Program-made: the position numbers and the translations under genes | Notes under the pieces: model-generated | The model's database searches: none | Seen by the model: only the letters and a program-made list of their open reading frames with translations | Told to the model about the DNA's origin: nothing | Assembly: GCF_965662505.1 (NCBI RefSeq) | Contig: NZ_CBFIHX010000002.1 | Location: 1,948-65,947, forward strand | DNA from: Pseudomaricurvus sp. | GTDB lineage: Bacteria > Pseudomonadota > Gammaproteobacteria > Pseudomonadales > Cellvibrionaceae | Direction: 5' to 3' | DNA length: 64,000 bases | In this document: positions 1 through 64,000 of the stretch, in pieces | Layout of the letters: every line of letters starts with the position of its first letter | How positions within the stretch are numbered: the first letter of the stretch is position 1

Positions 1-2
1 AG

Positions 3-203
3 CGGGAGTTTGATCCTTTTGTGACCACCGCGCGCGGTAAAGGTCACACTGGGCTGGGGCTGCATCTGGTGCATCAGTGGGTGACAAAGCATCTGGGTGG
101 CTCAATACGTTGTGTTGACACTGCCGGTGCGGGAGCCCTGTTTATCATTCGACTGCCTGTGACCTTGGCTGCGCCTGTGTCATCGTTAGAGCCGAGCTCG
201 TGA
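3..203 (+). CDS. Sensor histidine kinase, C-terminal HATPase_c fragment (5' partial)
   Basis: Open from the window edge: REFDPFVTTARGKGHTGLGLHLV...GAGALFIIRLP contains the F, G2 and G3 boxes of histidine kinases. Confidence 0.85.
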   Translation, partial: REFDPFVTTARGKGHTGLGLHLVHQWVTKHLGGSIRCVDTAGAGALFIIRLPVTLAAPVSSLEPSS

Positions 204-218
204 GCGACAAGACGGGTG

Positions 219-974
219 TTATCGTACAGCCGTTCCCGTCGCCTGAGCGTCCAGCTCATCAATCCAGAACAGTGTCCCACCCACGACAGCAATTGGCATG
301 ACAAAAATATTGGCCAGCGGGATCATTGTGCCCAGCATGACCAGTCCGCCGAGGCTAAAACTGGAATACTTGCGGCTCCAGAGACGGTTGCGGGTGTCAG
401 AAAAAGTGAGTTGATTGTTGTCCGCGGGGTAGTCGACATACTGTATAGCCATACTCCAGGCACCCCAGAGAAAACCGATCACTGGCACGATGACGTTGAT
501 CAGCGGAATGAACGACAACACAAACATCAGTATCAAAATCCCAAGCCCGCGAAGGATAAAATACCAGAGCTTCACCATTTCACGTCCGAGTGTACGGGGG
601 ATCATATGGCCGAGGGATTCCGGTTCAGGCCCTTTGCCACGCACCAGAATTTCGGTCTTCTCCGCCAATATGCCGTAAAAGGGCGCAGCGATGATGTTGG
701 TGATCATGCTGAAACTGTAGCCGTACACCACCAGCACCAGTGCGGCGAAGATTACCCATAAAATCCAGGCGAGAAAATCCAGCCAGCCCGGCAGACTGCC
801 CAGTAGCCAGCTCATGGCAACGCCAAACTGTTCAATCAGCAGATAGGTGGCTGCGAAGAACAGCACCAGGTTGATCAGCAGTGGGACCAGAACAAACAAC
901 CTCAATTGCGGTGTGACAATCAATTGTGCAGCACGGGTCAGATACGTCATTCCATTGATTGGGTGATTGGTCAT
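219..974 (-). CDS. cysZ: CysZ/EI24-family membrane protein (putative sulfate transporter)
   Basis: 251 aa, hydrophobic; LRLFVLVPLLINL, NIIAAPFYGILAE and AIQYVDYPADN resemble CysZ. Confidence 0.85.
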   Translation of the reverse strand: MTNHPINGMTYLTRAAQLIVTPQLRLFVLVPLLINLVLFFAATYLLIEQFGVAMSWLLGSLPGWLDFLAWILWVIFAALVLVVYGYSFSMITNIIAAPFYGILAEKTEILVRGKGPEPESLGHMIPRTLGREMVKLWYFILRGLGILILMFVLSFIPLINVIVPVIGFLWGAWSMAIQYVDYPADNNQLTFSDTRNRLWSRKYSSFSLGGLVMLGTMIPLANIFVMPIAVVGGTLFWIDELDAQATGTAVR

Positions 975-1054
975 AACATCGAGACTCGTTTTTGAGTGTT
1001 GAGTAGTGGTCAGTGTTTGTTGTTATGGGAGGGAGTGGCAGGTATGGGGGATAG

Positions 1055-1081
1055 CTGCCGGTAAGCAAGACTTACCGGCAG
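1055..1081. repeat. Perfect 11-bp inverted repeat (REP-like or terminator hairpin)
   Basis: CTGCCGGTAAG-caaga-CTTACCGGCAG, just downstream of the stop at 1089; no U-tract. Confidence 0.7.
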
Positions 1082-1088
1082 GCGTTCA

Positions 1089-1385
1089 TTACTGACCGCC
1101 GGCCTTTTTTAAGACCTCTGCGTATTCGTCGCCCAGACGGTGTTCACTGACGATCTGAAACAGGGTTTTACCTGCTTCGTTGGTCGCGTTAATGTCGCGG
1201 CCTCCTTCCTGGAAGAATTTCACGAAGGTTTCAAAATTGTCTACGTTCATACCGCGATAGGCTTTTTCCAGCATGTGAAAATCAGCGTTCATGTCGCCGT
1301 AGGGTTGAATCTCCAGGAAGGTTTTGATGCGCTCGTCATCGAACACTTCGCCGAGAACTTTTTGTTTGTCTTTTTTCAGTGACAT
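1089..1385 (-). CDS. Small conserved protein, PA4642-family-like
   Basis: 98 aa; KKDKQKVLGEVFDDERIKTFL, DFHMLEKAYRGM, GRDINA; RBS-like sequence upstream. Confidence 0.75.
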   Translation of the reverse strand: MSLKKDKQKVLGEVFDDERIKTFLEIQPYGDMNADFHMLEKAYRGMNVDNFETFVKFFQEGGRDINATNEAGKTLFQIVSEHRLGDEYAEVLKKAGGQ

Positions 1386-1444
1386 GGGAGTTACCTTTCA
1401 ATCGTAAGTCTACATTGTTCGTGTGCTGCTGTGCCTGACAGGCC

Positions 1445-2911
1445 TTACAGCATGGAATTCAGTTTTTTCGCCAGAATCTGATTCACCATTCCGGGGTTTG
1501 CCTGCCCCTTGGTGGCTTTCATGATAGGGCCCATAAATCCGCCCATCTTCTTCTTGCGTTTGTCCGGTTCAGACGACAACCAGTCTTCCAGCATGGCCTG
1601 ATTGGCTGCGATCACATCGTCGACGATCTTTTCAAGTTCGCCAGTATCTGACATTTGTTTCAGGCCTTTGGCTTCGATAATGGTGTCGGCATCGCCTTCA
1701 CCCAGCCACATGGCTTCGAAAACCTGCTTGGCGATTTTATTGGAAATGGTGTTGTCTTTGATGCGGGCAATCAGTCCGGCCAGCATGTCGGTATTGACAG
1801 GGCTGCTGGTGATGTCTTTTTCTTCCGCATTCAGGTGTGCAGACACTTCGCCCATCACCCAGTTCGCCGCCAATTTAGCATCGCCACACTTTTCAGCTGT
1901 GCTTTCGAAAAAGTGTGCCGTGGCAGAGTCTGCAGCGAGAATGCCGGCGTCGTAGTCGGATAGTTTGTGCTGATCCACAAAACGCTGCTGACGTGCGTCG
2001 GGCAGTTCTGGCAGGGATTGACGAGCCGCATCTATAAAGTCGTCGTCGATTTCGATGGGCAGCAGATCCGGGCAGGGGAAGTAGCGGTAATCGTTGGCTT
2101 CTTCTTTACTGCGCATGGAACGCGCGACCTTGGTGTCACCGTTGTACAGGCGGGTCTCCTGAATGACAGTGCCGCCATCTTCAATCAGATCGATCTGACG
2201 TTCGACTTCCAGCGCGATACAGTCTTCCATGAACTTAAACGAGTTCAGGTTTTTGGTTTCGGTTCGGGTGCCTAACTCTTCGGTACCTTTCGGGCGCACA
2301 GAAATGTTGACGTCGAAACGCATCGACCCCTGAGACATCTGACCGTCACAGATGCCGATGGAAGTCACAATCGAGTGCAATTTTCGGGCAAAGGCCACGG
2401 CTTCTTCGGCGTTGCGCATGTCGGGTTCGGAGACGATTTCAATCAGCGGTGTGCCGGCGCGATTCAGATCGATGCCTGACATGCCGTGCCCCATTCCGCC
2501 AAAATCACCTTCGTGAAGCGATTTGCCGGCATCTTCTTCCAGGTGTGCATGGTGTATGCGGATTGACTTGGTGCTGCCGTCTTCCAGTTGAATTTCCACA
2601 TGGCCGGGGCCAACAATCGGGCTTTCCAGCTGGGTGGTCTGGTAGCCTTTGGGCAGATCCGGGTAGAAGTAGTTTTTGCGTTCAAATACGGAACGCTTGC
2701 CGATCTCGGCGTCAATCGCCAGACCGAACATAACGGCGTAGCGAAACGCCTGCTCGTTGGGGACGGGCAGTGTGCCGGGCATGGCCAGGTCAATGGCGCA
2801 GGCCTGTGTGTTGGGCTCCGCGCCGAAAGCGGTGCTGGCGCCGGAGAAAATCTTGGTCGTCGTGGCCAGTTGCACGTGCACTTCCAGGCCAATAACTGTT
2901 TCCCATTCCAT
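1445..2911 (-). CDS. gatB: Asp-tRNA(Asn)/Glu-tRNA(Gln) amidotransferase subunit B
   Basis: [48 protein letters not shown]. Confidence 0.98.
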
Positions 2912-2981
2912 AATGTGATGCTCTTATGTGTAATCGTCAGCGGCAGGGTTCGTCACAATGGGACGCACCCTGAGGCCGAAT

Positions 2982-4436
2982 TCAATCAATATCCGGTGCG
3001 GTTTGTTGGTGGTGATCCGTTACCTGCTGGAACTGGTGGGCGGCGTTTAACAGCTTGCCCTCAGCAAAGAAATTGCCGATCAATTGCAGTCCCACAGGTT
3101 TGTTGTCGACCAGGCCGCAGGGAATTGATACGCCGGGCAAGCCCGCCAGGTTAGTGGCGATGGTGTAGATGTCTTCCAGGTACATGGCGACGGGATCGCT
3201 GCTCTTGGCGCCGAATTCAAACGCCGGAGACGTTGCAGTGGGCCCCAGAATCACATCCACATCATTAAAGGCGTCCACAAAATCCTGTTTGATCAGGCGG
3301 CGAACCTGTTGGGCCTTGCGATAGTAAGCGTCGTAATAACCCGCAGACAGCGCGTAGGAACCTACCAGGATGCGTCGTTTCACTTCCTCACCAAAACCTT
3401 CACCGCGGGAGCGCTTATAGAGGTCGTTCAGGTCTTTTGGATCTTCACAGCGATAGCCGTAGCGAACGCCGTCGAAGCGAGACAGGTTGGCGGAGCATTC
3501 CGCCGGAGCGATGACGTAGTAGGCCGGCACAGAAAGATCCGTGTGTGGCAGGCTGATTTCCTTGATTTCGGCACCCAGCTTTTCAAACTCCTTGATGGCC
3601 GCCTGAACGCGTTCGCCGGTTTGCGGATCGAGACCTTCGCCAAAGTACTCTTTGGGTACGCCGATGCGCAGGCCTTGCAGGCTGTCATTCAGGTTGGCGG
3701 TGTAATCTTCCAGAGGCTGATCCACACAAGTGGAATCCTTGGCGTCAAAGCTGGCCATGGTGTTCAGCATGATGGCGGCGTCTTCGGCGGTGCGGGTCAG
3801 AGGACCGCCCTGATCCAGACTGGAGGCAAAGGCGATCATGCCCCAGCGGGAAACCCGGCCATAGGTGGGCTTCAGGCCTGTCAGGCCACACAGACTGGCT
3901 GGCTGGCGGATGGAGCCGCCGGTATCCGTGGCGGTGGACGCTGGAGCCAGATGCGCGGCGACCGCCGCTGCAGATCCGCCAGAGGAACCGCCGGGCACAC
4001 AATTGGTGTTCCAGGGGTTTTTCACCGGCCCGTAAAAGCTGCTTTCGTTGGAGGAGCCCATGGCGAACTCGTCCATGTTGACCTTACCCAGCATCACGGC
4101 ACCGGCGTTGCGGTAGTTTTCGACCACAGTGGCGTCGTAGGGCGGGATAAAGTTATCCAGCATTTTGGAGCCACAGCTGGTGCGAATGCCATTGGTGCAG
4201 AAGATGTCTTTGTGGGCAATGGGGACGCCACACAGCGCCGGGGCATCGCCCAGAGCCAAGCGCTCATCGGCGGCCTTGGCCTGTGCCATGGCGATGTCTT
4301 CAGTGACGGTAATAAAGCTGTTGTAGCGGCTGTCCAGACGGGCGATGCGATCCAGATAATGGCGCGTCAGCTCGACACTGGAAAAATCCTTGTTGCGCAA
4401 GCCCTTGATCAGCTCGGCAATGGTCAAATTGTGCAT
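2982..4436 (-). CDS. gatA: Amidotransferase subunit A
   Basis: Amidase signature [12 protein letters not shown] and [11 protein letters not shown]; [11 protein letters not shown]. Confidence 0.98.
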
Positions 4437-4492
4437 GGGGGTGTCCTGGGTGTTTTAAGTCGTTTGGCCTGAGAGTTATCGGTAGCAGAGTG

Positions 4493-4774
4493 TTAATCGA
4501 TAACTTTGGGCACCAGATACAGTCCTTGCTCTGCCGCAGGGGCCAAAGCCTGAAAATCTTCCCGTCGGTTGCTTTCGGTTACCACGTCGGCTCTCAGGCG
4601 CTGGGTGGCGTCCAGGGGGTGAGCCATGGGGGCAATGCCGTCGGTGTCGGCGGCCTGAAGCTGGTCAACCAGGGTCAGTACGTCCGTTATGCTTTTGGCG
4701 ACCTCATCGACAGTTGAATCTGCAATCTCGATGCGCGCCAGTTCAGCCAGCTTTGCAATGTCTGAACGATCCAC
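4493..4774 (-). CDS. gatC: Amidotransferase subunit C
   Basis: GTG start with a GGAG RBS; IAKLAELARI, PMAHP, LRADVV, YLVPKVI; first gene of gatCAB. Confidence 0.95.
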   Translation of the reverse strand: MDRSDIAKLAELARIEIADSTVDEVAKSITDVLTLVDQLQAADTDGIAPMAHPLDATQRLRADVVTESNRREDFQALAPAAEQGLYLVPKVID

Positions 4775-5224
4775 TTGTATCTCCGAAAATTAAGGGCTTG
4801 TACCCGGCCAGAGAGTAGGCATTTTAGAGCCTGTTCTCCTCATGAAAGGGGTATTCAGCGGGCTTTTGTGAATAAGGGCGCTAAAGTTACCATATTTGCG
4901 CCTTGCTCTAAATCCCTGCCGTTGATAGAGTTCGTTCATTTAAGGGTCTCTGTCGCGTTTTTCCCATAATATGTTCCATCTGCCGCCGTCATTCGGGCCG
5001 TTTTGCGCTCTGTTGGTTGATAGGCGGTACGTATAAGGGGGAACTAACGCGATGTACCGGAGTCTATTACCGCTGATTTCTAACGTGTGAGTACGTGCTA
5101 TTCCTGCTAACGTTATGAGGTGAGTATGCGCTGCGTTCTTGTGAGTTTGAGAGCAGTGGCGCTGGCAGACGCCGGGCGTATGCAGAGTCTCTGTGAACCC
5201 TCCATTAGAAAGACCACTAAATAA

Positions 5225-6274
<1,050 letters not shown>

Positions 6275-6347
6275 TCTAATTTCACTCATTCAATCAGTAA
6301 TCTGCAGGTGAATCATAACCTGCAGCGACTGAGCAGGAGCGAGCACC

Positions 6348-7256
6348 ATCAAACCACTGTTTTCTCAAGGTCCCTCAGCGGCTTCCCGAGTGACGGGGCT
6401 GGGGGCGATTGCCCTGATTCTAATCCTACTTAATGTTTACACCGACCTGCTCGACCCCCTAAGGGCCAGGCTGGGCTCGGTCGTGGCACCCCTCTACTGG
6501 GTGGTGGATGCTCCCGGATCTGTTCTGGAATGGGGGCAGGAGACCTTTCTTACTCGCGATCAGCTCCAGCAGGAAAACCAGGAATTAAAAGCCGAGTTAC
6601 TGATTCACAAGCGCCGATTGCAGCGTATGGCTGCCTTGGCGGCTGAAAATGTGCGTCTTCGTCAACTGTTGAACTCCGCTGAAACGGTTAAGGATAGGGT
6701 TTTGGTGGCGGAGTTGATTGGCGTTTCTCCCGATCCGCTGACCCATCGGGTGATCGTCAATAAAGGCCGAAGGGATGGAGTGTACTTGGGACAGCCGCTG
6801 CTGGATGCCAACGGTCTGATGGGGCAAGTGGTTGAAGTTAACGAATTCTCCTCGCAGATCCTGTTGATTACCGATGCCATTCACGCATTGCCCGTACAGA
6901 TTAACCGCAATGGTGTACGCGCTGTGGCAGAGGGGACCGGTGACCTGTATCGCCTCAAGTTGCGCCATCTGGCCAATACGGTGGACGTCCGCGAAGGGGA
7001 TTTGCTGGTCAGCTCCGGGTTGGGGCAACGCTTCCCGGTGGGCTACCCGGTGGCGACGATCACCTCGGTGATTCACGATCCTGGCGAGCCCTTCGCTCAG
7101 GTTGAAGCGCGTCCTGAGGCTCAGCTCAACCGCAGCCGTCATGTGTTGTTGGTATTCAGTGGTGAGAGTCGGAGAGTGGAAGCCGATGCTCAGTCGCTCA
7201 ATCCGACCACGGATAAGACCAAGGTGACGCCCTCCGAAGGTGATGAGGCTCCCTAA
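6348..7256 (+). CDS. mreC: Rod shape-determining protein MreC (probable ATC start at 6348; ORF caller start 6390)
   Basis: Coiled coil ENVRLRQLLN, GLMGQVVEV, SGLGQRFPVGYPV. The in-frame extension IKPLFSQGPS matches the MKPIFSRGPS-type N-terminus and has CAGGAG upstream. Confidence 0.93.
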   Translation: MKPLFSQGPSAASRVTGLGAIALILILLNVYTDLLDPLRARLGSVVAPLYWVVDAPGSVLEWGQETFLTRDQLQQENQELKAELLIHKRRLQRMAALAAENVRLRQLLNSAETVKDRVLVAELIGVSPDPLTHRVIVNKGRRDGVYLGQPLLDANGLMGQVVEVNEFSSQILLITDAIHALPVQINRNGVRAVAEGTGDLYRLKLRHLANTVDVREGDLLVSSGLGQRFPVGYPVATITSVIHDPGEPFAQVEARPEAQLNRSRHVLLVFSGESRRVEADAQSLNPTTDKTKVTPSEGDEAP

Positions 7257-7739
7257 ATGGTAAAAGGCCACAACCGTTTCATAATCTGGCTCTCTTTTCT
7301 GATCGCCCTGCTGTTGATGATTTTTCCTCTCGGTCGTGAAAGCGGCTGGTTGCGGCCTGAATTTGTCCCCATGCTGGTGATCTACTGGGTATTGGTGATG
7401 CCACAGCAGAGCAGTTTGTTGTTTATCTGGCTGCTGGGCTGCTGTCAGGACTTGCTGGAGGGCGTGATGTTAGGGCAACACGCCATGGCGCTGATGGTTG
7501 TTGCCTATGTCTGCCTGTTGTCTTATCAGCGTATGCGCAATTACACTTTGTGGCATCAGACGTTCTTTGTTTTTGTGCTGGTGGGGCTGTATCAATTGGT
7601 CGACAATTGGGTTCACAGCTTACAGGGGCACGCAGCTCATAACCTGGTGTTTTTGATGCCGGCGCTCACCAGTGCCCTGCTGTGGCCACTGCTTTGGTTA
7701 TATCTGGAGCACATCAGAATACGTTACAGAGTCAGCTGA
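7257..7739 (+). CDS. mreD: Rod shape-determining protein MreD
   Basis: Hydrophobic 160 aa; RPEFVPMLVIYW, DLLEGVMLGQHA; starts immediately after the mreC stop. Confidence 0.95.
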   Translation: MVKGHNRFIIWLSFLIALLLMIFPLGRESGWLRPEFVPMLVIYWVLVMPQQSSLLFIWLLGCCQDLLEGVMLGQHAMALMVVAYVCLLSYQRMRNYTLWHQTFFVFVLVGLYQLVDNWVHSLQGHAAHNLVFLMPALTSALLWPLLWLYLEHIRIRYRVS

Positions 7740-7829
7740 GCGTTTGTGGTGTTCGTTTTGGCCATAGATATCCACAGATATTAACGACTGCCGACTTGCC
7801 CCTAGAGAACAGGATGTAATACTGAATAC

Positions 7830-8426
7830 ATGGTTGATCTGTACCTCGCCTCCCAGTCACCCCGCAGACGTGAATTACTCTCGCAAATCGGTGTCCAATA
7901 CCAGGTCCTTTCCGTGAATGTGCCCGAGCAACAGGCATCTCACGAATCACCTGAAGGCTACGTTCAACGTTTAGCGCATGAAAAATCACTTGCCGGATGG
8001 CAGTATTTAACAGGCTTGCCAGAGACTGACTCGCTGCCGGTGCGGCCAGTCATTGGTGCAGACACCTTGATTGAGCTGGATGGCCAGGTCTTGGAAAAGC
8101 CCGAGGATGAAGCTGACGCGCTGGCGATGATGGCCGCGTTGTCGGGTCGGGCGCATCGGGTGCTGTCAGCGGTGGCGCTGACAAGCGAGCAGGGCACGAT
8201 AGGAAGACTATCCTCTACAGAGGTTGTGTTTCATTCGGTCAGTCCTGACGAAGCCCTGCGCTATTGGCGCACGGGAGAGCCGACAGGCAAGGCGGGGGGC
8301 TATGCGATACAAGGGCTGGGTGCAGTTTTTGTAAAAAGCCTGTCCGGTAGCTACAGCGGCGTAGTGGGCCTGCCTCTTAGCGAAACCAGAGAATTATTAG
8401 AAGAATACGGTGTGGCTGTTTTGTAG
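7830..8426 (+). CDS. maf: Maf/YhdE nucleotide pyrophosphatase
   Basis: LYLASQSPRRRELL, IGADT, KAGGYAIQG, SGVVGLPL. Confidence 0.95.
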   Translation: MVDLYLASQSPRRRELLSQIGVQYQVLSVNVPEQQASHESPEGYVQRLAHEKSLAGWQYLTGLPETDSLPVRPVIGADTLIELDGQVLEKPEDEADALAMMAALSGRAHRVLSAVALTSEQGTIGRLSSTEVVFHSVSPDEALRYWRTGEPTGKAGGYAIQGLGAVFVKSLSGSYSGVVGLPLSETRELLEEYGVAVL

Positions 8427-8451
8427 CGCGCGATGTAAAAGGAATGGATTG

Positions 8452-9945
8452 ATGAGTGAAGAGCTATTGGTGAATGCCTCGCCTACCGAGACGCGAACAG
8501 CGCTGGTGGAAAATGGCATGTTGCAGGAAGTTTACATCGAACGAACTCAGCGCAAAGGCTACGTTGGCAACATTTTTAAGGGCAAGGTCGTTCGGGTTCT
8601 GCCGGGGATGCAAGCGGCGTTTGTGGATATCGGCCTGGAGCGTGCCGGTTTTATCCACGCGGCGGATATCGCCCCGCTGGGCGCCGACGGGATGGAAGAT
8701 CGCAACGCTGAAGTGGACGATATCCGCAACATCGTGCGCGAAGGCCAGTCTCTGGTGGTTCAGATCCTGAAGGATCCGATTGGCACCAAAGGGGCGCGTC
8801 TGACGACGCATCTGTCTGTTTCGGGTCGCTATTTGGTGTATATGCCGCAAACTCGCCACATTGGAATCTCCACCCGAATTGAGGATGAGTCCGAGCGCGC
8901 TCGCTTAAAGTCTCTGGTCGAAGACACCATGGCAGAATGGGCAGAGCAGCCCCTGGGTGCCGCCGCCGATGGCGGTTTTATCATTCGCACGGTGGCAGAA
9001 GGCGTTCAGGGGGATGAGCTGTGTGCGGATATTCCTTTTCTGTACCGTCTTTGGCAAGAGCTGGAAGAGAAGATCAAAACAGTCCCGGTAAAATCTGCCA
9101 TTCACGAAGACCTGCCGTTATTTATGCGCACTCTGCGAGATCTGGTGAAGCCGAGGATTGAAAAGGTGCGTGTCGATTCGCGGGAAGTGCACGCCCAAAT
9201 GGTCGGCTTTGCCGAGAAATACGCTCCCGAGATTGCCCGTCGCATTGAACACTATCCGGGTGAACGCCCTCTGTTTGAGCTCTACGGCGTTGAGGATGAG
9301 ATTCAGAAGGCGCTGGAAACCAAGGTTCAGCTGAAATCCGGTGGCTATCTGATTATTGAGCAGACAGAAGCCATGACCACAGTGGATGTGAACACGGGCG
9401 CGTTTGTGGGGCATCGTAATCTGGAAGAGACGATCTTCAAAACCAATCTGGAAGCGGCTACGGCCATTGCCCGTCAGCTGCGGCTGCGCAATCTGGGTGG
9501 CATTATCATTCTCGATTTTATCGACATGAAAGATACCGAACACCAGAGACAGGTATTGCGCACGCTGGAAAAAATGAGCGAACGGGATCATGCCAAAACT
9601 TCGATTACCGGCGTGTCGGAATTGGGGCTGGTGGAAATGACCCGCAAGCGCACCCGGGAATCGCTGGGGCAGATTATGTGTGAGCCCTGTACGACCTGTC
9701 AGGGGCGGGGCACCTTAAAATCTGCCGAAACCGTTTGTTATGAAATCTTTCGTGAAATTCTGCGTGAAGCCCGTGCCTACAACAACGAAAAATTTCTGGT
9801 GTTGGCTTCCCAAATGGTGATCGAGAGGCTGCTTGACGAAGAATCTTCCAACGTGGCTGACCTGGAAGAATTTATCAGCTGTACCATCCAGTTTCAGGTC
9901 GAAAGCATCTACAGCCAAGAGCAGTACGACATTATTTTGGTGTAA
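8452..9945 (+). CDS. rng: Ribonuclease G (CafA)
   Basis: MSEELLVN start; GNIFKGKVVRVLPGMQAAFVDIG, DVNTGAFVG, LRNLGGIIILDFIDM. Confidence 0.97.
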   Translation: MSEELLVNASPTETRTALVENGMLQEVYIERTQRKGYVGNIFKGKVVRVLPGMQAAFVDIGLERAGFIHAADIAPLGADGMEDRNAEVDDIRNIVREGQSLVVQILKDPIGTKGARLTTHLSVSGRYLVYMPQTRHIGISTRIEDESERARLKSLVEDTMAEWAEQPLGAAADGGFIIRTVAEGVQGDELCADIPFLYRLWQELEEKIKTVPVKSAIHEDLPLFMRTLRDLVKPRIEKVRVDSREVHAQMVGFAEKYAPEIARRIEHYPGERPLFELYGVEDEIQKALETKVQLKSGGYLIIEQTEAMTTVDVNTGAFVGHRNLEETIFKTNLEAATAIARQLRLRNLGGIIILDFIDMKDTEHQRQVLRTLEKMSERDHAKTSITGVSELGLVEMTRKRTRESLGQIMCEPCTTCQGRGTLKSAETVCYEIFREILREARAYNNEKFLVLASQMVIERLLDEESSNVADLEEFISCTIQFQVESIYSQEQYDIILV

Positions 9946-9948
9946 TCC

Positions 9949-12900
9949 ATGAGCAAAAAGCACTCTCGCAGGATCGCGGGAAAGCTGATCGGATTTGTCG
10001 CGGTTTTGCTGATCGTGACGGCTGTGGTGGTTCAGCTGGGGCGAATGTTCGCTCCGCTGGTCTCTGAAAATCGCACGCGCCTCGAAAACTACCTGACAGA
10101 GCAGTTGGGTGCTCGTGTTCAGATTGGCAACATTCAGGCCCGTTGGGACAGCCTGCGCCCGGAACTGTCTGTAGATCAGGTTTTGGTCACTACCGCAGAC
10201 GGCGAGCAAGTGCTTACGGTGAAACACGCCTCTGCCCAGTTGGGTCTGTTGCTCTCCTTGCGGGATTGGGATCTGCGTTTCTGGGAGGTTGAACTTGCGG
10301 AAGTGCAGGTGGTGTTTGACCAAACACCAGCAGGACACTGGCAGCTGTCAGGGGTTAATACACCCAAGAGCCGCTCTTCCTCACTGGATCCGGTCGATGC
10401 GATGCTGATCGGACGGCATATCCTGTTTGACGATATTCACACGACGTTTAATTTTCACAGCGGCCGCCAGCAAGAGGTTGGGTTTACTCAGCTGCGGCTG
10501 GAAAATGACCGTCACTTCCACCGTTTGACCGCCGATGTGGATTTACCGAATCAGCCCGATACGGTACAACTGGTGTATGAAGGCCTCGGTGATCCACGAG
10601 ACGCCAGTGAGTTCCACGGCGATGGTTACCTCAAACTGGACAATTACCCTCTCCCCAGCGCGGTGGCGTTTGTCTCTGAAGACGCTGCAGCTCGGGCGGG
10701 CATCCAGGATGGTTTGGTATCATCGGAAATATGGCTGAAAACCCGGCCGGAGCAGCCGGTCACTCTGCAGGGCAGCGTCAATTTTCATCGCACTACTGAA
10801 GTCAATCCCGCCATTCCTGTGCGTATCGGTGGAGAAATCACTGGGCAGTATTCGTCTCCAAAAGACTGGAAGCTGAACCTTCAGGGCTTACAAGCCTTTT
10901 GGCGAGATCAACAAAGCCAATCCCTCAGCGCGAGTCTGGCAAGTCACCCTGATCCGGAGCGTTGGGAGGTGCAGATCCCACAGTTGGAATTGGCCGAACT
11001 GTCCCGGGAATTGGATCGGTTCAGTCGCTTTCCAGAGCACGATATCCCGGAAGCGGTAATCAGGCTGGTGGGTGAGTTCGGTGCTACGGGTACGGTCAGC
11101 AATATTCACGTTGCTATTCCCAAAACGTCACCGATGGATTTTGTGTTGAGGGCAAATTTACAGCAGGTCTCGGTCAATGACTGGAAGGGCGCACCGGAAA
11201 TTCGGCAGCTGGACGGCTATCTGGAGGCGTCATCCCTAAGCGGTTTTGTGGAAATTGACAGTCAGGAAGGGCTATTAATGCACTTTCCTCAGGTGTATCA
11301 CAACGCCTTTGAATTTGAGCGGGCACAGGGCGTGGTGGGTTGGACGGTACGACCTGAAGACAATCAGGCGCAGGTCTACAGCAATGTTCTGAACATGCAG
11401 GGGCAGCTGGGTGAAGCCAGCGGGTATTTTTATCTGGACGCCCCGCTGGAGCGCAACTCACGTCCTACAGAACTCATGTTGCAGATCGGTTTGCAGAATG
11501 GTCACGCAATCGACCATAAGAAACTGGTGCCGAAGGTGGTTCCGGATTCGCTGCTGGCCTGGCTGGACAGTTCTATTGTGCAAGGTGCAGTACCCTCGGG
11601 TGGCTTCCTGATGGAAGGCTATTTTGGTGGAGGAGCCTCCGACACCCGCTCCGTACAGGTCGCTTTGAATGTCGCAGACGGTGAGTTGAGCTTTGATCCC
11701 CGCTGGCCAGTGCTGCAAACGTTTTCCGGTTTTTTGGAAATCGACGATACTCGCGTGCAGGGCTGGGTGGATGAAGGGCAGTTCCTGAGTTCTGCGCTTC
11801 AGCCTACCTATCTGGAGGTGGGAGCCAACCCCCAAGGTGAAGGCTCGCTGTTGCAAATTAACGGTGCGTTGTCGGGCGATGCCAGCGCCGGCTTGCAGGT
11901 ACTGACGCAAACCCCTATCCGTGATGCTCTGGGTGGTGCTCTGGACGAATGGTCGCTAAAAGGTGACATGAAGGCTGAAGTGCAGTTGCGCATCCCCCTA
12001 AAGGCGGGCGAGACCGGCAGTCGCCAGCAAGTGGATGTATCTCTGCGGAATGCCGATTTGATGATGCAAAGTCTCGGACTGGATTTTGACCGGCTGGGCG
12101 GTGACCTGATGTATTCGGATACGCGCGGGCTGTATGCAGAAACCCTGTCTGCCCGACTCTGGGATCAGTCTCTGGCTCTGCGCATTGCTTCTACGCCTGC
12201 GTCTCCATCTACACCTATGAATACGGATATTCACTTTAAAGGCCCGCTGGACTTTGCTCGCCTGGCGTCCTGGTCCCGAAGACCGGAGCTTATGTTTATT
12301 GAAGGTGTAGTGCCTGTCAGTGGTGAGGTTTCTGTAGCATCGGGTGAAATTCCGGTGCGGATTCAGGCGAGTTCAGACTTGTCCGGGGCAAGCATTGATC
12401 TGCCGGCCCCTTACGGCAAAGCCGTCTCGGAAAAACGTTCTCTCAAGCTAGACATTCCTGTTGCCCGCAATCACACCAGCTATAGGGTCAACTACGATAA
12501 TCTGGTCTCGGTGAATATTCAGACGGCCAAAGATCAGCCTGTGGAGGGCCTCATCGCTTTGGGGCAGCCCAGTCAATTACATGTCAATGATGGTCTCTGG
12601 CTGGATGGGGCGATCGATCGTCTGGATGCGGAGCAGTGGTGGCCTGTGGTTCAGCGTTATCAGACTTTTGCAGAGCAGTTTTCCTCTGGCGTTGGGGCTG
12701 GGGAATTGTCGGCGGGAGAGGCGTCGACGGTACAGGTATCGACGGTTCAGACTGTAGCCAGTTCTAATTTAAACCTTCAGTTATTTATTGAGGAATTCAG
12801 TTGGGGTGAGGTCGAGCTGAAAGCCGTTCAGGTCGGGGGAGGGCAACGCAAGCAGGGTTGGCGCATCCGGCTGGATGATGATCGGGTCAAAGGTGCTTTT

Positions 12901-14031
12901 TTCCTGGCAGATGATGGCAGGCCGCTGAATGTCGAGCTGGATTATATCCGTTGGCCAGCGCTTGAATCAGGCAGTGCAGAGGGTGCGGATCCAGCCGCTG
13001 AAGAAAACGGCTTCAGTCAGAAGTTGAGTTCGGTACAGCCTCAGGATATTCCCGCTGTGGATTTCTCAGTAGGGGAGCTCTCTCTGGGCGATAAACACTA
13101 TGGTCGCTGGAGTTTTCAGGCGCGACCCGATCAGTCAGGCCTGGTGATCTCTAATTTGCTGGGCAGTGTCAATGGTGTTCATGTGTCGGCCAGAGAGCCA
13201 AAGTCTGATAGCACTAATCAAAAAGAACAGACAAACCAAAACAGCAACACTGCGCAAGAGCAAGGTGCTTCTCTTATTTGGAGAAAAGGTCGAGGCAAAG
13301 AGCGCACGCGATTTTATGGCAAGTTGTCGGGTGGTAATCTGGCGAATATCTCGGACGCCTGGGAGCTTCCCAGAATGATGGACAGCAAGTCCGTGGAGCT
13401 GGATGTTAACTTGTTGTGGCCTGGCAATCCGGCTGAGGTTTCCGTGGCGGATCTGCAGGGCAAAATGAAGGTGAGTGTACAGGATGGCCGTTTTTATCGT
13501 TCAACCGGCCAGGCCAGTAACGCCTTGTTACGATTGGTGGGGTTGTTTAATTTCGACAGCTGGATTCGCCGTTTGCAGTTGGACTTTTCGGATGTATTTA
13601 AAGGCGGAACCCCCTTTGAGAGTGTGGCTGGCGAGATCCAGTTTGAGAAAGGTATCGTGTACCTGACTCAGCCTATGGAGGTGAGAAATACGTCGTCCGT
13701 GTTGAAAATGGGAGGTAAGATCAACTTGCCTGAAGAAACCCTGGATACCTCCTTGGTGGCGACGCTTCCCGTGGGAGGTAATGCCACCCTGATCGCGGCG
13801 TTTGCAGGCGGCCTGCCTGCCGCCGCCGGGGTGTATGCAATCAGTAAAATTTTCAAGAAGCAGATGGAGCGGGTCGCCAGCGTCAGTTATAGCATCAAAG
13901 GGTCGTGGAGTGATCCGGCCATTGAGTTTGATAAGCTGTTTGACAACAAGGCGGCTCAACAAGCCGCCGATGACAGTCGTGAAGCCGCCAGTGAAGGCAA
14001 AAAAAGAAGACGTAAAGCGAACGAACGGTGA
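9949..14031 (+). CDS. yhdP: YhdP / AsmA-like intermembrane phospholipid transport protein
   Basis: 1360 aa with an N-terminal TM anchor and beta-rich body; C-terminal RRLQLDFSDVF and YSIKGSWSDP; conserved position after rng. Confidence 0.9.
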   Translation: MSKKHSRRIAGKLIGFVAVLLIVTAVVVQLGRMFAPLVSENRTRLENYLTEQLGARVQIGNIQARWDSLRPELSVDQVLVTTADGEQVLTVKHASAQLGLLLSLRDWDLRFWEVELAEVQVVFDQTPAGHWQLSGVNTPKSRSSSLDPVDAMLIGRHILFDDIHTTFNFHSGRQQEVGFTQLRLENDRHFHRLTADVDLPNQPDTVQLVYEGLGDPRDASEFHGDGYLKLDNYPLPSAVAFVSEDAAARAGIQDGLVSSEIWLKTRPEQPVTLQGSVNFHRTTEVNPAIPVRIGGEITGQYSSPKDWKLNLQGLQAFWRDQQSQSLSASLASHPDPERWEVQIPQLELAELSRELDRFSRFPEHDIPEAVIRLVGEFGATGTVSNIHVAIPKTSPMDFVLRANLQQVSVNDWKGAPEIRQLDGYLEASSLSGFVEIDSQEGLLMHFPQVYHNAFEFERAQGVVGWTVRPEDNQAQVYSNVLNMQGQLGEASGYFYLDAPLERNSRPTELMLQIGLQNGHAIDHKKLVPKVVPDSLLAWLDSSIVQGAVPSGGFLMEGYFGGGASDTRSVQVALNVADGELSFDPRWPVLQTFSGFLEIDDTRVQGWVDEGQFLSSALQPTYLEVGANPQGEGSLLQINGALSGDASAGLQVLTQTPIRDALGGALDEWSLKGDMKAEVQLRIPLKAGETGSRQQVDVSLRNADLMMQSLGLDFDRLGGDLMYSDTRGLYAETLSARLWDQSLALRIASTPASPSTPMNTDIHFKGPLDFARLASWSRRPELMFIEGVVPVSGEVSVASGEIPVRIQASSDLSGASIDLPAPYGKAVSEKRSLKLDIPVARNHTSYRVNYDNLVSVNIQTAKDQPVEGLIALGQPSQLHVNDGLWLDGAIDRLDAEQWWPVVQRYQTFAEQFSSGVGAGELSAGEASTVQVSTVQTVASSNLNLQLFIEEFSWGEVELKAVQVGGGQRKQGWRIRLDDDRVKGAFFLADDGRPLNVELDYIRWPALESGSAEGADPAAEENGFSQKLSSVQPQDIPAVDFSVGELSLGDKHYGRWSFQARPDQSGLVISNLLGSVNGVHVSAREPKSDSTNQKEQTNQNSNTAQEQGASLIWRKGRGKERTRFYGKLSGGNLANISDAWELPRMMDSKSVELDVNLLWPGNPAEVSVADLQGKMKVSVQDGRFYRSTGQASNALLRLVGLFNFDSWIRRLQLDFSDVFKGGTPFESVAGEIQFEKGIVYLTQPMEVRNTSSVLKMGGKINLPEETLDTSLVATLPVGGNATLIAAFAGGLPAAAGVYAISKIFKKQMERVASVSYSIKGSWSDPAIEFDKLFDNKAAQQAADDSREAASEGKKRRRKANER

Positions 14032-14053
14032 GTGAGGTTCGGTCCGGCTGGGC

Positions 14054-14578
14054 TCAGGCTTCGATGATATCGCGAATGTAGCGGAACAATTTACGGGCTG
14101 AGGTTGGTGCTTTCTGTTGGCTCTGCTCTTTTTGGCTGTTGCGAATCAATTGACGCAGGTATTGCACCTCGCAGTGTGGGTACTCTGCCACAAACGTTTG
14201 CAGTGCTTCATTGCCGTCTTCCAGTAAGCGATCTCGCCTATGTTCGGTTTGGTGCTGAATTTTGGTGTGTTCCTGACCAATTGAGATTACCCGCTCGTAG
14301 GCGGTTTTAATCTCTTCAATATTTTCGGCTTTGCGCATCAATTTGCCAATAAATTGCAGCTGGCGTCTGCGCCCCTCGCGGTGCTTCATGCCCCGTGCCT
14401 GGTGTATGGCATCGGCCAGTTCGCCTTCAATGGGAATGCGGGCAATGAATTTATCGCTGAGTTCAACAATCTTTGTTCCCAAATCCTGCAGAGCGGCCAT
14501 TTCCTTCTTAATGTCAGTTTTTGAAGGAATGTACTCTTCTTCATCGTCGCGGTCGGGAAAATCGTCAAATTGAGACAT
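14054..14578 (-). CDS. yjgA: Ribosome biogenesis factor YjgA/DarP (DUF615)
   Basis: SKTDIKKEMAALQDLG, RRRQLQFIGKLMR, LRQLIRN, SARKLFRYI. Confidence 0.92.
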   Translation of the reverse strand: MSQFDDFPDRDDEEEYIPSKTDIKKEMAALQDLGTKIVELSDKFIARIPIEGELADAIHQARGMKHREGRRRQLQFIGKLMRKAENIEEIKTAYERVISIGQEHTKIQHQTEHRRDRLLEDGNEALQTFVAEYPHCEVQYLRQLIRNSQKEQSQQKAPTSARKLFRYIRDIIEA

Positions 14579-14636
14579 CGGGAATATCCGTTGAAAAATG
14601 TGTTAGGTCTAAAAACGTGTTGAGTTTAAAAACGTA

Positions 14637-16001
14637 TTAAGCGTAAAAATAGGTGGCCAGACCAAGGAAGGCAAAGAAGCCCACGACGTCGGTCACGGTG
14701 GTCAGCGCCACGCTGCCAGCCAGCGCCGGGTCAATATTCATGCTGCGCAAGGTGATGGGCAGCAGTGCACCCGCGACCGAGGCGGTAATCAGGTTGATGA
14801 CCATGGCTGCGGCGATGATCGCGGCGATGGTCATATCGTCAAACCACAAACCGGCTATCACAGCCATAAGCCCCGCCCAGAGCAGTCCGTTCAGCAAGCC
14901 GACGAAAAACTCTCGCGAGAGCAGCCAATTAATATTGTTGCGGCCAATTTTGCCCAGTGCCATCCCTCGGATCATAACGGTCAGAGTTTGGCTGCCAGCT
15001 ACGCCGCCCATGCTGGCGACAATGGGCATCAGCACGGCCAGTGCCACCACCTTGTCGATGGTATCCTGAAAAATATTGATCACGGCCGAGGCAATAATCG
15101 CGGTGAGCAGGTTGATACCCAGCCAGATGGCGCGTCTTGGCGCGGTTCTGGAGACGGGGGCAAAGGTATCTTCTTCTTCATCCAGACCGGCCATCCCCAT
15201 AAAGGAGTGGTCAGCGCCTTCGCGGATCACGTCGACCACGTCATCAATGGTGATTCGCCCGACGACAATGCCGTTGTCATCGATCACCGGCGCCGAAACC
15301 CAGTTGTGGCGTTCAAACAGACTGGCTACCTCGTTCTCGGGCATGTGCGCCGGAATGGGCTCAAAGTCGGTACGCATCAACTCCCGCACGGTACTGGTGG
15401 GCGATGAAGTCAACAGGCGCGACAGCGGCAGCAGGCCAACGTACTGCCCTTTACTGTTCACTACGATCAGGCTGTCGGTGGAGTCCGGAAGTTCGTCGTG
15501 GCGGCGCAGATAGCGAAACACGACGTCCAGTGTCACCCTGGGGCGAACGGTCACCGTATCGGTATCCATCAGGCCGCCGGCGGTGTCCTCGTCGTAGGAG
15601 AGCACCTGCTCTACCCGCTGGCGATCCTGAGCGTCCATCGCGGCGAGTACTTCCTGAATCACGCGGTCTGGCAGGCGTTGCAGAACATCGGCCAAATCGT
15701 CCGTGTCCATGCCTTCGGTGATGGCGACTACCTCTTCGGTGCCCATCCCGCGCAGGAATTGAGCCTGTACTTCTTCCGAGAGTTCCTGCAGAACTTCACC
15801 TTCCAGATCGCTATCGACCAGGCGCCAAAGCACGCGGCGGGATGGGGGCGGGGAAGATTCCAGCAGGTGAGCTATTTCGACCGGTTGCAGGCCGTTGAGC
15901 ATGCGCCGTACCTGTTGAAAGGTACCGCTTTCCAATGCCTCATTGATTTCACCGAGTTGTGCCTGAGTTAATGCGAGCAATTCATCGGTGTTTTGAGACA
16001 T
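14637..16001 (-). CDS. mgtE: Magnesium transporter MgtE
   Basis: TAGGLM, tandem CBS domains, MPIVASMGGVAGSQT, DPALAGSVALTTVTDVVGF. Confidence 0.96.
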   Translation of the reverse strand: MSQNTDELLALTQAQLGEINEALESGTFQQVRRMLNGLQPVEIAHLLESSPPPSRRVLWRLVDSDLEGEVLQELSEEVQAQFLRGMGTEEVVAITEGMDTDDLADVLQRLPDRVIQEVLAAMDAQDRQRVEQVLSYDEDTAGGLMDTDTVTVRPRVTLDVVFRYLRRHDELPDSTDSLIVVNSKGQYVGLLPLSRLLTSSPTSTVRELMRTDFEPIPAHMPENEVASLFERHNWVSAPVIDDNGIVVGRITIDDVVDVIREGADHSFMGMAGLDEEEDTFAPVSRTAPRRAIWLGINLLTAIIASAVINIFQDTIDKVVALAVLMPIVASMGGVAGSQTLTVMIRGMALGKIGRNNINWLLSREFFVGLLNGLLWAGLMAVIAGLWFDDMTIAAIIAAAMVINLITASVAGALLPITLRSMNIDPALAGSVALTTVTDVVGFFAFLGLATYFYA

Positions 16002-16130
16002 AGGCGTTCACACGTATCCGTATTGAGTGAGGTTAACGGCGTGTATTCTAATGGGGCTTGGCGGCATAAGCCAGTGGAAGGCCAGACTTACGCCGTTTCG
16101 TCGAGGTCTGGTTGGCTGAGTTGTAGTTGC

Positions 16131-16400
16131 TTATTCGTCTTCGTCAAAGCGATTGTTGATGAGTTCGATGATGGCTTGCATGGCCTCTTGCTGATCCTGC
16201 CCCTCGGCTTGCAAGGTGATTTCGGTGCCCTGATTCGCGGCAAGTAACATCAGTGACATGACGCTCTTGGCATCGACGAGTTTTCCGTTCAGGCCCACTT
16301 TGATCTGGCTGGAATAGCGGGAGGCTGTGCTGGCAAATAAGGCCGCTGCGCGGGCATGGAGCCCCAATTTATTAATGATGGTGACGGTATCAGTCAGCAT
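16131..16400 (-). CDS. ptsO: HPr-family phosphocarrier NPr
   Basis: NKLGLHARAA (phospho-His) and DAKSVMSLM. Confidence 0.93.
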   Translation of the reverse strand: MLTDTVTIINKLGLHARAAALFASTASRYSSQIKVGLNGKLVDAKSVMSLMLLAANQGTEITLQAEGQDQQEAMQAIIELINNRFDEDE

Positions 16401-16415
16401 AATGTTCTCTATGGA

Positions 16416-17282
16416 TTATGTTTTTTGTAATTGTTCCAGTTCCCGGTGCCTCAGTTGCGTGTTGGGGTGCTCATTTTTGAAGGCCTCATAGAGGCGCTCG
16501 CACAAATACACTGAGCGGTGGTGCCCGCCCGTGCAGCCAATGGCGACGGTAAAGTAGCTGCGATTGCTGTCGCTGAAGCGAGGTAGCCAGCGCTGCAGGT
16601 AGCTGGCGATGTCATTGTACATATCGTTGACATCGTCCTCGGCCTCAAGAAACTCAACGACTTCCTTATCCTTGCCGCTGAAGCTGCGCAAATGAGGTTT
16701 CCAGTAAGGGTTTGGCAGGCAGCGTACGTCAAACACCTGATCAACATCCACCGGAATGCCGCGCTTGAAGCCAAAGGACTGAAATAACAGCGCCATCCCG
16801 GGACCTGTATTACCGACAATGCGCTGTTTCACCAGGTCTCGTAACTGATGCAGGCTAAGGCCGCTGGTGTCGATGGTCAGATCGGCAGAGTTGGCGATGG
16901 GCTCGAGAAATTTTCTCTCAAGAGCGATTGCCTGTTTGAGATCGGTTGTCTGTCCGCTGAGAGGGTGCTTGCGTCGGGTTTCGCTGAAACGCTGAATCAA
17001 AATGGGGCTGCGGGCATCCAGAAACAGAATTTCGCACTGCAAGCCGGGAATCTTGGCTTGCGACAAAAACTCGGGAAACTCCTGAAGATCCTGCCAGGTG
17101 TTGCGTGCGTCAATACTGACGGCAAATGACTGGCTCTGGGGATGCTGATCCAACTGTCGAACCAGCGATGGCAGTAAAGAGGCAGGCAAGTTATCAATAC
17201 AGGTAAAACCGACATCCTCAAGCACGTGCAAGGCTGTGCTTTTCCCCGAGCCGGAGCGGCCGCTAATTACAACTAAACGCAT
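16416..17282 (-). CDS. rapZ: RNase adapter protein RapZ
   Basis: SGRSGSGKS P-loop, RFSETRRKHPL, FDVRCLPNPYW, IGCTGGHHRSV; start set at the ATG of MRLVV. Confidence 0.96.
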   Translation of the reverse strand: MRLVVISGRSGSGKSTALHVLEDVGFTCIDNLPASLLPSLVRQLDQHPQSQSFAVSIDARNTWQDLQEFPEFLSQAKIPGLQCEILFLDARSPILIQRFSETRRKHPLSGQTTDLKQAIALERKFLEPIANSADLTIDTSGLSLHQLRDLVKQRIVGNTGPGMALLFQSFGFKRGIPVDVDQVFDVRCLPNPYWKPHLRSFSGKDKEVVEFLEAEDDVNDMYNDIASYLQRWLPRFSDSNRSYFTVAIGCTGGHHRSVYLCERLYEAFKNEHPNTQLRHRELEQLQKT

Positions 17283-17473
17283 GGGATTTTCTGCCTCGTC
17301 GACTATCAATATTTCAGGGTGCTCGTTTTATCCGGGTGCTTTCTTATTGGGGCGTTATGGCCTCATCAGGACGCACGGCCTTTGAAGGAGGAGTATCAAT
17401 TGATACAACACCACGAGCAATACTCTAAAGGTACCTTACTTTGGGTAGATTACAAAACCGCGTCCCTGCGCCA

Positions 17474-17941
17474 TCAGAGGGGCGCGCTGGCGTCTTGTTC
17501 GGTGGCTGCCAGGTAGAGGCTTTGGGTGTCGCTGGCGTCGCGAAGATTCTGCAAATAGTCGGGATGGTGCAGTTGTTCGGCAATCGCGGCCAGAGTTTTC
17601 AGATGTTCGTCGTGAGCCTCCTCGGGAACAATCAGGGCAAACAGGATGTCCACGGGTTGGCCGTCGATGGATTCATAGTCGATGGGGCTTTGTAACTGAA
17701 TCAAAGCACCAACGGTGTTGGCGCAATTGTTGATGCGGCAGTGAGGAATAGCAATGCCACCGCCCAGACCGGTTGTGCCAAGCCGCTCCCGAGAGATCAG
17801 ACTGGTGAAGATCTCATCGGCGTTAAGAGTCGGCTGGTCTTCGGCAATCAGTTGGGAGATGACTTGCAGAGCGCGTTTTTTGCTGCTGGCCTCAACACCG
17901 CAGTAGGTGCGATGTTGAGACAAAAATGATCTTACTTCCAT
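17474..17941 (-). CDS. ptsN: PTS IIA(Ntr)
   Basis: SKKRALQ, RERLGTTGLGGGIAIPHCR. Confidence 0.95.
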   Translation of the reverse strand: MEVRSFLSQHRTYCGVEASSKKRALQVISQLIAEDQPTLNADEIFTSLISRERLGTTGLGGGIAIPHCRINNCANTVGALIQLQSPIDYESIDGQPVDILFALIVPEEAHDEHLKTLAAIAEQLHHPDYLQNLRDASDTQSLYLAATEQDASAPL

Positions 17942-17944
17942 AAA

Positions 17945-18238
17945 TTAGCGGTGATGATTTCGCATCTTTTCTTTGTGTTTAATGAGTTGGCGGTCGAGCT
18001 TGTCGGCCAACATGTCGATGGCGGCGTAGAGGTCTTCGGACTCGCTGTCTGCGAAGAAGTCTTTGCCGCTCACGTGCACTGAGGCTTCTGCCTTTTGGCG
18101 TAGTTTATCAACAGATAGTATGACGTTGGTACTGGTAATTCGGTCGTGGTGTCTTTCGAGGCGATCTAGTTTGGTGTTGACGTAGTTTTTAATGGCAGTT
18201 GTCAGTTCAACATGGTGTCCACTGATGTTGATTTGCAT
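17945..18238 (-). CDS. hpf: Ribosome hibernation promoting factor (short HPF)
   Basis: MQINISGHHVELT, DLYAAIDMLADKLDRQLIKHKEK. Confidence 0.97.
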   Translation of the reverse strand: MQINISGHHVELTTAIKNYVNTKLDRLERHHDRITSTNVILSVDKLRQKAEASVHVSGKDFFADSESEDLYAAIDMLADKLDRQLIKHKEKMRNHHR

Positions 18239-18412
18239 GCGTTGCTCCTCTTGTCGTGAAACGTCGGTATTGAATCGCTTGTCATACAGCTTTGGCTACT
18301 AGCACCAGCTGTGTTGGTGCTGTCGAGGCCCTGACAGGCAGGACTTTAACCTTTATCCCGAGTGGGCGACCAGTACCGGCTGCAGCGGACTTGTGTTGCG
18401 GTCAACAGCTGC

Positions 18413-19957
18413 TCAGACCAATCGCTTACGCTCGTTGGACGCGGGTATTCCTAAAGACTCCCGATACTTGGCGATGGTGCGTCTGGCCACCTTAATGCCC
18501 TGTTCGGCGAGTAATGTGGTGATTTTGCTATCACTTAACGGTTTTTGGGGGCTCTCAGCCGCCACCAGTTTTTTGATGATGGCACGGATTGCTGTGGATG
18601 AGCATTCGCCGCCTGAGTCAGTACTCACATGGCTTGAGAAGAAGTATTTCAGCTCAAAGATGCCCTGAGGCGTGTGCATGTACTTTTGAGTGGTGACCCG
18701 GGAAATGGTGGACTCGTGCATGCCGACAATTTCGGCCACGTCGTGCAGAACCAGCGGTTTCATGGCCTCGGCGCCATAATCGAGAAAGCCGCGCTGTTTT
18801 TCGACGATACAGGTAGAGACTTTCAGCAGGGTCTCGTTGCGGCTTTGCAAGCTCTTGAGGAACCAGCGGGCTTCCTGCAAGTTGTCGCGTAAGAAGGAGT
18901 TGTCACTGCTGGTGTCCGCCCGCTTGACCATTGAGGCGTAGGTATCATTGATACGCAATTTGGGTGCGATGTCGGGATTCAGATTCACAGTCCAGCGGTC
19001 ATCCTGTTTGGTCACAAATACATCGGGTACTACGTACTCGGTCTCGCCACTGTAGATGCTGTCCCCTGGACGTGGATTCAGGCTCTGAATCAAAATGATG
19101 GCATCTCGCAGCTGGGCTTCCTTGAGTTTGGTTTTTCTCATCAGCTGCTTGTAATCGCGGCTGCCCAGCAACAATAAGTGGTCTTTGACTATGAGTTTAG
19201 CATCTTCCCGGCAGGGTGTAGTTTTTGGCAGTTGATTCAGCTGGATTAGCAGGCATTCGCTCAAATCCTGACTGGCGACCCCGGGAGGGTCAAACTGTTG
19301 CAGTCTGTGCAACACCGCAAAGACTTCGTCCAGTTCGAGCTCTTCCAGCTCGTCTACCAGGCTTTCATGGATTTCTTCGGCGTTCATGCTGAGCATGCCG
19401 GTGTCTTCAATAGCGTCAATAAACGCCATCGCTATGACTTGGTCCCGATCGGACATGGGGGTCAGGTTGAGCTGCCACATCAGGTGCTGATGCAGGGATT
19501 CGTCGCTGCCGCGCCGGCTTTCGTAATCGTTGTCCTCGCTGTCGGGTGCTGACAAGCCGCTGCCGGAAGGGCCTGACTGGTATACATCGTCCCAGCTGGT
19601 GTCTACCGGCAGGTCTTCCGGAATAGCGTCTCCCCAGTCGCCCTCGGGACTGTCATCGCTGTTTCTGTCGACGCCACTTTGCTCTTCCTGGGCGCTGGCG
19701 GTGGGTTCTGGTTCGCTGTCGGAATCTTTGGTGCTGCTCTGTTCGGGCTGATCTTTGGGGGTGTTGATGCTCTCGTCGGGAGTGTCCGAACCGGCATTGT
19801 CGTCTTCGCCGACTTCCAGCATGGGGTTGGAGTCGAGCGCCTCCTGGATTTCGGCCTGAAGGTCGAGCGTCGACAGCTGCAGCAGGCGGATGGCTTGCTG
19901 CAGTTGGGGGGTCATGGTGAGTTGTTGACCCAGCTTGAGTTGTAACGACTGTTTCAT
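18413..19957 (-). CDS. rpoN: RNA polymerase sigma-54
   Basis: [23 protein letters not shown], RpoN box [10 protein letters not shown]. Confidence 0.98.
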
Positions 19958-20128
19958 GTATGGCTACGGCTACTGAGGAATTCTTTCTCTGCTCTGCCGC
20001 AATGTCAGCGAGTGTGGAGCTGTGTGATGTGTGCGGCAGAATCCATTCTTGCGACGATCAGACTCGATTGAAATGATCGTGTTGGTGAGCAAGTGTAGCC
20101 AGAGTAACCGAGGAGAACAACTTAAACA

Positions 20129-20144
20129 AGCAAGTTTTATGCCT
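20129..20144 (-). promoter_or_regulatory. Sigma-54-type -24/-12 box upstream of rpoN
   Basis: Minus strand reads AGGCATAAAACTTGCT, matching TGGCAC-N5-TTGCT with exact GG-N10-GC spacing, about 170 nt upstream of the rpoN start. Confidence 0.65.
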
Positions 20145-20290
20145 GTTTCTTGCCTGCTTGGGAGGAAATGCGAATGTTGGGAGCGGGTGGCTGCGTTGTG
20201 GTCGATCTTAGTTGGACGCGCTGTCCAAGCTGTTTGCCAGAGGCCACAATTTTGTGTGTGGGGTCACACTTTTAGCCCTGAGAAAACACA

Positions 20291-21016
20291 CTATAAGCTG
20301 AATTGGTGCCCGAGGTAAACCTCTCTGACCTGCGTGTTGCCTAGAACGGTTTCCGGCGTGCCTTCGGCAATAATGTGGCCTTCGCTGACGATGTAGGCTT
20401 TCTCGCAAATATCGAGGGTTTCGCGAACGTTGTGATCAGTAATCAAAACGCCAATCCCGCGATCTTTCAGGTGCTGAATAATGTGCTTGATGTCGTTGAC
20501 GGAAATGGGGTCGACGCCAGCAAATGGTTCATCCAGCCGGATGAATTCCGGGTCGGTGGCCAGTGCGCGAGCGATTTCGACCCGGCGACGCTCACCACCG
20601 GACAGCGCCATGCCGAGGCTATTCTGGATATGGCTGATGTGAAACTCTCGCAACAACTGATCGAGTTTGTCCTGGCGCTGTTTGCGGTTCAGGTCCTTGC
20701 GGGTTTCCAGAATACTGAGAATGTTGTCGTTGACCGTCAGCTTGCGGAATACGGAGGCTTCCTGTGGCAGGTAGCCGATGCCCGCTCGTGCCCGTCCGTG
20801 CATGGAAAGGTGCGTCAGGTTCTTTTGATCAATAGTGACCTTGCCCTGATCGGCATCCACCAGCCCGGCAATCATGTAAAAGCAAGTGGTCTTGCCCGCC
20901 CCGTTGGGACCCAGCAGGCCGACAATCTGGCCACTGCTGACCGACAGGGAAACGTCGATAACGACACGGCGGCTTTTGTAGCTCTTGGCGAGGTTCAGGG
21001 CGTTGAGTGTGGGCAT
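20291..21016 (-). CDS. lptB: LPS export ABC ATPase LptB
   Basis: [42 protein letters not shown]. Walker B reads FIRLDE (see findings). Confidence 0.97.
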
Positions 21017-21079
21017 GGCGTTGGTCTTGTCCTTAAATCCGGCGCTGGGCAGTGTGGCGGTGCGGTGGCGCTTTAACTG

Positions 21080-21604
21080 TTAGGGATTGCGCTCACTTTT
21101 GGGAGGAATCGTCATGTGAATGCGGTCTGGGTTGGTGGTGCTTTTGTTGCCCTGAGCTTTCACCACAGAAGATTTCATGTCGTAATCAATCTTTTTGCCG
21201 GTCAGGGTGGTGCCATCGCCCTGACGCAGCGAGGCGTTTTCGCTGATGTGCAGCTTTTCGGTGTCCAGCAGGTATTCGATGGTTTTGCCTTTGGCGATCA
21301 CCATTTCTTTGTCGGGCTCGGGGATTTGCTGGTAGTGGGCGCGATCACCGGTGGCGACAACCCGTGAAATCTCGTTGTTGATGCTGTAAATCACCACCTT
21401 GTCGGCTTTGATCCGCATGGTGCCCTGATCCATCTGTACCTCGCCGGTATAGGTAGTGATGCCCTTTTTTTCGTTGCGCTCGGCGGTGTCAGAGCTGATG
21501 TGTATCGGTTGCTCCCGGTCGCTTTCCAGTGCCAGAAGAGTGGAGCTGAACCCGCCCAGAGTCAGGGATAACAAAAGCGAAATGGCGAGTTTATTGCGGA
21601 TCAT
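21080..21604 (-). CDS. lptA: LPS transport periplasmic protein LptA
   Basis: Signal peptide; DREQPIHISSD, YTGEVQMDQGTMRIKAD, GKKIDYDM. Confidence 0.93.
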   Translation of the reverse strand: MIRNKLAISLLLSLTLGGFSSTLLALESDREQPIHISSDTAERNEKKGITTYTGEVQMDQGTMRIKADKVVIYSINNEISRVVATGDRAHYQQIPEPDKEMVIAKGKTIEYLLDTEKLHISENASLRQGDGTTLTGKKIDYDMKSSVVKAQGNKSTTNPDRIHMTIPPKSERNP

Positions 21605-22178
21605 GTATGCCTCGGACGTTGGATAGCAATTTTATAGTGTCTGTTTTCAGGTACGCTTCCATACCAACGGCATGGGTGGTGTTGCCGGGGCTGGTGATGA
21701 TAACAGGTTTGTCAGTTTCGGCGTATTGCCTCTCTGGTTTTACGACCAGATATGGCGTTGTGAGTTCCGAGGATTGGCCCAGAGTGTCGGTGCGAGTGAT
21801 GTGCACATCTCCCCAAAGTTGAACCAGGTTGCCGTTGTTGCGGGCTTTTCCGGTATTCGACACGATGGTGGTGGGCGGCTTGTCCACTGAATACATTGTC
21901 AGCTTCGGGGCGGTGAGGTCGGCGTAGTCTTTGGCTGTGCGTCGCTTGGGGTTCTTTTGGTAGTAGCGGGTTTCAGACGCGACAAAAACCGAACTCAACT
22001 GGCCGTTCTCGTCAAAGCGACGACGAACGGCGTTGTGCACAATATTGCTCGGGTGTTTGGATGTTTTCGGAGTTTCGGGCTTCTGAGGCAGGAATGTCTC
22101 CGGTGGGGAATCCCAAAACACCAGAAACAGACAGGTCAACAAAATGATGAAAGCCGGGGCCAGCCAGTTTTTATTCAT
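21591..22178 (-). CDS. lptC: LPS export protein LptC
   Basis: N-terminal TM helix, jellyroll-like beta strands, AETDKPVIIT, LLSNVRG; overlaps the lptA start. Confidence 0.88.
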   Translation of the reverse strand: MNKNWLAPAFIILLTCLFLVFWDSPPETFLPQKPETPKTSKHPSNIVHNAVRRRFDENGQLSSVFVASETRYYQKNPKRRTAKDYADLTAPKLTMYSVDKPPTTIVSNTGKARNNGNLVQLWGDVHITRTDTLGQSSELTTPYLVVKPERQYAETDKPVIITSPGNTTHAVGMEAYLKTDTIKLLSNVRGIHDPQ

Positions 22179-22189
22179 GATGAGGTTGC

Positions 22190-23185
22190 CTACATAACTC
22201 CGGCACGCAGTATGTCGTGCATGTGAATGACGCCGATGGGACGATGACCGTCGTCTTCAACAATCAGGGCGGTGATCTTGCGGCCTTCCATGATGCCCAG
22301 AGCTTCGGCGGCCAGCATGTTGTGGTGAACGGTTTTGGGATTTGCCGACATGACCTGATCCATGGTGGCGGTGCTGAGGTCTGCCCCCTGGTCGACGCAG
22401 CGACGCAGGTCGCCATCGGTGAATACGCCCAGCAGGTGGCCGTCAGGATTGGTTACGGTCGTCATGCCGAAGCCTTTCTCGGTCATTTCTACCAGTGCCT
22501 GGCTGAGTGCTGTATCGGCACTGACTCGCGGCACTTCGCTGTCTTTGTGCATGATGTCTTCCACTTTCAGCAGCAGTTTGCGCCCCAGCGCGCCGCCGGG
22601 GTGGGAAAAAGCAAAGTCTTCTGCGGTAAAGCCGCGAGCTTCCAGCAGGGCCACCGCCAGGGCGTCGCCCATGGCCAGGGTTACCGTGGTGCTGGTGGTT
22701 GGCGCCAGGTTCAGAGGGCAGGCCTCGCTCTCAATACTGATGTCCAGGTGGACGTTGGCGGCCAGCGCCAGTGGCGAGTCGGCTTTGCCCGCCATGCTGA
22801 TCAGTGGGATCCCCATGCGCTTGAGCATCGGCAAAAGCATTACGATTTCAGCGGAGGAGCCGGAATTGGAAATGCCGATGACCACATCGTCACGGGTGAT
22901 CATGCCCAGATCGCCGTGGCTGGCTTCGCCCGGGTGGACAAAGAAAGAGGGAGTTCCGGTGCTGGCCAGAGTGGCGGCGATCTTGTTGCCGATATGACCC
23001 GATTTGCCCATGCCGGTGACAATGGTTCTGCCCTTGCAGTTGAGGATCAGCTGGCAGGCATCCACAAAGGTCTGGTTTACACGACTTTTGAGGTCGGCGA
23101 CGGCCTTGGCCTCAATGTCGATGGTGCGCTGACCGGCCTTGATGAGTTGGGCGGTGTCTGTCGGTGGTGTGTTGTTCTGGGTCAT
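22190..23185 (-). CDS. kdsD: Arabinose-5-phosphate isomerase (KpsF/GutQ family)
   Basis: GMGKSGHIG, HPGEASHGDLG, PTTSTT, HPGGALG, C-terminal CBS pair. Confidence 0.96.
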   Translation of the reverse strand: MTQNNTPPTDTAQLIKAGQRTIDIEAKAVADLKSRVNQTFVDACQLILNCKGRTIVTGMGKSGHIGNKIAATLASTGTPSFFVHPGEASHGDLGMITRDDVVIGISNSGSSAEIVMLLPMLKRMGIPLISMAGKADSPLALAANVHLDISIESEACPLNLAPTTSTTVTLAMGDALAVALLEARGFTAEDFAFSHPGGALGRKLLLKVEDIMHKDSEVPRVSADTALSQALVEMTEKGFGMTTVTNPDGHLLGVFTDGDLRRCVDQGADLSTATMDQVMSANPKTVHHNMLAAEALGIMEGRKITALIVEDDGHRPIGVIHMHDILRAGVM

Positions 23186-23304
23186 AAGGCTATTCTAAGG
23201 GAATTTGAGTTTTTGCCGTTTGCAACAAGCCTATCGGCAAACGGCGTTTAAAGGAACCTCAGGCGGCAGCCATCGGGTTAGTATCCGTAGATGGCCGGCG
23301 AGGA

Positions 23305-24285
23305 TCAGCGGAACAGCACATAGAAATACAGGATGTAGCCCGCCAATAGCAGGGTCCCAATACGGCGCCCCAGGTAGGCGACTCCCTGACTGTTAGGGTG
23401 CCGGTTGCGTACCTTGTAATCAATAATGATAGCTGCCGCCAGCAGGAGCGTGATGCCGCCCATGGCCATAAAGTCGCGACTGAAGACGTCGGTCTCCATG
23501 ACGGGCGGGTGGATGATGCCCGGCAGTGACATGACGGCCAGGATGTTAAAGATGTTGGAGCCTATAATGTTACCCAGGGCCATGTCGTGGTGGCCTTTGA
23601 TGGCGCTCATGACCGAGGCGGCTAGCTCCGGGAGGCTGGTGCCAATGGCGACAACGGTCAGACCAATGATCAGAGGGCTGACGCCGAAGTCGGTGGCGAC
23701 AATTTGGGCGCCCCACACCAGCAGATCGGAGCTGGCAATCAGTACCCCAAGGCCGACCACAAACCAGAAGAAAGCGATGCCGGTCTTCATGTTGGGGATT
23801 TCGTCCTCGTCCACAACCTCTTCCGGGTGATCTTTCTTGCTACGAGTCATGATGTATAGCAGAGGAATCAGGCCGCCAAGCAATAAGTAGCCCTCAAGAG
23901 GTGACAAGGTTGCGTCGTACAGCACAATGCCGGCAGCCACAGTGACCAACAGCAGAATCGGAATTTCCTGAGTCAGCAGGTGTTTCTGGATGGGCATAGG
24001 AGCGATCAGAGCTGTAATCGCCAAGACCATACCGATGTTTGCCAGGTTCGACCCCAGGGCGTTACCAATGGCCAGCTCGCCACTGCCGTCCAGGGCTGCG
24101 TTGATGGAAACAACGATTTCCGGGGCAGAGGTTCCAAGGGAAACGATGGTGAGACCGATAATCAAACGGCTAACGCCAAAGTTACTGGCGATAGCGGCAC
24201 TACCACCGACAAAGCGGTCGGCGCTCCAGATTAATCCGCCGAAGCCAACGAGTATGGCGATCCAGGCCAGCCACAGTTCTGACAT
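23305..24285 (-). CDS. yrbG: Calcium/sodium antiporter (YrbG, CaCA family)
   Basis: Alpha repeats GTSAPE...GSNLAN and GTSLPE...GSNIFN. Confidence 0.92.
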   Translation of the reverse strand: MSELWLAWIAILVGFGGLIWSADRFVGGSAAIASNFGVSRLIIGLTIVSLGTSAPEIVVSINAALDGSGELAIGNALGSNLANIGMVLAITALIAPMPIQKHLLTQEIPILLLVTVAAGIVLYDATLSPLEGYLLLGGLIPLLYIMTRSKKDHPEEVVDEDEIPNMKTGIAFFWFVVGLGVLIASSDLLVWGAQIVATDFGVSPLIIGLTVVAIGTSLPELAASVMSAIKGHHDMALGNIIGSNIFNILAVMSLPGIIHPPVMETDVFSRDFMAMGGITLLLAAAIIIDYKVRNRHPNSQGVAYLGRRIGTLLLAGYILYFYVLFR

Positions 24286-24594
24286 TGATGTTCCTTAGTA
24301 ATCTGAGTGCAGTAATATAGGTGCAGGTCAAAGGTGGCAGATGGTATAGTGGCCTGCTTGGAATGTCAGCCGTAATGTGCATTTTTCTGGAAATTGCCGA
24401 CCTTATCGCCTTTTGGGTTCCCTCGCTGTTAAACCTTTCCCTGTTTGGGGGTTCTAACGTCACGAGGAGCCTGTTTTAGAAGGGCTCCAGGTTTTAAAGC
24501 ACCAGGCCAAAAAATGCTGGAATACCACGGTAGCGATGATCTGCCGACCATTAAGTACAAAATCAGGAAGAACTAATCAGGAGAGTCAGCTGAG

Positions 24595-25284
24595 ATGGGA
24601 CAACAAGTAATGTGTAAGCCACAAACAATTCACAAAAGAGTTGTTGCGCTGTTTGTCAGTGTTTTTTTCAGTGTGTTGTGGGCGCAAGCGCAAGCACAGG
24701 GCAGTTCACAAGCGAACTCCTCTGAAAACTATCCCGCTGACGGCCCCTACGCTCTGGTTGAGCAGGTGACCCGGGATATTTTGAATGTCGTAGAAGATCA
24801 GAAAGACTTGCTGGAGCAGGATCCAGAGGCTTTCTATAGTTCGGTTGGTGAGGTGCTTTCGCCGGTAGTTGCGTTTGATTATATCGCCCGGGGCGTGATG
24901 GGCAGCTATGCCAAACAGGCTAGCCCTGAGCAGCGGAAACGCTTCAGTAAGGTGTTTCGGGATAATCTGATCAGCACTTATGCCAAGGGTATGGCGGTGT
25001 ATGGTCAGCAGAAAATTGTACTGGTTGAACCTGATCAGCCGGTGGGTGAGCAGCGCAAAGTGAGTGTTGTACAGAAGGTGCAAACCGAGGAAGCAGAACA
25101 TACGGTCAACTACACTATGGGCAAGAGCAAACTGGATGACAGCTGGAAACTGCTCAATGTGACCATCAACGGGATTAATCTGGGCGTCACTTTCCGTTCA
25201 CAGTTTTCCCAGGCTATGAGAAAAGACGGTGATCTGGATCAGGTCATCGATGGCTGGTCTGCCCAAGGTGCCGTAAAAGGCTGA
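24595..25284 (+). CDS. mlaC: MlaC/Ttg2D periplasmic phospholipid-binding protein
   Basis: Signal peptide; VAFDYIARGVMG, ASPEQRKRFSKVFRDNLISTY, WKLLNVTINGINL, FRSQF. Exact start uncertain. Confidence 0.87.
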   Translation: MGQQVMCKPQTIHKRVVALFVSVFFSVLWAQAQAQGSSQANSSENYPADGPYALVEQVTRDILNVVEDQKDLLEQDPEAFYSSVGEVLSPVVAFDYIARGVMGSYAKQASPEQRKRFSKVFRDNLISTYAKGMAVYGQQKIVLVEPDQPVGEQRKVSVVQKVQTEEAEHTVNYTMGKSKLDDSWKLLNVTINGINLGVTFRSQFSQAMRKDGDLDQVIDGWSAQGAVKG

Positions 25285-25597
25285 GGTGGGCCGTCGCAGC
25301 TGTAAAGGTCCGTGCGACAAAGCTGAAGACTGGGGTGAAAAGTGAAGTGGTTGGCATGAGTTTCAACGGATTTTGCTTTTTGCTCTGACTCTAAGTGCGT
25401 GAGCAGGTCTTTTTCTTTACACTCCATTTTCTTTAAAATGCGGTGCCTTTTAATTGGGGTGTCGTAGAGTCGAATTCGAATCCCCTGCAAATTCGTCGTG
25501 ATCAGACAGGTCTGGCCGCCAGCCAGTTATGCGGCTCAAGCGGGGGACACATGCCCAAATCGGGCATTTTTAGCCATTGAACAAACGAGGACAGGGT

Positions 25598-25837
25598 ATG
25601 CAGCCTGAAGAAATCAAAGCCTTATTGGAACAGCAAATAGCCAGCAGCCAGGTTGAGGTGAGTGTCGATGGCAGTCACGTGAACCTGATTGTGGTCAGTA
25701 CGGCGTTTGAGGGACTGAACCCGGTGAAAAAGCAGCAGCTGGTTTACGGAGCGCTGTCTGATCAGATCGCCAGTGGTGTTATTCATGCGGTCAACATGAA
25801 AACCTACACTCCGGAACAGTGGGCTGCGGCCCAGTAA
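25598..25837 (+). CDS. ibaG: BolA/IbaG-family protein
   Basis: DGSHVNLIVVSTAFEG, KQQLVY, IHAVNMKTYTPEQW; directly before murA. Confidence 0.9.
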   Translation: MQPEEIKALLEQQIASSQVEVSVDGSHVNLIVVSTAFEGLNPVKKQQLVYGALSDQIASGVIHAVNMKTYTPEQWAAAQ

Positions 25838-25907
25838 TCGGGTGGCAACAAGCCGTTTCCGGAGTTTTCGGACCGGTCTATTCAGATTCATTACTTTTGA
25901 CAGATAA

Positions 25908-27182
<1,275 letters not shown>

Positions 27183-27261
27183 CCGAAAGCTGCTTTAAGT
27201 TATTAGAGCCTGATGGCTGTTGATGTCATCAGGGCCACTGAAAGAACGTAAGAATTGAGTT

Positions 27262-27897
27262 ATGTCGCACATGTTGACCATTGCCCTCACCAAGGGGCGC
27301 ATCCTGAAAGAAACTCTGCCATTGCTGGCGTCTGCGGGCATTGAGCCTGCGGAAGACATTAGCAAAAGCCGCAAGCTGATCTTCGCGACCAATCAGGAGC
27401 ATGTGCGCCTGCTGGTGCTGCGCGGCAGTGATGTGCCTACCTACGTTAAATTTGGTTCCGCGGATATTGGCATTGCCGGTAAAGATACGCTGATGGAAAG
27501 CGGCGCCGAAGGCCTGTATGAGCCTGTGGATCTGGGCATTGCCCGTTGTCAGCTGATGACAGCGGCGGTTAAGGGGGTGCAGACCCCCGAAGGCCGTATC
27601 AAGGTGGCAACCAAGTACGTCAATGTCGCTAAACAGTATTACGCTGCGCAGGGTCGTCAAGCTGATATTATTAAGCTCTACGGCGCGATGGAGCTGGCTC
27701 CGATTATGGATCTGGCCGATGAGATCGTTGATATTGTCGATACCGGTAATACCTTAAAAGCCAACGGTCTTGAGCCTCGTGAGCACATTGCGGACATCAG
27801 TTCTCGTCTGATTGTGAACAAGGCGTCCATGAAGATGAAACACGATCAGATCCAGCAGGTTATTGATGCCGTTCAGCGGGCTGTTGTTAATCAGTAG
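27262..27897 (+). CDS. hisG: ATP phosphoribosyltransferase, short (HisZ-dependent) form
   Basis: [41 protein letters not shown]; 211 aa, lacks the C-terminal regulatory domain. Confidence 0.96.
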
Positions 27898-27939
27898 TTT
27901 GTTAAACAGTAGGTTGGTAATCAATAGGTTGTTAAGTAG
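27883..27939 (+). repeat. Degenerate 15-bp tandem repeat x4 copying the hisG 3' end
   Basis: GTTGTTAATCAGTAG / TTTGTTAAACAGTAG / GTTGGTAATCAATAG / GTTGTTAAGTAG. Confidence 0.8.
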
Positions 27940-28041
27940 ATTCCGCTGTTGAGGCGTATTTGAACAGTTGAAGCGCAATTTGAACAAGAGAAGTTTGAGC
28001 TCTGCTTAGGAGCTCTATTTAGCCCCCAGTGAGGCCAGGTC

Positions 28042-29355
28042 ATGTCATCCACCACACCCATCAAACAACTTAACGCCAGTGCTGCAGACTTTGACAGTCA
28101 GCTGGAGGCGCTGTTGGCTTGGGAGTCCGTATCGGATCATGCGGTGGCGGATACGGTGGCTAAGATTCTGGCCGATGTGAAGTCCACCGGTGATGAGGCT
28201 TTGTTGCGTTACACCAATCAGTTTGATCGTCTGGATGCGACCACTGTGGCGGATTTGGTGGTGCCAAAAGCCCGCCTGCAAGAAGCCTTAACCAAGATCA
28301 CTCCAGAGCAGCGCCAGGCGCTGGAAACCGCTGCCGATCGCGTGCGCCGTTATCACGAACACCAGAAGCAGGATTCCTGGAAGTACACCGAGGCCGACGG
28401 CACGGTGCTGGGGCAGCAGGTGAGAGCCATGGATCGTGTTGGTCTGTACGTTCCTGGGGGTAAGGCGTCTTACCCGTCATCGGTGCTGATGAACGCCATG
28501 CCCGCGAAAGTGGCGGGCGTGGAAGAGGTGGTGATGGTGGTGCCGACGCCGGGCGGCGAAGTGAATGAAATGGTGTTTGCTGCGGCTGCTATTGCCGAAG
28601 TGGACATGGTTGTTACGGTGGGCGGTGCCCAGGCGGTAGCGGCTCTGGCTTACGGTACTGAAACCGTGCCCAAGGTGGACAAGATCGTGGGGCCCGGCAA
28701 TATCTTTGTGGCCACTGCCAAGCGCTCCGTCTTCGGCACGGTAGCCATCGATATGATTGCCGGGCCTTCTGAAATTCTGGTGATTTGCGATGGTAAAACC
28801 GATCCGGACTGGATTGCCATGGATCTGTTTTCTCAGGCAGAGCACGATGAGCAGGCTCAATCGATTCTGGTTTCACCGGATGCTGAGTTCCTGTCACAGG
28901 TGCAGGCCAGTGTTGATCGTTTGCTGCCGACGTTGGCTCGTGAAGAGATTGCCCGTCAATCTATGACCAGTCGAGGCGCATTTATTCTGGTTGAAGATAT
29001 GGCGCAGGCTGTTGACGTCAGCAACCGAATAGCTCCTGAGCATTTGGAGTTGTCAGTGGCTGATCCGGAGGCGCTGTTGCCACAAGTTCGTCACGCTGGC
29101 GCCATTTTTATGGGGCGTCACACCGCCGAGGCCATCGGTGACTACTGTGCCGGACCCAATCACGTACTACCGACCTCGGGAACGGCACGCTTTTCCTCGC
29201 CGCTGGGGGTGTACGACTTCCAGAAGCGCAGTTCGATTATTTACTGCTCGCCAAGAGGCGCTTCCGAGCTGGGTAAGGTGGCTTCTGTGCTGGCTCGCGG
29301 AGAGTCTCTGGAAGCGCACGCGCGCTCTGCGGAATACCGTATTCTGGAGGATTAA
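28042..29355 (+). CDS. hisD: Histidinol dehydrogenase
   Basis: [55 protein letters not shown]. Confidence 0.98.
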
Positions 29356-29377
29356 GACTGGCGTGTATGCCAGTCTT
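29354..29377. terminator. Hairpin between convergent hisD and degS
   Basis: AAGACTGGC-gtgtat-GCCAGTCTT, 9-bp stem at the hisD stop. Confidence 0.6.
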
Positions 29378-29438
29378 GGGTCAGGTTTTTTACTCTGTCA
29401 GCTGTTAGCCGTTGTTCGGTTGTACTCTGGTCCTTGTT

Positions 29439-30599
29439 TTAGCTCTTGGCGGGAGGCTTGACCCCCAGCACACCGTTTAAGGTCACCTTCTGGCCGTTTC
29501 TGAGAACTTCGATTTCGATCTCGTCCCCTGGCCGCCCTTGAGCAACCTGCATCATACTCAGGCGTCCGTCGCTGACCGTCACATTGTTCATCCGCAGAAT
29601 AATATCGCCGGGCTGTAAGCCTGCTTGAAACGCCGGACTGTTTTTGTAGATGGCGGTGATGATGACGCCTGTAGGTGCGCTAAGTTTGAACGACTGTGCC
29701 AGTTCGGGTGTCATCTGCTGGGCTTCAATTCCCAGCCAGCCACGAACCACCTGCCCATAACTGACCAAATCCTGCATCACCTTCACTGCAGTATCGGCGG
29801 GGATGGCAAAGCCAATGCCCACGGAAAAGCCGGTTTTATCCAGAATGGCGGTATTGATACCCAGCAGATTGCCGTGGGCGTCGATCAGTGCGCCGCCGGA
29901 GTTGCCAGGGTTGATGGCCGCATCGGTTTGAATGTAGTTCTCGTAGGTGTTGATGCCCAGACCGTAGCGTCCTGTGGCGCTGATGATGCCCTGAGTCACA
30001 GTCTGTCCGACACCAAACGGGTTGCCGATGGCCAGAACCACGTCGCCAATATGGGCGTTTACGGGATCGCCGACTTTGATGGAGGTGAGATCATTCAGGG
30101 TGATGCGGAGTACGGCCAGATCGCTTTCCGGGTCAGTGCCTACCAGTGTGGCCTGGGCTTCACGGCCGTCTTGCAGTAACACCAGAATTTCGTCAGCACC
30201 TTCGATTACATGGTTGTTGGTGAGAATGTAGCCCTCGGGGCTGATAATGACTCCGGAGCCGAGAGCGGACTGCATGCGCTCCTGCTGGGGCAGGTCGGAG
30301 TTGTTGAAGAAGTGGCGGAACAGTGGATCGTCCAGCAATGGGTGTCGACGGCGTTTGAGTTGCGTTCGAGTGTAAATGTTTACTACGGCTGGAGCGGCGT
30401 TCTCGACAGCCTCGGCGTAGGAGACGGGCCCGCCCCATCCGTTGGCGCTGGGGCTGAGGTTACCGATCTGAAAGCTTCGGTCAGAGGTATTGCTTTCACC
30501 GCTGTGGTTGTTGTTCAGCCACAGGATGATGCAGGCGCCCATTAGCAGGCCGGCAATGACGGGCCAACCGAGAGATTTTGTCAGGCGGGAAAAGGGCAA
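29439..30599 (-). CDS. degS: HtrA-family serine protease, DegS/AlgW type (one PDZ domain)
   Basis: N-terminal TM; triad TNNHV, DLAVL, INPGNSGGAL; single PDZ; syntenic with AlgW. Confidence 0.9.
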   Translation of the reverse strand: MPFSRLTKSLGWPVIAGLLMGACIILWLNNNHSGESNTSDRSFQIGNLSPSANGWGGPVSYAEAVENAAPAVVNIYTRTQLKRRRHPLLDDPLFRHFFNNSDLPQQERMQSALGSGVIISPEGYILTNNHVIEGADEILVLLQDGREAQATLVGTDPESDLAVLRITLNDLTSIKVGDPVNAHIGDVVLAIGNPFGVGQTVTQGIISATGRYGLGINTYENYIQTDAAINPGNSGGALIDAHGNLLGINTAILDKTGFSVGIGFAIPADTAVKVMQDLVSYGQVVRGWLGIEAQQMTPELAQSFKLSAPTGVIITAIYKNSPAFQAGLQPGDIILRMNNVTVSDGRLSMMQVAQGRPGDEIEIEVLRNGQKVTLNGVLGVKPPAKS

Positions 30600-30841
30600 G
30601 TGGGGCTCCGCAGTTGGTTTGGTAATGTCAAAAGCTGTTCAGCTTGACGTCTAAAGCAGTAGTCAAGGCCGGATTATAGAGGGGATTGCCGCCACTAGGC
30701 CAGTCGGCGGGTGCTTTGCCGGGTCTTTTGCTTATCTTGCTGGCGCTTGAGAGGTAAGCGATGCCTTCCCGCCGAGAGGCGTCGGGAGGCTTGGAGGGTG
30801 GCCAGCAGTGGTTGTGCGCGGGTGGGCTGGCTCCTGGTCTA

Positions 30842-31354
30842 TTAGGCGTCTGCTTTACCCGTCTTGGGTTTCAGCGGGTGGTCGGCATTGTCCTCGTGTG
30901 AAGGGTGTGGATCGAGGCCAAAGTCTTCACTCAGTTGTCCTTTGCCGTCGGCACCTCTGGGAGCCCAGTCCCGGGGAGCCATGGTGCCGTGCTCGTCGCG
31001 GCTGCTGGTGTCTTTCGCTTTACTTGAGGCGGGCAGCAGCTTGCCGTCTGCGGCGTCGATAAGCTGTCGACTGATGTCGGGGTTGGTGAGCTTGAGAGCG
31101 CTGTCGGCCAGGTATTCGTGCACTTCTTTGTAGCTTTGGGTTAGGGAATTGACCAGTTGCGACGTCTGGGCAAAGTGCTCCGTTACATCCTGCTGGTAAT
31201 CCTTCAGCTTGTCCTCGGCTTTATTGACCCGGTTTTCCAGTTCACGATTCTGCTTCTCATCGGGGTGCAGGGACTTGGTCAGAATGGCTCCAAGCGCTCC
31301 GCCGATCAGTAGGGCTGCGATTGCGGTGATGATAAGTGTGCTGAGTGTGAACAC
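30842..31354 (-). CDS. zapG: ZapG/YhcB (DUF1043) inner-membrane protein
   Basis: TM helix then coiled coil; YQQDVTEHFAQTSQLVNSLTQSYKEVHEYLA; PRDWAP. Confidence 0.88.
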   Translation of the reverse strand: MFTLSTLIITAIAALLIGGALGAILTKSLHPDEKQNRELENRVNKAEDKLKDYQQDVTEHFAQTSQLVNSLTQSYKEVHEYLADSALKLTNPDISRQLIDAADGKLLPASSKAKDTSSRDEHGTMAPRDWAPRGADGKGQLSEDFGLDPHPSHEDNADHPLKPKTGKADA

Positions 31355-31916
31355 TAAAAAGTCTCCTGGTCAAAACGATGTTGGGAAGCGGGTCCGGTGC
31401 TGCCTGGTGTGCTGGCCATTTGCCATTGCGTACGAAGGCACGTGTACCGCAAAGCCAAGGATACCACCTTTGCTTAAGGGTGCCGTTGTTTTATGGCACT
31501 GCTGTTAATCTGGTACTTTTATAGGGTGCTTGGCTATTATCAGCACTTTCTTTAGTCGTTATTATACGCCCTTTCTTTGCCGCTATGCTTATTCTTTGTG
31601 GGGAATCTGGTCACAGGGTTTGGCGTTTTTGCCGTGGCGGCATTCTCGCAGGCTTGCGTCAGCATAGGGTGGCCGCTACAGTGAGCGCCGTTTTGTCGTC
31701 GAACTCCTTAACTTCTCGTGATAGCGAAGAGGTAATGACAAAAGAGGTATGGCGGCGTGCATGGCTGGGATGACCTCCTATTTTCTGACAGCTTAAAATT
31801 GAAGATTTTCTACCAATGATACTCAGGGCGCTTATCTCTTTACGTCAGGCCTCTCTTAGGCAGGGCTATTTAAGGCAGGCTTCTCTAAAATTGGTCCATC
31901 AAAAACAGGTGCAGGC

Positions 31917-33047
31917 ATGATGGCGAACGCAGGAACACCTTTGGAGCGCTATCAGGCTGATCTGAAAAAAGACGGCTTTAACTACGATCCTGCTCAGGAG
32001 ATGGCGGTTAAGCTGCTGCAAGACCTGTATGACCGCTTGGTGACGGGGTGGCAAAAAGAGCGGGCTCCCAAGGGGCTTGTCGGGCGTCTGAAGAACGTCT
32101 TTGGGGCCCCGCCGCAGCGCGAATTGCAGCGAGGCCTGTATTTTTGGGGCGGCGTCGGTCGCGGCAAAACCTATCTGATGGATAACTTCTACGAGAGCCT
32201 GCCTTTTTCCGACAAAATGCGGGCTCATTTTCACCGCTTTATGCGTCGTGTGCATCAGGAATTGCGCTCGCTGGATGGTCAGAAAAACCCGCTCGACACC
32301 GTGGCGGACCGTCTTGCCGCAGAGGCGCGGGTAATTTGTTTTGATGAGTTCTTTGTGTCTGACATTACTGACGCCATGATTTTGGGGACTTTGATGCAGG
32401 CGTTGTTTGATCGCGGCGTGTCGCTGGTTGCAACCTCCAATATTGTGCCAGATGGCCTTTATAAAGACGGTCTGCAGCGGGCTCGATTCCTTCCTGCCAT
32501 CGATATGTTGAACCAGCATACGCAGGTGGTGAATGTGGATGGCGGGGTGGATTACCGTCTGCGGGCTCTGGAGCAAGCCGAGTTGTACCACTCACCGCTG
32601 GATGCTGAAGCCGATGCCAGCTTGCTGACCAGTTTTGAGAGTTTGGTGCCGGACAAGTCCGAGATTCGCGCCAATACCTCTATTGAGGTCGAGGGACGCC
32701 CTATCCAGGCGCGTTTTGAGGCGGACGACGTGGTCTGGTTTGATTTTATGGCGCTGTGCGATGGCCCTCGTTCCCAGAACGACTATATTGAACTGGCCAA
32801 GGAGTATCACGCTGTCTTGGTGGCGAATGTTCCTGCGCTGGCACGGGATACCGATGATCAGGCACGCCGGTTTATCAATATGGTGGATGAGTTCTACGAC
32901 AGGAATGTAAAGTTGATTATTTCGGCGGCGAATCCACTGGCAGAAATCTACGGTGGCGGAAAGCTCAACTTCGAGTTTGAGCGCACAGTCAGTCGGCTGC
33001 TGGAAATGCAGAGTCAGGAGTATCTGGCCGCCCCTCATCGGCCTTAG
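31917..33047 (+). CDS. zapE: Cell division ATPase ZapE (AFG1 family)
   Basis: YFWGGVGRGKTYLMD, HFHRFM, CFDEFFVSDITDAM, RTVSRLLEMQ. Confidence 0.96.
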   Translation: MMANAGTPLERYQADLKKDGFNYDPAQEMAVKLLQDLYDRLVTGWQKERAPKGLVGRLKNVFGAPPQRELQRGLYFWGGVGRGKTYLMDNFYESLPFSDKMRAHFHRFMRRVHQELRSLDGQKNPLDTVADRLAAEARVICFDEFFVSDITDAMILGTLMQALFDRGVSLVATSNIVPDGLYKDGLQRARFLPAIDMLNQHTQVVNVDGGVDYRLRALEQAELYHSPLDAEADASLLTSFESLVPDKSEIRANTSIEVEGRPIQARFEADDVVWFDFMALCDGPRSQNDYIELAKEYHAVLVANVPALARDTDDQARRFINMVDEFYDRNVKLIISAANPLAEIYGGGKLNFEFERTVSRLLEMQSQEYLAAPHRP

Positions 33048-33075
33048 ACTGGGGATCGCTGAGCGAAATTTACAC

Positions 33076-33104
33076 TTGCGTTGGCGGATGGCTGTCTATA
33101 TACT
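33076..33104 (+). promoter_or_regulatory. Sigma-70 promoter of rplM-rpsI
   Basis: TTGCGT-N17-TATACT followed by a GC-rich discriminator CCGCGC. Confidence 0.65.
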
Positions 33105-33158
33105 CCGCGCTCCCATTTTTGGGCTTGTTTTACAAAATTCGTCGAAGGCAAATACAAC

Positions 33159-33587
33159 ATGAAGACTATTAGTGCCAAACCAGGATCAGTTCAGCAAGAC
33201 TGGTTCATTGTCGACGCAGAAGGCAAAACTTTGGGCCGTATGGCCGCAGAGATCGCAACTCGTCTGCGTGGAAAGCATAAGCCAGAATACACTCCGCATT
33301 GCGACACCGGTGATTACATCGTTGTTGTTAACGCTGAAAAAGTGCGTGTAACTGGTAACAAAGCCAAAGGCAAGATCTACCACAGCCACACCGGCTATCC
33401 TGGTGGTCTGAAATCCATCAGCTTTGAAAAGCTGATCGAGAAAGCCCCTGAGCGTACTATCCAGAGTGCTGTTAAAGGCATGCTGCCCCGTGGGCCGCTG
33501 GGTCGTGCAATGTTCAAAAAACTGAAAGTTTACGCTGGTACCGAGCATCCACATGCTGCGCAACAGCCTAAAGAACTGAACATCTAA
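33159..33587 (+). CDS. rplM: 50S ribosomal protein L13
   Basis: [36 protein letters not shown]; 142 aa from ATG 33159. Confidence 0.99.
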
Positions 33588-33603
33588 TCAGGAGCTGATG
33601 ATA

Positions 33604-33996
33604 ATGGCTGCAACACAATACTACGGTACCGGACGCCGTAAAACTTCCACAGCTCGCGTATTTATTACTCAGGGCAGTGGTAACATCGTTGTTAACGATA
33701 AGACTCTGGATGAATACTTCGGCCGCGAAGTGGCTCGCATGATCGTGCGTCAGCCGCTGGAACTGGTTGATATGGTTGAGAAATTTGATATTAAAGTTAC
33801 CGTTAAAGGCGGTGGTAGCTTCGGTCAGGCCGGTGCAATTCGCCACGGTCTGACTCGTGCTCTGATGGAGTACGATGAGAGCTTGCGTCAGTCTCTGCGT
33901 GCAGCGGGTTATGTAACTCGTGATGCTCGTGAAGTTGAGCGTAAGAAAGTGGGTCTGCGTAAAGCACGTAAGAAGCCACAGTTCTCGAAGCGTTAA
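33604..33996 (+). CDS. rpsI: 30S ribosomal protein S9
   Basis: [33 protein letters not shown]. Confidence 0.99.
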
Positions 33997-34051
33997 TACG
34001 TTTCTGCAAAGAGAATCGTCTTGCTTTGGCGGTTCGACTTGCACAAAATTG

Positions 34052-34083
34052 GCCCAGATTGCATACAGTCTGGGCTTTTTTTT
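34052..34083 (+). terminator. Rho-independent terminator after rpsI
   Basis: GCCCAGATTG-cata-CAGTCTGGGC followed by T8. Confidence 0.85.
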
Positions 34084-34126
34084 GCGCTCGTGTCTAGAAT
34101 ACCCTTATTGGAAAGGTGGTTATGCC

Positions 34127-34155
34127 TTGTCAGGGGGGGGTAACTTCTTTACTAT
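34127..34155 (+). promoter_or_regulatory. Putative sigma-70 promoter of the pet operon with G8 in the spacer
   Basis: TTGTCA-N17-TACTAT; the spacer begins with GGGGGGGG (34133-34140). Confidence 0.55.
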
Positions 34156-34287
34156 GTGGCGATTTATTTAAGCTATTTTAAACAACCGTAAATCTTTAAA
34201 ATTCAGTAAGTTACTGACTGTTTTGTAGGCACTGCAGCCAGTAGAACTCATGTTGTTAAAGTAACGCTGTTATGGGAGAAAAACGTC

Positions 34288-34887
34288 ATGAGCAATGACG
34301 GAGTGAACGCAGGTCGGCGCCGTTTTCTGACGGCCGCTACCTCTGTAGTTGGGGCTGCAGGTGCGGTGGGAGTTGCTGTTCCTTTTGTGGGTTCCTGGAA
34401 CCCCAGCGCCAAGGCCAAAGCGGCCGGTGCGCCAGTGAAAGCGAATTTAAATAATATCGAAGAAGGCCAGATGGTTGTCGTAGAGTGGCGCGGTAAGCCT
34501 GTCTATGTTGTACGCCGTACGGCAGAAACTCTCGCCAACCTCCCCAAGCTCAATGACGAGCTTCGCGACCCTGAGTCGGTTGAGCCTCAGCAGCCTGAAT
34601 ACGTGAAAGGTGTGGCCAGAACCATCCCGGGTAAAGAAAAATTTCTGATCCTGCTGGGTCTGTGTACTCACTTGGGTTGTGCTCCGATGTATCGCCCGGA
34701 AGTGGGTGCCGAAGATTTGGGTGGTGATGAGTGGTTAGGTGGTTTCTTCTGCCCGTGCCACGGTTCTAAATACGACCTTTCCGGCCGGGTTTACAAGGGC
34801 GTTCCTGCCCCGACGAACCTGGAAGTTCCCCCACACTCATACGACACTGACACGGTCATTACCGTCGGTGTGGATCAGGAGGCTTAA
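34288..34887 (+). CDS. petA: Ubiquinol-cytochrome c reductase Rieske subunit
   Basis: Tat motif RRRFL; Rieske boxes CTHLGC and CPCHGS. Confidence 0.98.
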   Translation: MSNDGVNAGRRRFLTAATSVVGAAGAVGVAVPFVGSWNPSAKAKAAGAPVKANLNNIEEGQMVVVEWRGKPVYVVRRTAETLANLPKLNDELRDPESVEPQQPEYVKGVARTIPGKEKFLILLGLCTHLGCAPMYRPEVGAEDLGGDEWLGGFFCPCHGSKYDLSGRVYKGVPAPTNLEVPPHSYDTDTVITVGVDQEA

Positions 34888-34889
34888 GA

Positions 34890-37109
34890 ATGAGCAAATG
34901 GACTGATTTTATGGGTTGGGTTGACGCACGTTTGCCGGTGACGCGCGCGTGGGAAACCCACATGAGCAAGTATTACGCTCCCAAGAACTTTAACTTTTGG
35001 TATTTTTTCGGGGTTCTCTCGATTTTGGTACTGGTTAACCAGCTGTTAACCGGTATCTGGCTGACCATGAACTACACGCCCAGTGCCGAAGAGGCGTTTG
35101 CCTCGGTGGAATACATCATGCGTGATGTGGACTACGGCTGGCTGCTGAGGTACATGCACTCCACAGGCGCTTCCGCATTCTTTGTGGTGGTCTATCTGCA
35201 CATGTTCCGTGGCCTGATGTACGGTTCCTACAAGGCTCCTCGCGAGCTGGTGTGGATTTTCGGTATGACCATCTATCTGGCGCTGATGGCCGAAGCCTTT
35301 ATGGGCTACGTGCTGCCGTGGGGACAGATGTCCTATTGGGGTGCCCAGGTTATTGTTTCCCTGTTTGGTGCAATTCCAGTTGTGGGTGATGATCTGGTTC
35401 AATGGATTCGCGGTGATTACCTGATCTCCGGTGCGACCCTGAACCGCTTCTTCTCTCTGCACGTGGTTGCGTTGCCGATTGTGATTCTGGCTCTGGTGGT
35501 CATGCACATTCTGGCACTGCACGAAGTGGGTTCCAACAACCCGGACGGCGTTGAAATCAAGAAGAACAAAGATGAAAACGGCGTGCCGAAAGATGGCGTT
35601 CCTTTCCATCCCTTCTACACAGTCCATGATCTGGTGGGCGTGACGGTATTCCTGTTTGTTTTCTGCTTCGTTCTCTTCTTTATGCCAGAGATGGGCGGGT
35701 TCTTCCTGGAGTATGCCAACTTTGAAGTGGCTAACGGTCTGAAAACCCCTCCGCACATTGCGCCGGTTTGGTATTTCACACCTTTCTACGCCATCCTGCG
35801 GGCTGTTACCATTGATATTGGTCCACTGAGTTCCAAGTTCCTGGGTCTGGTGGCCATGGGCGGTGCGATTGCGATTCTGTTTGTCTTGCCGTGGCTGGAT
35901 AAGAGTCCTGTGAAGTCCATGCGTTATAAAGGCTTTATGCCTCGCGTATCGCTGATGTTGTTTGCGGCCATGTTCGTTGTACTGGGTTACCTGGGTGTGA
36001 AAGCGCCTACGGAAGGTCGTACAGTTCTGGCTCAGCTGGCGACGGTGTATTACTTCGCTTACTTTATCCAAATGCCGATGTTCACCAATCCGCTGAAGAA
36101 GCAGACGGGTATTGTGAATATCGTCATCAGCCTGTTGCTGGGTGCGTTGCTGCTGAAGCTGTCTTGGGTAGGCTCTGACAAGTACCCGCTGTTTATCAGC
36201 CTGTTTGGTACTGTGATGGGTCTGTTTGTTGCGGCAACACCTTGGTTAACCGCCAAAGATGGCGTCGAGCCCGAGCCTGAGCGTGTGCAGTCCAAAGGCT
36301 TGCCGAAAATGCTGGTTTGGGGTGGCTTTATTCTGTTCCTGTTCCTGACCATCGCACCCATCAAAGCGGTTGCTGCGGAAGGGGCTTTTAATTGTGGTGC
36401 CATCCAGTGTGATGAGATGGTGCCAGACTTGAAAGACAAAGAGTCCCTGCAACGTGGTGCCAAGTGGTTCGCTAACTACTGCATGGGCTGTCACGCAGCA
36501 AAGTTTTCACGCTACCAGCGTGTAGCGGATGACCTGGGTATTCCTCATGAAGTCATGTTGGATAACATCGTCTTTGGCGACCAGAAAATCGGTGAGCTGA
36601 TGGAAATTCCCATGCAGCCAAGTCAGTCCAAAGCCTGGTTTGGTGCCTCGCCACCGGATTTGACACTGGTTGCCCGCTCTCGTTCTCCGGAGTGGCTCTA
36701 CACTTATTTGCGCAGCTTTTACGCCGATGACACGCGCCACACTGGCGTTAACAACAAGGTCTTCGATAAGGTTGCCATGCCGCACGTGATGCTTGAGCTG
36801 CAAGGCTTGCAGGAGTGCGCGCCGGGCCCGAAACTTGACCACCACGGTAAAGTGATTCGCGATCCGGTGACGGGTGAAGCCATTGCTGAAGCCGAGTGTG
36901 GTAGTCTGCAAGTTGGCAAGGTGAAAGGGACCATGGATGAAAAGGAATTTGATCAGGCCATATACGATCTGGTGAATTTCCTGGAATACATTGCTGAGCC
37001 GGTTGCGGTTGATCGTGAGCGCATCGGTGTCTACGTGCTGTTGTTCCTCGCCGTATTGTTTGTTTTTGTCTACCTGTTGAACCGCGAATACTGGAGAGAA
37101 ATCCACTAG
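34890..37109 (+). CDS. petBC: Fused cytochrome b / cytochrome c1 polyprotein
   Basis: One 739-aa ORF: cytochrome b heme-His motifs (YMHSTGAS, YLHMFRG, FSLHVV, VMHILALH) and PVWY, then c1 with CMGCH, PPDLTL and a C-terminal anchor ending LLNREYWREIH. Confidence 0.93.
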   Translation: MSKWTDFMGWVDARLPVTRAWETHMSKYYAPKNFNFWYFFGVLSILVLVNQLLTGIWLTMNYTPSAEEAFASVEYIMRDVDYGWLLRYMHSTGASAFFVVVYLHMFRGLMYGSYKAPRELVWIFGMTIYLALMAEAFMGYVLPWGQMSYWGAQVIVSLFGAIPVVGDDLVQWIRGDYLISGATLNRFFSLHVVALPIVILALVVMHILALHEVGSNNPDGVEIKKNKDENGVPKDGVPFHPFYTVHDLVGVTVFLFVFCFVLFFMPEMGGFFLEYANFEVANGLKTPPHIAPVWYFTPFYAILRAVTIDIGPLSSKFLGLVAMGGAIAILFVLPWLDKSPVKSMRYKGFMPRVSLMLFAAMFVVLGYLGVKAPTEGRTVLAQLATVYYFAYFIQMPMFTNPLKKQTGIVNIVISLLLGALLLKLSWVGSDKYPLFISLFGTVMGLFVAATPWLTAKDGVEPEPERVQSKGLPKMLVWGGFILFLFLTIAPIKAVAAEGAFNCGAIQCDEMVPDLKDKESLQRGAKWFANYCMGCHAAKFSRYQRVADDLGIPHEVMLDNIVFGDQKIGELMEIPMQPSQSKAWFGASPPDLTLVARSRSPEWLYTYLRSFYADDTRHTGVNNKVFDKVAMPHVMLELQGLQECAPGPKLDHHGKVIRDPVTGEAIAEAECGSLQVGKVKGTMDEKEFDQAIYDLVNFLEYIAEPVAVDRERIGVYVLLFLAVLFVFVYLLNREYWREIH

Positions 37110-37129
37110 ATTTTCGGGGTTTGGCTTTC

Positions 37130-37168
37130 CGGGCGGTCTGCATAAGCAGTCCGCCCGTTTGTGTTTTT
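37130..37168 (+). terminator. Terminator after petBC
   Basis: CGGGCGGtCTGC-ataa-GCAGtCCGCCCG followed by TTTGTGTTTTT. Confidence 0.7.
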
Positions 37169-37194
37169 AAATTCTACTTATTGAGGTGAAGCCC

Positions 37195-37827
37195 ATGGGC
37201 GTTGTGGCCAAGCGTTCTTCCATGACCTATTTTTCTGATGCGTGTGACCATTACAGTCATCGTGTTCGTATTGTTCTGGCGGAAAAAGGTGTGTCCGTTG
37301 ATATCATTGACGTGGACCCTAAAAACAAGCCGGAAGAACTGGCAGAATTGAACCCTTACAATGCTTTGCCGACTCTGGTGGATCGCGATCTGTCTTTGTA
37401 CGAAACCAAAGTTATGATGGAGTATCTGGATGAGCGTTTCCCTCATCCACCGCTATTGCCTGTCTACCCGGTAGCACGTGCCCAGACTCGTCTGTGGATG
37501 CATCGCATCGAGAATGACTGGAGTCCTATGGTTGACACCATCATTAATGGGAAAAACAAAGAAGCCGCAGCAAAAGCTCGTAAAGAGCTGAAAGAAAGCC
37601 TGCTGACAATTGCACCGATCTTCTCTGAACTGCCTTACTTTATGAGTGAAGAGTTTACCATCGCTGACTGTTGTCTGGCTCCGATCTTGTGGCGTCTGCA
37701 GCAGATGGACATCGAACTGCCGAAAACCAAACAGGCCAAGCCGTTGCAGGATTATATGGATCGTCTGTTTGCCAGAGAGTCATTCCAGGAGAGCTTGACC
37801 GAGCTCGAGCGGGAAATGCGTCTCTAA
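37195..37827 (+). CDS. sspA: Stringent starvation protein A (GST fold)
   Basis: [40 protein letters not shown]. Confidence 0.96.
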
Positions 37828-37912
37828 TCGTTGCTGAATCACGATGCTGCCGAGCTGGCAGCGTCGTTATGACACAGTCAATGTGGTCTAGCGACCAGGT
37901 AAGGAATTTTCA

Positions 37913-38335
37913 ATGGGTATGACATCTAGCCGACCGTATATGTTACGGGCACTCTATGACTGGATAGTGGACAATGAGTGTACGCCGTATCTACTGGTGG
38001 ACGCTCACGCTTCTGATGTGGAAGTGCCACAGCAGTATGTGAACAAGGATGGTCAGATTGTTCTGAATATTGCGCCAACCGCGGTGGTGGGTTTAACCAT
38101 TGAAAATGCTGCGGTGAGCTTTAATGCACGTTTCGGCGGCATTCCCACGAATATCTATGTTCCCTGCTCCGGAGTTTTGGGGATTTACGCCCGAGAGAAC
38201 GGCCAGGGCATGATTTTTGAGCCGGAGCCTGAACTGGATCCTGAGCCGCCAAAGCCGACGACCAAAGATAAAGCTGAAAAATCGGTTGAGCCTCAGACGG
38301 ATGCTAAACGCCCCAGTCTGAAGGTTGTGAAGTAA
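37913..38335 (+). CDS. sspB: ClpXP adaptor SspB
   Basis: [31 protein letters not shown]-terminal ClpX-binding RPSLKVVK. Confidence 0.97.
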
Positions 38336-38372
38336 GTCAGGTGAAGTAAGTTGCGATTGTCGTGACGATGGC

Positions 38373-38406
38373 AAAAGGCGCTGCCCAGGGGGTAAGCGCC
38401 TTTTTT
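38373..38406 (+). terminator. Terminator after sspB
   Basis: AAAAGGCGCT...AGCGCCTTTTTT. Confidence 0.75.
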
Positions 38407-38423
38407 ATTTGAGGAGTCGTATT

Positions 38424-38756
38424 TTGCCGGAACTGAAAACCGTTGGACTGTTTGCGGTGACTGCGTTGGCCGAAATTATTGGCTGTTATTTGCCGTACCT
38501 TTGGCTGCGCGAAGGGAAATCCATTTTGTTATTGGTGCCTGCGGCACTGAGTTTGGCCGTCTTTGCCTGGTTGCTGTCATTGCACCCAACGGCAGCGGGC
38601 AGGGTCTATGCAGCCTATGGTGGCGTCTACATTATGATGGCGATTTTGTGGTTGTGGATTGTCGATGGCGTTCGTCCAACAGCCTGGGATTTGCTTGGCT
38701 CTGGTGTTGCGTTACTGGGCATGGCCATTATTATGTTTGCTCCTCGCTCCTCATAA
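38424..38756 (+). CDS. ynfA: YnfA (UPF0060) small multidrug-resistance-family membrane protein
   Basis: [27 protein letters not shown]; probable TTG start 7 nt after GAGGAG. Confidence 0.92.
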
Positions 38757-38799
38757 TTCTCGACGGCTGCTGTTCATTCCGGGCTGACAGGACAATTTC

Positions 38800-39192
38800 A
38801 TGGCAAAACCGCAAAGCAAAACTGAAAAGAAAATAGATAACAATATCCGTCTGGCTTTAACGGATGTCTGTGAGCAGGTGTTGGGACGACTTCAGGGGTT
38901 CGAGTGGTTGACCCATCAGGCGAATTACACCAACTTCCCAGCCAGCCTGTTAGTCACTTGTGTATTTGATACAGAAGAGAATCTTCAAGCTGCGATAACG
39001 ACTGGCGAAGCCGAGCAGTTGAAGAAGCAGATTCAGATGAAGCTGCTGAAAATTGGGGTGAAATTCAAAGCTCTGAATCAACAGGTGGTGTTTGATTCGG
39101 AAGAGGCTTGTGAGTTGCACAGTGAAGGTAGCTGGGCCAGACGACTGGAGGCTCGCAAGGGGCGCAGTGTGTTGAAAAACCGGCCAAGCTGA
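38800..39192 (+). CDS. Hypothetical soluble protein (130 aa)
   Basis: ATG-started ORF between ynfA and a strong terminator; KTEKKIDNNIRLALTDVCE, WLTHQANYTNFPASL, FDSEEAC. No motif assigned. Confidence 0.7.
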   Translation: MAKPQSKTEKKIDNNIRLALTDVCEQVLGRLQGFEWLTHQANYTNFPASLLVTCVFDTEENLQAAITTGEAEQLKKQIQMKLLKIGVKFKALNQQVVFDSEEACELHSEGSWARRLEARKGRSVLKNRPS

Positions 39193-39205
39193 ACTTGTGA
39201 GACTT

Positions 39206-39247
39206 AAACAAAAAAGGCGATGGTGTGAATCATCGCCTTTTTTGTTT
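39206..39247. terminator. Bidirectional terminator
   Basis: Perfect 17-bp stem AAACAAAAAAGGCGATG...CATCGCCTTTTTTGTTT between convergent genes. Confidence 0.9.
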
Positions 39248-39259
39248 GCGGAGGGAGTG

Positions 39260-40228
39260 TTATTGCTGCAATTCCTTCTCGCTGAACTGACCGGCAAACA
39301 GGATGCTGGACAAATAGCGTTCGCCAGAGTCAGGCAGAATGACAACGATATTTTTACCACCATTCTCGGGCAGCTCTGCCAGGTGCAGGGCCGCAGACAG
39401 TGCTGCGCCGGAGGAAATGCCTGCCAAAATACCTTCTTCTTTCATCAAGCGTTGTGCCATCTCAATGGCATTTTCATTACTGACTTTTTCGACGCCATCG
39501 ACCAGGGAGATATCCAGGTTCTTTGGGATAAAGCCGGCGCCAATACCCTGAATTTTGTGAGGGGAGGGCTGTATCTCCTCGCCGGCGATGGTTTGGCTGA
39601 TAACAGGGGAAGCTTCAGGTTCTACTGCGATGCACTTTACATCCAGTCCTTTGGTATTTTTCAGGTAGCGGGCGGTACCGGTCAGGGTGCCGCCAGTGCC
39701 AACGCCCGCGACAAAGATATCCACCTTGCCTTCGGTATCTTCGTAAATTTCAGGGCCGGTGGTTTTTTCGTGAATCTCGGGGTTGGCCGGATTTTCAAAT
39801 TGTCGCGGCATAAAGGTGCCTTGTGGATCCTGCGCTGCAATTTCTTCGGCTTTGGCGATGGCGCCGTTCATGCCTTTTTCGCCAGGAGTCAGTTCCAGTT
39901 CGGCTCCCAGCGCTTTGATCAGCTGACGACGCTCCAGACTCATGGTGTTGGGCATGGTCAAAATCAGTTTGTAGCCTTTTGCGGCGCACACGAACGCCAG
40001 TGCAATGCCTGTGTTGCCGCTGGTGGGTTCAACCACGGTCATGCCTGGTTTTAGGGCGCCGCGTTTTTCTGCGTCCCAGATCATATTGGCGCCAATGCGG
40101 CATTTTACCGAGGTGGCGGGATTGCGTGACTCCAATTTAACGAAGACATTTTTATCGGTAATCCGGTTCAGCTTGACCAGTGGCGTTTTGCCGATGGTCA
40201 GCGAATTATCTTGGTAAATCTGGCTCAT
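39260..40228 (-). CDS. cysK: Cysteine synthase A
   Basis: PLP-Lys [43 protein letters not shown]. Confidence 0.97.
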
Positions 40229-40427
40229 CACTTAAATCCTTTGGTTGGTTAATTAGCCCTAAATCGCCATTGAAACGCACCCCGAAACGGCTGGCAAGCA
40301 AAACCATATATAGCCTTTTGGGATTAACTTAATTTTGCTAATTACGAATTCGTATTGGTGACTTGTCCTTAACTCCTTAATACTGACTCTGGAGTCCTTA
40401 GAAAATATAATGAAAAAGGAGCGCTGT

Positions 40428-41045
40428 ATGGCCATTTTGGAACATACCCTTGGAATCCTGCTACATCCCGATAAAGAATGGAAAGCGATTCGCAACGAAC
40501 GCCATTCCTTTCTGCAAGTCTTTATTAGTCACGTGCCGTTTCTGGCGCTTATCCCAACTCTTGCTTCTTATTATGGCGTCACTCAGGTGGGGTGGGTCGT
40601 TGCCGATGGAGAGCCCGTGCGGCTGACGGCAGCCAGTGCCATGAGTCTGTGTGCGGCGACCTATGTCGCGTTACTGGCAGGTGTGTATCTGTTGGGGGAA
40701 TTTATTAACTGGATGGCGAAAACCTACGGTGTCGCCGGTAGCGACGAAGAGCGTCACTATGAGGGAACCGCGCTGGCGGTGTATGTCTCGACGCCGATCT
40801 TCCTGGCAGGAATTCTTCAGGTGTATCCCGATCTCTGGGTGAATGCTCTGGCCACGGTGATTGCGGGTGCCTATGCAGTGTATCTGGTGTATGAAGGCAT
40901 TCCGATTCTGATGAACATTTCCAAAGAGCAGGCCTTTATGTACGCCACGTCGGTAGTGACTGTGGGCCTGGTGATGATGGTGATTGTGCGGGTTGGTTCT
41001 GTACTGGTTTGGGGGATGGGAATGGGGCCTGTCTACGTGGATTGA
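40428..41045 (+). CDS. Yip1-family membrane protein (YohC-like)
   Basis: GILLHPDKEWKAI, five hydrophobic segments, YLVYEGIPILMNI; start 6 nt after AAGGAG. Confidence 0.82.
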   Translation: MAILEHTLGILLHPDKEWKAIRNERHSFLQVFISHVPFLALIPTLASYYGVTQVGWVVADGEPVRLTAASAMSLCAATYVALLAGVYLLGEFINWMAKTYGVAGSDEERHYEGTALAVYVSTPIFLAGILQVYPDLWVNALATVIAGAYAVYLVYEGIPILMNISKEQAFMYATSVVTVGLVMMVIVRVGSVLVWGMGMGPVYVD

Positions 41046-41084
41046 CCCGCTAAAGAAACCAGCAAGCAATCATAATATCCCAAT

Positions 41085-41111
41085 AAAAAAGAGCCGAAAG
41101 GCTCTTTTTTT
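41085..41111. terminator. Bidirectional terminator
   Basis: AAAAAAGAGCC-gaaa-GGCTCTTTTTTT. Confidence 0.9.
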
Positions 41112-41197
41112 GTGTTTGCTAACAGGGTTTCAGTTTATGTGTGTTGGTCTTCATACTGCTACTGACGTGATGTCTTACAGCAGTCGAAGTAGTGGTT

Positions 41198-43168
41198 TTA
41201 CTGCAGTAGCGGCGGCACTGGGCAATCAAGGCAGTCGGCAATAGCTCGGAACAGTTCGTATTCCTGCGGATCCACTTTGCCATCGTGCTGAATGCAGGCG
41301 ATTAACGCTTTCAACAGAGCCGGTTTTTGCAGCGGCTTAAGCTGTTGCAGTTGCTGAATGGCGCTGTCGAGCATGGGAAGAGAGAGTTGACCGTCCCCCA
41401 GCAGAGGCAGGTTGGCCAGTCCCAGTTTAGCCATGGCACTATTGTAAGCGGCTTCAGCGGGGGCTGCAGCATTGTGCCCGGCCGTGGCCAGAGTGCTGAT
41501 CAGTTGTTGGCAGGGTACGCCCAGCTGGCGGATGCTGGCGCTTGCTGTGTGGTTGGAGCTCTTTGGTTCCATGGTGTTGATCAGCATCCGATACAGTGCC
41601 CACTCAAACGTATCGACTTGTTTGTCGGCCTTGATCAGAGCAATCACATTTTCTTTAAAAAGCTGGTATTGAGGTGTCGACAGAGTTTTCAGGGCTGAGG
41701 TCGTGAGTGTGAACAGCGGCAATCGCAGTGTTCTGGGCAGCTGTTGCACAGAGCTCTGCAGCTCCTGAGTGAGTTTAAAAACGACCGGATGCGCCCGTTG
41801 CTGTAGCTGTTGCCACTGGCTGTCGGCAGTGTCCGTCTGAATCAGCAGGCTGTAGATAATCGCTCTGGCTGCAAACGGATCATGTGCCGCCTCGGACAAG
41901 TGATCGGGGATGTCTTGCAGCACGCGTTGTGCCTGCTGAACATGCTCTGGCGTGGGTGAGCCGATGTCTTCAAGAGAAATGTCCGCAGTGGCGACATCTC
42001 TGTCTGCTGTTGTTGGATGAGCGCTTGAGGTATGGGGTTGGGAGGCGGCAGAGCCTGCTCCCGCCGCAAAGCCGCTCACAGCCTCGCTGGCGTTGGGTGA
42101 CGCTGAACTTCGGGGGCCTGAATACTCTCCGTTCCAATTGGGATCGATGCGCTTGATGCGGGTTTCCAGTGGCGGGTGAGTGGCCATCAGGCTGTTCATG
42201 GAAGAGAGAATCGCCTCGCCGAAATACATATGGCTGTACTCTTCGGCGTTGGGGTGGCGAATCTCCGCCGCATGACTGAAGCCGCCAATCTTTTGCAGCG
42301 CCTGGCTGATGCCGTCGGGATTGCGGGTGAATTGCACGGCCGAGGCATCCGCCAGAAATTCCCGCTGGCGACTGACAGCGGCTTTAATCCATTTACCAAA
42401 AAACGTGCCCGCATAACCCAGAATCACAAGACCCAGGCCGAGACCGAGCATGGCGATACCGGAGTTGTCTTTATCCCGTCGACTGCTGAACCCCTGACTG
42501 TACATGCCGCTGCGCAGCAGAATCGATCCCAGCAGACCGATAATCAAAATGCCGTGCAAAATACCGATCAAGCGAATGTTGATGCGCATATCACCGTGCA
42601 GGATGTGGCTGAACTCATGAGCGATGACGCCCTGAAGCTGTTCTCGATTCAGCAGTTTCATACAGCCGCGGGTAACACCAATGACTGCGTCGTTGGCATC
42701 ATAACCGGCGGCAAAGGCGTTGATACCGTCTTCATCCAGTAGAAACACCGGTGGCACCGGGGTGCCGGAGGCGATGGCCATCTCTTCCACCACATTGAGG
42801 AGTTTGCGCTCATCGGCATCGGCGGTATTGGGTTGCAGGCGTCGTCCGCCCAGAGATTCCGCGACTTTTTCACCGCCACCGGAAAGCTGCATCAGTTTAT
42901 ACAGGCTGCCAATGGCCACCACACACAACACCACTGCCGCAATCCCGCCCACCAGATCCCAGCTGACGATCTGCATGATGCCCGTGACGCCGCCATCAAT
43001 CTGTTGCAACGGCGCGTGACGTTTTTGATTTTGAACATCGAAAAAGTAGAGGAATCCGGCGACGAAAGCTGTCGTGATGGCAATCAGGCTCAATATTGCC
43101 ATCCCAAAAAGCACAATAAGACGGGTGGTGTTTTTACGGGCCTGATCCTGATGTTCAAAAAAGTTCAT
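41198..43168 (-). CDS. HtpX-like M48 membrane zinc metalloprotease with C-terminal helical extension
   Basis: INAFAAG, HEXXH (IAHEFSH), SRQREFLADASA, ATHPPLETRI; 656 aa. Confidence 0.9.
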   Translation of the reverse strand: MNFFEHQDQARKNTTRLIVLFGMAILSLIAITTAFVAGFLYFFDVQNQKRHAPLQQIDGGVTGIMQIVSWDLVGGIAAVVLCVVAIGSLYKLMQLSGGGEKVAESLGGRRLQPNTADADERKLLNVVEEMAIASGTPVPPVFLLDEDGINAFAAGYDANDAVIGVTRGCMKLLNREQLQGVIAHEFSHILHGDMRINIRLIGILHGILIIGLLGSILLRSGMYSQGFSSRRDKDNSGIAMLGLGLGLVILGYAGTFFGKWIKAAVSRQREFLADASAVQFTRNPDGISQALQKIGGFSHAAEIRHPNAEEYSHMYFGEAILSSMNSLMATHPPLETRIKRIDPNWNGEYSGPRSSASPNASEAVSGFAAGAGSAASQPHTSSAHPTTADRDVATADISLEDIGSPTPEHVQQAQRVLQDIPDHLSEAAHDPFAARAIIYSLLIQTDTADSQWQQLQQRAHPVVFKLTQELQSSVQQLPRTLRLPLFTLTTSALKTLSTPQYQLFKENVIALIKADKQVDTFEWALYRMLINTMEPKSSNHTASASIRQLGVPCQQLISTLATAGHNAAAPAEAAYNSAMAKLGLANLPLLGDGQLSLPMLDSAIQQLQQLKPLQKPALLKALIACIQHDGKVDPQEYELFRAIADCLDCPVPPLLQ

Positions 43169-43295
43169 GGTTCGACTTACTGTTGCTGAGGTTGATGAGC
43201 GGAAGTGGTGGTGACGTTGGGAGGGCTTGCCGAGTTGATCCCGGCAAGCCTCTCACCAACAGACTGAATACAAACAGAGCGGTAAGAATGCTGCT

Positions 43296-43892
43296 TTAGA
43301 ACGAGATTTTAGGGGCTGCCTGAATTTCCGCAGAATCCTCAAACTCCAGCAGACTGGCATCTTCGCGATGACCAAAAAAACCGGCAAAAAAGACCGGTGG
43401 GAAAGTCTGCTTGTAGGTATTGTATGCCGTCACAGAATCGTTAAAGGCCTGACGAGAAAATGCGACCTTGTTTTCGGTGCTGGTCAGCTCTTCCGATACC
43501 TGCATCATGTTCTGATTGGCTTTGAGGTCCGGGTAGGCTTCCATGACCACATTCAGGCGGCCCAGTGCGTTGGTCAGAGCGCCTTCGGCGCCGCCCAGTG
43601 CGTTCATTGCTGCGCTGTCACCAGGTGCGTTGGAGGCCGCTTGCAGTCCCTGTACCGCGCCATTTCGGGCGCTGATGACCGCTTCCAGTGTTTCTCTCTC
43701 GTGTTTTAGGTAGCCCTTGGCGGTTTCGACCAGATTGGGAATCAGGTCGTAACGGCGTTTCAGCTGGACTTCAATTTGAGAAAAGGCGTTTTCGTAGCGG
43801 TTTTTCAGACTGACCAGCTGGTTGTAGATGCCGATGACGTAGAAAACCAGGCCGGCCAAAACCACCAGAATGATGATGGATGAAATATCCAT
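43296..43892 (-). CDS. lemA: LemA-family protein
   Basis: [43 protein letters not shown]. Confidence 0.95.
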
Positions 43893-44027
43893 AAGTCGTA
43901 ATCCCTTATTGCTATAAGTGTTCGTGTACAGGAGCCAGTCGGAACCCCGGCAAGGGGTTTCTAAAGTCGGTCTCTAGGCGCCTCTGTTGTCGTGACGTTG
44001 CCAATACTGCGTTTAGTCCTTAATTCT

Positions 44028-44064
44028 GTATTTAAGTTTCTAATGCGGTATTTAAGCTTCTAAT
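44028..44064. repeat. 17-bp direct repeat with 20-bp period in the lemA/thiolase divergent region
   Basis: GTATTTAAGTTTCTAAT (44028) and GTATTTAAGCTTCTAAT (44048). Confidence 0.75.
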
Positions 44065-44216
44065 ACTAAAGGCAATTAGCCGAAAAAGTAATTAGCCCTG
44101 AAGAGAACAGCATATTAGCATGATCGGTATATGACGCTATGTCTGGATGTCATCGGCGGCAGTTCTGTTTATAATTCAGCGATCGTAGAAATGTTAAAAT
44201 AAAGGGTAAGGTTCTT

Positions 44217-45395
44217 ATGTCTGATCCAGTTGTGATTGTAGGTATGGCTCGTACCGCCATGGGCGGTATGCAGGGTATGTTCGGTAATCTGAGTGTATCT
44301 GAGCTGGGCGCAGAGGCTATTCGCGGCGCACTGGCGGATTCCGGAGTTGAGGCTGATGCTGTCGATGAAGTTCTGATGGGCTGTGTCCTGCCAGCTGGTA
44401 CGGGTCAGGCGCCAGCACGTCAAGCGGCTCTGGGAGCTGGCGTACCCAAGCATGTTCCCTGCACCACACTGAACAAGGTCTGCGGTTCAGGCATGAAAAC
44501 AGTGATGATGGGTCACGATGCGATCCTGGCGGGCAGCGCTTCGATCGTGATTGCTGGCGGCATGGAGAGTATGACTAACGCTCCTTATATGCTGGCGAAA
44601 GCCCGCGGCGGTTACCGTTTTGGCCATGAGCAAATCTTTGATCATATGCTGTACGACGGCTTACAGGACGCCTATCAGGGTGGGCCTATGGGCGCATTTG
44701 GTGAAATTTGTGCGGACAAGTTCGGTTTTACCCGTGAGCAACAGGATGCCTACGCGGTCGAGTCTCTGGCTCGTGCCAACAAGGCTATTGCCGAGGGCAA
44801 ATTTAAGCGCGAAATCGTTCCGGTAACCCTCAAGACCCGTAAGGGCGAGCAAGTCATCGATACCGATGAGCAGCCGGGCAGTGCACGTCCCGATAAGATT
44901 CCTTCCCTGCGCCCCGCGTTCAAAAAGGACGGCACCATCACCGCGGCCAATGCCAGCTCCATCTCTGATGGCGCGGCGGCTCTGGTGCTGATGCGCAAGT
45001 CTGAAGCTGAAAAGCGCGGCCTGAAAGTCATCGCCACCATCAAAGGTCACTCGCAGAATGCTCACGAGCCAGAGTGGTTTACCACCGCCCCTGTCGGTGC
45101 GATGAGCAAGCTGATGCAGCGTCTGGACTGGACCGCTGAGTCTGTGGATCTGTTTGAAATCAACGAAGCCTTCGCTGTGGTCCCTATGGCGGCGATGAAA
45201 GAGCTGTCGATTGATCACGCCAAAGTGAACGTCAATGGCGGTGCCTGTGCACTGGGGCACCCTCTGGGCGCTTCCGGTGCTCGCATTATTGTGACCTTGC
45301 TGGGCGCGTTGGAAAACAGTGGTCAAAAGACGGGTGTTGCCAGTCTCTGCCTGGGTGGTGGTGAAGCCACGGCCATTGCGGTTGAGTTGAGTTGA
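44217..45395 (+). CDS. Acetyl-CoA acetyltransferase (thiolase)
   Basis: NKVCGSG, EINEAFA, GHPLGASG, SLCLGGG. Confidence 0.96.
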   Translation: MSDPVVIVGMARTAMGGMQGMFGNLSVSELGAEAIRGALADSGVEADAVDEVLMGCVLPAGTGQAPARQAALGAGVPKHVPCTTLNKVCGSGMKTVMMGHDAILAGSASIVIAGGMESMTNAPYMLAKARGGYRFGHEQIFDHMLYDGLQDAYQGGPMGAFGEICADKFGFTREQQDAYAVESLARANKAIAEGKFKREIVPVTLKTRKGEQVIDTDEQPGSARPDKIPSLRPAFKKDGTITAANASSISDGAAALVLMRKSEAEKRGLKVIATIKGHSQNAHEPEWFTTAPVGAMSKLMQRLDWTAESVDLFEINEAFAVVPMAAMKELSIDHAKVNVNGGACALGHPLGASGARIIVTLLGALENSGQKTGVASLCLGGGEATAIAVELS

Positions 45396-45425
45396 TAGCG
45401 AAATAGAAGACTCGCTTCAATGCTG

Positions 45426-45454
45426 AAAAAGCCTCCCGTGCGGAGGCTTTTTTT
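45426..45454 (+). terminator. Terminator after the thiolase gene
   Basis: AAAAAGCCTCC-cgtgc-GGAGGCTTTTTTT. Confidence 0.88.
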
Positions 45455-45516
45455 ATGGCTGTATTTCTAGAACAAGCTGGCTTGCGTGTGGTTCTTCATA
45501 TGCCTTTTTATGGATT

Positions 45517-45588
45517 ATGGGCCACTCCACGACCCGCTAGATGGCACTCCATAAAACCCGCTAGATGGCTCTCCACACGACCAGCCAG
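45517..45588 (+). repeat. Degenerate 24-bp tandem repeat x3 upstream of parC
   Basis: ATGGGCCACTCCACGACCCGCTAG / ATGGCACTCCATAAAACCCGCTAG / ATGGCTCTCCACACGACCAGCCAG. Confidence 0.8.
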
Positions 45589-45711
45589 TTGGCGGGACAG
45601 TGCTCCGGCATTGATGGCCAAAGGGGGTTTTGGTATAAGCTGTGGTGAATAACCACAGCGACCATGATAAATCGCTAAAAACAGTCGCCCTTTGATCATT
45701 TAGGATGTTTT

Positions 45712-47961
45712 ATGACCACCGAGGTTGTCCCTCAGGAAGCTGACGAAAAAATCGCGCTCAAAACCTACGCCGAGAAGGCCTACCTGGATTATTCCATGTA
45801 CGTGATTCTCGATCGGGCGTTACCTAACATTGGCGATGGCCTGAAGCCGGTACAGCGACGCATTGTTTATGCCATGAGCGAGCTGGGGCTGAAGTCTACG
45901 GCCAAGTTCAAAAAGTCGGCGCGTACCGTGGGGGATGTGATCGGTAAGTTCCACCCGCACGGCGACTCTGCGGCCTATGAGGCCATGGTGCTGATGGCGC
46001 AACCTTTCTCCTATCGTTACCCGTTGGTGGATGGCCAGGGTAACTGGGGCGCGCCAGATGATCCCAAGTCATTCGCGGCCATGCGGTACACGGAATCCCG
46101 GCTGACCAAATACAGTGACGCGCTGCTCTCCGAGCTGGGGCAGGGCACAGTTGACTGGACGCCGAACTTTGACGGCACCATGAACGAGCCCGCCGTACTG
46201 CCGGCTCAGGTGCCCAATGTCTTGTTGAATGGCACCACCGGTATTGCCGTGGGTATGGCGACGGACATTCCGCCGCACAACTTGCGCGAGGTGGTGAATG
46301 CCACCGTGCACATGTTGGAAAATCCCAAGGCCACGGTTGAAGATCTGGTTCAGTTTGTACCGGGTCCGGATATGCCCACCGAAGCTGAGATCATCAGCCC
46401 TAAAGAAGATCTGCAAAAACTCTATCAGACTGGTCGCGGCAGTGTGCGTATGCGTGCTCTGTGGACACAGGAAGCGGGTGACGTGGTGGTTACCGCCTTA
46501 CCTCACCAGGTCAGTGGAGCGAAGATTCTCGAACAAATCGCTGCCCAGATGCAGGCTAAAAAACTGCCTATGGTGGCGGATCTGCGCGATGAATCGGATC
46601 ATGAAAACCCAACCCGTCTGGTCATTGTGCCGCGCTCCAATCGCATTGATGTGGAGGCGATGATGAATCACCTGTTTGCCACCACCGATCTGGAACGCAC
46701 CTACCGTGTGAACATGAACATGATCGGCATTGACGGTCTGCCCCAGGTCAAGCCGCTGGATAAAATCCTCAGTGAGTGGTTGAGCTTCCGCATGGTGACG
46801 GTCAGACGCCGTCTGCAGCATCGCTTGTCGAAAGTGGAAGAGCGTCTGTCGCGCTTGGCGGCGTTGATGATCGTATTCCTTAATGTGGATGAAGTGATTC
46901 ATATTATCCGCACGGAAGATCACCCCAAACCGGTGTTGATGGAACGCTTTGATCTGACGGAAACTCAGGCGGAATACATTCTCGAAACCAAGTTGCGTCA
47001 ATTGGCGCGACTGGAAGAGATGAAGATCAAGGAAGAGCAGGCCGCGCTGGAGAAAGAGCGTGAAGATCTGAAGCAGACTCTCGACTCGGCCCGTCGTCTG
47101 AAAACGCTGGTGAAAAAAGAATTGTTGGCTGCGGCTGACATGTACGGGGATGATCGCCGTTCACCGATTGTCAGTCGCAGTGAAGCTCAGGCGTTCAGTG
47201 AAACTGATCTGTTGGGCAGTGATCCGGTGACCGTCGTTATTTCTGATAAAGGCTGGATTCGTGCAGCCAAGGGGCACGATGTGGATCCTGTTGCTCTGAA
47301 CTATAAGTCCGGCGACAAGTTCAAAATCTCGGTACAAGGGAAAAGCAATCAAAGCGTGATGCTGCTCGATTCAACCGGTCGCAGTTACGCGTTGGGTGCT
47401 CACACCCTGCCTTCGGCTCGAGGTCAGGGTGAACCGATTACCGGGCGTCTGAACGCGCCCAGCGGTGCAACCTTTGAAGGTGTGCTGATGGGCAATGACG
47501 AGCAACGTGTTCTGCTGGCGTCCGATGCGGGTTATGGTTTTGTCGGTAAGATCAGTGATCTGTACACCAAAAACAAAGCCGGTAAAGCCGCGCTTACGCT
47601 GCCGAAAGGTGGTCGGGTGATGCCGCCGCTGGTGATCAAGGATCCCGAAACGGATCTGCTGGCGGCCATCAGCAATGAAGGGCGTTTACTGGTGTTTCCT
47701 GTCAATGAGTTGCCGGAATTAGCGCGGGGCAAGGGGAATAAAATCATGAATATTCCATCGGCCCGGGTCCAGTCTCGCGAAGAGTTCGTTGTGGCGTTGA
47801 AAGTGATTGCGGCGGGTGAGCAGCTGGTGATGTATTCCGGTAAGCGTCATCTGACATTGAAAGGTAATGATCTGGATCATTATCGCGGTGAACGAGGCCG
47901 TCGAGGCAACAAGTTACCCAGAGGATTCCAGAACGTGGATGCGGCTGAGGTTAAGTCCTGA
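45712..47961 (+). CDS. parC: DNA topoisomerase IV subunit A
   Basis: [32 protein letters not shown] (catalytic Tyr), short C-terminal domain typical of ParC. Confidence 0.97.
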
Positions 47962-47995
47962 TATCCATACATAAAGACTTACTATGAGCCCACTG

Positions 47996-48037
47996 AAAAA
48001 CGCGCAATCTTATAAGAGGTTGCGCGTTTTTTGTTTT
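47996..48037. terminator. Terminator between convergent parC and glpD
   Basis: AAAAACGCGCAATCT...AGGTTGCGCGTTTTTTGTTTT. Confidence 0.85.
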
Positions 48038-48067
48038 CTGGCCGGACGGTAATCCCTGCCTGAGTTG

Positions 48068-49582
48068 TCAGTCTTCCTGACAGGTTTCGGGTTGAGAAGC
48101 CTGAAAGCGGTCTTTGAATCGTTGTATGTCGCGTTTACCCATGTGCAGCCCCAGCTTGGTACGTCGCCAGAGAATATCGTCTGCTGTTCGAGCCCATTCA
48201 TACTCAATCAGATATTTTACCTCCGCGGCATACAGCCCCGCGCCGAAATGCTCTCCCATTCCTTCAACACTGTTTATGCCTTGCAACAGTTCAAACGTCA
48301 GGCTTCCGTAGGTGCGCACGTAGCGCTTGCGTATAGCTGCGGGTAACCAGGGAAAGGTTTTTTCCAATAGCGTGTTCAGTTCAGCGGGCGAAGAAAAATC
48401 CCCCCCAGGCAGCGGTTCTGTTTTGGTCAGGCAGGGACCTGCGCTCGGAAAAAACTCGCACAAGCGATTGACGGCGGCTTCAGAAAGCTTGCGATACGTG
48501 GTGATCTTTCCACCAAAGACGGACAGCAGTGGCATCTGATGGTCTGGAGCGTCCAGTTCAAACGTGTAATCCCGGCTGGCGGTCTGGGGCTTGTCGGATT
48601 CATCATCCAGCAGGGGGCGTACGCCAGCGTAAGTGGAAACGATATGGTCTTTGGTAATGGTGTTCTTGAAATGTTCGTTGGTGATCCGGATCAGGTAGTC
48701 AACTTCTTCATCGGAGATTTGGGCTTTCGCGGGATCGCCGAGCAGTTCGACATCGGTGGTGCCAATCAATGAAAAACTGTCCTCATAGGGTATGACAAAC
48801 ACGATACGCTGGTCTTCATTTTGTAAAATGTACGCCTGCTCGCCCGGGTACAGGCGAGGAACGATAATATGGCTGCCCTTTACCAGCCGAATCTTTTTCG
48901 GGGCGGGGGTTTTAAAAGCACTGCTGAACAACTGGGAGACCCACGGGCCGGCGGCGTTGACCACAGCCTTGCTGGTGACAGAGATTGGTTGAGCGTGATT
49001 GTTGCGATCTGTCAGTTCAATCGTCCACTGGCCATTGCTGCGTTTGGCGGATTCACAGCGGGTTCGGGTTAACACGGTGGCACCGTGATTCCGGGCTGTC
49101 ATGGCATTCAGAATTACCAGCCGGGAGTCATCCACCCAGCCGTCTGAATACTCAAACCCCTTATGCAGATGACTCGCCAGTGGTCCATTGGCGGTGAAGC
49201 GAATGCTGCGGGATGCCGGCAGCGATGCTCGCTTGGTTAAATGATCGTACAAAAACAGCCCGATTCGTATCATCCAGGCGGGTCGCAAATGAGGCCGATG
49301 AGGCAACTGGAAACGCAAGGGCCACATGATGTGGGGGGCCTTTTTAAGCAGAACTTCCCGTTCGGCTAGAGCCTCTCGTACCAGCCGGAATTCATAGTGC
49401 TCCAGATAGCGCAGGCCGCCATGTATAAGCTTGCTGCTCTTGGATGAGGTAGACGAAGCGAGGTCGTTCATTTCACAAAGAAGAACCTTGAGGCCTCTGC
49501 CGGCCGCATCCGCAGCTATGCCGGTACCGTTGACGCCGCCGCCGATAATGACCAGATCGTAATGGGCATCCTGTCTACTCAT
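48068..49582 (-). CDS. glpD: Aerobic FAD-dependent glycerol-3-phosphate dehydrogenase
   Basis: DLVIIGGGVNGTGIA, SSKLIHGGLRYLE, KGSHI, GGKITTYR; start set at the ATG of MSRQD. Confidence 0.96.
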   Translation of the reverse strand: MSRQDAHYDLVIIGGGVNGTGIAADAAGRGLKVLLCEMNDLASSTSSKSSKLIHGGLRYLEHYEFRLVREALAEREVLLKKAPHIMWPLRFQLPHRPHLRPAWMIRIGLFLYDHLTKRASLPASRSIRFTANGPLASHLHKGFEYSDGWVDDSRLVILNAMTARNHGATVLTRTRCESAKRSNGQWTIELTDRNNHAQPISVTSKAVVNAAGPWVSQLFSSAFKTPAPKKIRLVKGSHIIVPRLYPGEQAYILQNEDQRIVFVIPYEDSFSLIGTTDVELLGDPAKAQISDEEVDYLIRITNEHFKNTITKDHIVSTYAGVRPLLDDESDKPQTASRDYTFELDAPDHQMPLLSVFGGKITTYRKLSEAAVNRLCEFFPSAGPCLTKTEPLPGGDFSSPAELNTLLEKTFPWLPAAIRKRYVRTYGSLTFELLQGINSVEGMGEHFGAGLYAAEVKYLIEYEWARTADDILWRRTKLGLHMGKRDIQRFKDRFQASQPETCQED

Positions 49583-49662
49583 AGCTGACTTATCCTCATG
49601 GTTCACTGTAAAAATAACGGGTTTCAACGAGATTGGTGGCTTGGTGCATAAGTGACAATGCA

Positions 49663-51432
49663 CTAGTCACAATTAATCAATTCTGTGGAAGGCCGGTCGC
49701 GGTTAAAGCGCAGACGGCGACGATAGGGATAGGTGTTTTCGATATGCCCTGCGCGAAGAGAATTCTGAATGTGCTGCCAGTAGCGGTAATCATAGAGATC
49801 ACTGTGCAGCGACTCGAACGCTTTTTTTGCAGTGGGGTTTCCGGTAAAAAACAAGCGAAACTCTTCCGGGAAAATATCGTTTTCGGCCACCGTGTACCAG
49901 GGGCGATCGGCCATCTCTTCCATTTCGTTTCGAGGTTCCGGTATTTTACGAAAATTGCACTCGGTGATCGCGCAAATCTCGTCGTAATCGTAAAACACCA
50001 CGCGGCCGTGTCGGGTGACACCAAAATTCTTCAGTAACATATCGCCCGGAAAAATATTGGCGGCGGCCAGCTGCTTGATGGCATTGCCGTATTCGTCCAT
50101 TACGTCGTAAGTCTGTTCTTCGTTGGCTTCTTTGAGGTAGAGATTGAGCGGTGTCATGCGGCGTTCAGTGTAAACGTGTTTGATAATGACCCACTTCTCG
50201 TTGATTTCCAGCTTTGAGGGAGCCACCTTTTGCAGTTCTTCCAGTAGCTCATCGCTAAAGCGATTGCGATAAAAAATAAAATTGGTGTATTCCTGAGTGT
50301 CTGCCATACGACCCGCGCGTTCACTGCGGGATACCAGTTTGTACTTTTGTTTGACGACCTCTTCCGTGACTTGTTTTGGGTAATCGAATTTGTCTTTGAT
50401 GATTTTGAAGACGATGCTGTAAGAGGGCAGTGTGAATACGGTCATCACCATGCCCTTGATGCCGGGGGCGATGATGAATTGGTCATCGCTGTTTTTCATG
50501 TGCTGAAGTAAATGGCGATAAAACTCGGTCTTGCCATGTTTATTGAAGCCAATGGCGGTGTAAATTTCAGAGGTTTCCTTGCTCGGCATAAAGGAGCTGA
50601 TAAAACGCACCAGTCGGGATGGGATCGACGCGTCCACCATAAAGTAAGAGCGTGTGAAGCTGAAAATAATACTGGCACCGTCCCGATCAAAAATGGCGGT
50701 GTCGATATAAATCCCCCCCTCTCCATTGTTGAGCATGGGCAACACGATAGGTAGGTATCGGTTGTTAATATTCACTCTGCCTATCAAGTAGGCCCCTTTG
50801 TTACGGTAGAAAATGGTTTCCAGAATGTCGAACCGAAGACCTTTCCAAAGGCCGTCTTCTCCAGCGGGTACCTTTTCCTGAATTGCCTGAATGACATTGT
50901 TGAGATCTCGGTCGAGATCTTCCCAGGGGACGGAAAACTCAAAGTCACGCATCACCTGAAGCAGGGTTTCCTTCAAGTTGTTATCCACCTGATAACTGAG
51001 GTAAATGCTGTAGTCTTTCAGCGGTTTGTCTTCCAGAGGGCGTGAAGCTTTGACAAAAATATTGCGGTCGTGGATGTGATCGTGATGAAACTGAGAGCAA
51101 AAGATGGAGTTGTAGAAGGTCTCGGCAATTTCATAGTTGCTGTGGCCGAAGATCAGTTGAGTGTAGGTGGTCTTCGCTTGCTGCCACAATTCAAGATCGC
51201 TGACGTCCTTGCTGGTGACGCCGGCCACTAGCTTACAGACCTGATCCACCTTGTTTTTGTAGAGTTCGATCCGCTCGTAGTGGGCGTCTTGTATCCCTTG
51301 CCAGTCGACTTTTTCGAAGCGTGCTTTTGCCCCCAGGGTCATATTCTGAAAATCGGCAAAATACGCATCAAAACCATTGAGAATGGTTTTGGCTATGCGT
51401 TTGGCTGTCGGGGTCAGCGATTGGTTGGTCAT
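49663..51432 (-). CDS. aceK: Isocitrate dehydrogenase kinase/phosphatase
   Basis: AETFYNSI, HGKTEFYR, APGIKGMVM, DRAG-like RAGRMADTQEY, FPGDMLLKNFGVT. Confidence 0.96.
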   Translation of the reverse strand: MTNQSLTPTAKRIAKTILNGFDAYFADFQNMTLGAKARFEKVDWQGIQDAHYERIELYKNKVDQVCKLVAGVTSKDVSDLELWQQAKTTYTQLIFGHSNYEIAETFYNSIFCSQFHHDHIHDRNIFVKASRPLEDKPLKDYSIYLSYQVDNNLKETLLQVMRDFEFSVPWEDLDRDLNNVIQAIQEKVPAGEDGLWKGLRFDILETIFYRNKGAYLIGRVNINNRYLPIVLPMLNNGEGGIYIDTAIFDRDGASIIFSFTRSYFMVDASIPSRLVRFISSFMPSKETSEIYTAIGFNKHGKTEFYRHLLQHMKNSDDQFIIAPGIKGMVMTVFTLPSYSIVFKIIKDKFDYPKQVTEEVVKQKYKLVSRSERAGRMADTQEYTNFIFYRNRFSDELLEELQKVAPSKLEINEKWVIIKHVYTERRMTPLNLYLKEANEEQTYDVMDEYGNAIKQLAAANIFPGDMLLKNFGVTRHGRVVFYDYDEICAITECNFRKIPEPRNEMEEMADRPWYTVAENDIFPEEFRLFFTGNPTAKKAFESLHSDLYDYRYWQHIQNSLRAGHIENTYPYRRRLRFNRDRPSTELINCD

Positions 51433-51555
51433 AAAGCTTTCTTACGCCCTTTCGTGGTGGCAATCAGTCGTTATCAACAGGAAGAGTGTTTCGACAAGTC
51501 TTGTTATCATGATGGCGTATAAACGAAATACTGTCATCTTTGCGGAGGAGCTTTT

Positions 51556-52728
51556 GTGTATAGGGCAAAAACGGTTGTGAATATGGCTAAAACGCGTGTG
51601 AATAGGGCCAGAACAGGTGTGAACAGGGCAGGTGCAGTTGTGAACCAGAAAAGAGCAGCCGTATCACGGTGGGTCTTTGCGATCTGGGGTCTTCTGCTCA
51701 GTTGCCTGCCGGTGCAGGCTGCGGTGGTTTTGCAATATCACCATGTTTCAGATGCCACACCGGCCTCTACATCCACCACGCCAGCCTTATTTCGTCAGCA
51801 TATGGAATATCTGGAAAGTGAGGGTTATGAGGTGGTCTCCTTGCCGGAGTTGCTGGAGGGATACACTTCATCGGAGGACGACAGAGCAAAGCGGGTTGCC
51901 ATAACCTTTGATGACGGTTACAGCAGTGTCTACACCACGGCGTACCCTGAGCTGAAAAAGCGCGGCTGGCCGTTTACGGTGTTTGTGAACACCAAGCCCC
52001 TGGATGAGCATTGGAAGGAGTTTACTGACTGGGATCAGTTGCGGGAAATGGCCGCCAACGGCGCAACCATTGCTAACCATACCGTGAATCACGGCCACCT
52101 GATCCGCCGGCAGGAGGGGGAAAGCGAGGAGGAATGGCGTCAGCGGATTAAAGAAGATCTGCTTTTGGCCGAAAAACGTATTAAACAGGAAACCGGACAA
52201 AATCACCGTATCTTGGCGTATCCCTTTGGCGAGTACGATTTGGCGCTGATGAAATTGTTGAAATCGCTGGATTTTGTCGGTTTTGGGCAGCATTCCGGCC
52301 CTTTGGGGAGTTCACACTCTCCTCAGGCGTTGCCGCGTTTCCCGTTCGGGGGGCATTACGGCGATATCAGTGACTTTGCCCAGAAAGCCTCCACCTTGCC
52401 GATGCCTCTGGAATCCGTATTTTTAGAGACTGCGTCCTCAGAAGATGTGGCCATTGAGCCTTTGTTGCCGCCGGGCGACAGCCAGCCCAAACTGGTTTTG
52501 AACGTGGGCTCTGCAGCTTTGGCGCAGACGATCAGTTGCTTTGCCACTGGGCAGGGGCGAGTAGATACGCATGTGGATGATCAGCGGGTTGAGATCGAGT
52601 TGCAAAAGCCCTTGCCGGCTGGCCGCAGCAGGATCAACTGCACTGCCGCTGCGGGCGAAGGGCGTTTTTACTGGTTTTCTCAACCCTTTTTTCAACCCGA
52701 TAAACACGGGGAGTGGCCACCTGAATAG
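51556..52728 (+). CDS. Exported NodB/CE4 polysaccharide deacetylase (start uncertain)
   Basis: Signal peptide ending PVQA; VLQYHHV, ITFDDG, ANHTVNH, AYPFGEY, LPRFP. Confidence 0.88.
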   Translation: MYRAKTVVNMAKTRVNRARTGVNRAGAVVNQKRAAVSRWVFAIWGLLLSCLPVQAAVVLQYHHVSDATPASTSTTPALFRQHMEYLESEGYEVVSLPELLEGYTSSEDDRAKRVAITFDDGYSSVYTTAYPELKKRGWPFTVFVNTKPLDEHWKEFTDWDQLREMAANGATIANHTVNHGHLIRRQEGESEEEWRQRIKEDLLLAEKRIKQETGQNHRILAYPFGEYDLALMKLLKSLDFVGFGQHSGPLGSSHSPQALPRFPFGGHYGDISDFAQKASTLPMPLESVFLETASSEDVAIEPLLPPGDSQPKLVLNVGSAALAQTISCFATGQGRVDTHVDDQRVEIELQKPLPAGRSRINCTAAAGEGRFYWFSQPFFQPDKHGEWPPE

Positions 52729-52770
52729 AATTGGCTAACGAGTAGCGGTACCTACAGGAATTGTGAGTGA

Positions 52771-53976
52771 ATGACGACCATTAAAAAAATTAGCTTGGCG
52801 CAGCTCAGGGTGGGGATGTATGTCACCCAGGTTGATAAAACCAGTGCTGCAGGTGCCAACCTCAGGGCACAGGGGCTGATTACTCGTGAAGATACCATTG
52901 AGCGGTTCCGCCAGCAGGGCATGCAGGAGTGTTTCATCGATACTGCCAAGGGAGATGATTGCCCCGAAGGTATTCCGCTGAAGCCGTTACGCAATCCTGT
53001 TGAGACACACTTTCCTCAGTGTGACGAAGATTTTCCAGTCCCAAGAGTTCCCTATGAAGAGGAGCGTGAAAACGCGATCAGAGTGCGCAATAAAGCCCTG
53101 ATGCTGGTTAGTGATGTCATGCACGATGTCAAAATGGGCCGCTCTGTTGATCGCTCAGCTGTCGATAATATTGCCTTGGATATCACCGAGTCGCTGGTGA
53201 ATAACCAAAATGCCTTGCTGAGCCTGATGTATATGGGCGAGAAAGACGAATACCTGTTGGAACACTCCATGAACGTGGCGGTGTTAATGGGGGTGCTGGC
53301 CCGTTCCTTGGGATATCGCGATGAAGAGCTTCACCATTTGGTGATGGGAGCTTTTGTTCATGATGTAGGGAAGATACGTGTGCCTGAAAGCATTCTCCAT
53401 AAACCGGGCAAGCTGGAACTGACCGAATGGGAAGAGATGAAGCGCCATGTGGATTACGGCATTGAAGCGTTAGAGGCGATTGATAACTTCCCGGAAATCG
53501 CGATGGCCATTTGTACTGAGCACCACGAACGGCTGGATGGCACTGGTTACCCATCCCGCAAGCCCGCGGCTCAGATCAGTCGGCAGGGGAGGATGGGGGC
53601 GGTGGTCGATGTGTATGATGCGATTACATCGGACAGGGTTTACCACAAAGGACTGGAGCCGAATGCGGCTTTGAAAAAAATGCTGGAGTGGAGCGGCGAC
53701 CATCTGGATCGTGAGCTTGTTTATCAGCTTATCCGCTGTGTGGGGGTTTATCCGGCTGGCTCTATGGTGCAGCTTGACTCTGGTCATGTGGGAGTAGTGC
53801 TGGAAGTCTGTACTCGTCAGCCCGCTCAGCCAAGATTAAAACTGGTGTATGACGGCAGGCGTCAGCTAAAAATGCAGGAGAAGATCATTAATCTGGCAGA
53901 TACCGATTTGTATGGCAATATCGCATCGGCAGTGGTTCCCTCGACATTTGGTTTGAATGCCAGGGATTATTTATAG
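52771..53976 (+). CDS. HD-GYP c-di-GMP phosphodiesterase with DUF3391-like N-terminus
   Basis: IKKISLAQLRVGMYV, EHSMNV, VHDVGK, HHERLDGTGYP, DVYDAITSDRVY. Confidence 0.92.
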   Translation: MTTIKKISLAQLRVGMYVTQVDKTSAAGANLRAQGLITREDTIERFRQQGMQECFIDTAKGDDCPEGIPLKPLRNPVETHFPQCDEDFPVPRVPYEEERENAIRVRNKALMLVSDVMHDVKMGRSVDRSAVDNIALDITESLVNNQNALLSLMYMGEKDEYLLEHSMNVAVLMGVLARSLGYRDEELHHLVMGAFVHDVGKIRVPESILHKPGKLELTEWEEMKRHVDYGIEALEAIDNFPEIAMAICTEHHERLDGTGYPSRKPAAQISRQGRMGAVVDVYDAITSDRVYHKGLEPNAALKKMLEWSGDHLDRELVYQLIRCVGVYPAGSMVQLDSGHVGVVLEVCTRQPAQPRLKLVYDGRRQLKMQEKIINLADTDLYGNIASAVVPSTFGLNARDYL

Positions 53977-53979
53977 CCA

Positions 53980-54025
53980 CCTTCGATATTGCAACCAACA
54001 GGCCTTCGATATTGCAACCAACAGG
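53980..54025. repeat. Perfect 23-bp tandem duplication
   Basis: CCTTCGATATTGCAACCAACAGG twice (53980-54002, 54003-54025). Confidence 0.92.
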
Positions 54026-54055
54026 CAGGCCGCCGGGTTTGGTTGCCACCATGTC

Positions 54056-54958
54056 TTAGCTTTCAGCCGAGGTTGAAGCTGAGCGCTTGGGATCAAACTG
54101 CTTGAGTTTGTTAAAGCGAATCATCCCCTGCAAGTCGTGAATGTACACTTCCCCTTTCTCTGAATATTTCTCCAGTCCTTCAGCCAGTGCGAGACTGTCG
54201 AGGGACTGTTTTTCTTGTCTGAAGTCAGCGCGTATTTCTCGAACTTTTTCATAGGCCGGGTGTGAATTAATGTTTAGCATATACGCGGCAACAGCAGCAT
54301 CCAGGCTGTCAAAACTCGCCACTTCATGTGTTGCGCCGGGGATTCGACGGCTGGGTACAACGCCGCAGCCAGCGGTAAAACACCACTGACCAAAATAGTT
54401 ATTGGCTTCTTTGGCAAAGCGGGAGCGTCCCCAGGCTGACTCCATCGCCGCTTGCGCCAAAGCCATCGACGGAGGGACTACGTCAATGCGGGTCATCAGG
54501 TCTTGAACAAGCTCTTTATCGGATAACTCTTCTGGTGCCCGGTATCTGAGAGCCCAGGTTTCCAGAGTCGCCTGTTGTCTGAGACTGAGGCTTTTGCCGT
54601 TCGTTTGGCGTTCAGCGATGTCCTGCAATTGCTGTCTCTGTTTGCTGATTTTTGCGTTTTGGCGAATGATCGCAGGCAAAAGTCGTTTGTAAAAGCTTTT
54701 CTTCAGTGCCGGAGTATCTTGTGGAATTGAGGGGATCTGAAGTGTCTCTGCGACCTGTTGATCTTCATCTTCCAGGGTTTCTCTGCGCGATGCACGAGAC
54801 TCTTCACGGGCCTGGCTTTTGATTTCATGAGAGGCTTTAAATTCTTCGGTGTTATGTAACCAGTGTTGTAAGAAAAACACTCCGGCCAGACAGAAACAGC
54901 TGAACGCGACAAACAGCCAGCCGAGCCAGACGTTTTTAGTGGATGGTGTGTTGCTCAT
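54056..54958 (-). CDS. Bax-like GH73 glucosaminidase-domain protein
   Basis: N-terminal TM; PPSMALAQAAMESAWGRSRFA, NNYFGQWCF, YMLNINSHPAY, GLEKYSEKG. Confidence 0.88.
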   Translation of the reverse strand: MSNTPSTKNVWLGWLFVAFSCFCLAGVFFLQHWLHNTEEFKASHEIKSQAREESRASRRETLEDEDQQVAETLQIPSIPQDTPALKKSFYKRLLPAIIRQNAKISKQRQQLQDIAERQTNGKSLSLRQQATLETWALRYRAPEELSDKELVQDLMTRIDVVPPSMALAQAAMESAWGRSRFAKEANNYFGQWCFTAGCGVVPSRRIPGATHEVASFDSLDAAVAAYMLNINSHPAYEKVREIRADFRQEKQSLDSLALAEGLEKYSEKGEVYIHDLQGMIRFNKLKQFDPKRSASTSAES

Positions 54959-55083
54959 GAAAAACCTCAAAATGACTGTTGAATACTAGTGTCGGGACAG
55001 CGCAGCGTTGTCAGGCTACGCCCAATGACAAAACGGGTAGGTGAGTGGCGATGTTCTCGAAATGGCAAATGTTATTAATGCGT

Positions 55084-55767
55084 TTATAACCCCAGATCTT
55101 TGCGCAGGGACGCCAGTCGCTCGAGGTTTTCATCCTTGCTCAACGGTGTTTCGGTTTTTTCCGGCAGGCGTTTAATCTCAGGAGGCGGCAGGGTTTCACC
55201 GCGGACCACCCGATCACACAAGGTTCGATAGTGATCGCGGAACACGGGAAAGGCTACGCGCTCAATATTGCTGTTCAGGAAATACCAGTCGCTGAGCTTG
55301 CCGGCGTGATAAACCGCGGGGTGGCTCCAGTTGAATTCGGCTTTCGGGCTGGGTGCCTGACAGGCTTCGATGTAGGCACTGTGCACATCGGGCAGGCCAT
55401 GAAGCGCCGGTGAACCCTGACAGAAGCCAATCATCTTGTGCAGGGTGGGCAAGTACTCAGATTCTTCAATCGCTTTTTTGGCGCCGCGCAAAATGGCGTC
55501 AGGGCTAAAGCGTTGCAGGGATTCCACCCACAGGCGCTTGGCTTGATTGAGTGTCGTGACATCGCCAAACGCGCTGTGATACTGGTTGTGGTAATTAATC
55601 CGGAACAGGGCAAACACCTGGTTGATGGCATCAATCAGTTCAGAAGAGGGAGCTCGTTCGCCGTGATTTTGCGAGGAATCAGAAGGCCCAGCTGCGGTCG
55701 TTGAGGTCTTCTGCGATCGAGCGATCTCTTGTTCTACTTGGCTGAGTAGTTGCTTGCTGTCCTTCAT
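55084..55767 (-). CDS. Lambda P-like replication protein (candidate helicase loader, DopE-like)
   Basis: AKRLWVESL, YLPTLHKMIGFC, GLPDVHSAY, WSHPAVYHAG and RVVRGETLPPP parallel the lambda P motifs recalled as FLPSPGQFVAWC, GLPN and RINRGEAIPEP. Confidence 0.8.
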   Translation of the reverse strand: MKDSKQLLSQVEQEIARSQKTSTTAAGPSDSSQNHGERAPSSELIDAINQVFALFRINYHNQYHSAFGDVTTLNQAKRLWVESLQRFSPDAILRGAKKAIEESEYLPTLHKMIGFCQGSPALHGLPDVHSAYIEACQAPSPKAEFNWSHPAVYHAGKLSDWYFLNSNIERVAFPVFRDHYRTLCDRVVRGETLPPPEIKRLPEKTETPLSKDENLERLASLRKDLGL

Positions 55768-56908
55768 GATTTCGACCTTGTGGGGCGTTGACGGTAGACG
55801 AACTCAAAGAGTGTCGTTTGGCCCAGTGAAATTTAACGTGTTGCAAAAATTTGGTGTTCCACGACGCGTAGACCTGGTTGCTGTCGCGCCAGAAGATTAA
55901 AAATTCCGGGAGCAGTTGTTGGGCAAAGCTGACATCGATGTTGGCCATGCGCAAAATGTCGTAGACATCACTGCCAGGTTGCCAGTTCTCCGGGATCCGG
56001 CGCGGTTCGCTGTCGTGCTCGAGCGCAGAGGTGTATCTGGCCCACTGACGCCGAATGTGCTGGATAAATTTGGTGTTCCAGGTGCGTGATCGCTCGCCGC
56101 GCTCTGCCCAGTAGAGAATGAATTCCGGAATCGCATCCTCGATAAACTGGGGATGAATCGCGGCGTGTCGTGTGAGCACATCCATGGCGTCAGGACTGGG
56201 TCGCCAGTCTCGGGTCATGGCCACTTCGCTGTCTTTTTGAGTGGTAAAGGTTTCACGCTGACGCCACTGATGTAAAACATGCTGATGGAACTTGGCGCCC
56301 CAGGAGCGATGCGCCTCACCGCTTTCCCGCCAGAAGGTGACAAACTCCGGCAGTTGCTCGCGAATAAAGTGCTCGGGAATGTTGTGCTGTGCAATGCGTG
56401 CCAGCATTTCTGCATCCGGCTGCCAGTTGGGGGCAATGGCGGTGGCGCCCACGGCGACTGACGGACGTGGCTGTCGTGATGGGTGATGCTGGGGCTGGGA
56501 CTGAATCGGGGGCTGAAAACCGTTGTTGCTCTGTGGCTGGTGTTGAGGCTGGTGTACCGGCGCTTGCGGATTACTCCCGGCTTCGGGTTGAACGTTTGCC
56601 TGGGGTTCGTTAAACGCAAAGATCAGTTGCTGGCTCTGCACAAACGGAGCCGATTGCAGCAACAGGATGCCTTTGGCCCGCAGGTTCTGACTGATGCGGT
56701 TGATGTCGTGCTGATTCCAGAAAGGTAGCGCGACGTACAGGGTCTGATCGTTCAATTCAAACCAGCGGAAGCCCTGACTGTCTACCGGTTGCAGCGGTCG
56801 GGTCAGTTCGTCCAGAACGCTGAGCATAGTGGCTTCCTCCAGGCCGATGGTGGCGGCCAGAGACGGAGAAACCAGAATAGGGCGTTCGGGGATCAGAGAT
56901 GATGTCAT
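55679..56908 (-). CDS. Lambda O-like / triple DnaT-like ssDNA-binding domain protein (DopC-like)
   Basis: Putative wHTH-like N-terminus, Q/P-rich linker, three W-x-P...PEF-x-x-[FY]W...W-x-x-KF-x-QH repeats, tail ending EDLNDRSWAF. Confidence 0.8.
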   Translation of the reverse strand: MTSSLIPERPILVSPSLAATIGLEEATMLSVLDELTRPLQPVDSQGFRWFELNDQTLYVALPFWNQHDINRISQNLRAKGILLLQSAPFVQSQQLIFAFNEPQANVQPEAGSNPQAPVHQPQHQPQSNNGFQPPIQSQPQHHPSRQPRPSVAVGATAIAPNWQPDAEMLARIAQHNIPEHFIREQLPEFVTFWRESGEAHRSWGAKFHQHVLHQWRQRETFTTQKDSEVAMTRDWRPSPDAMDVLTRHAAIHPQFIEDAIPEFILYWAERGERSRTWNTKFIQHIRRQWARYTSALEHDSEPRRIPENWQPGSDVYDILRMANIDVSFAQQLLPEFLIFWRDSNQVYASWNTKFLQHVKFHWAKRHSLSSSTVNAPQGRNHEGQQATTQPSRTRDRSIAEDLNDRSWAF

Positions 56909-57057
56909 GGGCGAACTTTAGCATTTTCTGGCGGATGAGTCGCTAGTGTCAGAAGACCCCAGGGTGGTTCGTGTCGGGTCTGGCAGGTACTATTCGGGTC
57001 ACACAGACTGGTCGGGTTATACAGACTGGATACGGACATGATTTTTCTGAGGATACC

Positions 57058-58434
57058 ATGGTGGCAAAAAGCAAAACCGCCTATGTCTGCAGCGAGTGCG
57101 GTGCAGATTTTACCAAATGGCAGGGGCAGTGCAGCGAATGCGGCAGCTGGAACAGCTTGTCGGAAGTTCGGCTGGGGCCCACTCCGGCCAATCGCACGGA
57201 GAAATTCACCGGTTATGCGGGCGCGGCGGGAGTTGCCCCTGAGATCCAGACGTTGGCCGAGATTGATCTGGAAGCCCTGCCGCGTTTTTCCTCTGGAGCG
57301 GGTGAATTTGACCGTGTGCTGGGGGGCGGGCTGGTGCCGGGTTCCGTGGTGTTGATCGGTGGCAATCCGGGAGCTGGTAAGTCCACACTTCTTCTGCAGA
57401 CTATGTGCTTTCTGGCGTCAGGCCGAGAGTCACTCTACTGTACCGGGGAGGAGTCCCTGCAGCAGGTGGCCATGCGAGCCAAGCGTCTGGGGTTGCCGAC
57501 CGACAAGCTGAAAATGTTGTCGGAAACCAGTGTGGAGTCGCTGGTGGCCACCGCACAGAAGCTGCAACCCAAAGTCATGGTGGTGGATTCCATCCAGGTC
57601 ATGCACATGGCCGATATCCAGTCTGCACCGGGTTCCGTCTCTCAGGTGCGGGAGAGCGCTGCCTACCTGACGCGCTTTGCCAAGCAGACCGGCACAGTGC
57701 TGATCTTGGTAGGCCATGTCACCAAAGACGGCAGTTTGGCCGGTCCCAAGGTACTGGAGCATATGATTGACTGTTCCATTTTGCTGGAAGGTACCCACGA
57801 TTCCCGTTTCCGTACTCTGCGGGGCAGCAAAAACCGCTTTGGTGCGGTGAATGAGCTGGGGGTGTTCGCCATGACCGAGCAGGGTTTAAAGGAAGTCAGT
57901 AATCCCTCGGCCATCTTCCTGCAGCGCGCCGATGAGATTGCCGCGGGCTCCGTGGTTATGGTGGTGTGGGAAGGTACTCGCCCATTGCTGGTGGAAGTTC
58001 AGGCGCTGGTGGATGACAGCCATCAGGGCAATCCGCGGCGGGTGGCTGTGGGGCTGGATCAGAACCGCCTGAACATGCTGTTGGCGGTGCTGCATCGTCA
58101 CGGTGGTGTATTGATCGGTGATCAGGACGTCTTTATCAATGTGGTCGGCGGTGTGCGGGTGATGGAAACCAGTGCAGATCTGGCCCTGCTGCTGTCGGTG
58201 GTGTCGAGCTTTCGCAATCGCCCTCTGGGGCACGATTTGATGGTCTTCGGTGAGGTGGGGCTGTCCGGTGAGATTCGTCCGGTGCCCAGTGGTCAGGAGC
58301 GCTTGCGGGAAGCGGCCAAACACGGCTTTAAAACCGCAATAATGCCTGCCGGAAATGCTCCGAGGGAGACTATTCCCGGCATTAAAGTGATTGCCGTCAA
58401 AACCTTGCAGGAGGCTGTGGCGGCTATCGACTAA
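57058..58434 (+). CDS. radA: DNA repair protein RadA/Sms
   Basis: C4 zinc finger, GGNPGAGKST, KNRFG, Lon-like C-terminus. Start is ATG 57058 or GTG 57061. Confidence 0.98.
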   Translation: MVAKSKTAYVCSECGADFTKWQGQCSECGSWNSLSEVRLGPTPANRTEKFTGYAGAAGVAPEIQTLAEIDLEALPRFSSGAGEFDRVLGGGLVPGSVVLIGGNPGAGKSTLLLQTMCFLASGRESLYCTGEESLQQVAMRAKRLGLPTDKLKMLSETSVESLVATAQKLQPKVMVVDSIQVMHMADIQSAPGSVSQVRESAAYLTRFAKQTGTVLILVGHVTKDGSLAGPKVLEHMIDCSILLEGTHDSRFRTLRGSKNRFGAVNELGVFAMTEQGLKEVSNPSAIFLQRADEIAAGSVVMVVWEGTRPLLVEVQALVDDSHQGNPRRVAVGLDQNRLNMLLAVLHRHGGVLIGDQDVFINVVGGVRVMETSADLALLLSVVSSFRNRPLGHDLMVFGEVGLSGEIRPVPSGQERLREAAKHGFKTAIMPAGNAPRETIPGIKVIAVKTLQEAVAAID

Positions 58435-58494
58435 GGGTTTGTTGAGGGGCTTTCCGGCTTACTCAGAACTCATCGTTTACAGGGATCATCGTTC

Positions 58495-58881
58495 TCAGAG
58501 CTCATCGTTGTCCGTGAGGATGTTCTCCAAGGTGCGGTGCATCTCTGATGGCCGCTGGTTGCGTCCCACCAGCTCCCGCAGTCGGGACTGGTGGTCAATG
58601 CTGTTGGCGCGACACTCAACCCCAATAAAGTGATTCTTCTGATGGGCAATCTTGCCGTGCATCTTGATGGGGTCACCGTCGTCAGTTTCCAGTGTGAGTA
58701 CGATTTCCTCTCCCTGATCTACCTCGTATCTGTGGATCAAAGCCACCAAAGCGCCGTTGAACGACAGGTCGATGATGTGCACAGGCCATTTTTGGTGGGT
58801 GGTAATCATAGAAGCATGGCCGCGAAAGCCTACCCGAGGGAAGTATCGACGCTCCTGTGATTTCATACCGACTACGGTCAT
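58495..58881 (-). CDS. Stand-alone PilZ-domain protein (diverged MapZ-like paralogue)
   Basis: RxxxR (RRYFPR) and DxSxxG (DLSFNG). Confidence 0.88.
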   Translation of the reverse strand: MTVVGMKSQERRYFPRVGFRGHASMITTHQKWPVHIIDLSFNGALVALIHRYEVDQGEEIVLTLETDDGDPIKMHGKIAHQKNHFIGVECRANSIDHQSRLRELVGRNQRPSEMHRTLENILTDNDEL

Positions 58882-58973
58882 TCTGCCTCCTCGTGGGTGT
58901 TGGTCATGATGTTTTCGATAGGTAAGTGAGATAGTTAAGTTTTAGAGAACCATGCTTTAGATAACCGCATAAA

Positions 58974-59375
58974 TCAGTCGGGATTAATCAGCGCATGCAG
59001 CTCGCGATCGGCAGCCTCGGAATCTCCCAGGTTCAGCTCGATGAGTCTGCGCAGGTGACTCAGGCTAACCGGGTCAATGCGCTCTACGATAAACCCCATC
59101 CAGCCTTCCTTGCGCCAGGACAAACGTGCCACCAGCTCAATGAGCGAGTCATCGGACAGGGCAATGGTGACATCCACCGGCAGGTTTTCATCCAGTGAGC
59201 AGTGCTCTGGCTCAGTAATCAGCAAGCCTTTCATCGAGATGTCCAGCAACTGGCTGGGCCAGCGCAGGGTGTCCTGTTGGATCGAGGTGTCGGCATCAAA
59301 AGGAATTCGGCTGAAGCGTCTGCGTTCAGAGTGACTGGTTCCGGATTTTGGGTCGCTTGCTGGGGGTGTGGCCAC
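58974..59375 (-). CDS. Stand-alone PilZ-domain protein, MapZ (PA4608)-like
   Basis: ERRRFSRIPFDAD, DISMKG, SLSHLRRLIELNLGD; near radA, as in Pseudomonas. Confidence 0.9.
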   Translation of the reverse strand: MATPPASDPKSGTSHSERRRFSRIPFDADTSIQQDTLRWPSQLLDISMKGLLITEPEHCSLDENLPVDVTIALSDDSLIELVARLSWRKEGWMGFIVERIDPVSLSHLRRLIELNLGDSEAADRELHALINPD

Positions 59376-59590
59376 GATCGGTTGCCCTATTTATTAGTGT
59401 GCTTGTTTCCTCTTAGTGTAGAAGCCTTTTAATCGACGACAGGATTTTTTTGAGGCCAATTGCACGCAGTTCGCAGTTTTTGTGGTTTGGAATTCATATT
59501 CGACCAGCCTGAAAGCTGCATTTCTGTGAGCGTTTATGTCAATTCAAGGTGGGTTTTCACTGCTTTATTGATATAAACGCTCATCAAGTC

Positions 59591-59619
59591 TTGACTAAAC
59601 AATGGGTGAACCTTAGTCT
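59591..59619 (+). promoter_or_regulatory. Sigma-70 promoter of the btu leader
   Basis: TTGACT-N17-TAGTCT, 7 nt before the riboswitch P1 strand. Confidence 0.7.
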
Positions 59620-59626
59620 GCGCGGC

Positions 59627-59776
59627 GTTATTAAAGGTGCTTGGTGACCGGTTTTCCGGAAGCTGAGGTAAACGGGAAGAGTGGTGCGCTCGGTCACACG
59701 AGTTATGCCAACGCTGCCCCCGCAACGGTGATTGATCTGTCAGCAGATCATAAGCCCGATACCGGCCTTGAATAAC
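59627..59776 (+). ncRNA. Cobalamin riboswitch aptamer
   Basis: P1 GTTATTAAAGG pairs with CCTTGAATAAC; core motifs AACGGGAA, CTGCCCCCGCAACGGT and AAGCCCGATAC; upstream of btuB. Confidence 0.9.
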
Positions 59777-59987
59777 TCACGTTGCCCGGCTCACCGGATC
59801 AACGTGCTTAACGATGAAGCGGAGGGCTTTATCGGTAGGATTCGAGGCTATCCTTTCCTTATATCAGCATAAGCCGGTATAAAAACAGCCTCCTTCCCTG
59901 CTCTTTGTCCTCCCTCAATCACGTCATTACTGCCGCAATACCCTCTGAACCTTTCAAGCAGAGGCCGGCAAAAGATTGGGGAACACC

Positions 59988-61814
59988 ATGTATAAACAAA
60001 CTCTATTAGCCGCTGCACTCGCAGGCCTTACTTCGTTACCTTCACAGGCAGAGATCGATAAAAGCTCCAGCCTGGAAGAAATGGTTGTAACAGCTCACCG
60101 TATTCCTGTTCAGATCAGCCGAATTGGCTCATCCGTTAGCGTGCTGTCGGCAGCCGATATTGAGGCCAAAGGACAGTTGTCCGCGGCTGATTTGCTGAGA
60201 ACTTTGCCAGGGATTGCGGTGAGCAATACCGGTGGTATGGGCAAGCAAACCACTCTGCGTATCCGTGGAGAAGAAGGCTACCGCACCGTAGTTTATGTCG
60301 ATGGCGTAAAAATTTCGGATCCTACGGGAACACAGGTAGGCCCTCGATTTGCTCATCTGATGACCAGTGAGATTGAGCGAATCGAAGTGCTGCGTGGTCC
60401 ACAGGGGATGATGTACGGTGCCGATGCCGGTGGGGTGGTGAATATTACAACCAAGCGTCCGACTCAGGCTTTGGAAGGCGATGTCAGCGCTGAATACGGC
60501 CGCTACGACACCCGTAACCTGAGCGCGAATCTGCGTGGCAAAGTAGAATCTTTTGATTATTCCATCAGCGCCAGTGATGTATCGACCGATGGCTTCAATG
60601 CTCGTGATGACGATACTGTTTTGGCGGATGATGACGGCTACGACAATACTTCGCTGAATGCTTCATTAGGCTGGGATGCGACCGAAGCTCTTCGTTTCGA
60701 GCTGGATGTTCGGGATGTGGACAGCTACAACGAGTACGATGGTTCTTTTGGCAGTACCGACAGAGCCAGTGACTACGAGCAGACCACGGGTTTGTTGAGA
60801 GCTATTTATGAAGGTGAAAATCATACTCAACAGCTCAGTTATTCGGCCAACAAAGTTGACCGTCAGCTGTATACCGATGGTCTGAAAACCTATGTCTATG
60901 AAGGTACTCTGGACACCGTTTCTTATCTTGGTTCCTTCAAGCTCTCTGAGCAAAACACCTTGGTTTTAGGCGTTGATGACGAGAAGCAGCGCGATAAGCT
61001 GAATCATACCAAGCAGGACCAGCTTGGGATCTACGCTGAATGGCAGGGCCAGTTCACGGATCAGTGGTCTTACAGTGCGGGTGTTCGTCACGACGATAAC
61101 GATGCTTTCGGTGAGCATACGACCTATCGACTGACCACCGCATATGTGCAATCTTTGAGCGATGGTAATTACCTCAAGTACAAAGCATCCTACGGTACCG
61201 GTTTTCGCGCACCCAGTTTGTACGAGCAGAACTACAACGCAAACTCTGTGGCAAAAACAGTTTTGACGGAAGAAACCAGCGAAGGCTTCGATGTGGGTGT
61301 GGAATTACACACCGCCAGCGGGCACTTATTTGAAGTTGTGTATTTCAATCAGGAAATTGACGACGCTATTGATTTTGATGTGGTGGGTTACACTGGCTAC
61401 ATGCAAGAAGATGGTCTGAGTCGTTCTAAAGGGGTTGAGCTCAATTCGGAGCTGGTATTGAATGATCATCTGAGTTTGTTGGCCAATGCGACGTATAATG
61501 ACACTGCGACCTCTACCGGTGAACAGCGTGCTCGTCGTCCAAGACAGGTGTTTAATGTCGGTCTGCAAGCCATGATGTTGAGTGAGCGGTTGCGAGTCAA
61601 TGCAGATGTCAGAGGTTCTTACAATGCGATTGATAACGATGGCAGCAAGCTGGATGAGTACGAAGTGCTGAACGTGTCGGCTACTTACTTTGTCATGCCG
61701 CAGATGGAAGTTTACGTGCGTGGCGAAAATGTCATGAATGCCGACTACCAGGAAGTTAATCATTACAACACCAGCAAAGCTGCGCTGTACGGCGGTGTTC
61801 GTTATCGCTTTTAG
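59988..61814 (+). CDS. btuB: TonB-dependent vitamin B12 receptor
   Basis: Signal peptide, TonB box EEMVVTA, plug RIEVLRGPQ...YGADA.GGVVNI, C-terminal YRF; riboswitch-controlled. Confidence 0.9.
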   Translation: MYKQTLLAAALAGLTSLPSQAEIDKSSSLEEMVVTAHRIPVQISRIGSSVSVLSAADIEAKGQLSAADLLRTLPGIAVSNTGGMGKQTTLRIRGEEGYRTVVYVDGVKISDPTGTQVGPRFAHLMTSEIERIEVLRGPQGMMYGADAGGVVNITTKRPTQALEGDVSAEYGRYDTRNLSANLRGKVESFDYSISASDVSTDGFNARDDDTVLADDDGYDNTSLNASLGWDATEALRFELDVRDVDSYNEYDGSFGSTDRASDYEQTTGLLRAIYEGENHTQQLSYSANKVDRQLYTDGLKTYVYEGTLDTVSYLGSFKLSEQNTLVLGVDDEKQRDKLNHTKQDQLGIYAEWQGQFTDQWSYSAGVRHDDNDAFGEHTTYRLTTAYVQSLSDGNYLKYKASYGTGFRAPSLYEQNYNANSVAKTVLTEETSEGFDVGVELHTASGHLFEVVYFNQEIDDAIDFDVVGYTGYMQEDGLSRSKGVELNSELVLNDHLSLLANATYNDTATSTGEQRARRPRQVFNVGLQAMMLSERLRVNADVRGSYNAIDNDGSKLDEYEVLNVSATYFVMPQMEVYVRGENVMNADYQEVNHYNTSKAALYGGVRYRF

Positions 61815-61862
61815 TTGACGTTGTTTATATAAGCCCCTGTCAAATGATGGGGGTTGTTATTG

Positions 61863-61888
61863 AAAAGGAGGGGAAACCCTCCTTTTTT
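61863..61888 (+). terminator. Terminator-like hairpin between btuB and btuC
   Basis: AAAAGGAGGG-gaaa-CCCTCCTTTTTT. Confidence 0.75.
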
Positions 61889-61899
61889 CCGGGAAATTT

Positions 61900-62916
61900 A
61901 TGAAACGCACACAGCCCAAAAAGCTTCTGCTTATCCTCTTGGTGATGCTGCCATTAAGTCTAATGGTAGGGCTGGTTGTGGGGCCGGAAATCATTTTGCC
62001 TTTTATATCGGGGTCGGAATCCCAAACCTTTTCAAACCAGCTTATTGTTGAGCAGATTCGTTTGCCGCGTACCTTGATGGCAGCCATCATCGGTGCCACC
62101 CTGGCCGTATCCGGCGTGATGATGCAGGGATTATTTCGCAACCCATTGGCCGATCCGTCGCTGATTGGTGTCTCCAGCGGGGCGTCCGCTGGTGCCAGTT
62201 TTATGATTGTGATGGGCGCCGGATTGTTTGGTGTGCACGAACTACTGGGCGTCTCTTTTGTGGCGCTGGGCGCTTTTGTGGGCGCGGCGTTGGCAACCTG
62301 GCTAGTGTATCGTCTGGCGGCGACAGCCACTGGAACATCCGTTGCCACCATGTTGCTTGCGGGCATTGCGATCAGTGCCCTGGCGGGCGCGCTCAACAGC
62401 TTTTTCAGTTTTATTGCCGACAATCATATGCTGCGGCAAATCAGTTTATGGCAAATGGGATCTCTCAGCAGTGCGTCGTGGAATCGGGTCATACTGGCCT
62501 TTGCGCTGTTGGGAAGCTTGCTGTGCTGGTTTCCCCGTTACAGTCGTGCACTCAATGCCTTCCTGTTGGGTGAATCTGAAGCCCGCCACTTGGGTATTGA
62601 TGTCGATAAGATCAAAGTTCAAATTATTATTCTGGTGGCGTTGGCTGTAGGTGTTGCAGTGGCCTTAACGGGAACCATCGCCTTCGTGGGACTGGTGACA
62701 CCGCATATGGTTCGTCTGGTCATTGGGCCGGATCATCGCGGGTTGATTCCCTGCTCCGCACTGGCGGGGGCCATTTTGCTGGTGTTGGCTGACGCGTGTT
62801 CGCGCTATGTGATGGCTCCGGGGGAGCTGCCTATTGGTGTGGTGACCGCGGTGTTAGGGGCGCCTTTCTTTTTGTCGTTGCTGCGCAGGCAGCGTACAGC
62901 CGTGGAGGGTGTGTGA
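61900..62916 (+). CDS. btuC: FecCD/BtuC-family ABC permease
   Basis: IRLPR, QGLFRNPLADPSLIG, EARHLG, FVGLVTPH, ELPIGVVTA. B12 substrate inferred from context. Confidence 0.85.
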   Translation: MKRTQPKKLLLILLVMLPLSLMVGLVVGPEIILPFISGSESQTFSNQLIVEQIRLPRTLMAAIIGATLAVSGVMMQGLFRNPLADPSLIGVSSGASAGASFMIVMGAGLFGVHELLGVSFVALGAFVGAALATWLVYRLAATATGTSVATMLLAGIAISALAGALNSFFSFIADNHMLRQISLWQMGSLSSASWNRVILAFALLGSLLCWFPRYSRALNAFLLGESEARHLGIDVDKIKVQIIILVALAVGVAVALTGTIAFVGLVTPHMVRLVIGPDHRGLIPCSALAGAILLVLADACSRYVMAPGELPIGVVTAVLGAPFFLSLLRRQRTAVEGV

Positions 62917-63698
62917 TGTTGTCCCTCCGGCAGATTCAGTTGAGTTATCAAACGGGCAAGCAACCCGTCCCCATTTTACGAGATGTGAATCTTGAAGTGG
63001 CTGCAGGACAGGTTGTTGTTGTACTGGGCCCCAATGGCGCCGGTAAATCCTCGCTGTTGAAAGTGGCCAGTGGTGAAGTGGTGCCGCAGTCTGGCGAAGT
63101 GCATTTTAATGGCCAGTTGCTATCCTCCTGTTCACCCGCCGAAAAAGCATTGCATATGGCCGTGTTGCCACAGCAGTCGCTGTTGAACTTTCCGTTTACC
63201 GTGGAAGAAGTGGTGATGCTTGGGCGCACACCGCATAACACCGGTTTGGTGATCGATCAGGACATTGTGACTCAGGCGTTGCGCAGTACAGACTCCGATT
63301 ATTTGCGCGAACAAACTTATACCAGTTTGTCGGGCGGAGAAAAGCAGCGGGTTCAGTTGGCCAGAGTGCTGGCTCAGGTATGGCAAAGTGAAGATCAGCG
63401 GCAGCGAGTCGTGATTCTCGATGAGCCCACATCGGCACTGGATTACGCTCATCAGCAGATGGTCGCCAGTCTCTTGCGTGAACACTCTTCAAACGGGTGT
63501 TCTGTAATCACAGCCATGCACGATCTGAATCTGGCGGCGCAGTGTGCGGATCAGTTGGTACTGATGTGCTGTGGTCAGGTGCGTGCGGTGGGTTCACCTG
63601 ACGAAGTACTGCAGGAAGATCTGCTGCAAGAGGTCTTTCAGGTGGCGTTTCATCGCGTGACGCATCCGCAAACCGGTCGCCCATGGTTGTTATGCTAA
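62916..63698 (+). CDS. btuD: BtuD/HmuV-type ABC ATPase
   Basis: GPNGAGKS, LSGGEKQRVQLARVLAQ, ILDEPT, MHDLNLA; ATG shares one base with the permease TGA. Confidence 0.85.
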   Translation: MLSLRQIQLSYQTGKQPVPILRDVNLEVAAGQVVVVLGPNGAGKSSLLKVASGEVVPQSGEVHFNGQLLSSCSPAEKALHMAVLPQQSLLNFPFTVEEVVMLGRTPHNTGLVIDQDIVTQALRSTDSDYLREQTYTSLSGGEKQRVQLARVLAQVWQSEDQRQRVVILDEPTSALDYAHQQMVASLLREHSSNGCSVITAMHDLNLAAQCADQLVLMCCGQVRAVGSPDEVLQEDLLQEVFQVAFHRVTHPQTGRPWLLC

Positions 63699-64000
63699 TT
63701 CTCTGGGTGGTATCGGCACTCCTGCTGGACCGGCTGCTGGGCGAGCCGAGTCGTTTTCACCCTCTGGTGGGGTTCGGCAATCTGGCTATCTGGCTTGAGC
63801 GACGTCTCAATCAGTGGCAGGGTTCCAGTACAGAGCCATCAGTATCCGCCCGGCGCTTAAGAGGTGGGCTGGCGTGGTTGCTTCTCGTGTTGCCATTGCC
63901 GTTGATCATCGGGCTGGTATGGTTTGGCGGTGGCTTAAACGAGCTTGGAGAATGGCTGCTGGCTGTGCCAGCGCTTTACCTGAGTATCGGCTGGCAGAGT
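63692..64000 (+). CDS. cbiB: Adenosylcobinamide-phosphate synthase CbiB/CobD (3' partial)
   Basis: MLILWVVSALLLDRLLGEPSRFHPLVGFG, the CbiB N-terminal signature; runs off the window. Confidence 0.88.
   Translation, partial: MLILWVVSALLLDRLLGEPSRFHPLVGFGNLAIWLERRLNQWQGSSTEPSVSARRLRGGLAWLLLVLPLPLIIGLVWFGGGLNELGEWLLAVPALYLSIGWQS

Follow-up and report, generated by a model that had tools for sequence, protein, structure and literature searches.

A fused petB-petC gene of a Cellvibrionaceae bacterium with a two-helix insert in its cytochrome b tail and a predicted internal signal peptide

The window, that is, the whole stretch of DNA analysed (64,000 nucleotides), contains petBC, the housekeeping petB-petC pair of a Cellvibrionaceae bacterium (genus Aestuariicella/Pseudomaricurvus) merged in one gene. 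The open reading frame (ORF) of 739 aa, with zero internal stops in the ORF listing of the window, encodes in order cytochrome b, two hydrophobic helices, a PEPERVQ tail, a signal-like helix ending PIKAVA/AEG, and cytochrome c1. The best joint explanation, which we regard as probable, combines a fusion of the gammaproteobacterial lineage, a long allele, co-translational insertion, signal peptidase I cleavage, and a dispensable hairpin. As the fusion is common in relatives and already in the literature, only the helix pair and its patchy spread are new; the insert, its position in the cytochrome b tail, its fast evolution, and its mosaic distribution are apparently undescribed. The features are as follows.

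34288..34887, + strand: petA, Rieske iron-sulfur subunit, first gene of the operon (ORF; Pfam UCR_Fe-S_N, Tat signal, and Rieske)
34890..37109, + strand: petBC, fused cytochrome b-c1 gene, 739 codons and stop (ORF, Pfam)
34890..36092, + strand: cytochrome b proper, residues 1-401, helices A-H (Pfam, PDB search, Foldseek)
36093..36260, + strand: two-helix hairpin insert, residues 402-457, helices about 407-428 and 432-452 (alignments, hydropathy, AlphaFold2)
36270..36290, + strand: PEPERVQ, residues 461-467, ancestral cytochrome b C-terminal tail (alignments)
36300..36374, + strand: internal signal-peptide-like helix, residues 471-495, ending P-I-K-A-V-A (motif counts, alignment, AlphaFold2 helix 473-495)
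Between 36374 and 36375, + strand: predicted signal peptidase I cut, A495/A496 (motif, alignment with unfused PetC signal peptides)
36375..37106, + strand: predicted mature cytochrome c1, residues 496-739 (Pfam, PDB search, hydropathy)
36393..36410, + strand: CGAIQC, Cys pair C502/C507 near the predicted mature c1 N-terminus
36480-36494, + strand: heme motif CMGCH, residues 531-535 (invariant)
About 37008-37082, + strand: c1 C-terminal membrane anchor, hydrophobic helix of residues 707-735 (hydropathy)

The petA stop lies 2 nt from the petBC start, and the gene order rplM-rpsI-petA-petBC-sspA-sspB is the usual context. The first-pass annotation had placed b and c1 in one frame without a stop, and the ORF, Pfam, independent assemblies, and relatives bore this out. 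Its residue numbers for the two extra helices (407-428 and 432-452), PEPERVQ (461-467), the signal-like stretch (471-495), CGAIQC (502-507), and CMGCH (531-535), as well as its position for the A-V-A codons (36366-36374), were all correct.

Pfam matched Cytochrome_B at residues 27-214, Cytochrom_B_C at 281-389, and Cytochrom_C1 at 516-737. The cytochrome b part scored 227.1 bits for PF00033 (cut-off 27.2) and 125.2 bits for PF00032 (cut-off 20.7), matched the cytochrome b of PDB 8smr with an E of 2.8e-207, and was 74-77% identical to unfused Pseudomonas PetB. The heme bL/bH ligands H90, H104, H191, and H206, on helices B and D, were invariant in 53 sequences, and the position of the PEWY-type Qo motif, P292-V-W-Y295, was also invariant. 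By its domains, four histidines, and Qo motif, this part is the cytochrome b (PetB) of a cytochrome bc1 complex. Its tail is recognizable as well: P463 and R465 were invariant in 173 fused proteins, and the PetB of unfused relatives terminates in ...KPVPERVTG.

The c1 part scored 62.3 bits for PF02167 (cut-off 22.8) over 516-737, matched the cytochrome c1 of 8smr with an E of 8.8e-75, and was 55-60% identical to unfused gammaproteobacterial PetC. The domain score, the CxxCH motif, and the C-terminal anchor identify it as cytochrome c1 (PetC). The extra Cys pair in CGAIQC, pointed out in the first-pass annotation, proved to be conserved: 162 of the 173 fused proteins have it, versus 0 of 7 unfused PetC. 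The closest solved structure is the Pseudomonas aeruginosa bc1 complex (PDB 8SMR/8SNH; Di Trani et al. 2023, PMC10556555), with 74% identity in cytochrome b. It shares the type of gene neighbourhood and the C643/C670 Cys pair of the PetBC c1; however, it consists of separate polypeptides, with an 8-helix cytochrome b, and has neither the hairpin nor the C502/C507 pair.

Sequence features ahead of the mature c1 indicate an internal signal peptide that carries a site for signal peptidase I. Across the 173 fused proteins, Pro at position -6 was found in 173, Ala at -3 in 165, Val at -2 in 169, and Ala, Gly, or Ser at -1 in 173. The A-x-A site noticed in the first pass is thus very highly conserved, and it aligned in register with the predicted site of unfused PetC signal peptides. 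The predicted cut lies 35 residues from CMGCH, and the genome has a LepB gene. The topology proposed earlier, two extra helices and then a signal-like helix, was also coherent. In the proposed mechanism, the PetBC polyprotein would enter the membrane co-translationally, with the chain end left in the cytoplasm after helices A-H and the hairpin; helix 471-495 would then direct the export of the c1 domain as an internal signal. Cleavage by signal peptidase I would follow after A-V-A495, as we infer from the sequence. The first predicted product is a cytochrome b of about 495 aa with 11 membrane helices (8, 2, and the retained signal helix), and the second a normal mature c1 of 244 aa, starting AEGAF... 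and anchored by its own C-terminal helix. That the fusion enforces a 1:1 stoichiometry, as the first-pass annotation proposed, is speculation.

Bradyrhizobium FbcH serves as the working model for the processing of PetBC. In both, b and c1 are in one frame downstream of the Rieske gene, and the internal signal of FbcH is likewise hydrophobic, with about 21 uncharged residues, and ends in small residues ahead of the mature c1. The FbcH precursor of Bradyrhizobium japonicum has reportedly been shown by experiment to be cleaved. We found no experimental work in the literature on any gammaproteobacterial b-c1 fusion, and the gammaproteobacterial proteins add a second, sizeable natural group for studying the handling of an internal signal peptide in a polytopic membrane polyprotein.

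A rather unlikely alternative is that PetBC stays uncleaved, with helix 471-495 as a permanent linker in a single b-c1 chain that has 12 membrane helices and a mass of about 80 kDa. The uncharged run ahead of the site spans 15-23 residues in fused proteins, about the length of a membrane span, versus 9-12 in unfused PetC; with about 20 residues, the h-region is long compared with those of cleaved signals and might stay as an uncleaved anchor. The signal helix also has invariant G470, V476, F483, and P490, as expected for a stably packed helix, and its c-region is under far stricter conservation than ordinary signal peptides require, which could reflect packing instead of cleavage. However, the small -3/-1 residues and the Pro at -6 are preserved in 165-173 of the 173 proteins in the register of the PetC site, and the internal signal of FbcH, which is said to be cleaved, is equally long when read from its sequence.

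Far less likely is that c1 is also, or mainly, translated from an internal start at M474, the fusion being a read-through by-product. An ATG is present at 36309-36311, preceded by a weak AAGG at a distance of about 11 nt, and the ancestral petC Met, at position 468, is retained in 69 of the 173 fused proteins. However, this Met is Ser in the window and missing in about half of the fused proteins; therefore, c1 would not be made alone. In addition, a peptide from M474 would have no positively charged n-region, 83 of the 173 proteins have no Met anywhere in 466-478, and the upstream frame is without a stop in all of the approximately 170 relatives.

The first-pass annotation had inferred a fusion independent of FbcH and proposed a phylogeny against it. 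The cytochrome b tree agreed with the inference, as it gave two separate starred clades, each within unfused genes of its own class. All 42 gammaproteobacterial fusions formed one clade (96, starred) nested in unfused Pseudomonas, Halomonas, Marinobacter, and Endozoicomonas, with a support of 99 in another tree, and the Bradyrhizobium FbcH clade (99, starred) was nested in unfused alphaproteobacteria. PetBC and FbcH are 34% identical overall and 28-30% in the c1 part; the helix-D His spacing is 15 in PetBC (beta/gamma type) versus 14 in FbcH (alpha type), and FbcH has an alpha-type c1 and no two-helix insert. Since the gammaproteobacterial clade is distant from FbcH and lies inside unfused genes of its own class, the fusion is independent; petBC does not share descent as a fused gene with Bradyrhizobium fbcH and lies outside the FbcH orthologous group. 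The opposite reading, an fbcH orthologue gained by horizontal transfer from Alphaproteobacteria, can point to the shared domain order and to the short-form length of 684 aa, near the 687-690 aa of FbcH; however, it is refuted by the tree, and the low identity, the His spacing, and the gammaproteobacterial synteny also speak against it, so that its probability is negligible.

The same fusion was found in hundreds of relatives among Cellvibrionaceae, Microbulbifer, Porticoccaceae, Halieaceae, Oceanicoccus, and Pseudohongiella, the closest matches including proteins of Teredinibacter, Marinimicrobium, Simiduia, Agaribacterium, and Eionea. The survey of Cellvibrionales suggested in the first pass showed that the fusion is widespread and, in several families of the order, the normal state; the idea of a novelty of this genome did not hold, the more so as the fusion was reported for 13 gammaproteobacteria in 2014. 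By its clade, its junction (...PxPxR[VTLI]x-(M)-...), and its P-[IL]-K-A-V-[AG] motif, PetBC belongs to this Cellvibrionales-type group. We counted fusions only from ORF scans and called proteins. Many apparent alpha- and betaproteobacterial fusions, suggested by open-frame lengths, were rejected, as the ORF scan found petB-stop-petC in one frame.

At the junction, unfused genes read ...KPVPERVTG, a stop, and then MKK..., and short fusions read ...PVPERVT-M-DGG.... The fusion arose in the gammaproteobacterial lineage by stop loss, independently of alphaproteobacterial FbcH. That lineage includes Cellvibrionaceae, Microbulbifer, Porticoccaceae, Halieaceae, and Pseudohongiella; when the stop between the adjacent genes was lost, the tail of cytochrome b and the signal peptide of c1 both remained. 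This is the simplest route to a fusion, as in many unfused relatives petB and petC already share a frame and only one stop separates them. The arrangement of one gene for two cytochromes thus arose at least twice in Proteobacteria.

Fusions of b and c1 are already familiar to bc1 specialists, and no long-standing open question is touched here. In Degli Esposti 2014 (Genome Biol Evol 6:3238, PMC4986455), a cytochrome b/c1 fusion is reported in "13 only" gammaproteobacteria, among them Teredinibacter, and in free-living relatives of Teredinibacter, and all proteobacterial fusions are held to descend vertically from Planctomycetes-like proteins. Our tree instead gives two separate origins within unfused alpha- and gammaproteobacterial lineages. 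The fused b/c1 of Teredinibacter turnerae falls in the same clade and is the same fusion as PetBC. The available text of that paper speaks of several copies in Teredinibacter, whereas we found one locus in 91 of the 91 family genomes sampled; it makes no mention of the two-helix insert, the long and short forms, or processing.

The frame itself is genuine. A check across the linker for a frameshift or stop found zero indels in four independent assemblies (two DNA metagenome and two metatranscriptome), each covering 35800-36600 partially, one DNA metagenome contig covering nearly all of it. An uninterrupted long-form frame was present in nine of ten same-genus genomes searched, the exception carrying the short fused form. 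Although the draft genome comes in 245 contigs, a reading of the frame as a decaying gene or as an error of sequencing or assembly is refuted by these assemblies, by 95% identity to the protein of one same-genus genome, by a frame preserved in hundreds of relatives, by heme ligands and motifs that are all invariant, and by petBC being the only c1 (and only bc1) locus found in a search of the genome; we give this reading practically no weight.

The two extra helices described in the first pass are present by hydropathy and AlphaFold2, and their topology is coherent; however, they form an insert within the cytochrome b tail, not at the b/c1 junction. AlphaFold2 placed helices at 408-426, 434-455, and 473-495, with a pLDDT of 83-96 for the block and 88-96 for the hairpin helices, in a model that is mediocre overall (mean pLDDT 67) and poor in the c1 head. 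The charges follow a positive-inside pattern, with KK ahead of the hairpin, a single K in the turn, and K/R/K/K behind. Across the aligned relatives, no invariant residue was found in the hairpin. The majority-residue frequency was 0.47 in the hairpin versus 0.88 in cytochrome b, and the within-genus DNA identity was 54-80% versus 79-92%. The window carries the long allele, with a fast-evolving hairpin in the cytoplasmic cytochrome b tail between helix H and PEPERVQ. The hairpin probably binds no cofactor, because it has no conserved polar residue.

Fused proteins come in two sizes: the short form has about 684 aa, and the long form, which contains the helix pair, about 740 aa. In alignments, the hairpin was missing from the short forms and from every unfused PetB; a search of family genomes matched it in 185 of 277, a few of these being weak flank-only matches. 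The long form is distributed as a mosaic across fused relatives. A single gain with vertical descent was rejected, since the AU test excluded all long forms as one clade (delta lnL 727, p-AU 1.7e-6), for a long-form group that was defined only after the first tree was seen. Two paralogues have no present-day support, because a single c1 locus was found in 91/91 high-quality family genomes. Short forms are also unlikely to be plain deletions of long ones, as the tails differ beyond the hairpin: every short form keeps the ancestral ...W-T-x-R-E-K-[TC]-x-P-E-P, as in unfused PetB, and long forms read ...F-T-N-P, the hairpin, and L-T-A-K-D-x-V-x-P-E-P. Between long and short Simiduia proteins, the signal helix that follows is identical. 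Finally, a diverged tandem duplication of helices G-H was rejected, since hhalign aligned the hairpin with 347-401 in register at a score of 18.5 with the tail and 15.1 without it, within the range of column-shuffled profiles (12.6 +/- 2.3, maximum 22.8); an equally good score was reached at the end of helix F.

The hairpin is most likely a dispensable, peripheral addition resembling a supernumerary subunit, as its sequence pattern suggests; it would be dispensable because close relatives, some in the same genus, manage without it, and its role is a guess. Supernumerary helices of bacterial bc1 complexes, such as subunit IV of Rhodobacter sphaeroides and the extra helices of Aquifex aeolicus complex III (PDB 6KLS), are comparable in being peripheral to the catalytic core, single-span or paired, and cofactor-free. 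However, those helices belong to separate subunits or extend a terminus, and their sequences are unrelated, whereas the PetBC hairpin is an internal tail insert; the PDB search found no sequence relation between them. Tentatively, and with less than even confidence, the hairpin may be a facultative, exchangeable module, with old coexisting alleles of the helix-H end and tail reshuffled by homologous recombination among Cellvibrionaceae and their neighbours. Sister species, even in one genus, would then build an 11-helix or a 9-helix cytochrome b, and the hairpin would tune some peripheral property of the complex, for instance supercomplex contacts, lipid or quinone access, or polyprotein assembly. 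With the two alleles, nature offers a comparison of bacterial complex III with and without supernumerary helices, in bacteria that can be cultured and in part manipulated genetically (such as Cellvibrio, Saccharophagus, Microbulbifer, and Simiduia). NCBI annotates the fused proteins as "ubiquinol-cytochrome c reductase" or "cytochrome b", names that conceal their c1 half.

The petBC gene was called as one 739-codon ORF, and the first-pass annotation of a b-c1 fusion in one frame without a stop was confirmed by this ORF and by Pfam, with all three domains far over the gathering score. PetBC is a full cytochrome b joined to a full cytochrome c1, and a genome-wide search found that it carries the sole c1 of the genome. 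The residue numbers proposed earlier for its segments and motifs were all exact on re-computation.

Features of petA, petBC and the PetBC protein
34288-34887: petA, directly before petBC, with a Tat signal and a Rieske domain
34890-37109 (+): petBC, fused cytochrome b-c1 gene
Residues 27-214: PF00033 (cytochrome b)
Residues 281-389: PF00032 (cytochrome b)
Residues 407-428 and 432-452: hydrophobic segments
Residues 461-467: PEPERVQ
Residues 471-495: signal-like stretch ending in A-V-A (codons 36366-36374)
Residues 502-507: CGAIQC
Residues 516-737: PF02167 (cytochrome c1)
Residues 531-535: CMGCH

The surroundings comprise rplM-rpsI upstream and sspA, then sspB, downstream; rplM-rpsI-petA-petBC-sspA-sspB is the usual housekeeping context of gammaproteobacteria. 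A strong terminator-like hairpin past rpsI (34051-34076; 11 pairs and a T run) and a sigma-70-like site ahead of petA (34127-34155) suggest that petA-petBC may form its own transcription unit, and the petBC-sspA interval showed no terminator-like site. The ORF at 31917-33047, upstream of rplM, harbors the Walker A motif GGVGRGKT and presumably encodes a ZapE/AFG1-family ATPase, a family usual at this position in gammaproteobacteria.

The fused frame is not an artefact. Positions 35800-36600 were mostly covered by contigs of two DNA metagenome and two metatranscriptome runs with no indels, and a single 1,022-nt contig reached across 35844-36600 with one mismatch and no gaps. Of ten same-genus genomes searched, nine keep the open frame (83-95% identity), and the tenth (G002) has a fused form lacking the two-helix hairpin insert (residues 402-457), hereafter the short form. 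The exact protein sequence is already recorded in NCBI/UniRef; its 90% cluster includes proteins named 'ubiquinol-cytochrome c reductase' of Aestuariicella/Pseudomaricurvus hydrocarbonica and A. albida.

As a novelty, the fusion did not hold up: it is how petBC normally occurs in a large group of marine and soil gammaproteobacteria, and it is already published. The ORF scan of fetched loci turned up one fused ORF, 665-770 aa long, in Cellvibrionaceae (Cellvibrio, Endobugula, and others), Microbulbifer, Porticoccaceae, Halieaceae (Halioglobus, Luminiphilus, Seongchinamella), Oceanicoccus, and Pseudohongiella, and separate petB and petC in Pseudomonas, Halomonas, Marinobacter, Endozoicomonas, Marinobacterium, Thiobacillus, and Burkholderiales. 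A protein search limited to fused-length candidates resulted in 2,018 matches, the best 120 of which all had b and c1 domains; Teredinibacter, Marinimicrobium, Simiduia, Agaribacterium, and Eionea proteins were among the fused matches listed. The consulted portion of PMC4986455 names a b/c1 fusion in Teredinibacter turnerae (several copies) and 'closely related free-living bacteria', so the gamma fusion as such is already described, and it is routinely annotated. That portion does not mention the two-helix insert. A full-text literature search found no other paper joining Teredinibacter with cytochromes b and c1, and no biochemical study of a gammaproteobacterial b-c1 fusion was found in the literature. 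What is apparently new is the fast-evolving, patchily distributed two-helix insert and the resulting 11-helix cytochrome b.

Open-frame length in the genome search runs through stops and overcounts fusions; the apparent alpha and beta fusions in that search were petB-stop-petC in one frame. Two MAGs labelled 'Enterobacteriaceae' and 'Hyphomicrobiales' (loci L040 and L042) carry a Pseudohongiella-type fused petBC, assigned by linker sequence (RKEATKLPPERVTGRFITIPQL) for L040 and by the tree for L042; the labels are probably binning or taxonomy errors in the records.

Unfused PetB ends in ...MPFYTRMEKTKPVPERVTG and a stop, after which PetC begins with MKK, an h-region, and A-x-A before the cut with A(E/G)G after it. 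Short fusions read ...MPFWTRREKTLPEPERVQ-M-KGL...PIKAVG, then AEG past the cut; they have lost the stop and retain the tail of cytochrome b as well as the signal of c1. The frame is already shared by petB and petC in many unfused alpha-, beta-, and gammaproteobacteria, with one stop and 0-10 codons separating them, so one point mutation would suffice for fusion (loci L043/L047 from Thiobacillus, ...PERVTG-stop-MKRLK; L094-L099 and L105-L107; genomes G114, G210, G134, G098, G130, G418, G409, and G115).

The independence of the gamma fusion from FbcH, the Bradyrhizobium cytochrome b/c1 precursor, is supported, as the first reading had proposed. The references were the Bradyrhizobium daqingense locus and the 687-aa B. 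japonicum 'cytochrome b/c1'. The cytochrome b tree, built on 379 columns, grouped all 42 gamma fusions in one clade (SH-aLRT 96) within unfused Pseudomonas, Halomonas, Marinobacter, and Endozoicomonas, whereas six Bradyrhizobium-type fusions formed another (99) within unfused alphaproteobacteria. Overall identity between B. japonicum FbcH and PetBC is 34%, and FbcH c1 shares merely 28-30% identity with the c1 half, compared with 55-60% for unfused gamma PetC (P. aeruginosa c1, E 8.8e-75). The helix-D heme histidines H191 and H206 (35460-35507) lie 15 residues from each other, matching the beta/gamma relatives that were checked, whereas FbcH and the other checked alphaproteobacteria have a spacing of 14; this one-residue difference is a handy marker between the two fusion lineages.

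Fused proteins fall into two length classes, short (~676-701 aa) and long (~738-770 aa, including PetBC). In the long form, N-P, ~56 residues, and L-T-A-K-D-x-V-x replace R-x-E-K-T-x, which makes the extra helices an insert within the tail of cytochrome b, ahead of PEPERVQ; judged from this arrangement of the sequence, they are not part of the b/c1 joint. The topology first proposed, two extra helices and then a signal-like helix, was largely right: AlphaFold2, run on a 53-sequence alignment, placed helices at 408-426 and 434-455 (hairpin) and 473-495 (signal) with a block pLDDT of 83-96, in a model mediocre overall (mean pLDDT 67; c1 head poor without heme). Foldseek with this model returned nothing beyond ordinary cytochrome b chains, and a test for an origin of the hairpin by duplication of helices G-H gave no significant result. 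In each of the 116 long forms, both hairpin helices are strongly hydrophobic (Kyte-Doolittle over 17 residues: median 2.3-2.4, minimum 1.6). With no invariant or near-invariant residue within 397-462, and a majority-residue frequency of 0.47 in the hairpin, 0.69 in the signal helix, and 0.88 in cytochrome b (within-genus DNA identity 54-80% for the hairpin vs 79-92% for cytochrome b), the hairpin appears to have no cofactor site and little sequence constraint past hydrophobicity.

The hairpin query matched 185 of 277 family genomes and 27 of 50 genera, a few being weak flank-only matches in short forms. When the linker was left out of a 180-row tree, the long/short state required at least 11 changes, 8-9 of them forced by well-supported branches. 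On a 64-row tree excluding residues 371-496, holding the long forms together cost 727 log-likelihood units (p-AU 1.7e-6); although this grouping was chosen once the first tree was known, the margin is very large. There, the nearest 'body' relative of PetBC was a short form from a genome of the same genus (89%). 'Q-type' hairpins form one supported set (97) though their lineages are split by short forms on the body tree, and Simiduia long and short proteins are identical over the 40 residues after the insert. The most economical reading, which we hold tentatively, is that homologous recombination reshuffled two old alleles of the helix-H-end/tail region. Repeated loss with convergent tails is possible, as is ancient paralogy of the two forms, although none of the genomes sampled has two petBC loci. 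Simple repeated deletion does not account for the distribution, given the ancestral ...W-T-x-R-E-K-[TC]... tail kept in every short form and the ...FIQMPMFTNP plus hairpin common to every long form of the subclade of PetBC.

Across 173 fused proteins, the predicted signal peptidase I site (A495/A496 in PetBC) has P at -6 in all, A at -3 in 165, V at -2 in 169, A (104), G (66), or S (3) at -1, and A, S, or G at +1 in 171. It falls in the same alignment columns as the predicted A-x-A cut of unfused PetC signal peptides and lies 35 residues before CMGCH, a normal length for the N-terminus of mature c1. A signal peptidase I gene is present in the genome. The charge pattern agrees with the positive-inside rule: KK precedes the hairpin, its turn has a single K, K/R/K/K leads into the signal helix, and an acidic stretch lies past the cut. 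PetBC has Ser in place of the ancestral petC Met (position 468), and 83 of the 173 fusions have no Met around the junction, so c1 would be made only via the polyprotein. From these sequence features, cleavage before c1 is likely. The main rival, an uncleaved 12-helix single chain, is improbable. The uncharged run ahead of the predicted cut spans 15-23 residues in fusions vs 9-12 in unfused PetC, and ~21, as read from sequence, in FbcH, which is reportedly cleaved.

C502 and C507 (36393-36410) form a CxxxxC pair 7-12 residues past the predicted cut, found in 162 of 173 fused proteins and none of seven unfused PetC, and may form an additional disulfide in the periplasm, linked to the fused state. 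The second Cys pair of the c1 half, C643/C670, is also in P. aeruginosa c1.

Follow-up and report, generated by a model that had tools for sequence, protein, structure and literature searches.

Can two genes that resemble phage replication genes, lying among ordinary chromosomal genes of a Pseudomaricurvus species, serve the host as the loader of its replicative helicase? The initial annotation of the 64-kb stretch analysed here (below called the window) had described them as an O-like and a P-like gene forming a candidate domesticated helicase-loading system. We confirmed both open reading frames on the minus strand (Table 1), and protein comparison makes it next to certain that they are orthologues of dopC and dopE, described by Brezellec et al. 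(2017, Genome Biol Evol 9:1561; PMC5509034). The gene pair is thus already published and its identification is solid; what we add is modest new anatomy. That the pair loads the replicative helicase, at oriC and at fork restart alike, is a published hypothesis, and we weigh it below.

Identity and chromosomal setting

Full-length identity to the homologues of Cellvibrio japonicus is 54% for DopC (P0235) and 63% for DopE (P0031, named 'replication protein P'), and the nearest relatives of the pair in protein comparisons belong to Aestuariicella, Pseudomaricurvus and Cellvibrio. The phylogenomic proposal cited in the initial annotation is that of PMC5509034, and it was rendered accurately. That study reported DopC and DopE in Cellvibrionales and some Oceanospirillales, and found dopE to be the single gene whose presence follows the loss of dciA; at clade level dopE is anticorrelated with dciA and dnaC (PMC5509034, PMC11087808). 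The present pair shares with the published one the order of the genes, the PF06992 match of DopE, the helix-turn-helix N-terminus and DnaT C-terminal motif of DopC, the lack of a lambda O C-terminal domain in DopC and of iterons and a skew switch at dopC, the chromosomal non-prophage setting and the Cellvibrionales lineage. No essential difference was seen, and the genome lies outside the 13 of that study. The 89-nt overlap of the two genes, the dominance of three DnaT modules, the tail motif, the lack of detectable homology between DopC and lambda O, the glucosaminidase synteny and the phage relatives are absent from the main text of PMC5509034. Literature searches reaching to 2026 brought up no experimental work on DopC or DopE, and the earlier remark that the mechanism had not yet been tested still holds for that literature.

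Table 1. Coordinates of the gene pair, its parts and its neighbours in the window.
Feature	Position	Strand	Basis or remark
Glucosaminidase-domain gene, directly downstream of dopE	54056..54970	-	PF01832; conserved neighbour
dopE CDS, 227 aa + stop	55084..55767	-	ORF; PF06992; phrog_109; lambda P profile matches
DopE C-terminal extended segment + helix, residues 189-227	55087..55203	-	Lambda P domain IV equivalent
DopE helical core, residues 42-188	55204..55644	-	Corresponds to domains II and III of lambda P
DopE N-terminal helix, residues 2-21	55705..55764	-	Same position as domain I of lambda P (N-terminal lasso)
dopC 3' / dopE 5' out-of-frame overlap, 89 nt	55679..55767	-	dopE in +1 frame relative to dopC
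dopC CDS, 409 aa + stop	55679..56908	-	ORF; PF17948 x3; Cellvibrio japonicus P0235 54%
Conserved tail at the C-terminus of DopC, residues 392-409, ...SRTRDRSIAEDLNDRSWAF	55682..55735	-	Ortholog alignment
DopC DnaT-type module 3, residues ~305-372	55793..55996	-	Pfam third stretch; helices 313-321, 326-343, 350-369
DopC DnaT-type module 2, residues ~231-299	56012..56218	-	Helices 239-248, 253-270, 277-298
DopC DnaT-type three-helix module 1, residues ~158-226	56231..56437	-	Pfam; helices 166-173, 179-196, 203-224
DopC disordered Q/P-rich linker, residues ~101-155	56444..56608	-	pLDDT <50
DopC winged-helix N-domain, residues ~10-100	56609..56881	-	pLDDT ~95; winged-helix-type helix/strand order
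Promoter-like sequence upstream of dopC	56915..56952	-	Consensus scan site 56952->56923; putative function
radA, flanks dopC	56971/57059-58434	+	Family match

A family scan of the larger open reading frames found neither dciA nor dnaC/dnaI within the 64-kb window. Among the 46 larger frames scanned there was no match to phage integrase, repressor, structural or lysis families, in agreement with what had been annotated around the pair, and every frame with a family match was a housekeeping gene. The frame at 39197-40054 (+), opposite a cysteine-synthase-like gene, was one of the 46 and had no family match. Both flanks, the PF01832 glucosaminidase gene and radA, were also as annotated. The glucosaminidase gene lies directly 3' of dopE in 70/80 genomes, encodes a membrane-anchor-like N-terminus and possibly belongs to the same operon as the pair; a scan of the window found no terminator-like site between it and dopE. 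Adjacency of radA to dopC is seen in 16 of the 80, and these synteny classes track subclades.

The neighbour-like codon style claimed for the pair was borne out: its GC3 values are 0.62 and 0.64 (neighbours 0.52-0.67), and its codon usage correlates with theirs at 0.78 and 0.84 (the neighbours' own range 0.65-0.92). In 79/80 Cellvibrionaceae genomes dopC lies directly upstream of dopE, the remaining locus being cut by a contig end, and a DopE relative is encoded in more than 530 species genomes. DopE is 56-95% identical to chromosomal Cellvibrionaceae proteins and at most 29% identical to sequenced phage P proteins; by these identities it falls among the resident proteins of Cellvibrionales/Oceanospirillales rather than among phage P proteins. 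Taken together, the core context, the host-like codon usage and the conserved adjacency and synteny in 80 or more species strongly support the view that the pair has been domesticated in its host, as the initial annotation proposed. The GC skew is positive throughout the window without any switch and dopC holds no iterons, its sole periodic repeats being the 219/222-nt repeats of its protein modules; hence dopC does not appear to be an origin.

Architecture of DopC and DopE, and their phage relatives

In DopC a winged-helix N-domain is followed by a linker rich in Q and P, then by three DnaT DNA-binding domains and a conserved tail (AlphaFold2 model, mean pLDDT 80.5). The three PF17948 stretches together reach E 2e-70 (232.9 bits against a Pfam cut-off of 25), the top stretch being that of module 2 (residues 230-296), and the PDB DnaT chains 9zbu/4ou7 align with residues 136-207 (2e-4). 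The triplication of the modules accounts for the DNA repeats D1/D2 within dopC, which are spaced 219/222 nt. Among orthologues the number of modules ranges from one to four, with three dominant.

Like E. coli DnaT (PDB 4OU6/4OU7, 9ZBT/9ZBU), DopC carries the C-terminal three-helix ssDNA-binding domain, and residues important for ssDNA binding are conserved: equivalents of the aromatic pair Y127/W128 ([FY]W), of W140 and of K143 are retained in all three modules, while K133 and R146 are not conserved. DnaT has one copy that oligomerises, whereas DopC has three in one chain. Further, DopC lacks the oligomerising N-domain of DnaT as well as its acidic PriB-docking linker; its own N-domain is of the winged-helix type and its tail is a different one. 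The DopC linker, which varies in length among species with many indels, holds just two acidic residues, and PriB docking of the DnaT type is therefore unlikely. Against the DnaT equivalog NF002770 (NCBIfam) DopC scored 19.3 bits, far from the cut-off of 201 and over profile positions 82-149 only.

Residues 1-83 gave a weak match to phrog_6493, a phage 'DnaD-like helicase loader' (2e-4). In Foldseek the N-domain resembled phage replication proteins (E 1e-6 to 1e-4) and plasmid RepA_N-type initiators (4pql/4pt7/5kbj; probability 0.97-1.0, with E only 0.035-0.2). At the other end of the protein T393, D404, R405, S406 and W407 are invariant among 106 orthologues, and the C-terminal motif reads L.D.SWA. 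The earlier term 'O-like' is apt for the position of the gene and for a general winged-helix initiator fold, but it does not extend to homology with lambda O. Between the DopC profile and authentic lambda O hhalign saw no resemblance (probability 0.1%), and PF04492 Phage_rep_O had no match in DopC at E<=1, where the O protein of Pseudomonas phage Ab31 matches at 4e-19; we have dropped 'O homologue' as a description of DopC. Lambda O carries four annotated 18-nt iterons and the origin inside its gene, whereas dopC is without iterons.

Judged by its sequence, DopC belongs with the phage initiators that combine a winged helix and a DnaT domain. Its residues 1-230 are collinear with the initiator of Stenotrophomonas phage StM171 (QYW06371; 28% identity, E 3e-14, BLASTP); the N-domain is 37% identical to the N-terminus of that protein and the two share the N-terminal motif M.SS..LIPE.P.LV.PSLA..GL.EA. 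The StM171 initiator has a single PF17948 domain (1.5e-13) where DopC has three, lacks the DRSWA tail and is phage-borne. Other initiators of this type are found in Salmonella phage SPN1S (YP_005098021), in phiV10 and as YdaU of Rac. No P-like gene lies beside the DnaT-domain initiators of StM171 and SPN1S, and sequenced phage P genes adjoin non-DnaT initiators, so that the functional coupling of DopC to DopE has no tested precedent; the full dopCE arrangement was not found in any sequenced phage.

Five contigs of Mu-like transposable phages (L085-L089, IMG/VR) encode proteins with two DnaT domains, 36-43% identical to DopC residues ~142-408, and in L085, L086 and L089 these end in the tail …L.E.L.DRSWA. 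Compared with DopC they lack the winged-helix N-domain and have two modules; their genes lie among transposase, MuB-like and Mor-like genes, and the 5.5 kb covered hold no P-like gene. The closest viral relative of DopE (45% identical) is encoded in another IMG/VR contig, L090, where it is preceded by an open reading frame for an O-C-terminal-like protein bearing the DopC tail motif; this relative is without the N-terminal helix of DopE. The phage relatives suggest that the combination of winged helix and DnaT domain is older than the domestication.

DopE matches PF06992 Phage_lambda_P over residues 47-196 (E 3.2e-12; 47 bits, cut-off 26). It also matches phrog_109 'P-like helicase loader' at 2.9e-25 and, over its full length, the lambda P chain of PDB 8v9t at 1.2e-3, and an hhalign comparison with authentic lambda P reached E 1.2e-4 across 155 columns. 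No NCBIfam model matched DopE. A Foldseek search of PDB with the DopE model, which is multi-domain and flexible, returned no lambda P chain (top match SPP1 G39P 1no1, E 2.1, probability 0.9); the assignment to lambda P is therefore based on sequence profiles, whose matches are moderately strong (E 1e-3 to 1e-25). Some source databases label DopE homologues 'replicative helicase inhibitor'.

In lambda P (PDB 6BBM/8V9T) the C-terminal lasso, domain IV, binds the DH-LH junction of DnaB (PMC12661323). DopE is of the same Pfam family, and its sequence and predicted structure follow the four-part plan of lambda P including this lasso: the C-terminal segment aligns with lambda P 190-229 (RGE.(L/I)P.P..LP....PL....L) at the conserved G, P, LP and PL positions, with a helix at 211-224. 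The N-terminal helix is predicted at low confidence (pLDDT ~50) with M1, D3 and S4 conserved, and the core at pLDDT 85-93 for residues 41-120, then 62-85. DopE differs from lambda P in that the two are only ~25% identical, that it is encoded by a resident host gene and that its partner is a protein other than lambda O; the 5' end of its gene shares 89 nt with the gene upstream, as against 4 nt in lambda.

The dopC/dopE overlap and the upstream sequence

The overlap is 89 nt in 73/80 loci and 83-101 nt elsewhere, with a constant frame offset, and in two distant lineages (L092 and L095) the ATGs likewise give overlaps of 89 and 80 nt. Entropy by codon position within the overlap was 0.46/0.59/0.75 bits, compared with ~1.3 bits at the wobble positions of the single-coding flanks; all three codon positions are thus constrained. 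We considered a programmed +1 frameshift fusing DopC to DopE. Since dopE has a conserved ATG, preceded at 9-12 nt by an AAGG/AGGG-like sequence, initiation on its own is supported and no frameshift is required.

Upstream of dopC, where a Shine-Dalgarno core is lacking, the extended -10-like sequence TGCTAAAGT terminates 6 nt ahead of the ATG, and relatives conserve the block TAGCGACT...ATG[AC]TAAAGT at the start of the gene. TGnTAnAnT was found close to the dopC ATG in 31/74 loci and a Shine-Dalgarno core at -16..-5 in 0/74. A single 267-nt metatranscriptome contig covers dopC and is uninformative on operon structure. Two repeats were set aside: a 26-nt imperfect direct repeat flanking the pair (54986-55011 and 56943-56968; 73% identical, 8-nt seed) was judged to be chance, and an 18-nt tandem repeat between dopC and radA (56989-57024), considered as a shared regulatory site, was not conserved in 12 relatives.

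Possible roles in helicase loading

In our view these genes are probably the dopC-dopE helicase-loading module resident and domesticated in this Cellvibrionaceae bacterium, with DopC as adaptor and DopE as loader; its biochemical steps we infer. That DopE loads DnaB seems equally probable by analogy with lambda P: several copies of DopE would use the conserved C-terminal lasso helix to grip the DnaB hexamer at its C-terminal tier; they would then open the ring and keep it that way until ssDNA is delivered. DopC would specify the place of loading. In the E. coli preprimosome the C-terminal domains of DnaT form a PriA-docked filament on lagging-strand ssDNA (PMC4132743, PMC13377028), and the three covalently joined modules of DopC may wrap ssDNA in the same way; we find ssDNA binding through these modules rather likely, with slightly less confidence than the loading by DopE. 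The winged-helix N-domain and the invariant tail (…L.DRSWA) may contact DNA or protein partners. The tail would be the likeliest docking peptide for DopE-DnaB, and its being the docking site for DopE or DnaB is a tentative suggestion. The two genes would be expressed as one unit, coupled through the out-of-frame overlap, and DopCE would take over from DciA/DnaC at oriC and, by way of the DnaT modules, probably at PriA-bound forks as well.

The role proposed for DopCE is that of the two established loader types, DciA and DnaC/DnaI, and of VdhL1/2 of Vibrionaceae (PMC11087808). Like DnaC and VdhL it is of viral origin, and like them it would replace dciA. It differs from all of these in being a two-protein module, without any sequence relationship to them.

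Further, we speculate, at distinctly low confidence, that DopC acts as a 'DnaT filament seed' of three covalently joined units and that DopCE replaces the functions of DciA, DnaC and DnaT together, by a descent other than from lambda O/P. DopC would then mark exposed ssDNA, at DnaA-melted oriC or PriA-bound forks, and the DRSWA tail would recruit DopE-DnaB and hand DnaB to the marked ssDNA. The dual-coding overlap would set a fixed DopC:DopE ratio, and the module would derive from transposable-phage or StM171-type replication genes.

Among the rival explanations of the pair, the one that survives best is a role in restart only. DopC-DopE would be a primosome adaptor and loader like DnaT/DnaC. 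It would act on stalled forks bound by PriA and on recombination intermediates, and oriC would be served by another factor or by self-loading of DnaB. PF17948 has been experimentally characterised solely in the PriA-PriB-DnaT preprimosome, the closest viral relatives of DopC are those of the Mu-like phages, and the recombination gene radA adjoins dopC in the present subclade. Mu replication depends on the PriA primosome and begins at a fork-like strand-transfer intermediate. We nevertheless hold this explanation to be improbable, given that dopE was singled out as the gene tracking dciA loss (PMC5509034), that lambda P works at an origin and that the adjacency to radA is confined to so few genomes.

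It is more doubtful still that the main task of the P-like protein is to block phage replication, by sequestering DnaB or by competing with incoming phage loaders, and that it is not the loader of the cell. The inhibitor name of some homologues fits such a role, and phage protection was suggested as a possible selective advantage in PMC5509034; defence genes, however, are usually patchy and in variable islands, whereas the pair occurs in every locus examined of the whole family, in a syntenic core context and under strong purifying selection.

A decaying cryptic prophage remnant without host function is effectively refuted. Phage relatives do exist for both genes and the glucosaminidase gene is of a possible lysin type, but the 64 kb hold no other phage gene, codon usage is host-like, substitutions in the single-coding parts are wobble-biased, and the glucosaminidase, with its anchor-like N-terminus, is conserved in most relatives. 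At a DopE identity of 56-82%, at least 79 species genomes keep both genes intact, side by side and in synteny. Just as improbable is DopC as the initiator of a secondary phage-type origin in or near dopC: its N-domain resembles winged-helix replication initiators and the lambda origin is located within the O gene, but neither iterons, nor a skew switch, nor a conserved upstream tandem repeat was seen, and in 13 genomes the skew minimum is at gidA-dnaA (PMC5509034).

We return, then, to the resident DopC-DopE loading module. The window holds no new system, and the value of the anatomy is that it eases testing of the loader hypothesis: it supplies a candidate docking peptide in the DopC tail and three putative ssDNA-binding modules with identifiable key residues. 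The dual-coding overlap limits separate mutation or expression of dopC and dopE, and the StM171-type initiators and the Mu-like two-module proteins with the same tail offer natural minimal versions for comparison. If DopCE loads DnaB, it would constitute a third, two-protein mechanism beside DciA and DnaC/DnaI, and every bacterial lineage would, following the argument of PMC5509034, have a dedicated helicase loader.

The dopCE pair in its genome and family

The initial annotation had placed a gene pair for a DnaT-domain protein and a P-like protein between a glucosaminidase gene and radA, and both ORFs and both flanks are indeed found there. DopC carries three PF17948 (DnaT DNA-binding) domains (Pfam, E 2e-70) and matches the solved DnaT chains 9zbu and 4ou7 (PDB, E 2e-4 to 1e-3), and its residues 1-83 show weak similarity to a phage 'DnaD-like helicase loader' family. 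DopE matches PF06992 (lambda P, E 3e-12), phrog_109 'P-like helicase loader' (E 2.9e-25) and, over its full length, the lambda P chain of 8v9t (E 1.2e-3); profile comparison with authentic lambda P gave E 1.2e-4 over 155 columns.

The study referred to in the initial annotation is Brezellec et al. 2017 (PMC5509034), which describes the same resident module. It found dciA and dnaC/dnaI absent from Cellvibrionales and a subset of Oceanospirillales, with the lambda-P-like resident gene dopE as the sole gene tracking this loss; dopC (HTH N-terminus, DnaT C-terminal motif) always precedes dopE, has no iterons and is not at the skew minimum. The finding is thus real and correctly identified, and since the pair is the published dopCE module it is already known. 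Later papers cite the idea only as a suggestion (PNAS 2024, PMC11087808; NAR 2025, PMC12661323), no experimental test of DopC or DopE was found in the searched literature, and we treat a helicase loader function of DopCE as hypothetical.

Features at and around dopCE (window coordinates)
Feature	Position	Strand	Remark
dopC ORF	55679-56908	-	409 aa
dopE ORF	55084-55767	-	227 aa; same strand as dopC
Glucosaminidase-domain gene	54056-54970	-	PF01832; hydrophobic N-terminus; directly downstream of dopE
Extended -10-like site	within 56909-56952	-	ends 6 nt before dopC ATG
18-nt tandem direct repeat	56989-57024	+	ACTATTCGGGTCACACAG / ACTGGTCGGGTTATACAG plus degenerate third unit; dopC-radA spacer
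26-nt imperfect direct repeat	54986-55011 and 56943-56968		73%; brackets dopCE like an att-site pair
Longest radA ORF	56971-58434	+	begins at GTG 56971
Two PilZ-domain genes	58495-59375	-	small, tandem, adjoining radA
HD-GYP phosphodiesterase gene	52771-53976
Cytochrome b/c1 ORF	34890-37109	+	739 aa, unbroken

We scanned 46 of the larger ORFs, spread over the whole 64-kb window, for family matches, and every matching ORF was a housekeeping gene: cysZ, gatBA, mreBC, rng, yhdP, mgtE, rapZ, rpoN, lptBC, kdsD, mlaC, murA, hisGD, a DegS-like protease, zapE, rplM, petA, fused petBC, GST, a cysteine-synthase-like gene, parC, a glpD-like gene, aceK, polysaccharide deacetylase, HD-GYP, radA, two PilZ genes and TonB/FecCD/ABC transport. 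The 46 ORFs include no integrase, repressor, capsid, tail or lysis cassette, as the initial annotation had stated for phage genes, and no dciA, dnaC, priA, priB or dnaB. The codon style had been described as like that of the neighbours, which agrees with GC3 and codon usage of both genes lying inside the neighbours' ranges. The GC skew is positive throughout the 64 kb, hence neither origin nor terminus lies in the window. The petBC gene appears to be a petB-petC fusion, as cytochrome b (residues 27-389) and cytochrome c1 (516-737) domains sit in one uninterrupted ORF.

The nearest DopE relatives are in Aestuariicella (95%), Pseudomaricurvus (70-76%) and Cellvibrio (~63%, C. japonicus included), DopC relatives follow the same taxonomic pattern, and marine plankton metagenome runs contain the locus. 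With one genome per species, at least 530 genomes have a DopE relative, the best 80 all being Cellvibrionaceae. Directly upstream of dopE lies dopC in 79 of these 80 loci (the remaining one ends at a contig edge), the glucosaminidase gene is directly next downstream on the same strand in 70 genomes, and a polysaccharide deacetylase is near in 59. In distant lineages (DopC 38-40% identical) the two genes are still adjacent, in different cellular contexts. This is the distribution of a resident, vertically inherited module, unlike that of a decaying prophage. The glucosaminidase gene may belong to the same operon, or may be a co-domesticated phage gene.

Adjacency to radA is restricted to a subclade of 16 among the 80 genomes. 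As the conserved RadA N-terminus (MVAKSKTAYVCSECG) begins at ATG 57059, the true dopC-radA spacer is ~150 nt. The PilZ pair and the HD-GYP gene mean that cyclic-di-GMP signalling genes flank the locus in this subclade.

Predicted structures of DopC and DopE

The AlphaFold2 model of DopC (106 sequences, mean pLDDT 80.5) has a winged-helix domain (10-100, pLDDT ~95), a disordered Q/P-rich linker (101-155), three three-helix bundles (~160-225, 232-298 and 305-369, pLDDT >90), and then a disordered stretch and a short helix in the tail. The 219/222-nt-spaced DNA repeats within dopC are this triplicated module and nothing more. Among 150 representatives examined from the wider family (743 clusters at E<=1e-3), an N-domain with three modules dominates (70), and architectures with 1, 2 and 4 modules also occur.

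In E. coli DnaT, mutagenesis showed that ssDNA binding needs six residues, K133, K143, R146, Y127, W128 and F135 (PMC4132743). All three DopC modules have [FY]W at the Y127/W128 positions along with equivalents of K143 and W140; equivalents of K133 and R146 are absent. In preprimosome structures from 2026 the DnaT C-terminal domains dock on PriA and wind round lagging-strand ssDNA as a left-handed filament that binds two nucleotides at each domain-domain interface, and the acidic linker docks on PriB (PMC13377028). Unlike E. coli DnaT, DopC has neither the DnaT N-domain nor the acidic linker, and we speculate that its three linked modules could act as a ready-made short filament.

The DopE model (94-sequence alignment, mean pLDDT 73.7) shows an N-terminal helix (2-21, low confidence), a disordered stretch, a helical core (42-188), an extended segment and a helix (211-224). 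In the 2.66 A DnaB-lambda P structure, lambda P consists of an N-terminal lasso, domains II and III and a C-terminal lasso, the last of which binds the DnaB DH-LH junction and seems to make the initial contact with DnaB (PMC12661323). As modelled, the DopE layout matches this four-domain plan, and the C-terminal segment is among the regions alignable between the two proteins. Foldseek with the DopE model did not recover lambda P, hence the assignment rests on sequence profiles.

The dopC/dopE overlap and expression signals

dopE starts inside dopC, in the +1 frame: its ATG is at 55767, 89 nt before the dopC stop at 55679. Of the 80 loci compared, 73 share this overlap length of 89 nt and the rest have 83-101 nt, with constant frame offset, and distant lineages contain ATGs that give overlaps of 89 and 80 nt. 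By comparison, O/P gene overlaps are 4 nt in lambda, 1 nt in phage Ab31, 8 nt in P12026 and 1 nt in the pair of viral contig L090. Wobble entropy is ~1.3 bits in the single-coding flanks, and the codon positions inside the overlap show 0.46, 0.59 and 0.75 bits; with all three low, wobble is free in neither frame. At its very start (M-[KQ]-D-S) DopE is conserved over codons at which DopC otherwise varies. DopE 'TAAGP' is the other-frame reading of the DopC 'DRSWA' codons, and at these codons it is probably the DopC frame that imposes the constraint, since phage homologues retain DRSWA in the absence of any overlap. The overlap, which goes unmentioned in the main text of the 2017 paper (PMC5509034), likely couples translation of dopC and dopE tightly.

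Expression signals at dopCE are weak evidence: dopC has a promoter-like site upstream, and the interval from dopE to the glucosaminidase gene showed no terminator-like site. In 74 distinct loci the dopC ATG is never preceded by a Shine-Dalgarno core, and in 31 it follows 4-8 nt after the end of an extended -10-like TGnTAnAnT, which together hint that part of the family makes a dopC mRNA with a very short leader or none. One 267-nt sediment metatranscriptome contig (run X4, 98% identical) covers window 56393-56659 within dopC, a slight indication that a close relative transcribes the gene. The 18-nt tandem repeat is not conserved in 12 relatives sharing the radA adjacency, and the att-like 26-nt repeat, which grows from an 8-nt seed, is most likely due to chance.

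Phage relatives and the DopC tail motif

The initial annotation also called DopC O-like, and this part did not hold. The DopC profile finds no similarity to authentic lambda O and PF04492 (Phage_rep_O) is unmatched, so homology to lambda O is rejected. DopC 1-230 is collinear with the initiator of Stenotrophomonas phage StM171, annotated as a replication initiation protein (E 3e-14), and with that protein's relatives in Xanthomonas/Stenotrophomonas phages; the N-terminal motif of the StM171 protein is almost identical to that of DopC, and it has one PF17948 module. A DnaT domain also ends the initiators of the temperate phages SPN1S, phiV10 and TL-2011b, Rac YdaU, and Aeromonas and Actinobacillus phages. 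The 2017 paper suggested that the wHTH+DnaT form of DopC was a post-domestication substitution (PMC5509034), which is not required given that phages have this architecture. No DnaT-ended initiator had a P-like neighbour in the sequenced phages inspected, where P-like genes adjoin Phage_rep_O-type or untyped initiators.

The last 17 residues of DopC (…TRDRSIAEDLNDRSWAF) have five positions invariant in 106 orthologues. Five ~37-kb IMG/VR contigs (L085-L089), one from a Mu-like transposable phage (L085) and four related viral ones, share a protein of a 195-aa type that consists of two PF17948 modules (E 3e-44) and has 36-43% identity to DopC 142-408, and the tail motif (…RSIAEQLTDRSWA) ends it in at least L085, L086 and L089. 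On the annotated contig, L085, there are genes for a transposase, a MuB-like transposition protein and a Mor-like activator; in DopCE-type hosts the two-module protein may serve the phage as its own primosome adaptor during replicative transposition.

Among viral proteins, the closest relative of DopE (45% identity) is on L090, which encodes Mu Gam, endolysin, portal and head protein. This P-like loader differs from DopE in lacking the first ~40 residues, and is directly preceded by a 154-aa protein (pair at 3513-4549) that corresponds to the C-terminal part only of O-like/DnaD-like replisome organisers, without the winged-helix N-domain, and also carries the tail motif (RRTRDIPLQESLTDCSWA). 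As the motif occurs in phage proteins without a dopCE-type overlap, the tail is conserved independently of the overlap and travels with loader-related genes; we suggest that it might be a docking peptide for DopE or DnaB. The viral genes could have given rise to the host pair or have been captured from it.

The anatomy added here to the known module is modest and useful for designing the missing experiments: a dual-coding overlap, conserved ssDNA-binding residues in a triplicated module, glucosaminidase synteny, a tail motif common to Mu-like phage proteins and a probable StM171-type ancestry instead of lambda O.
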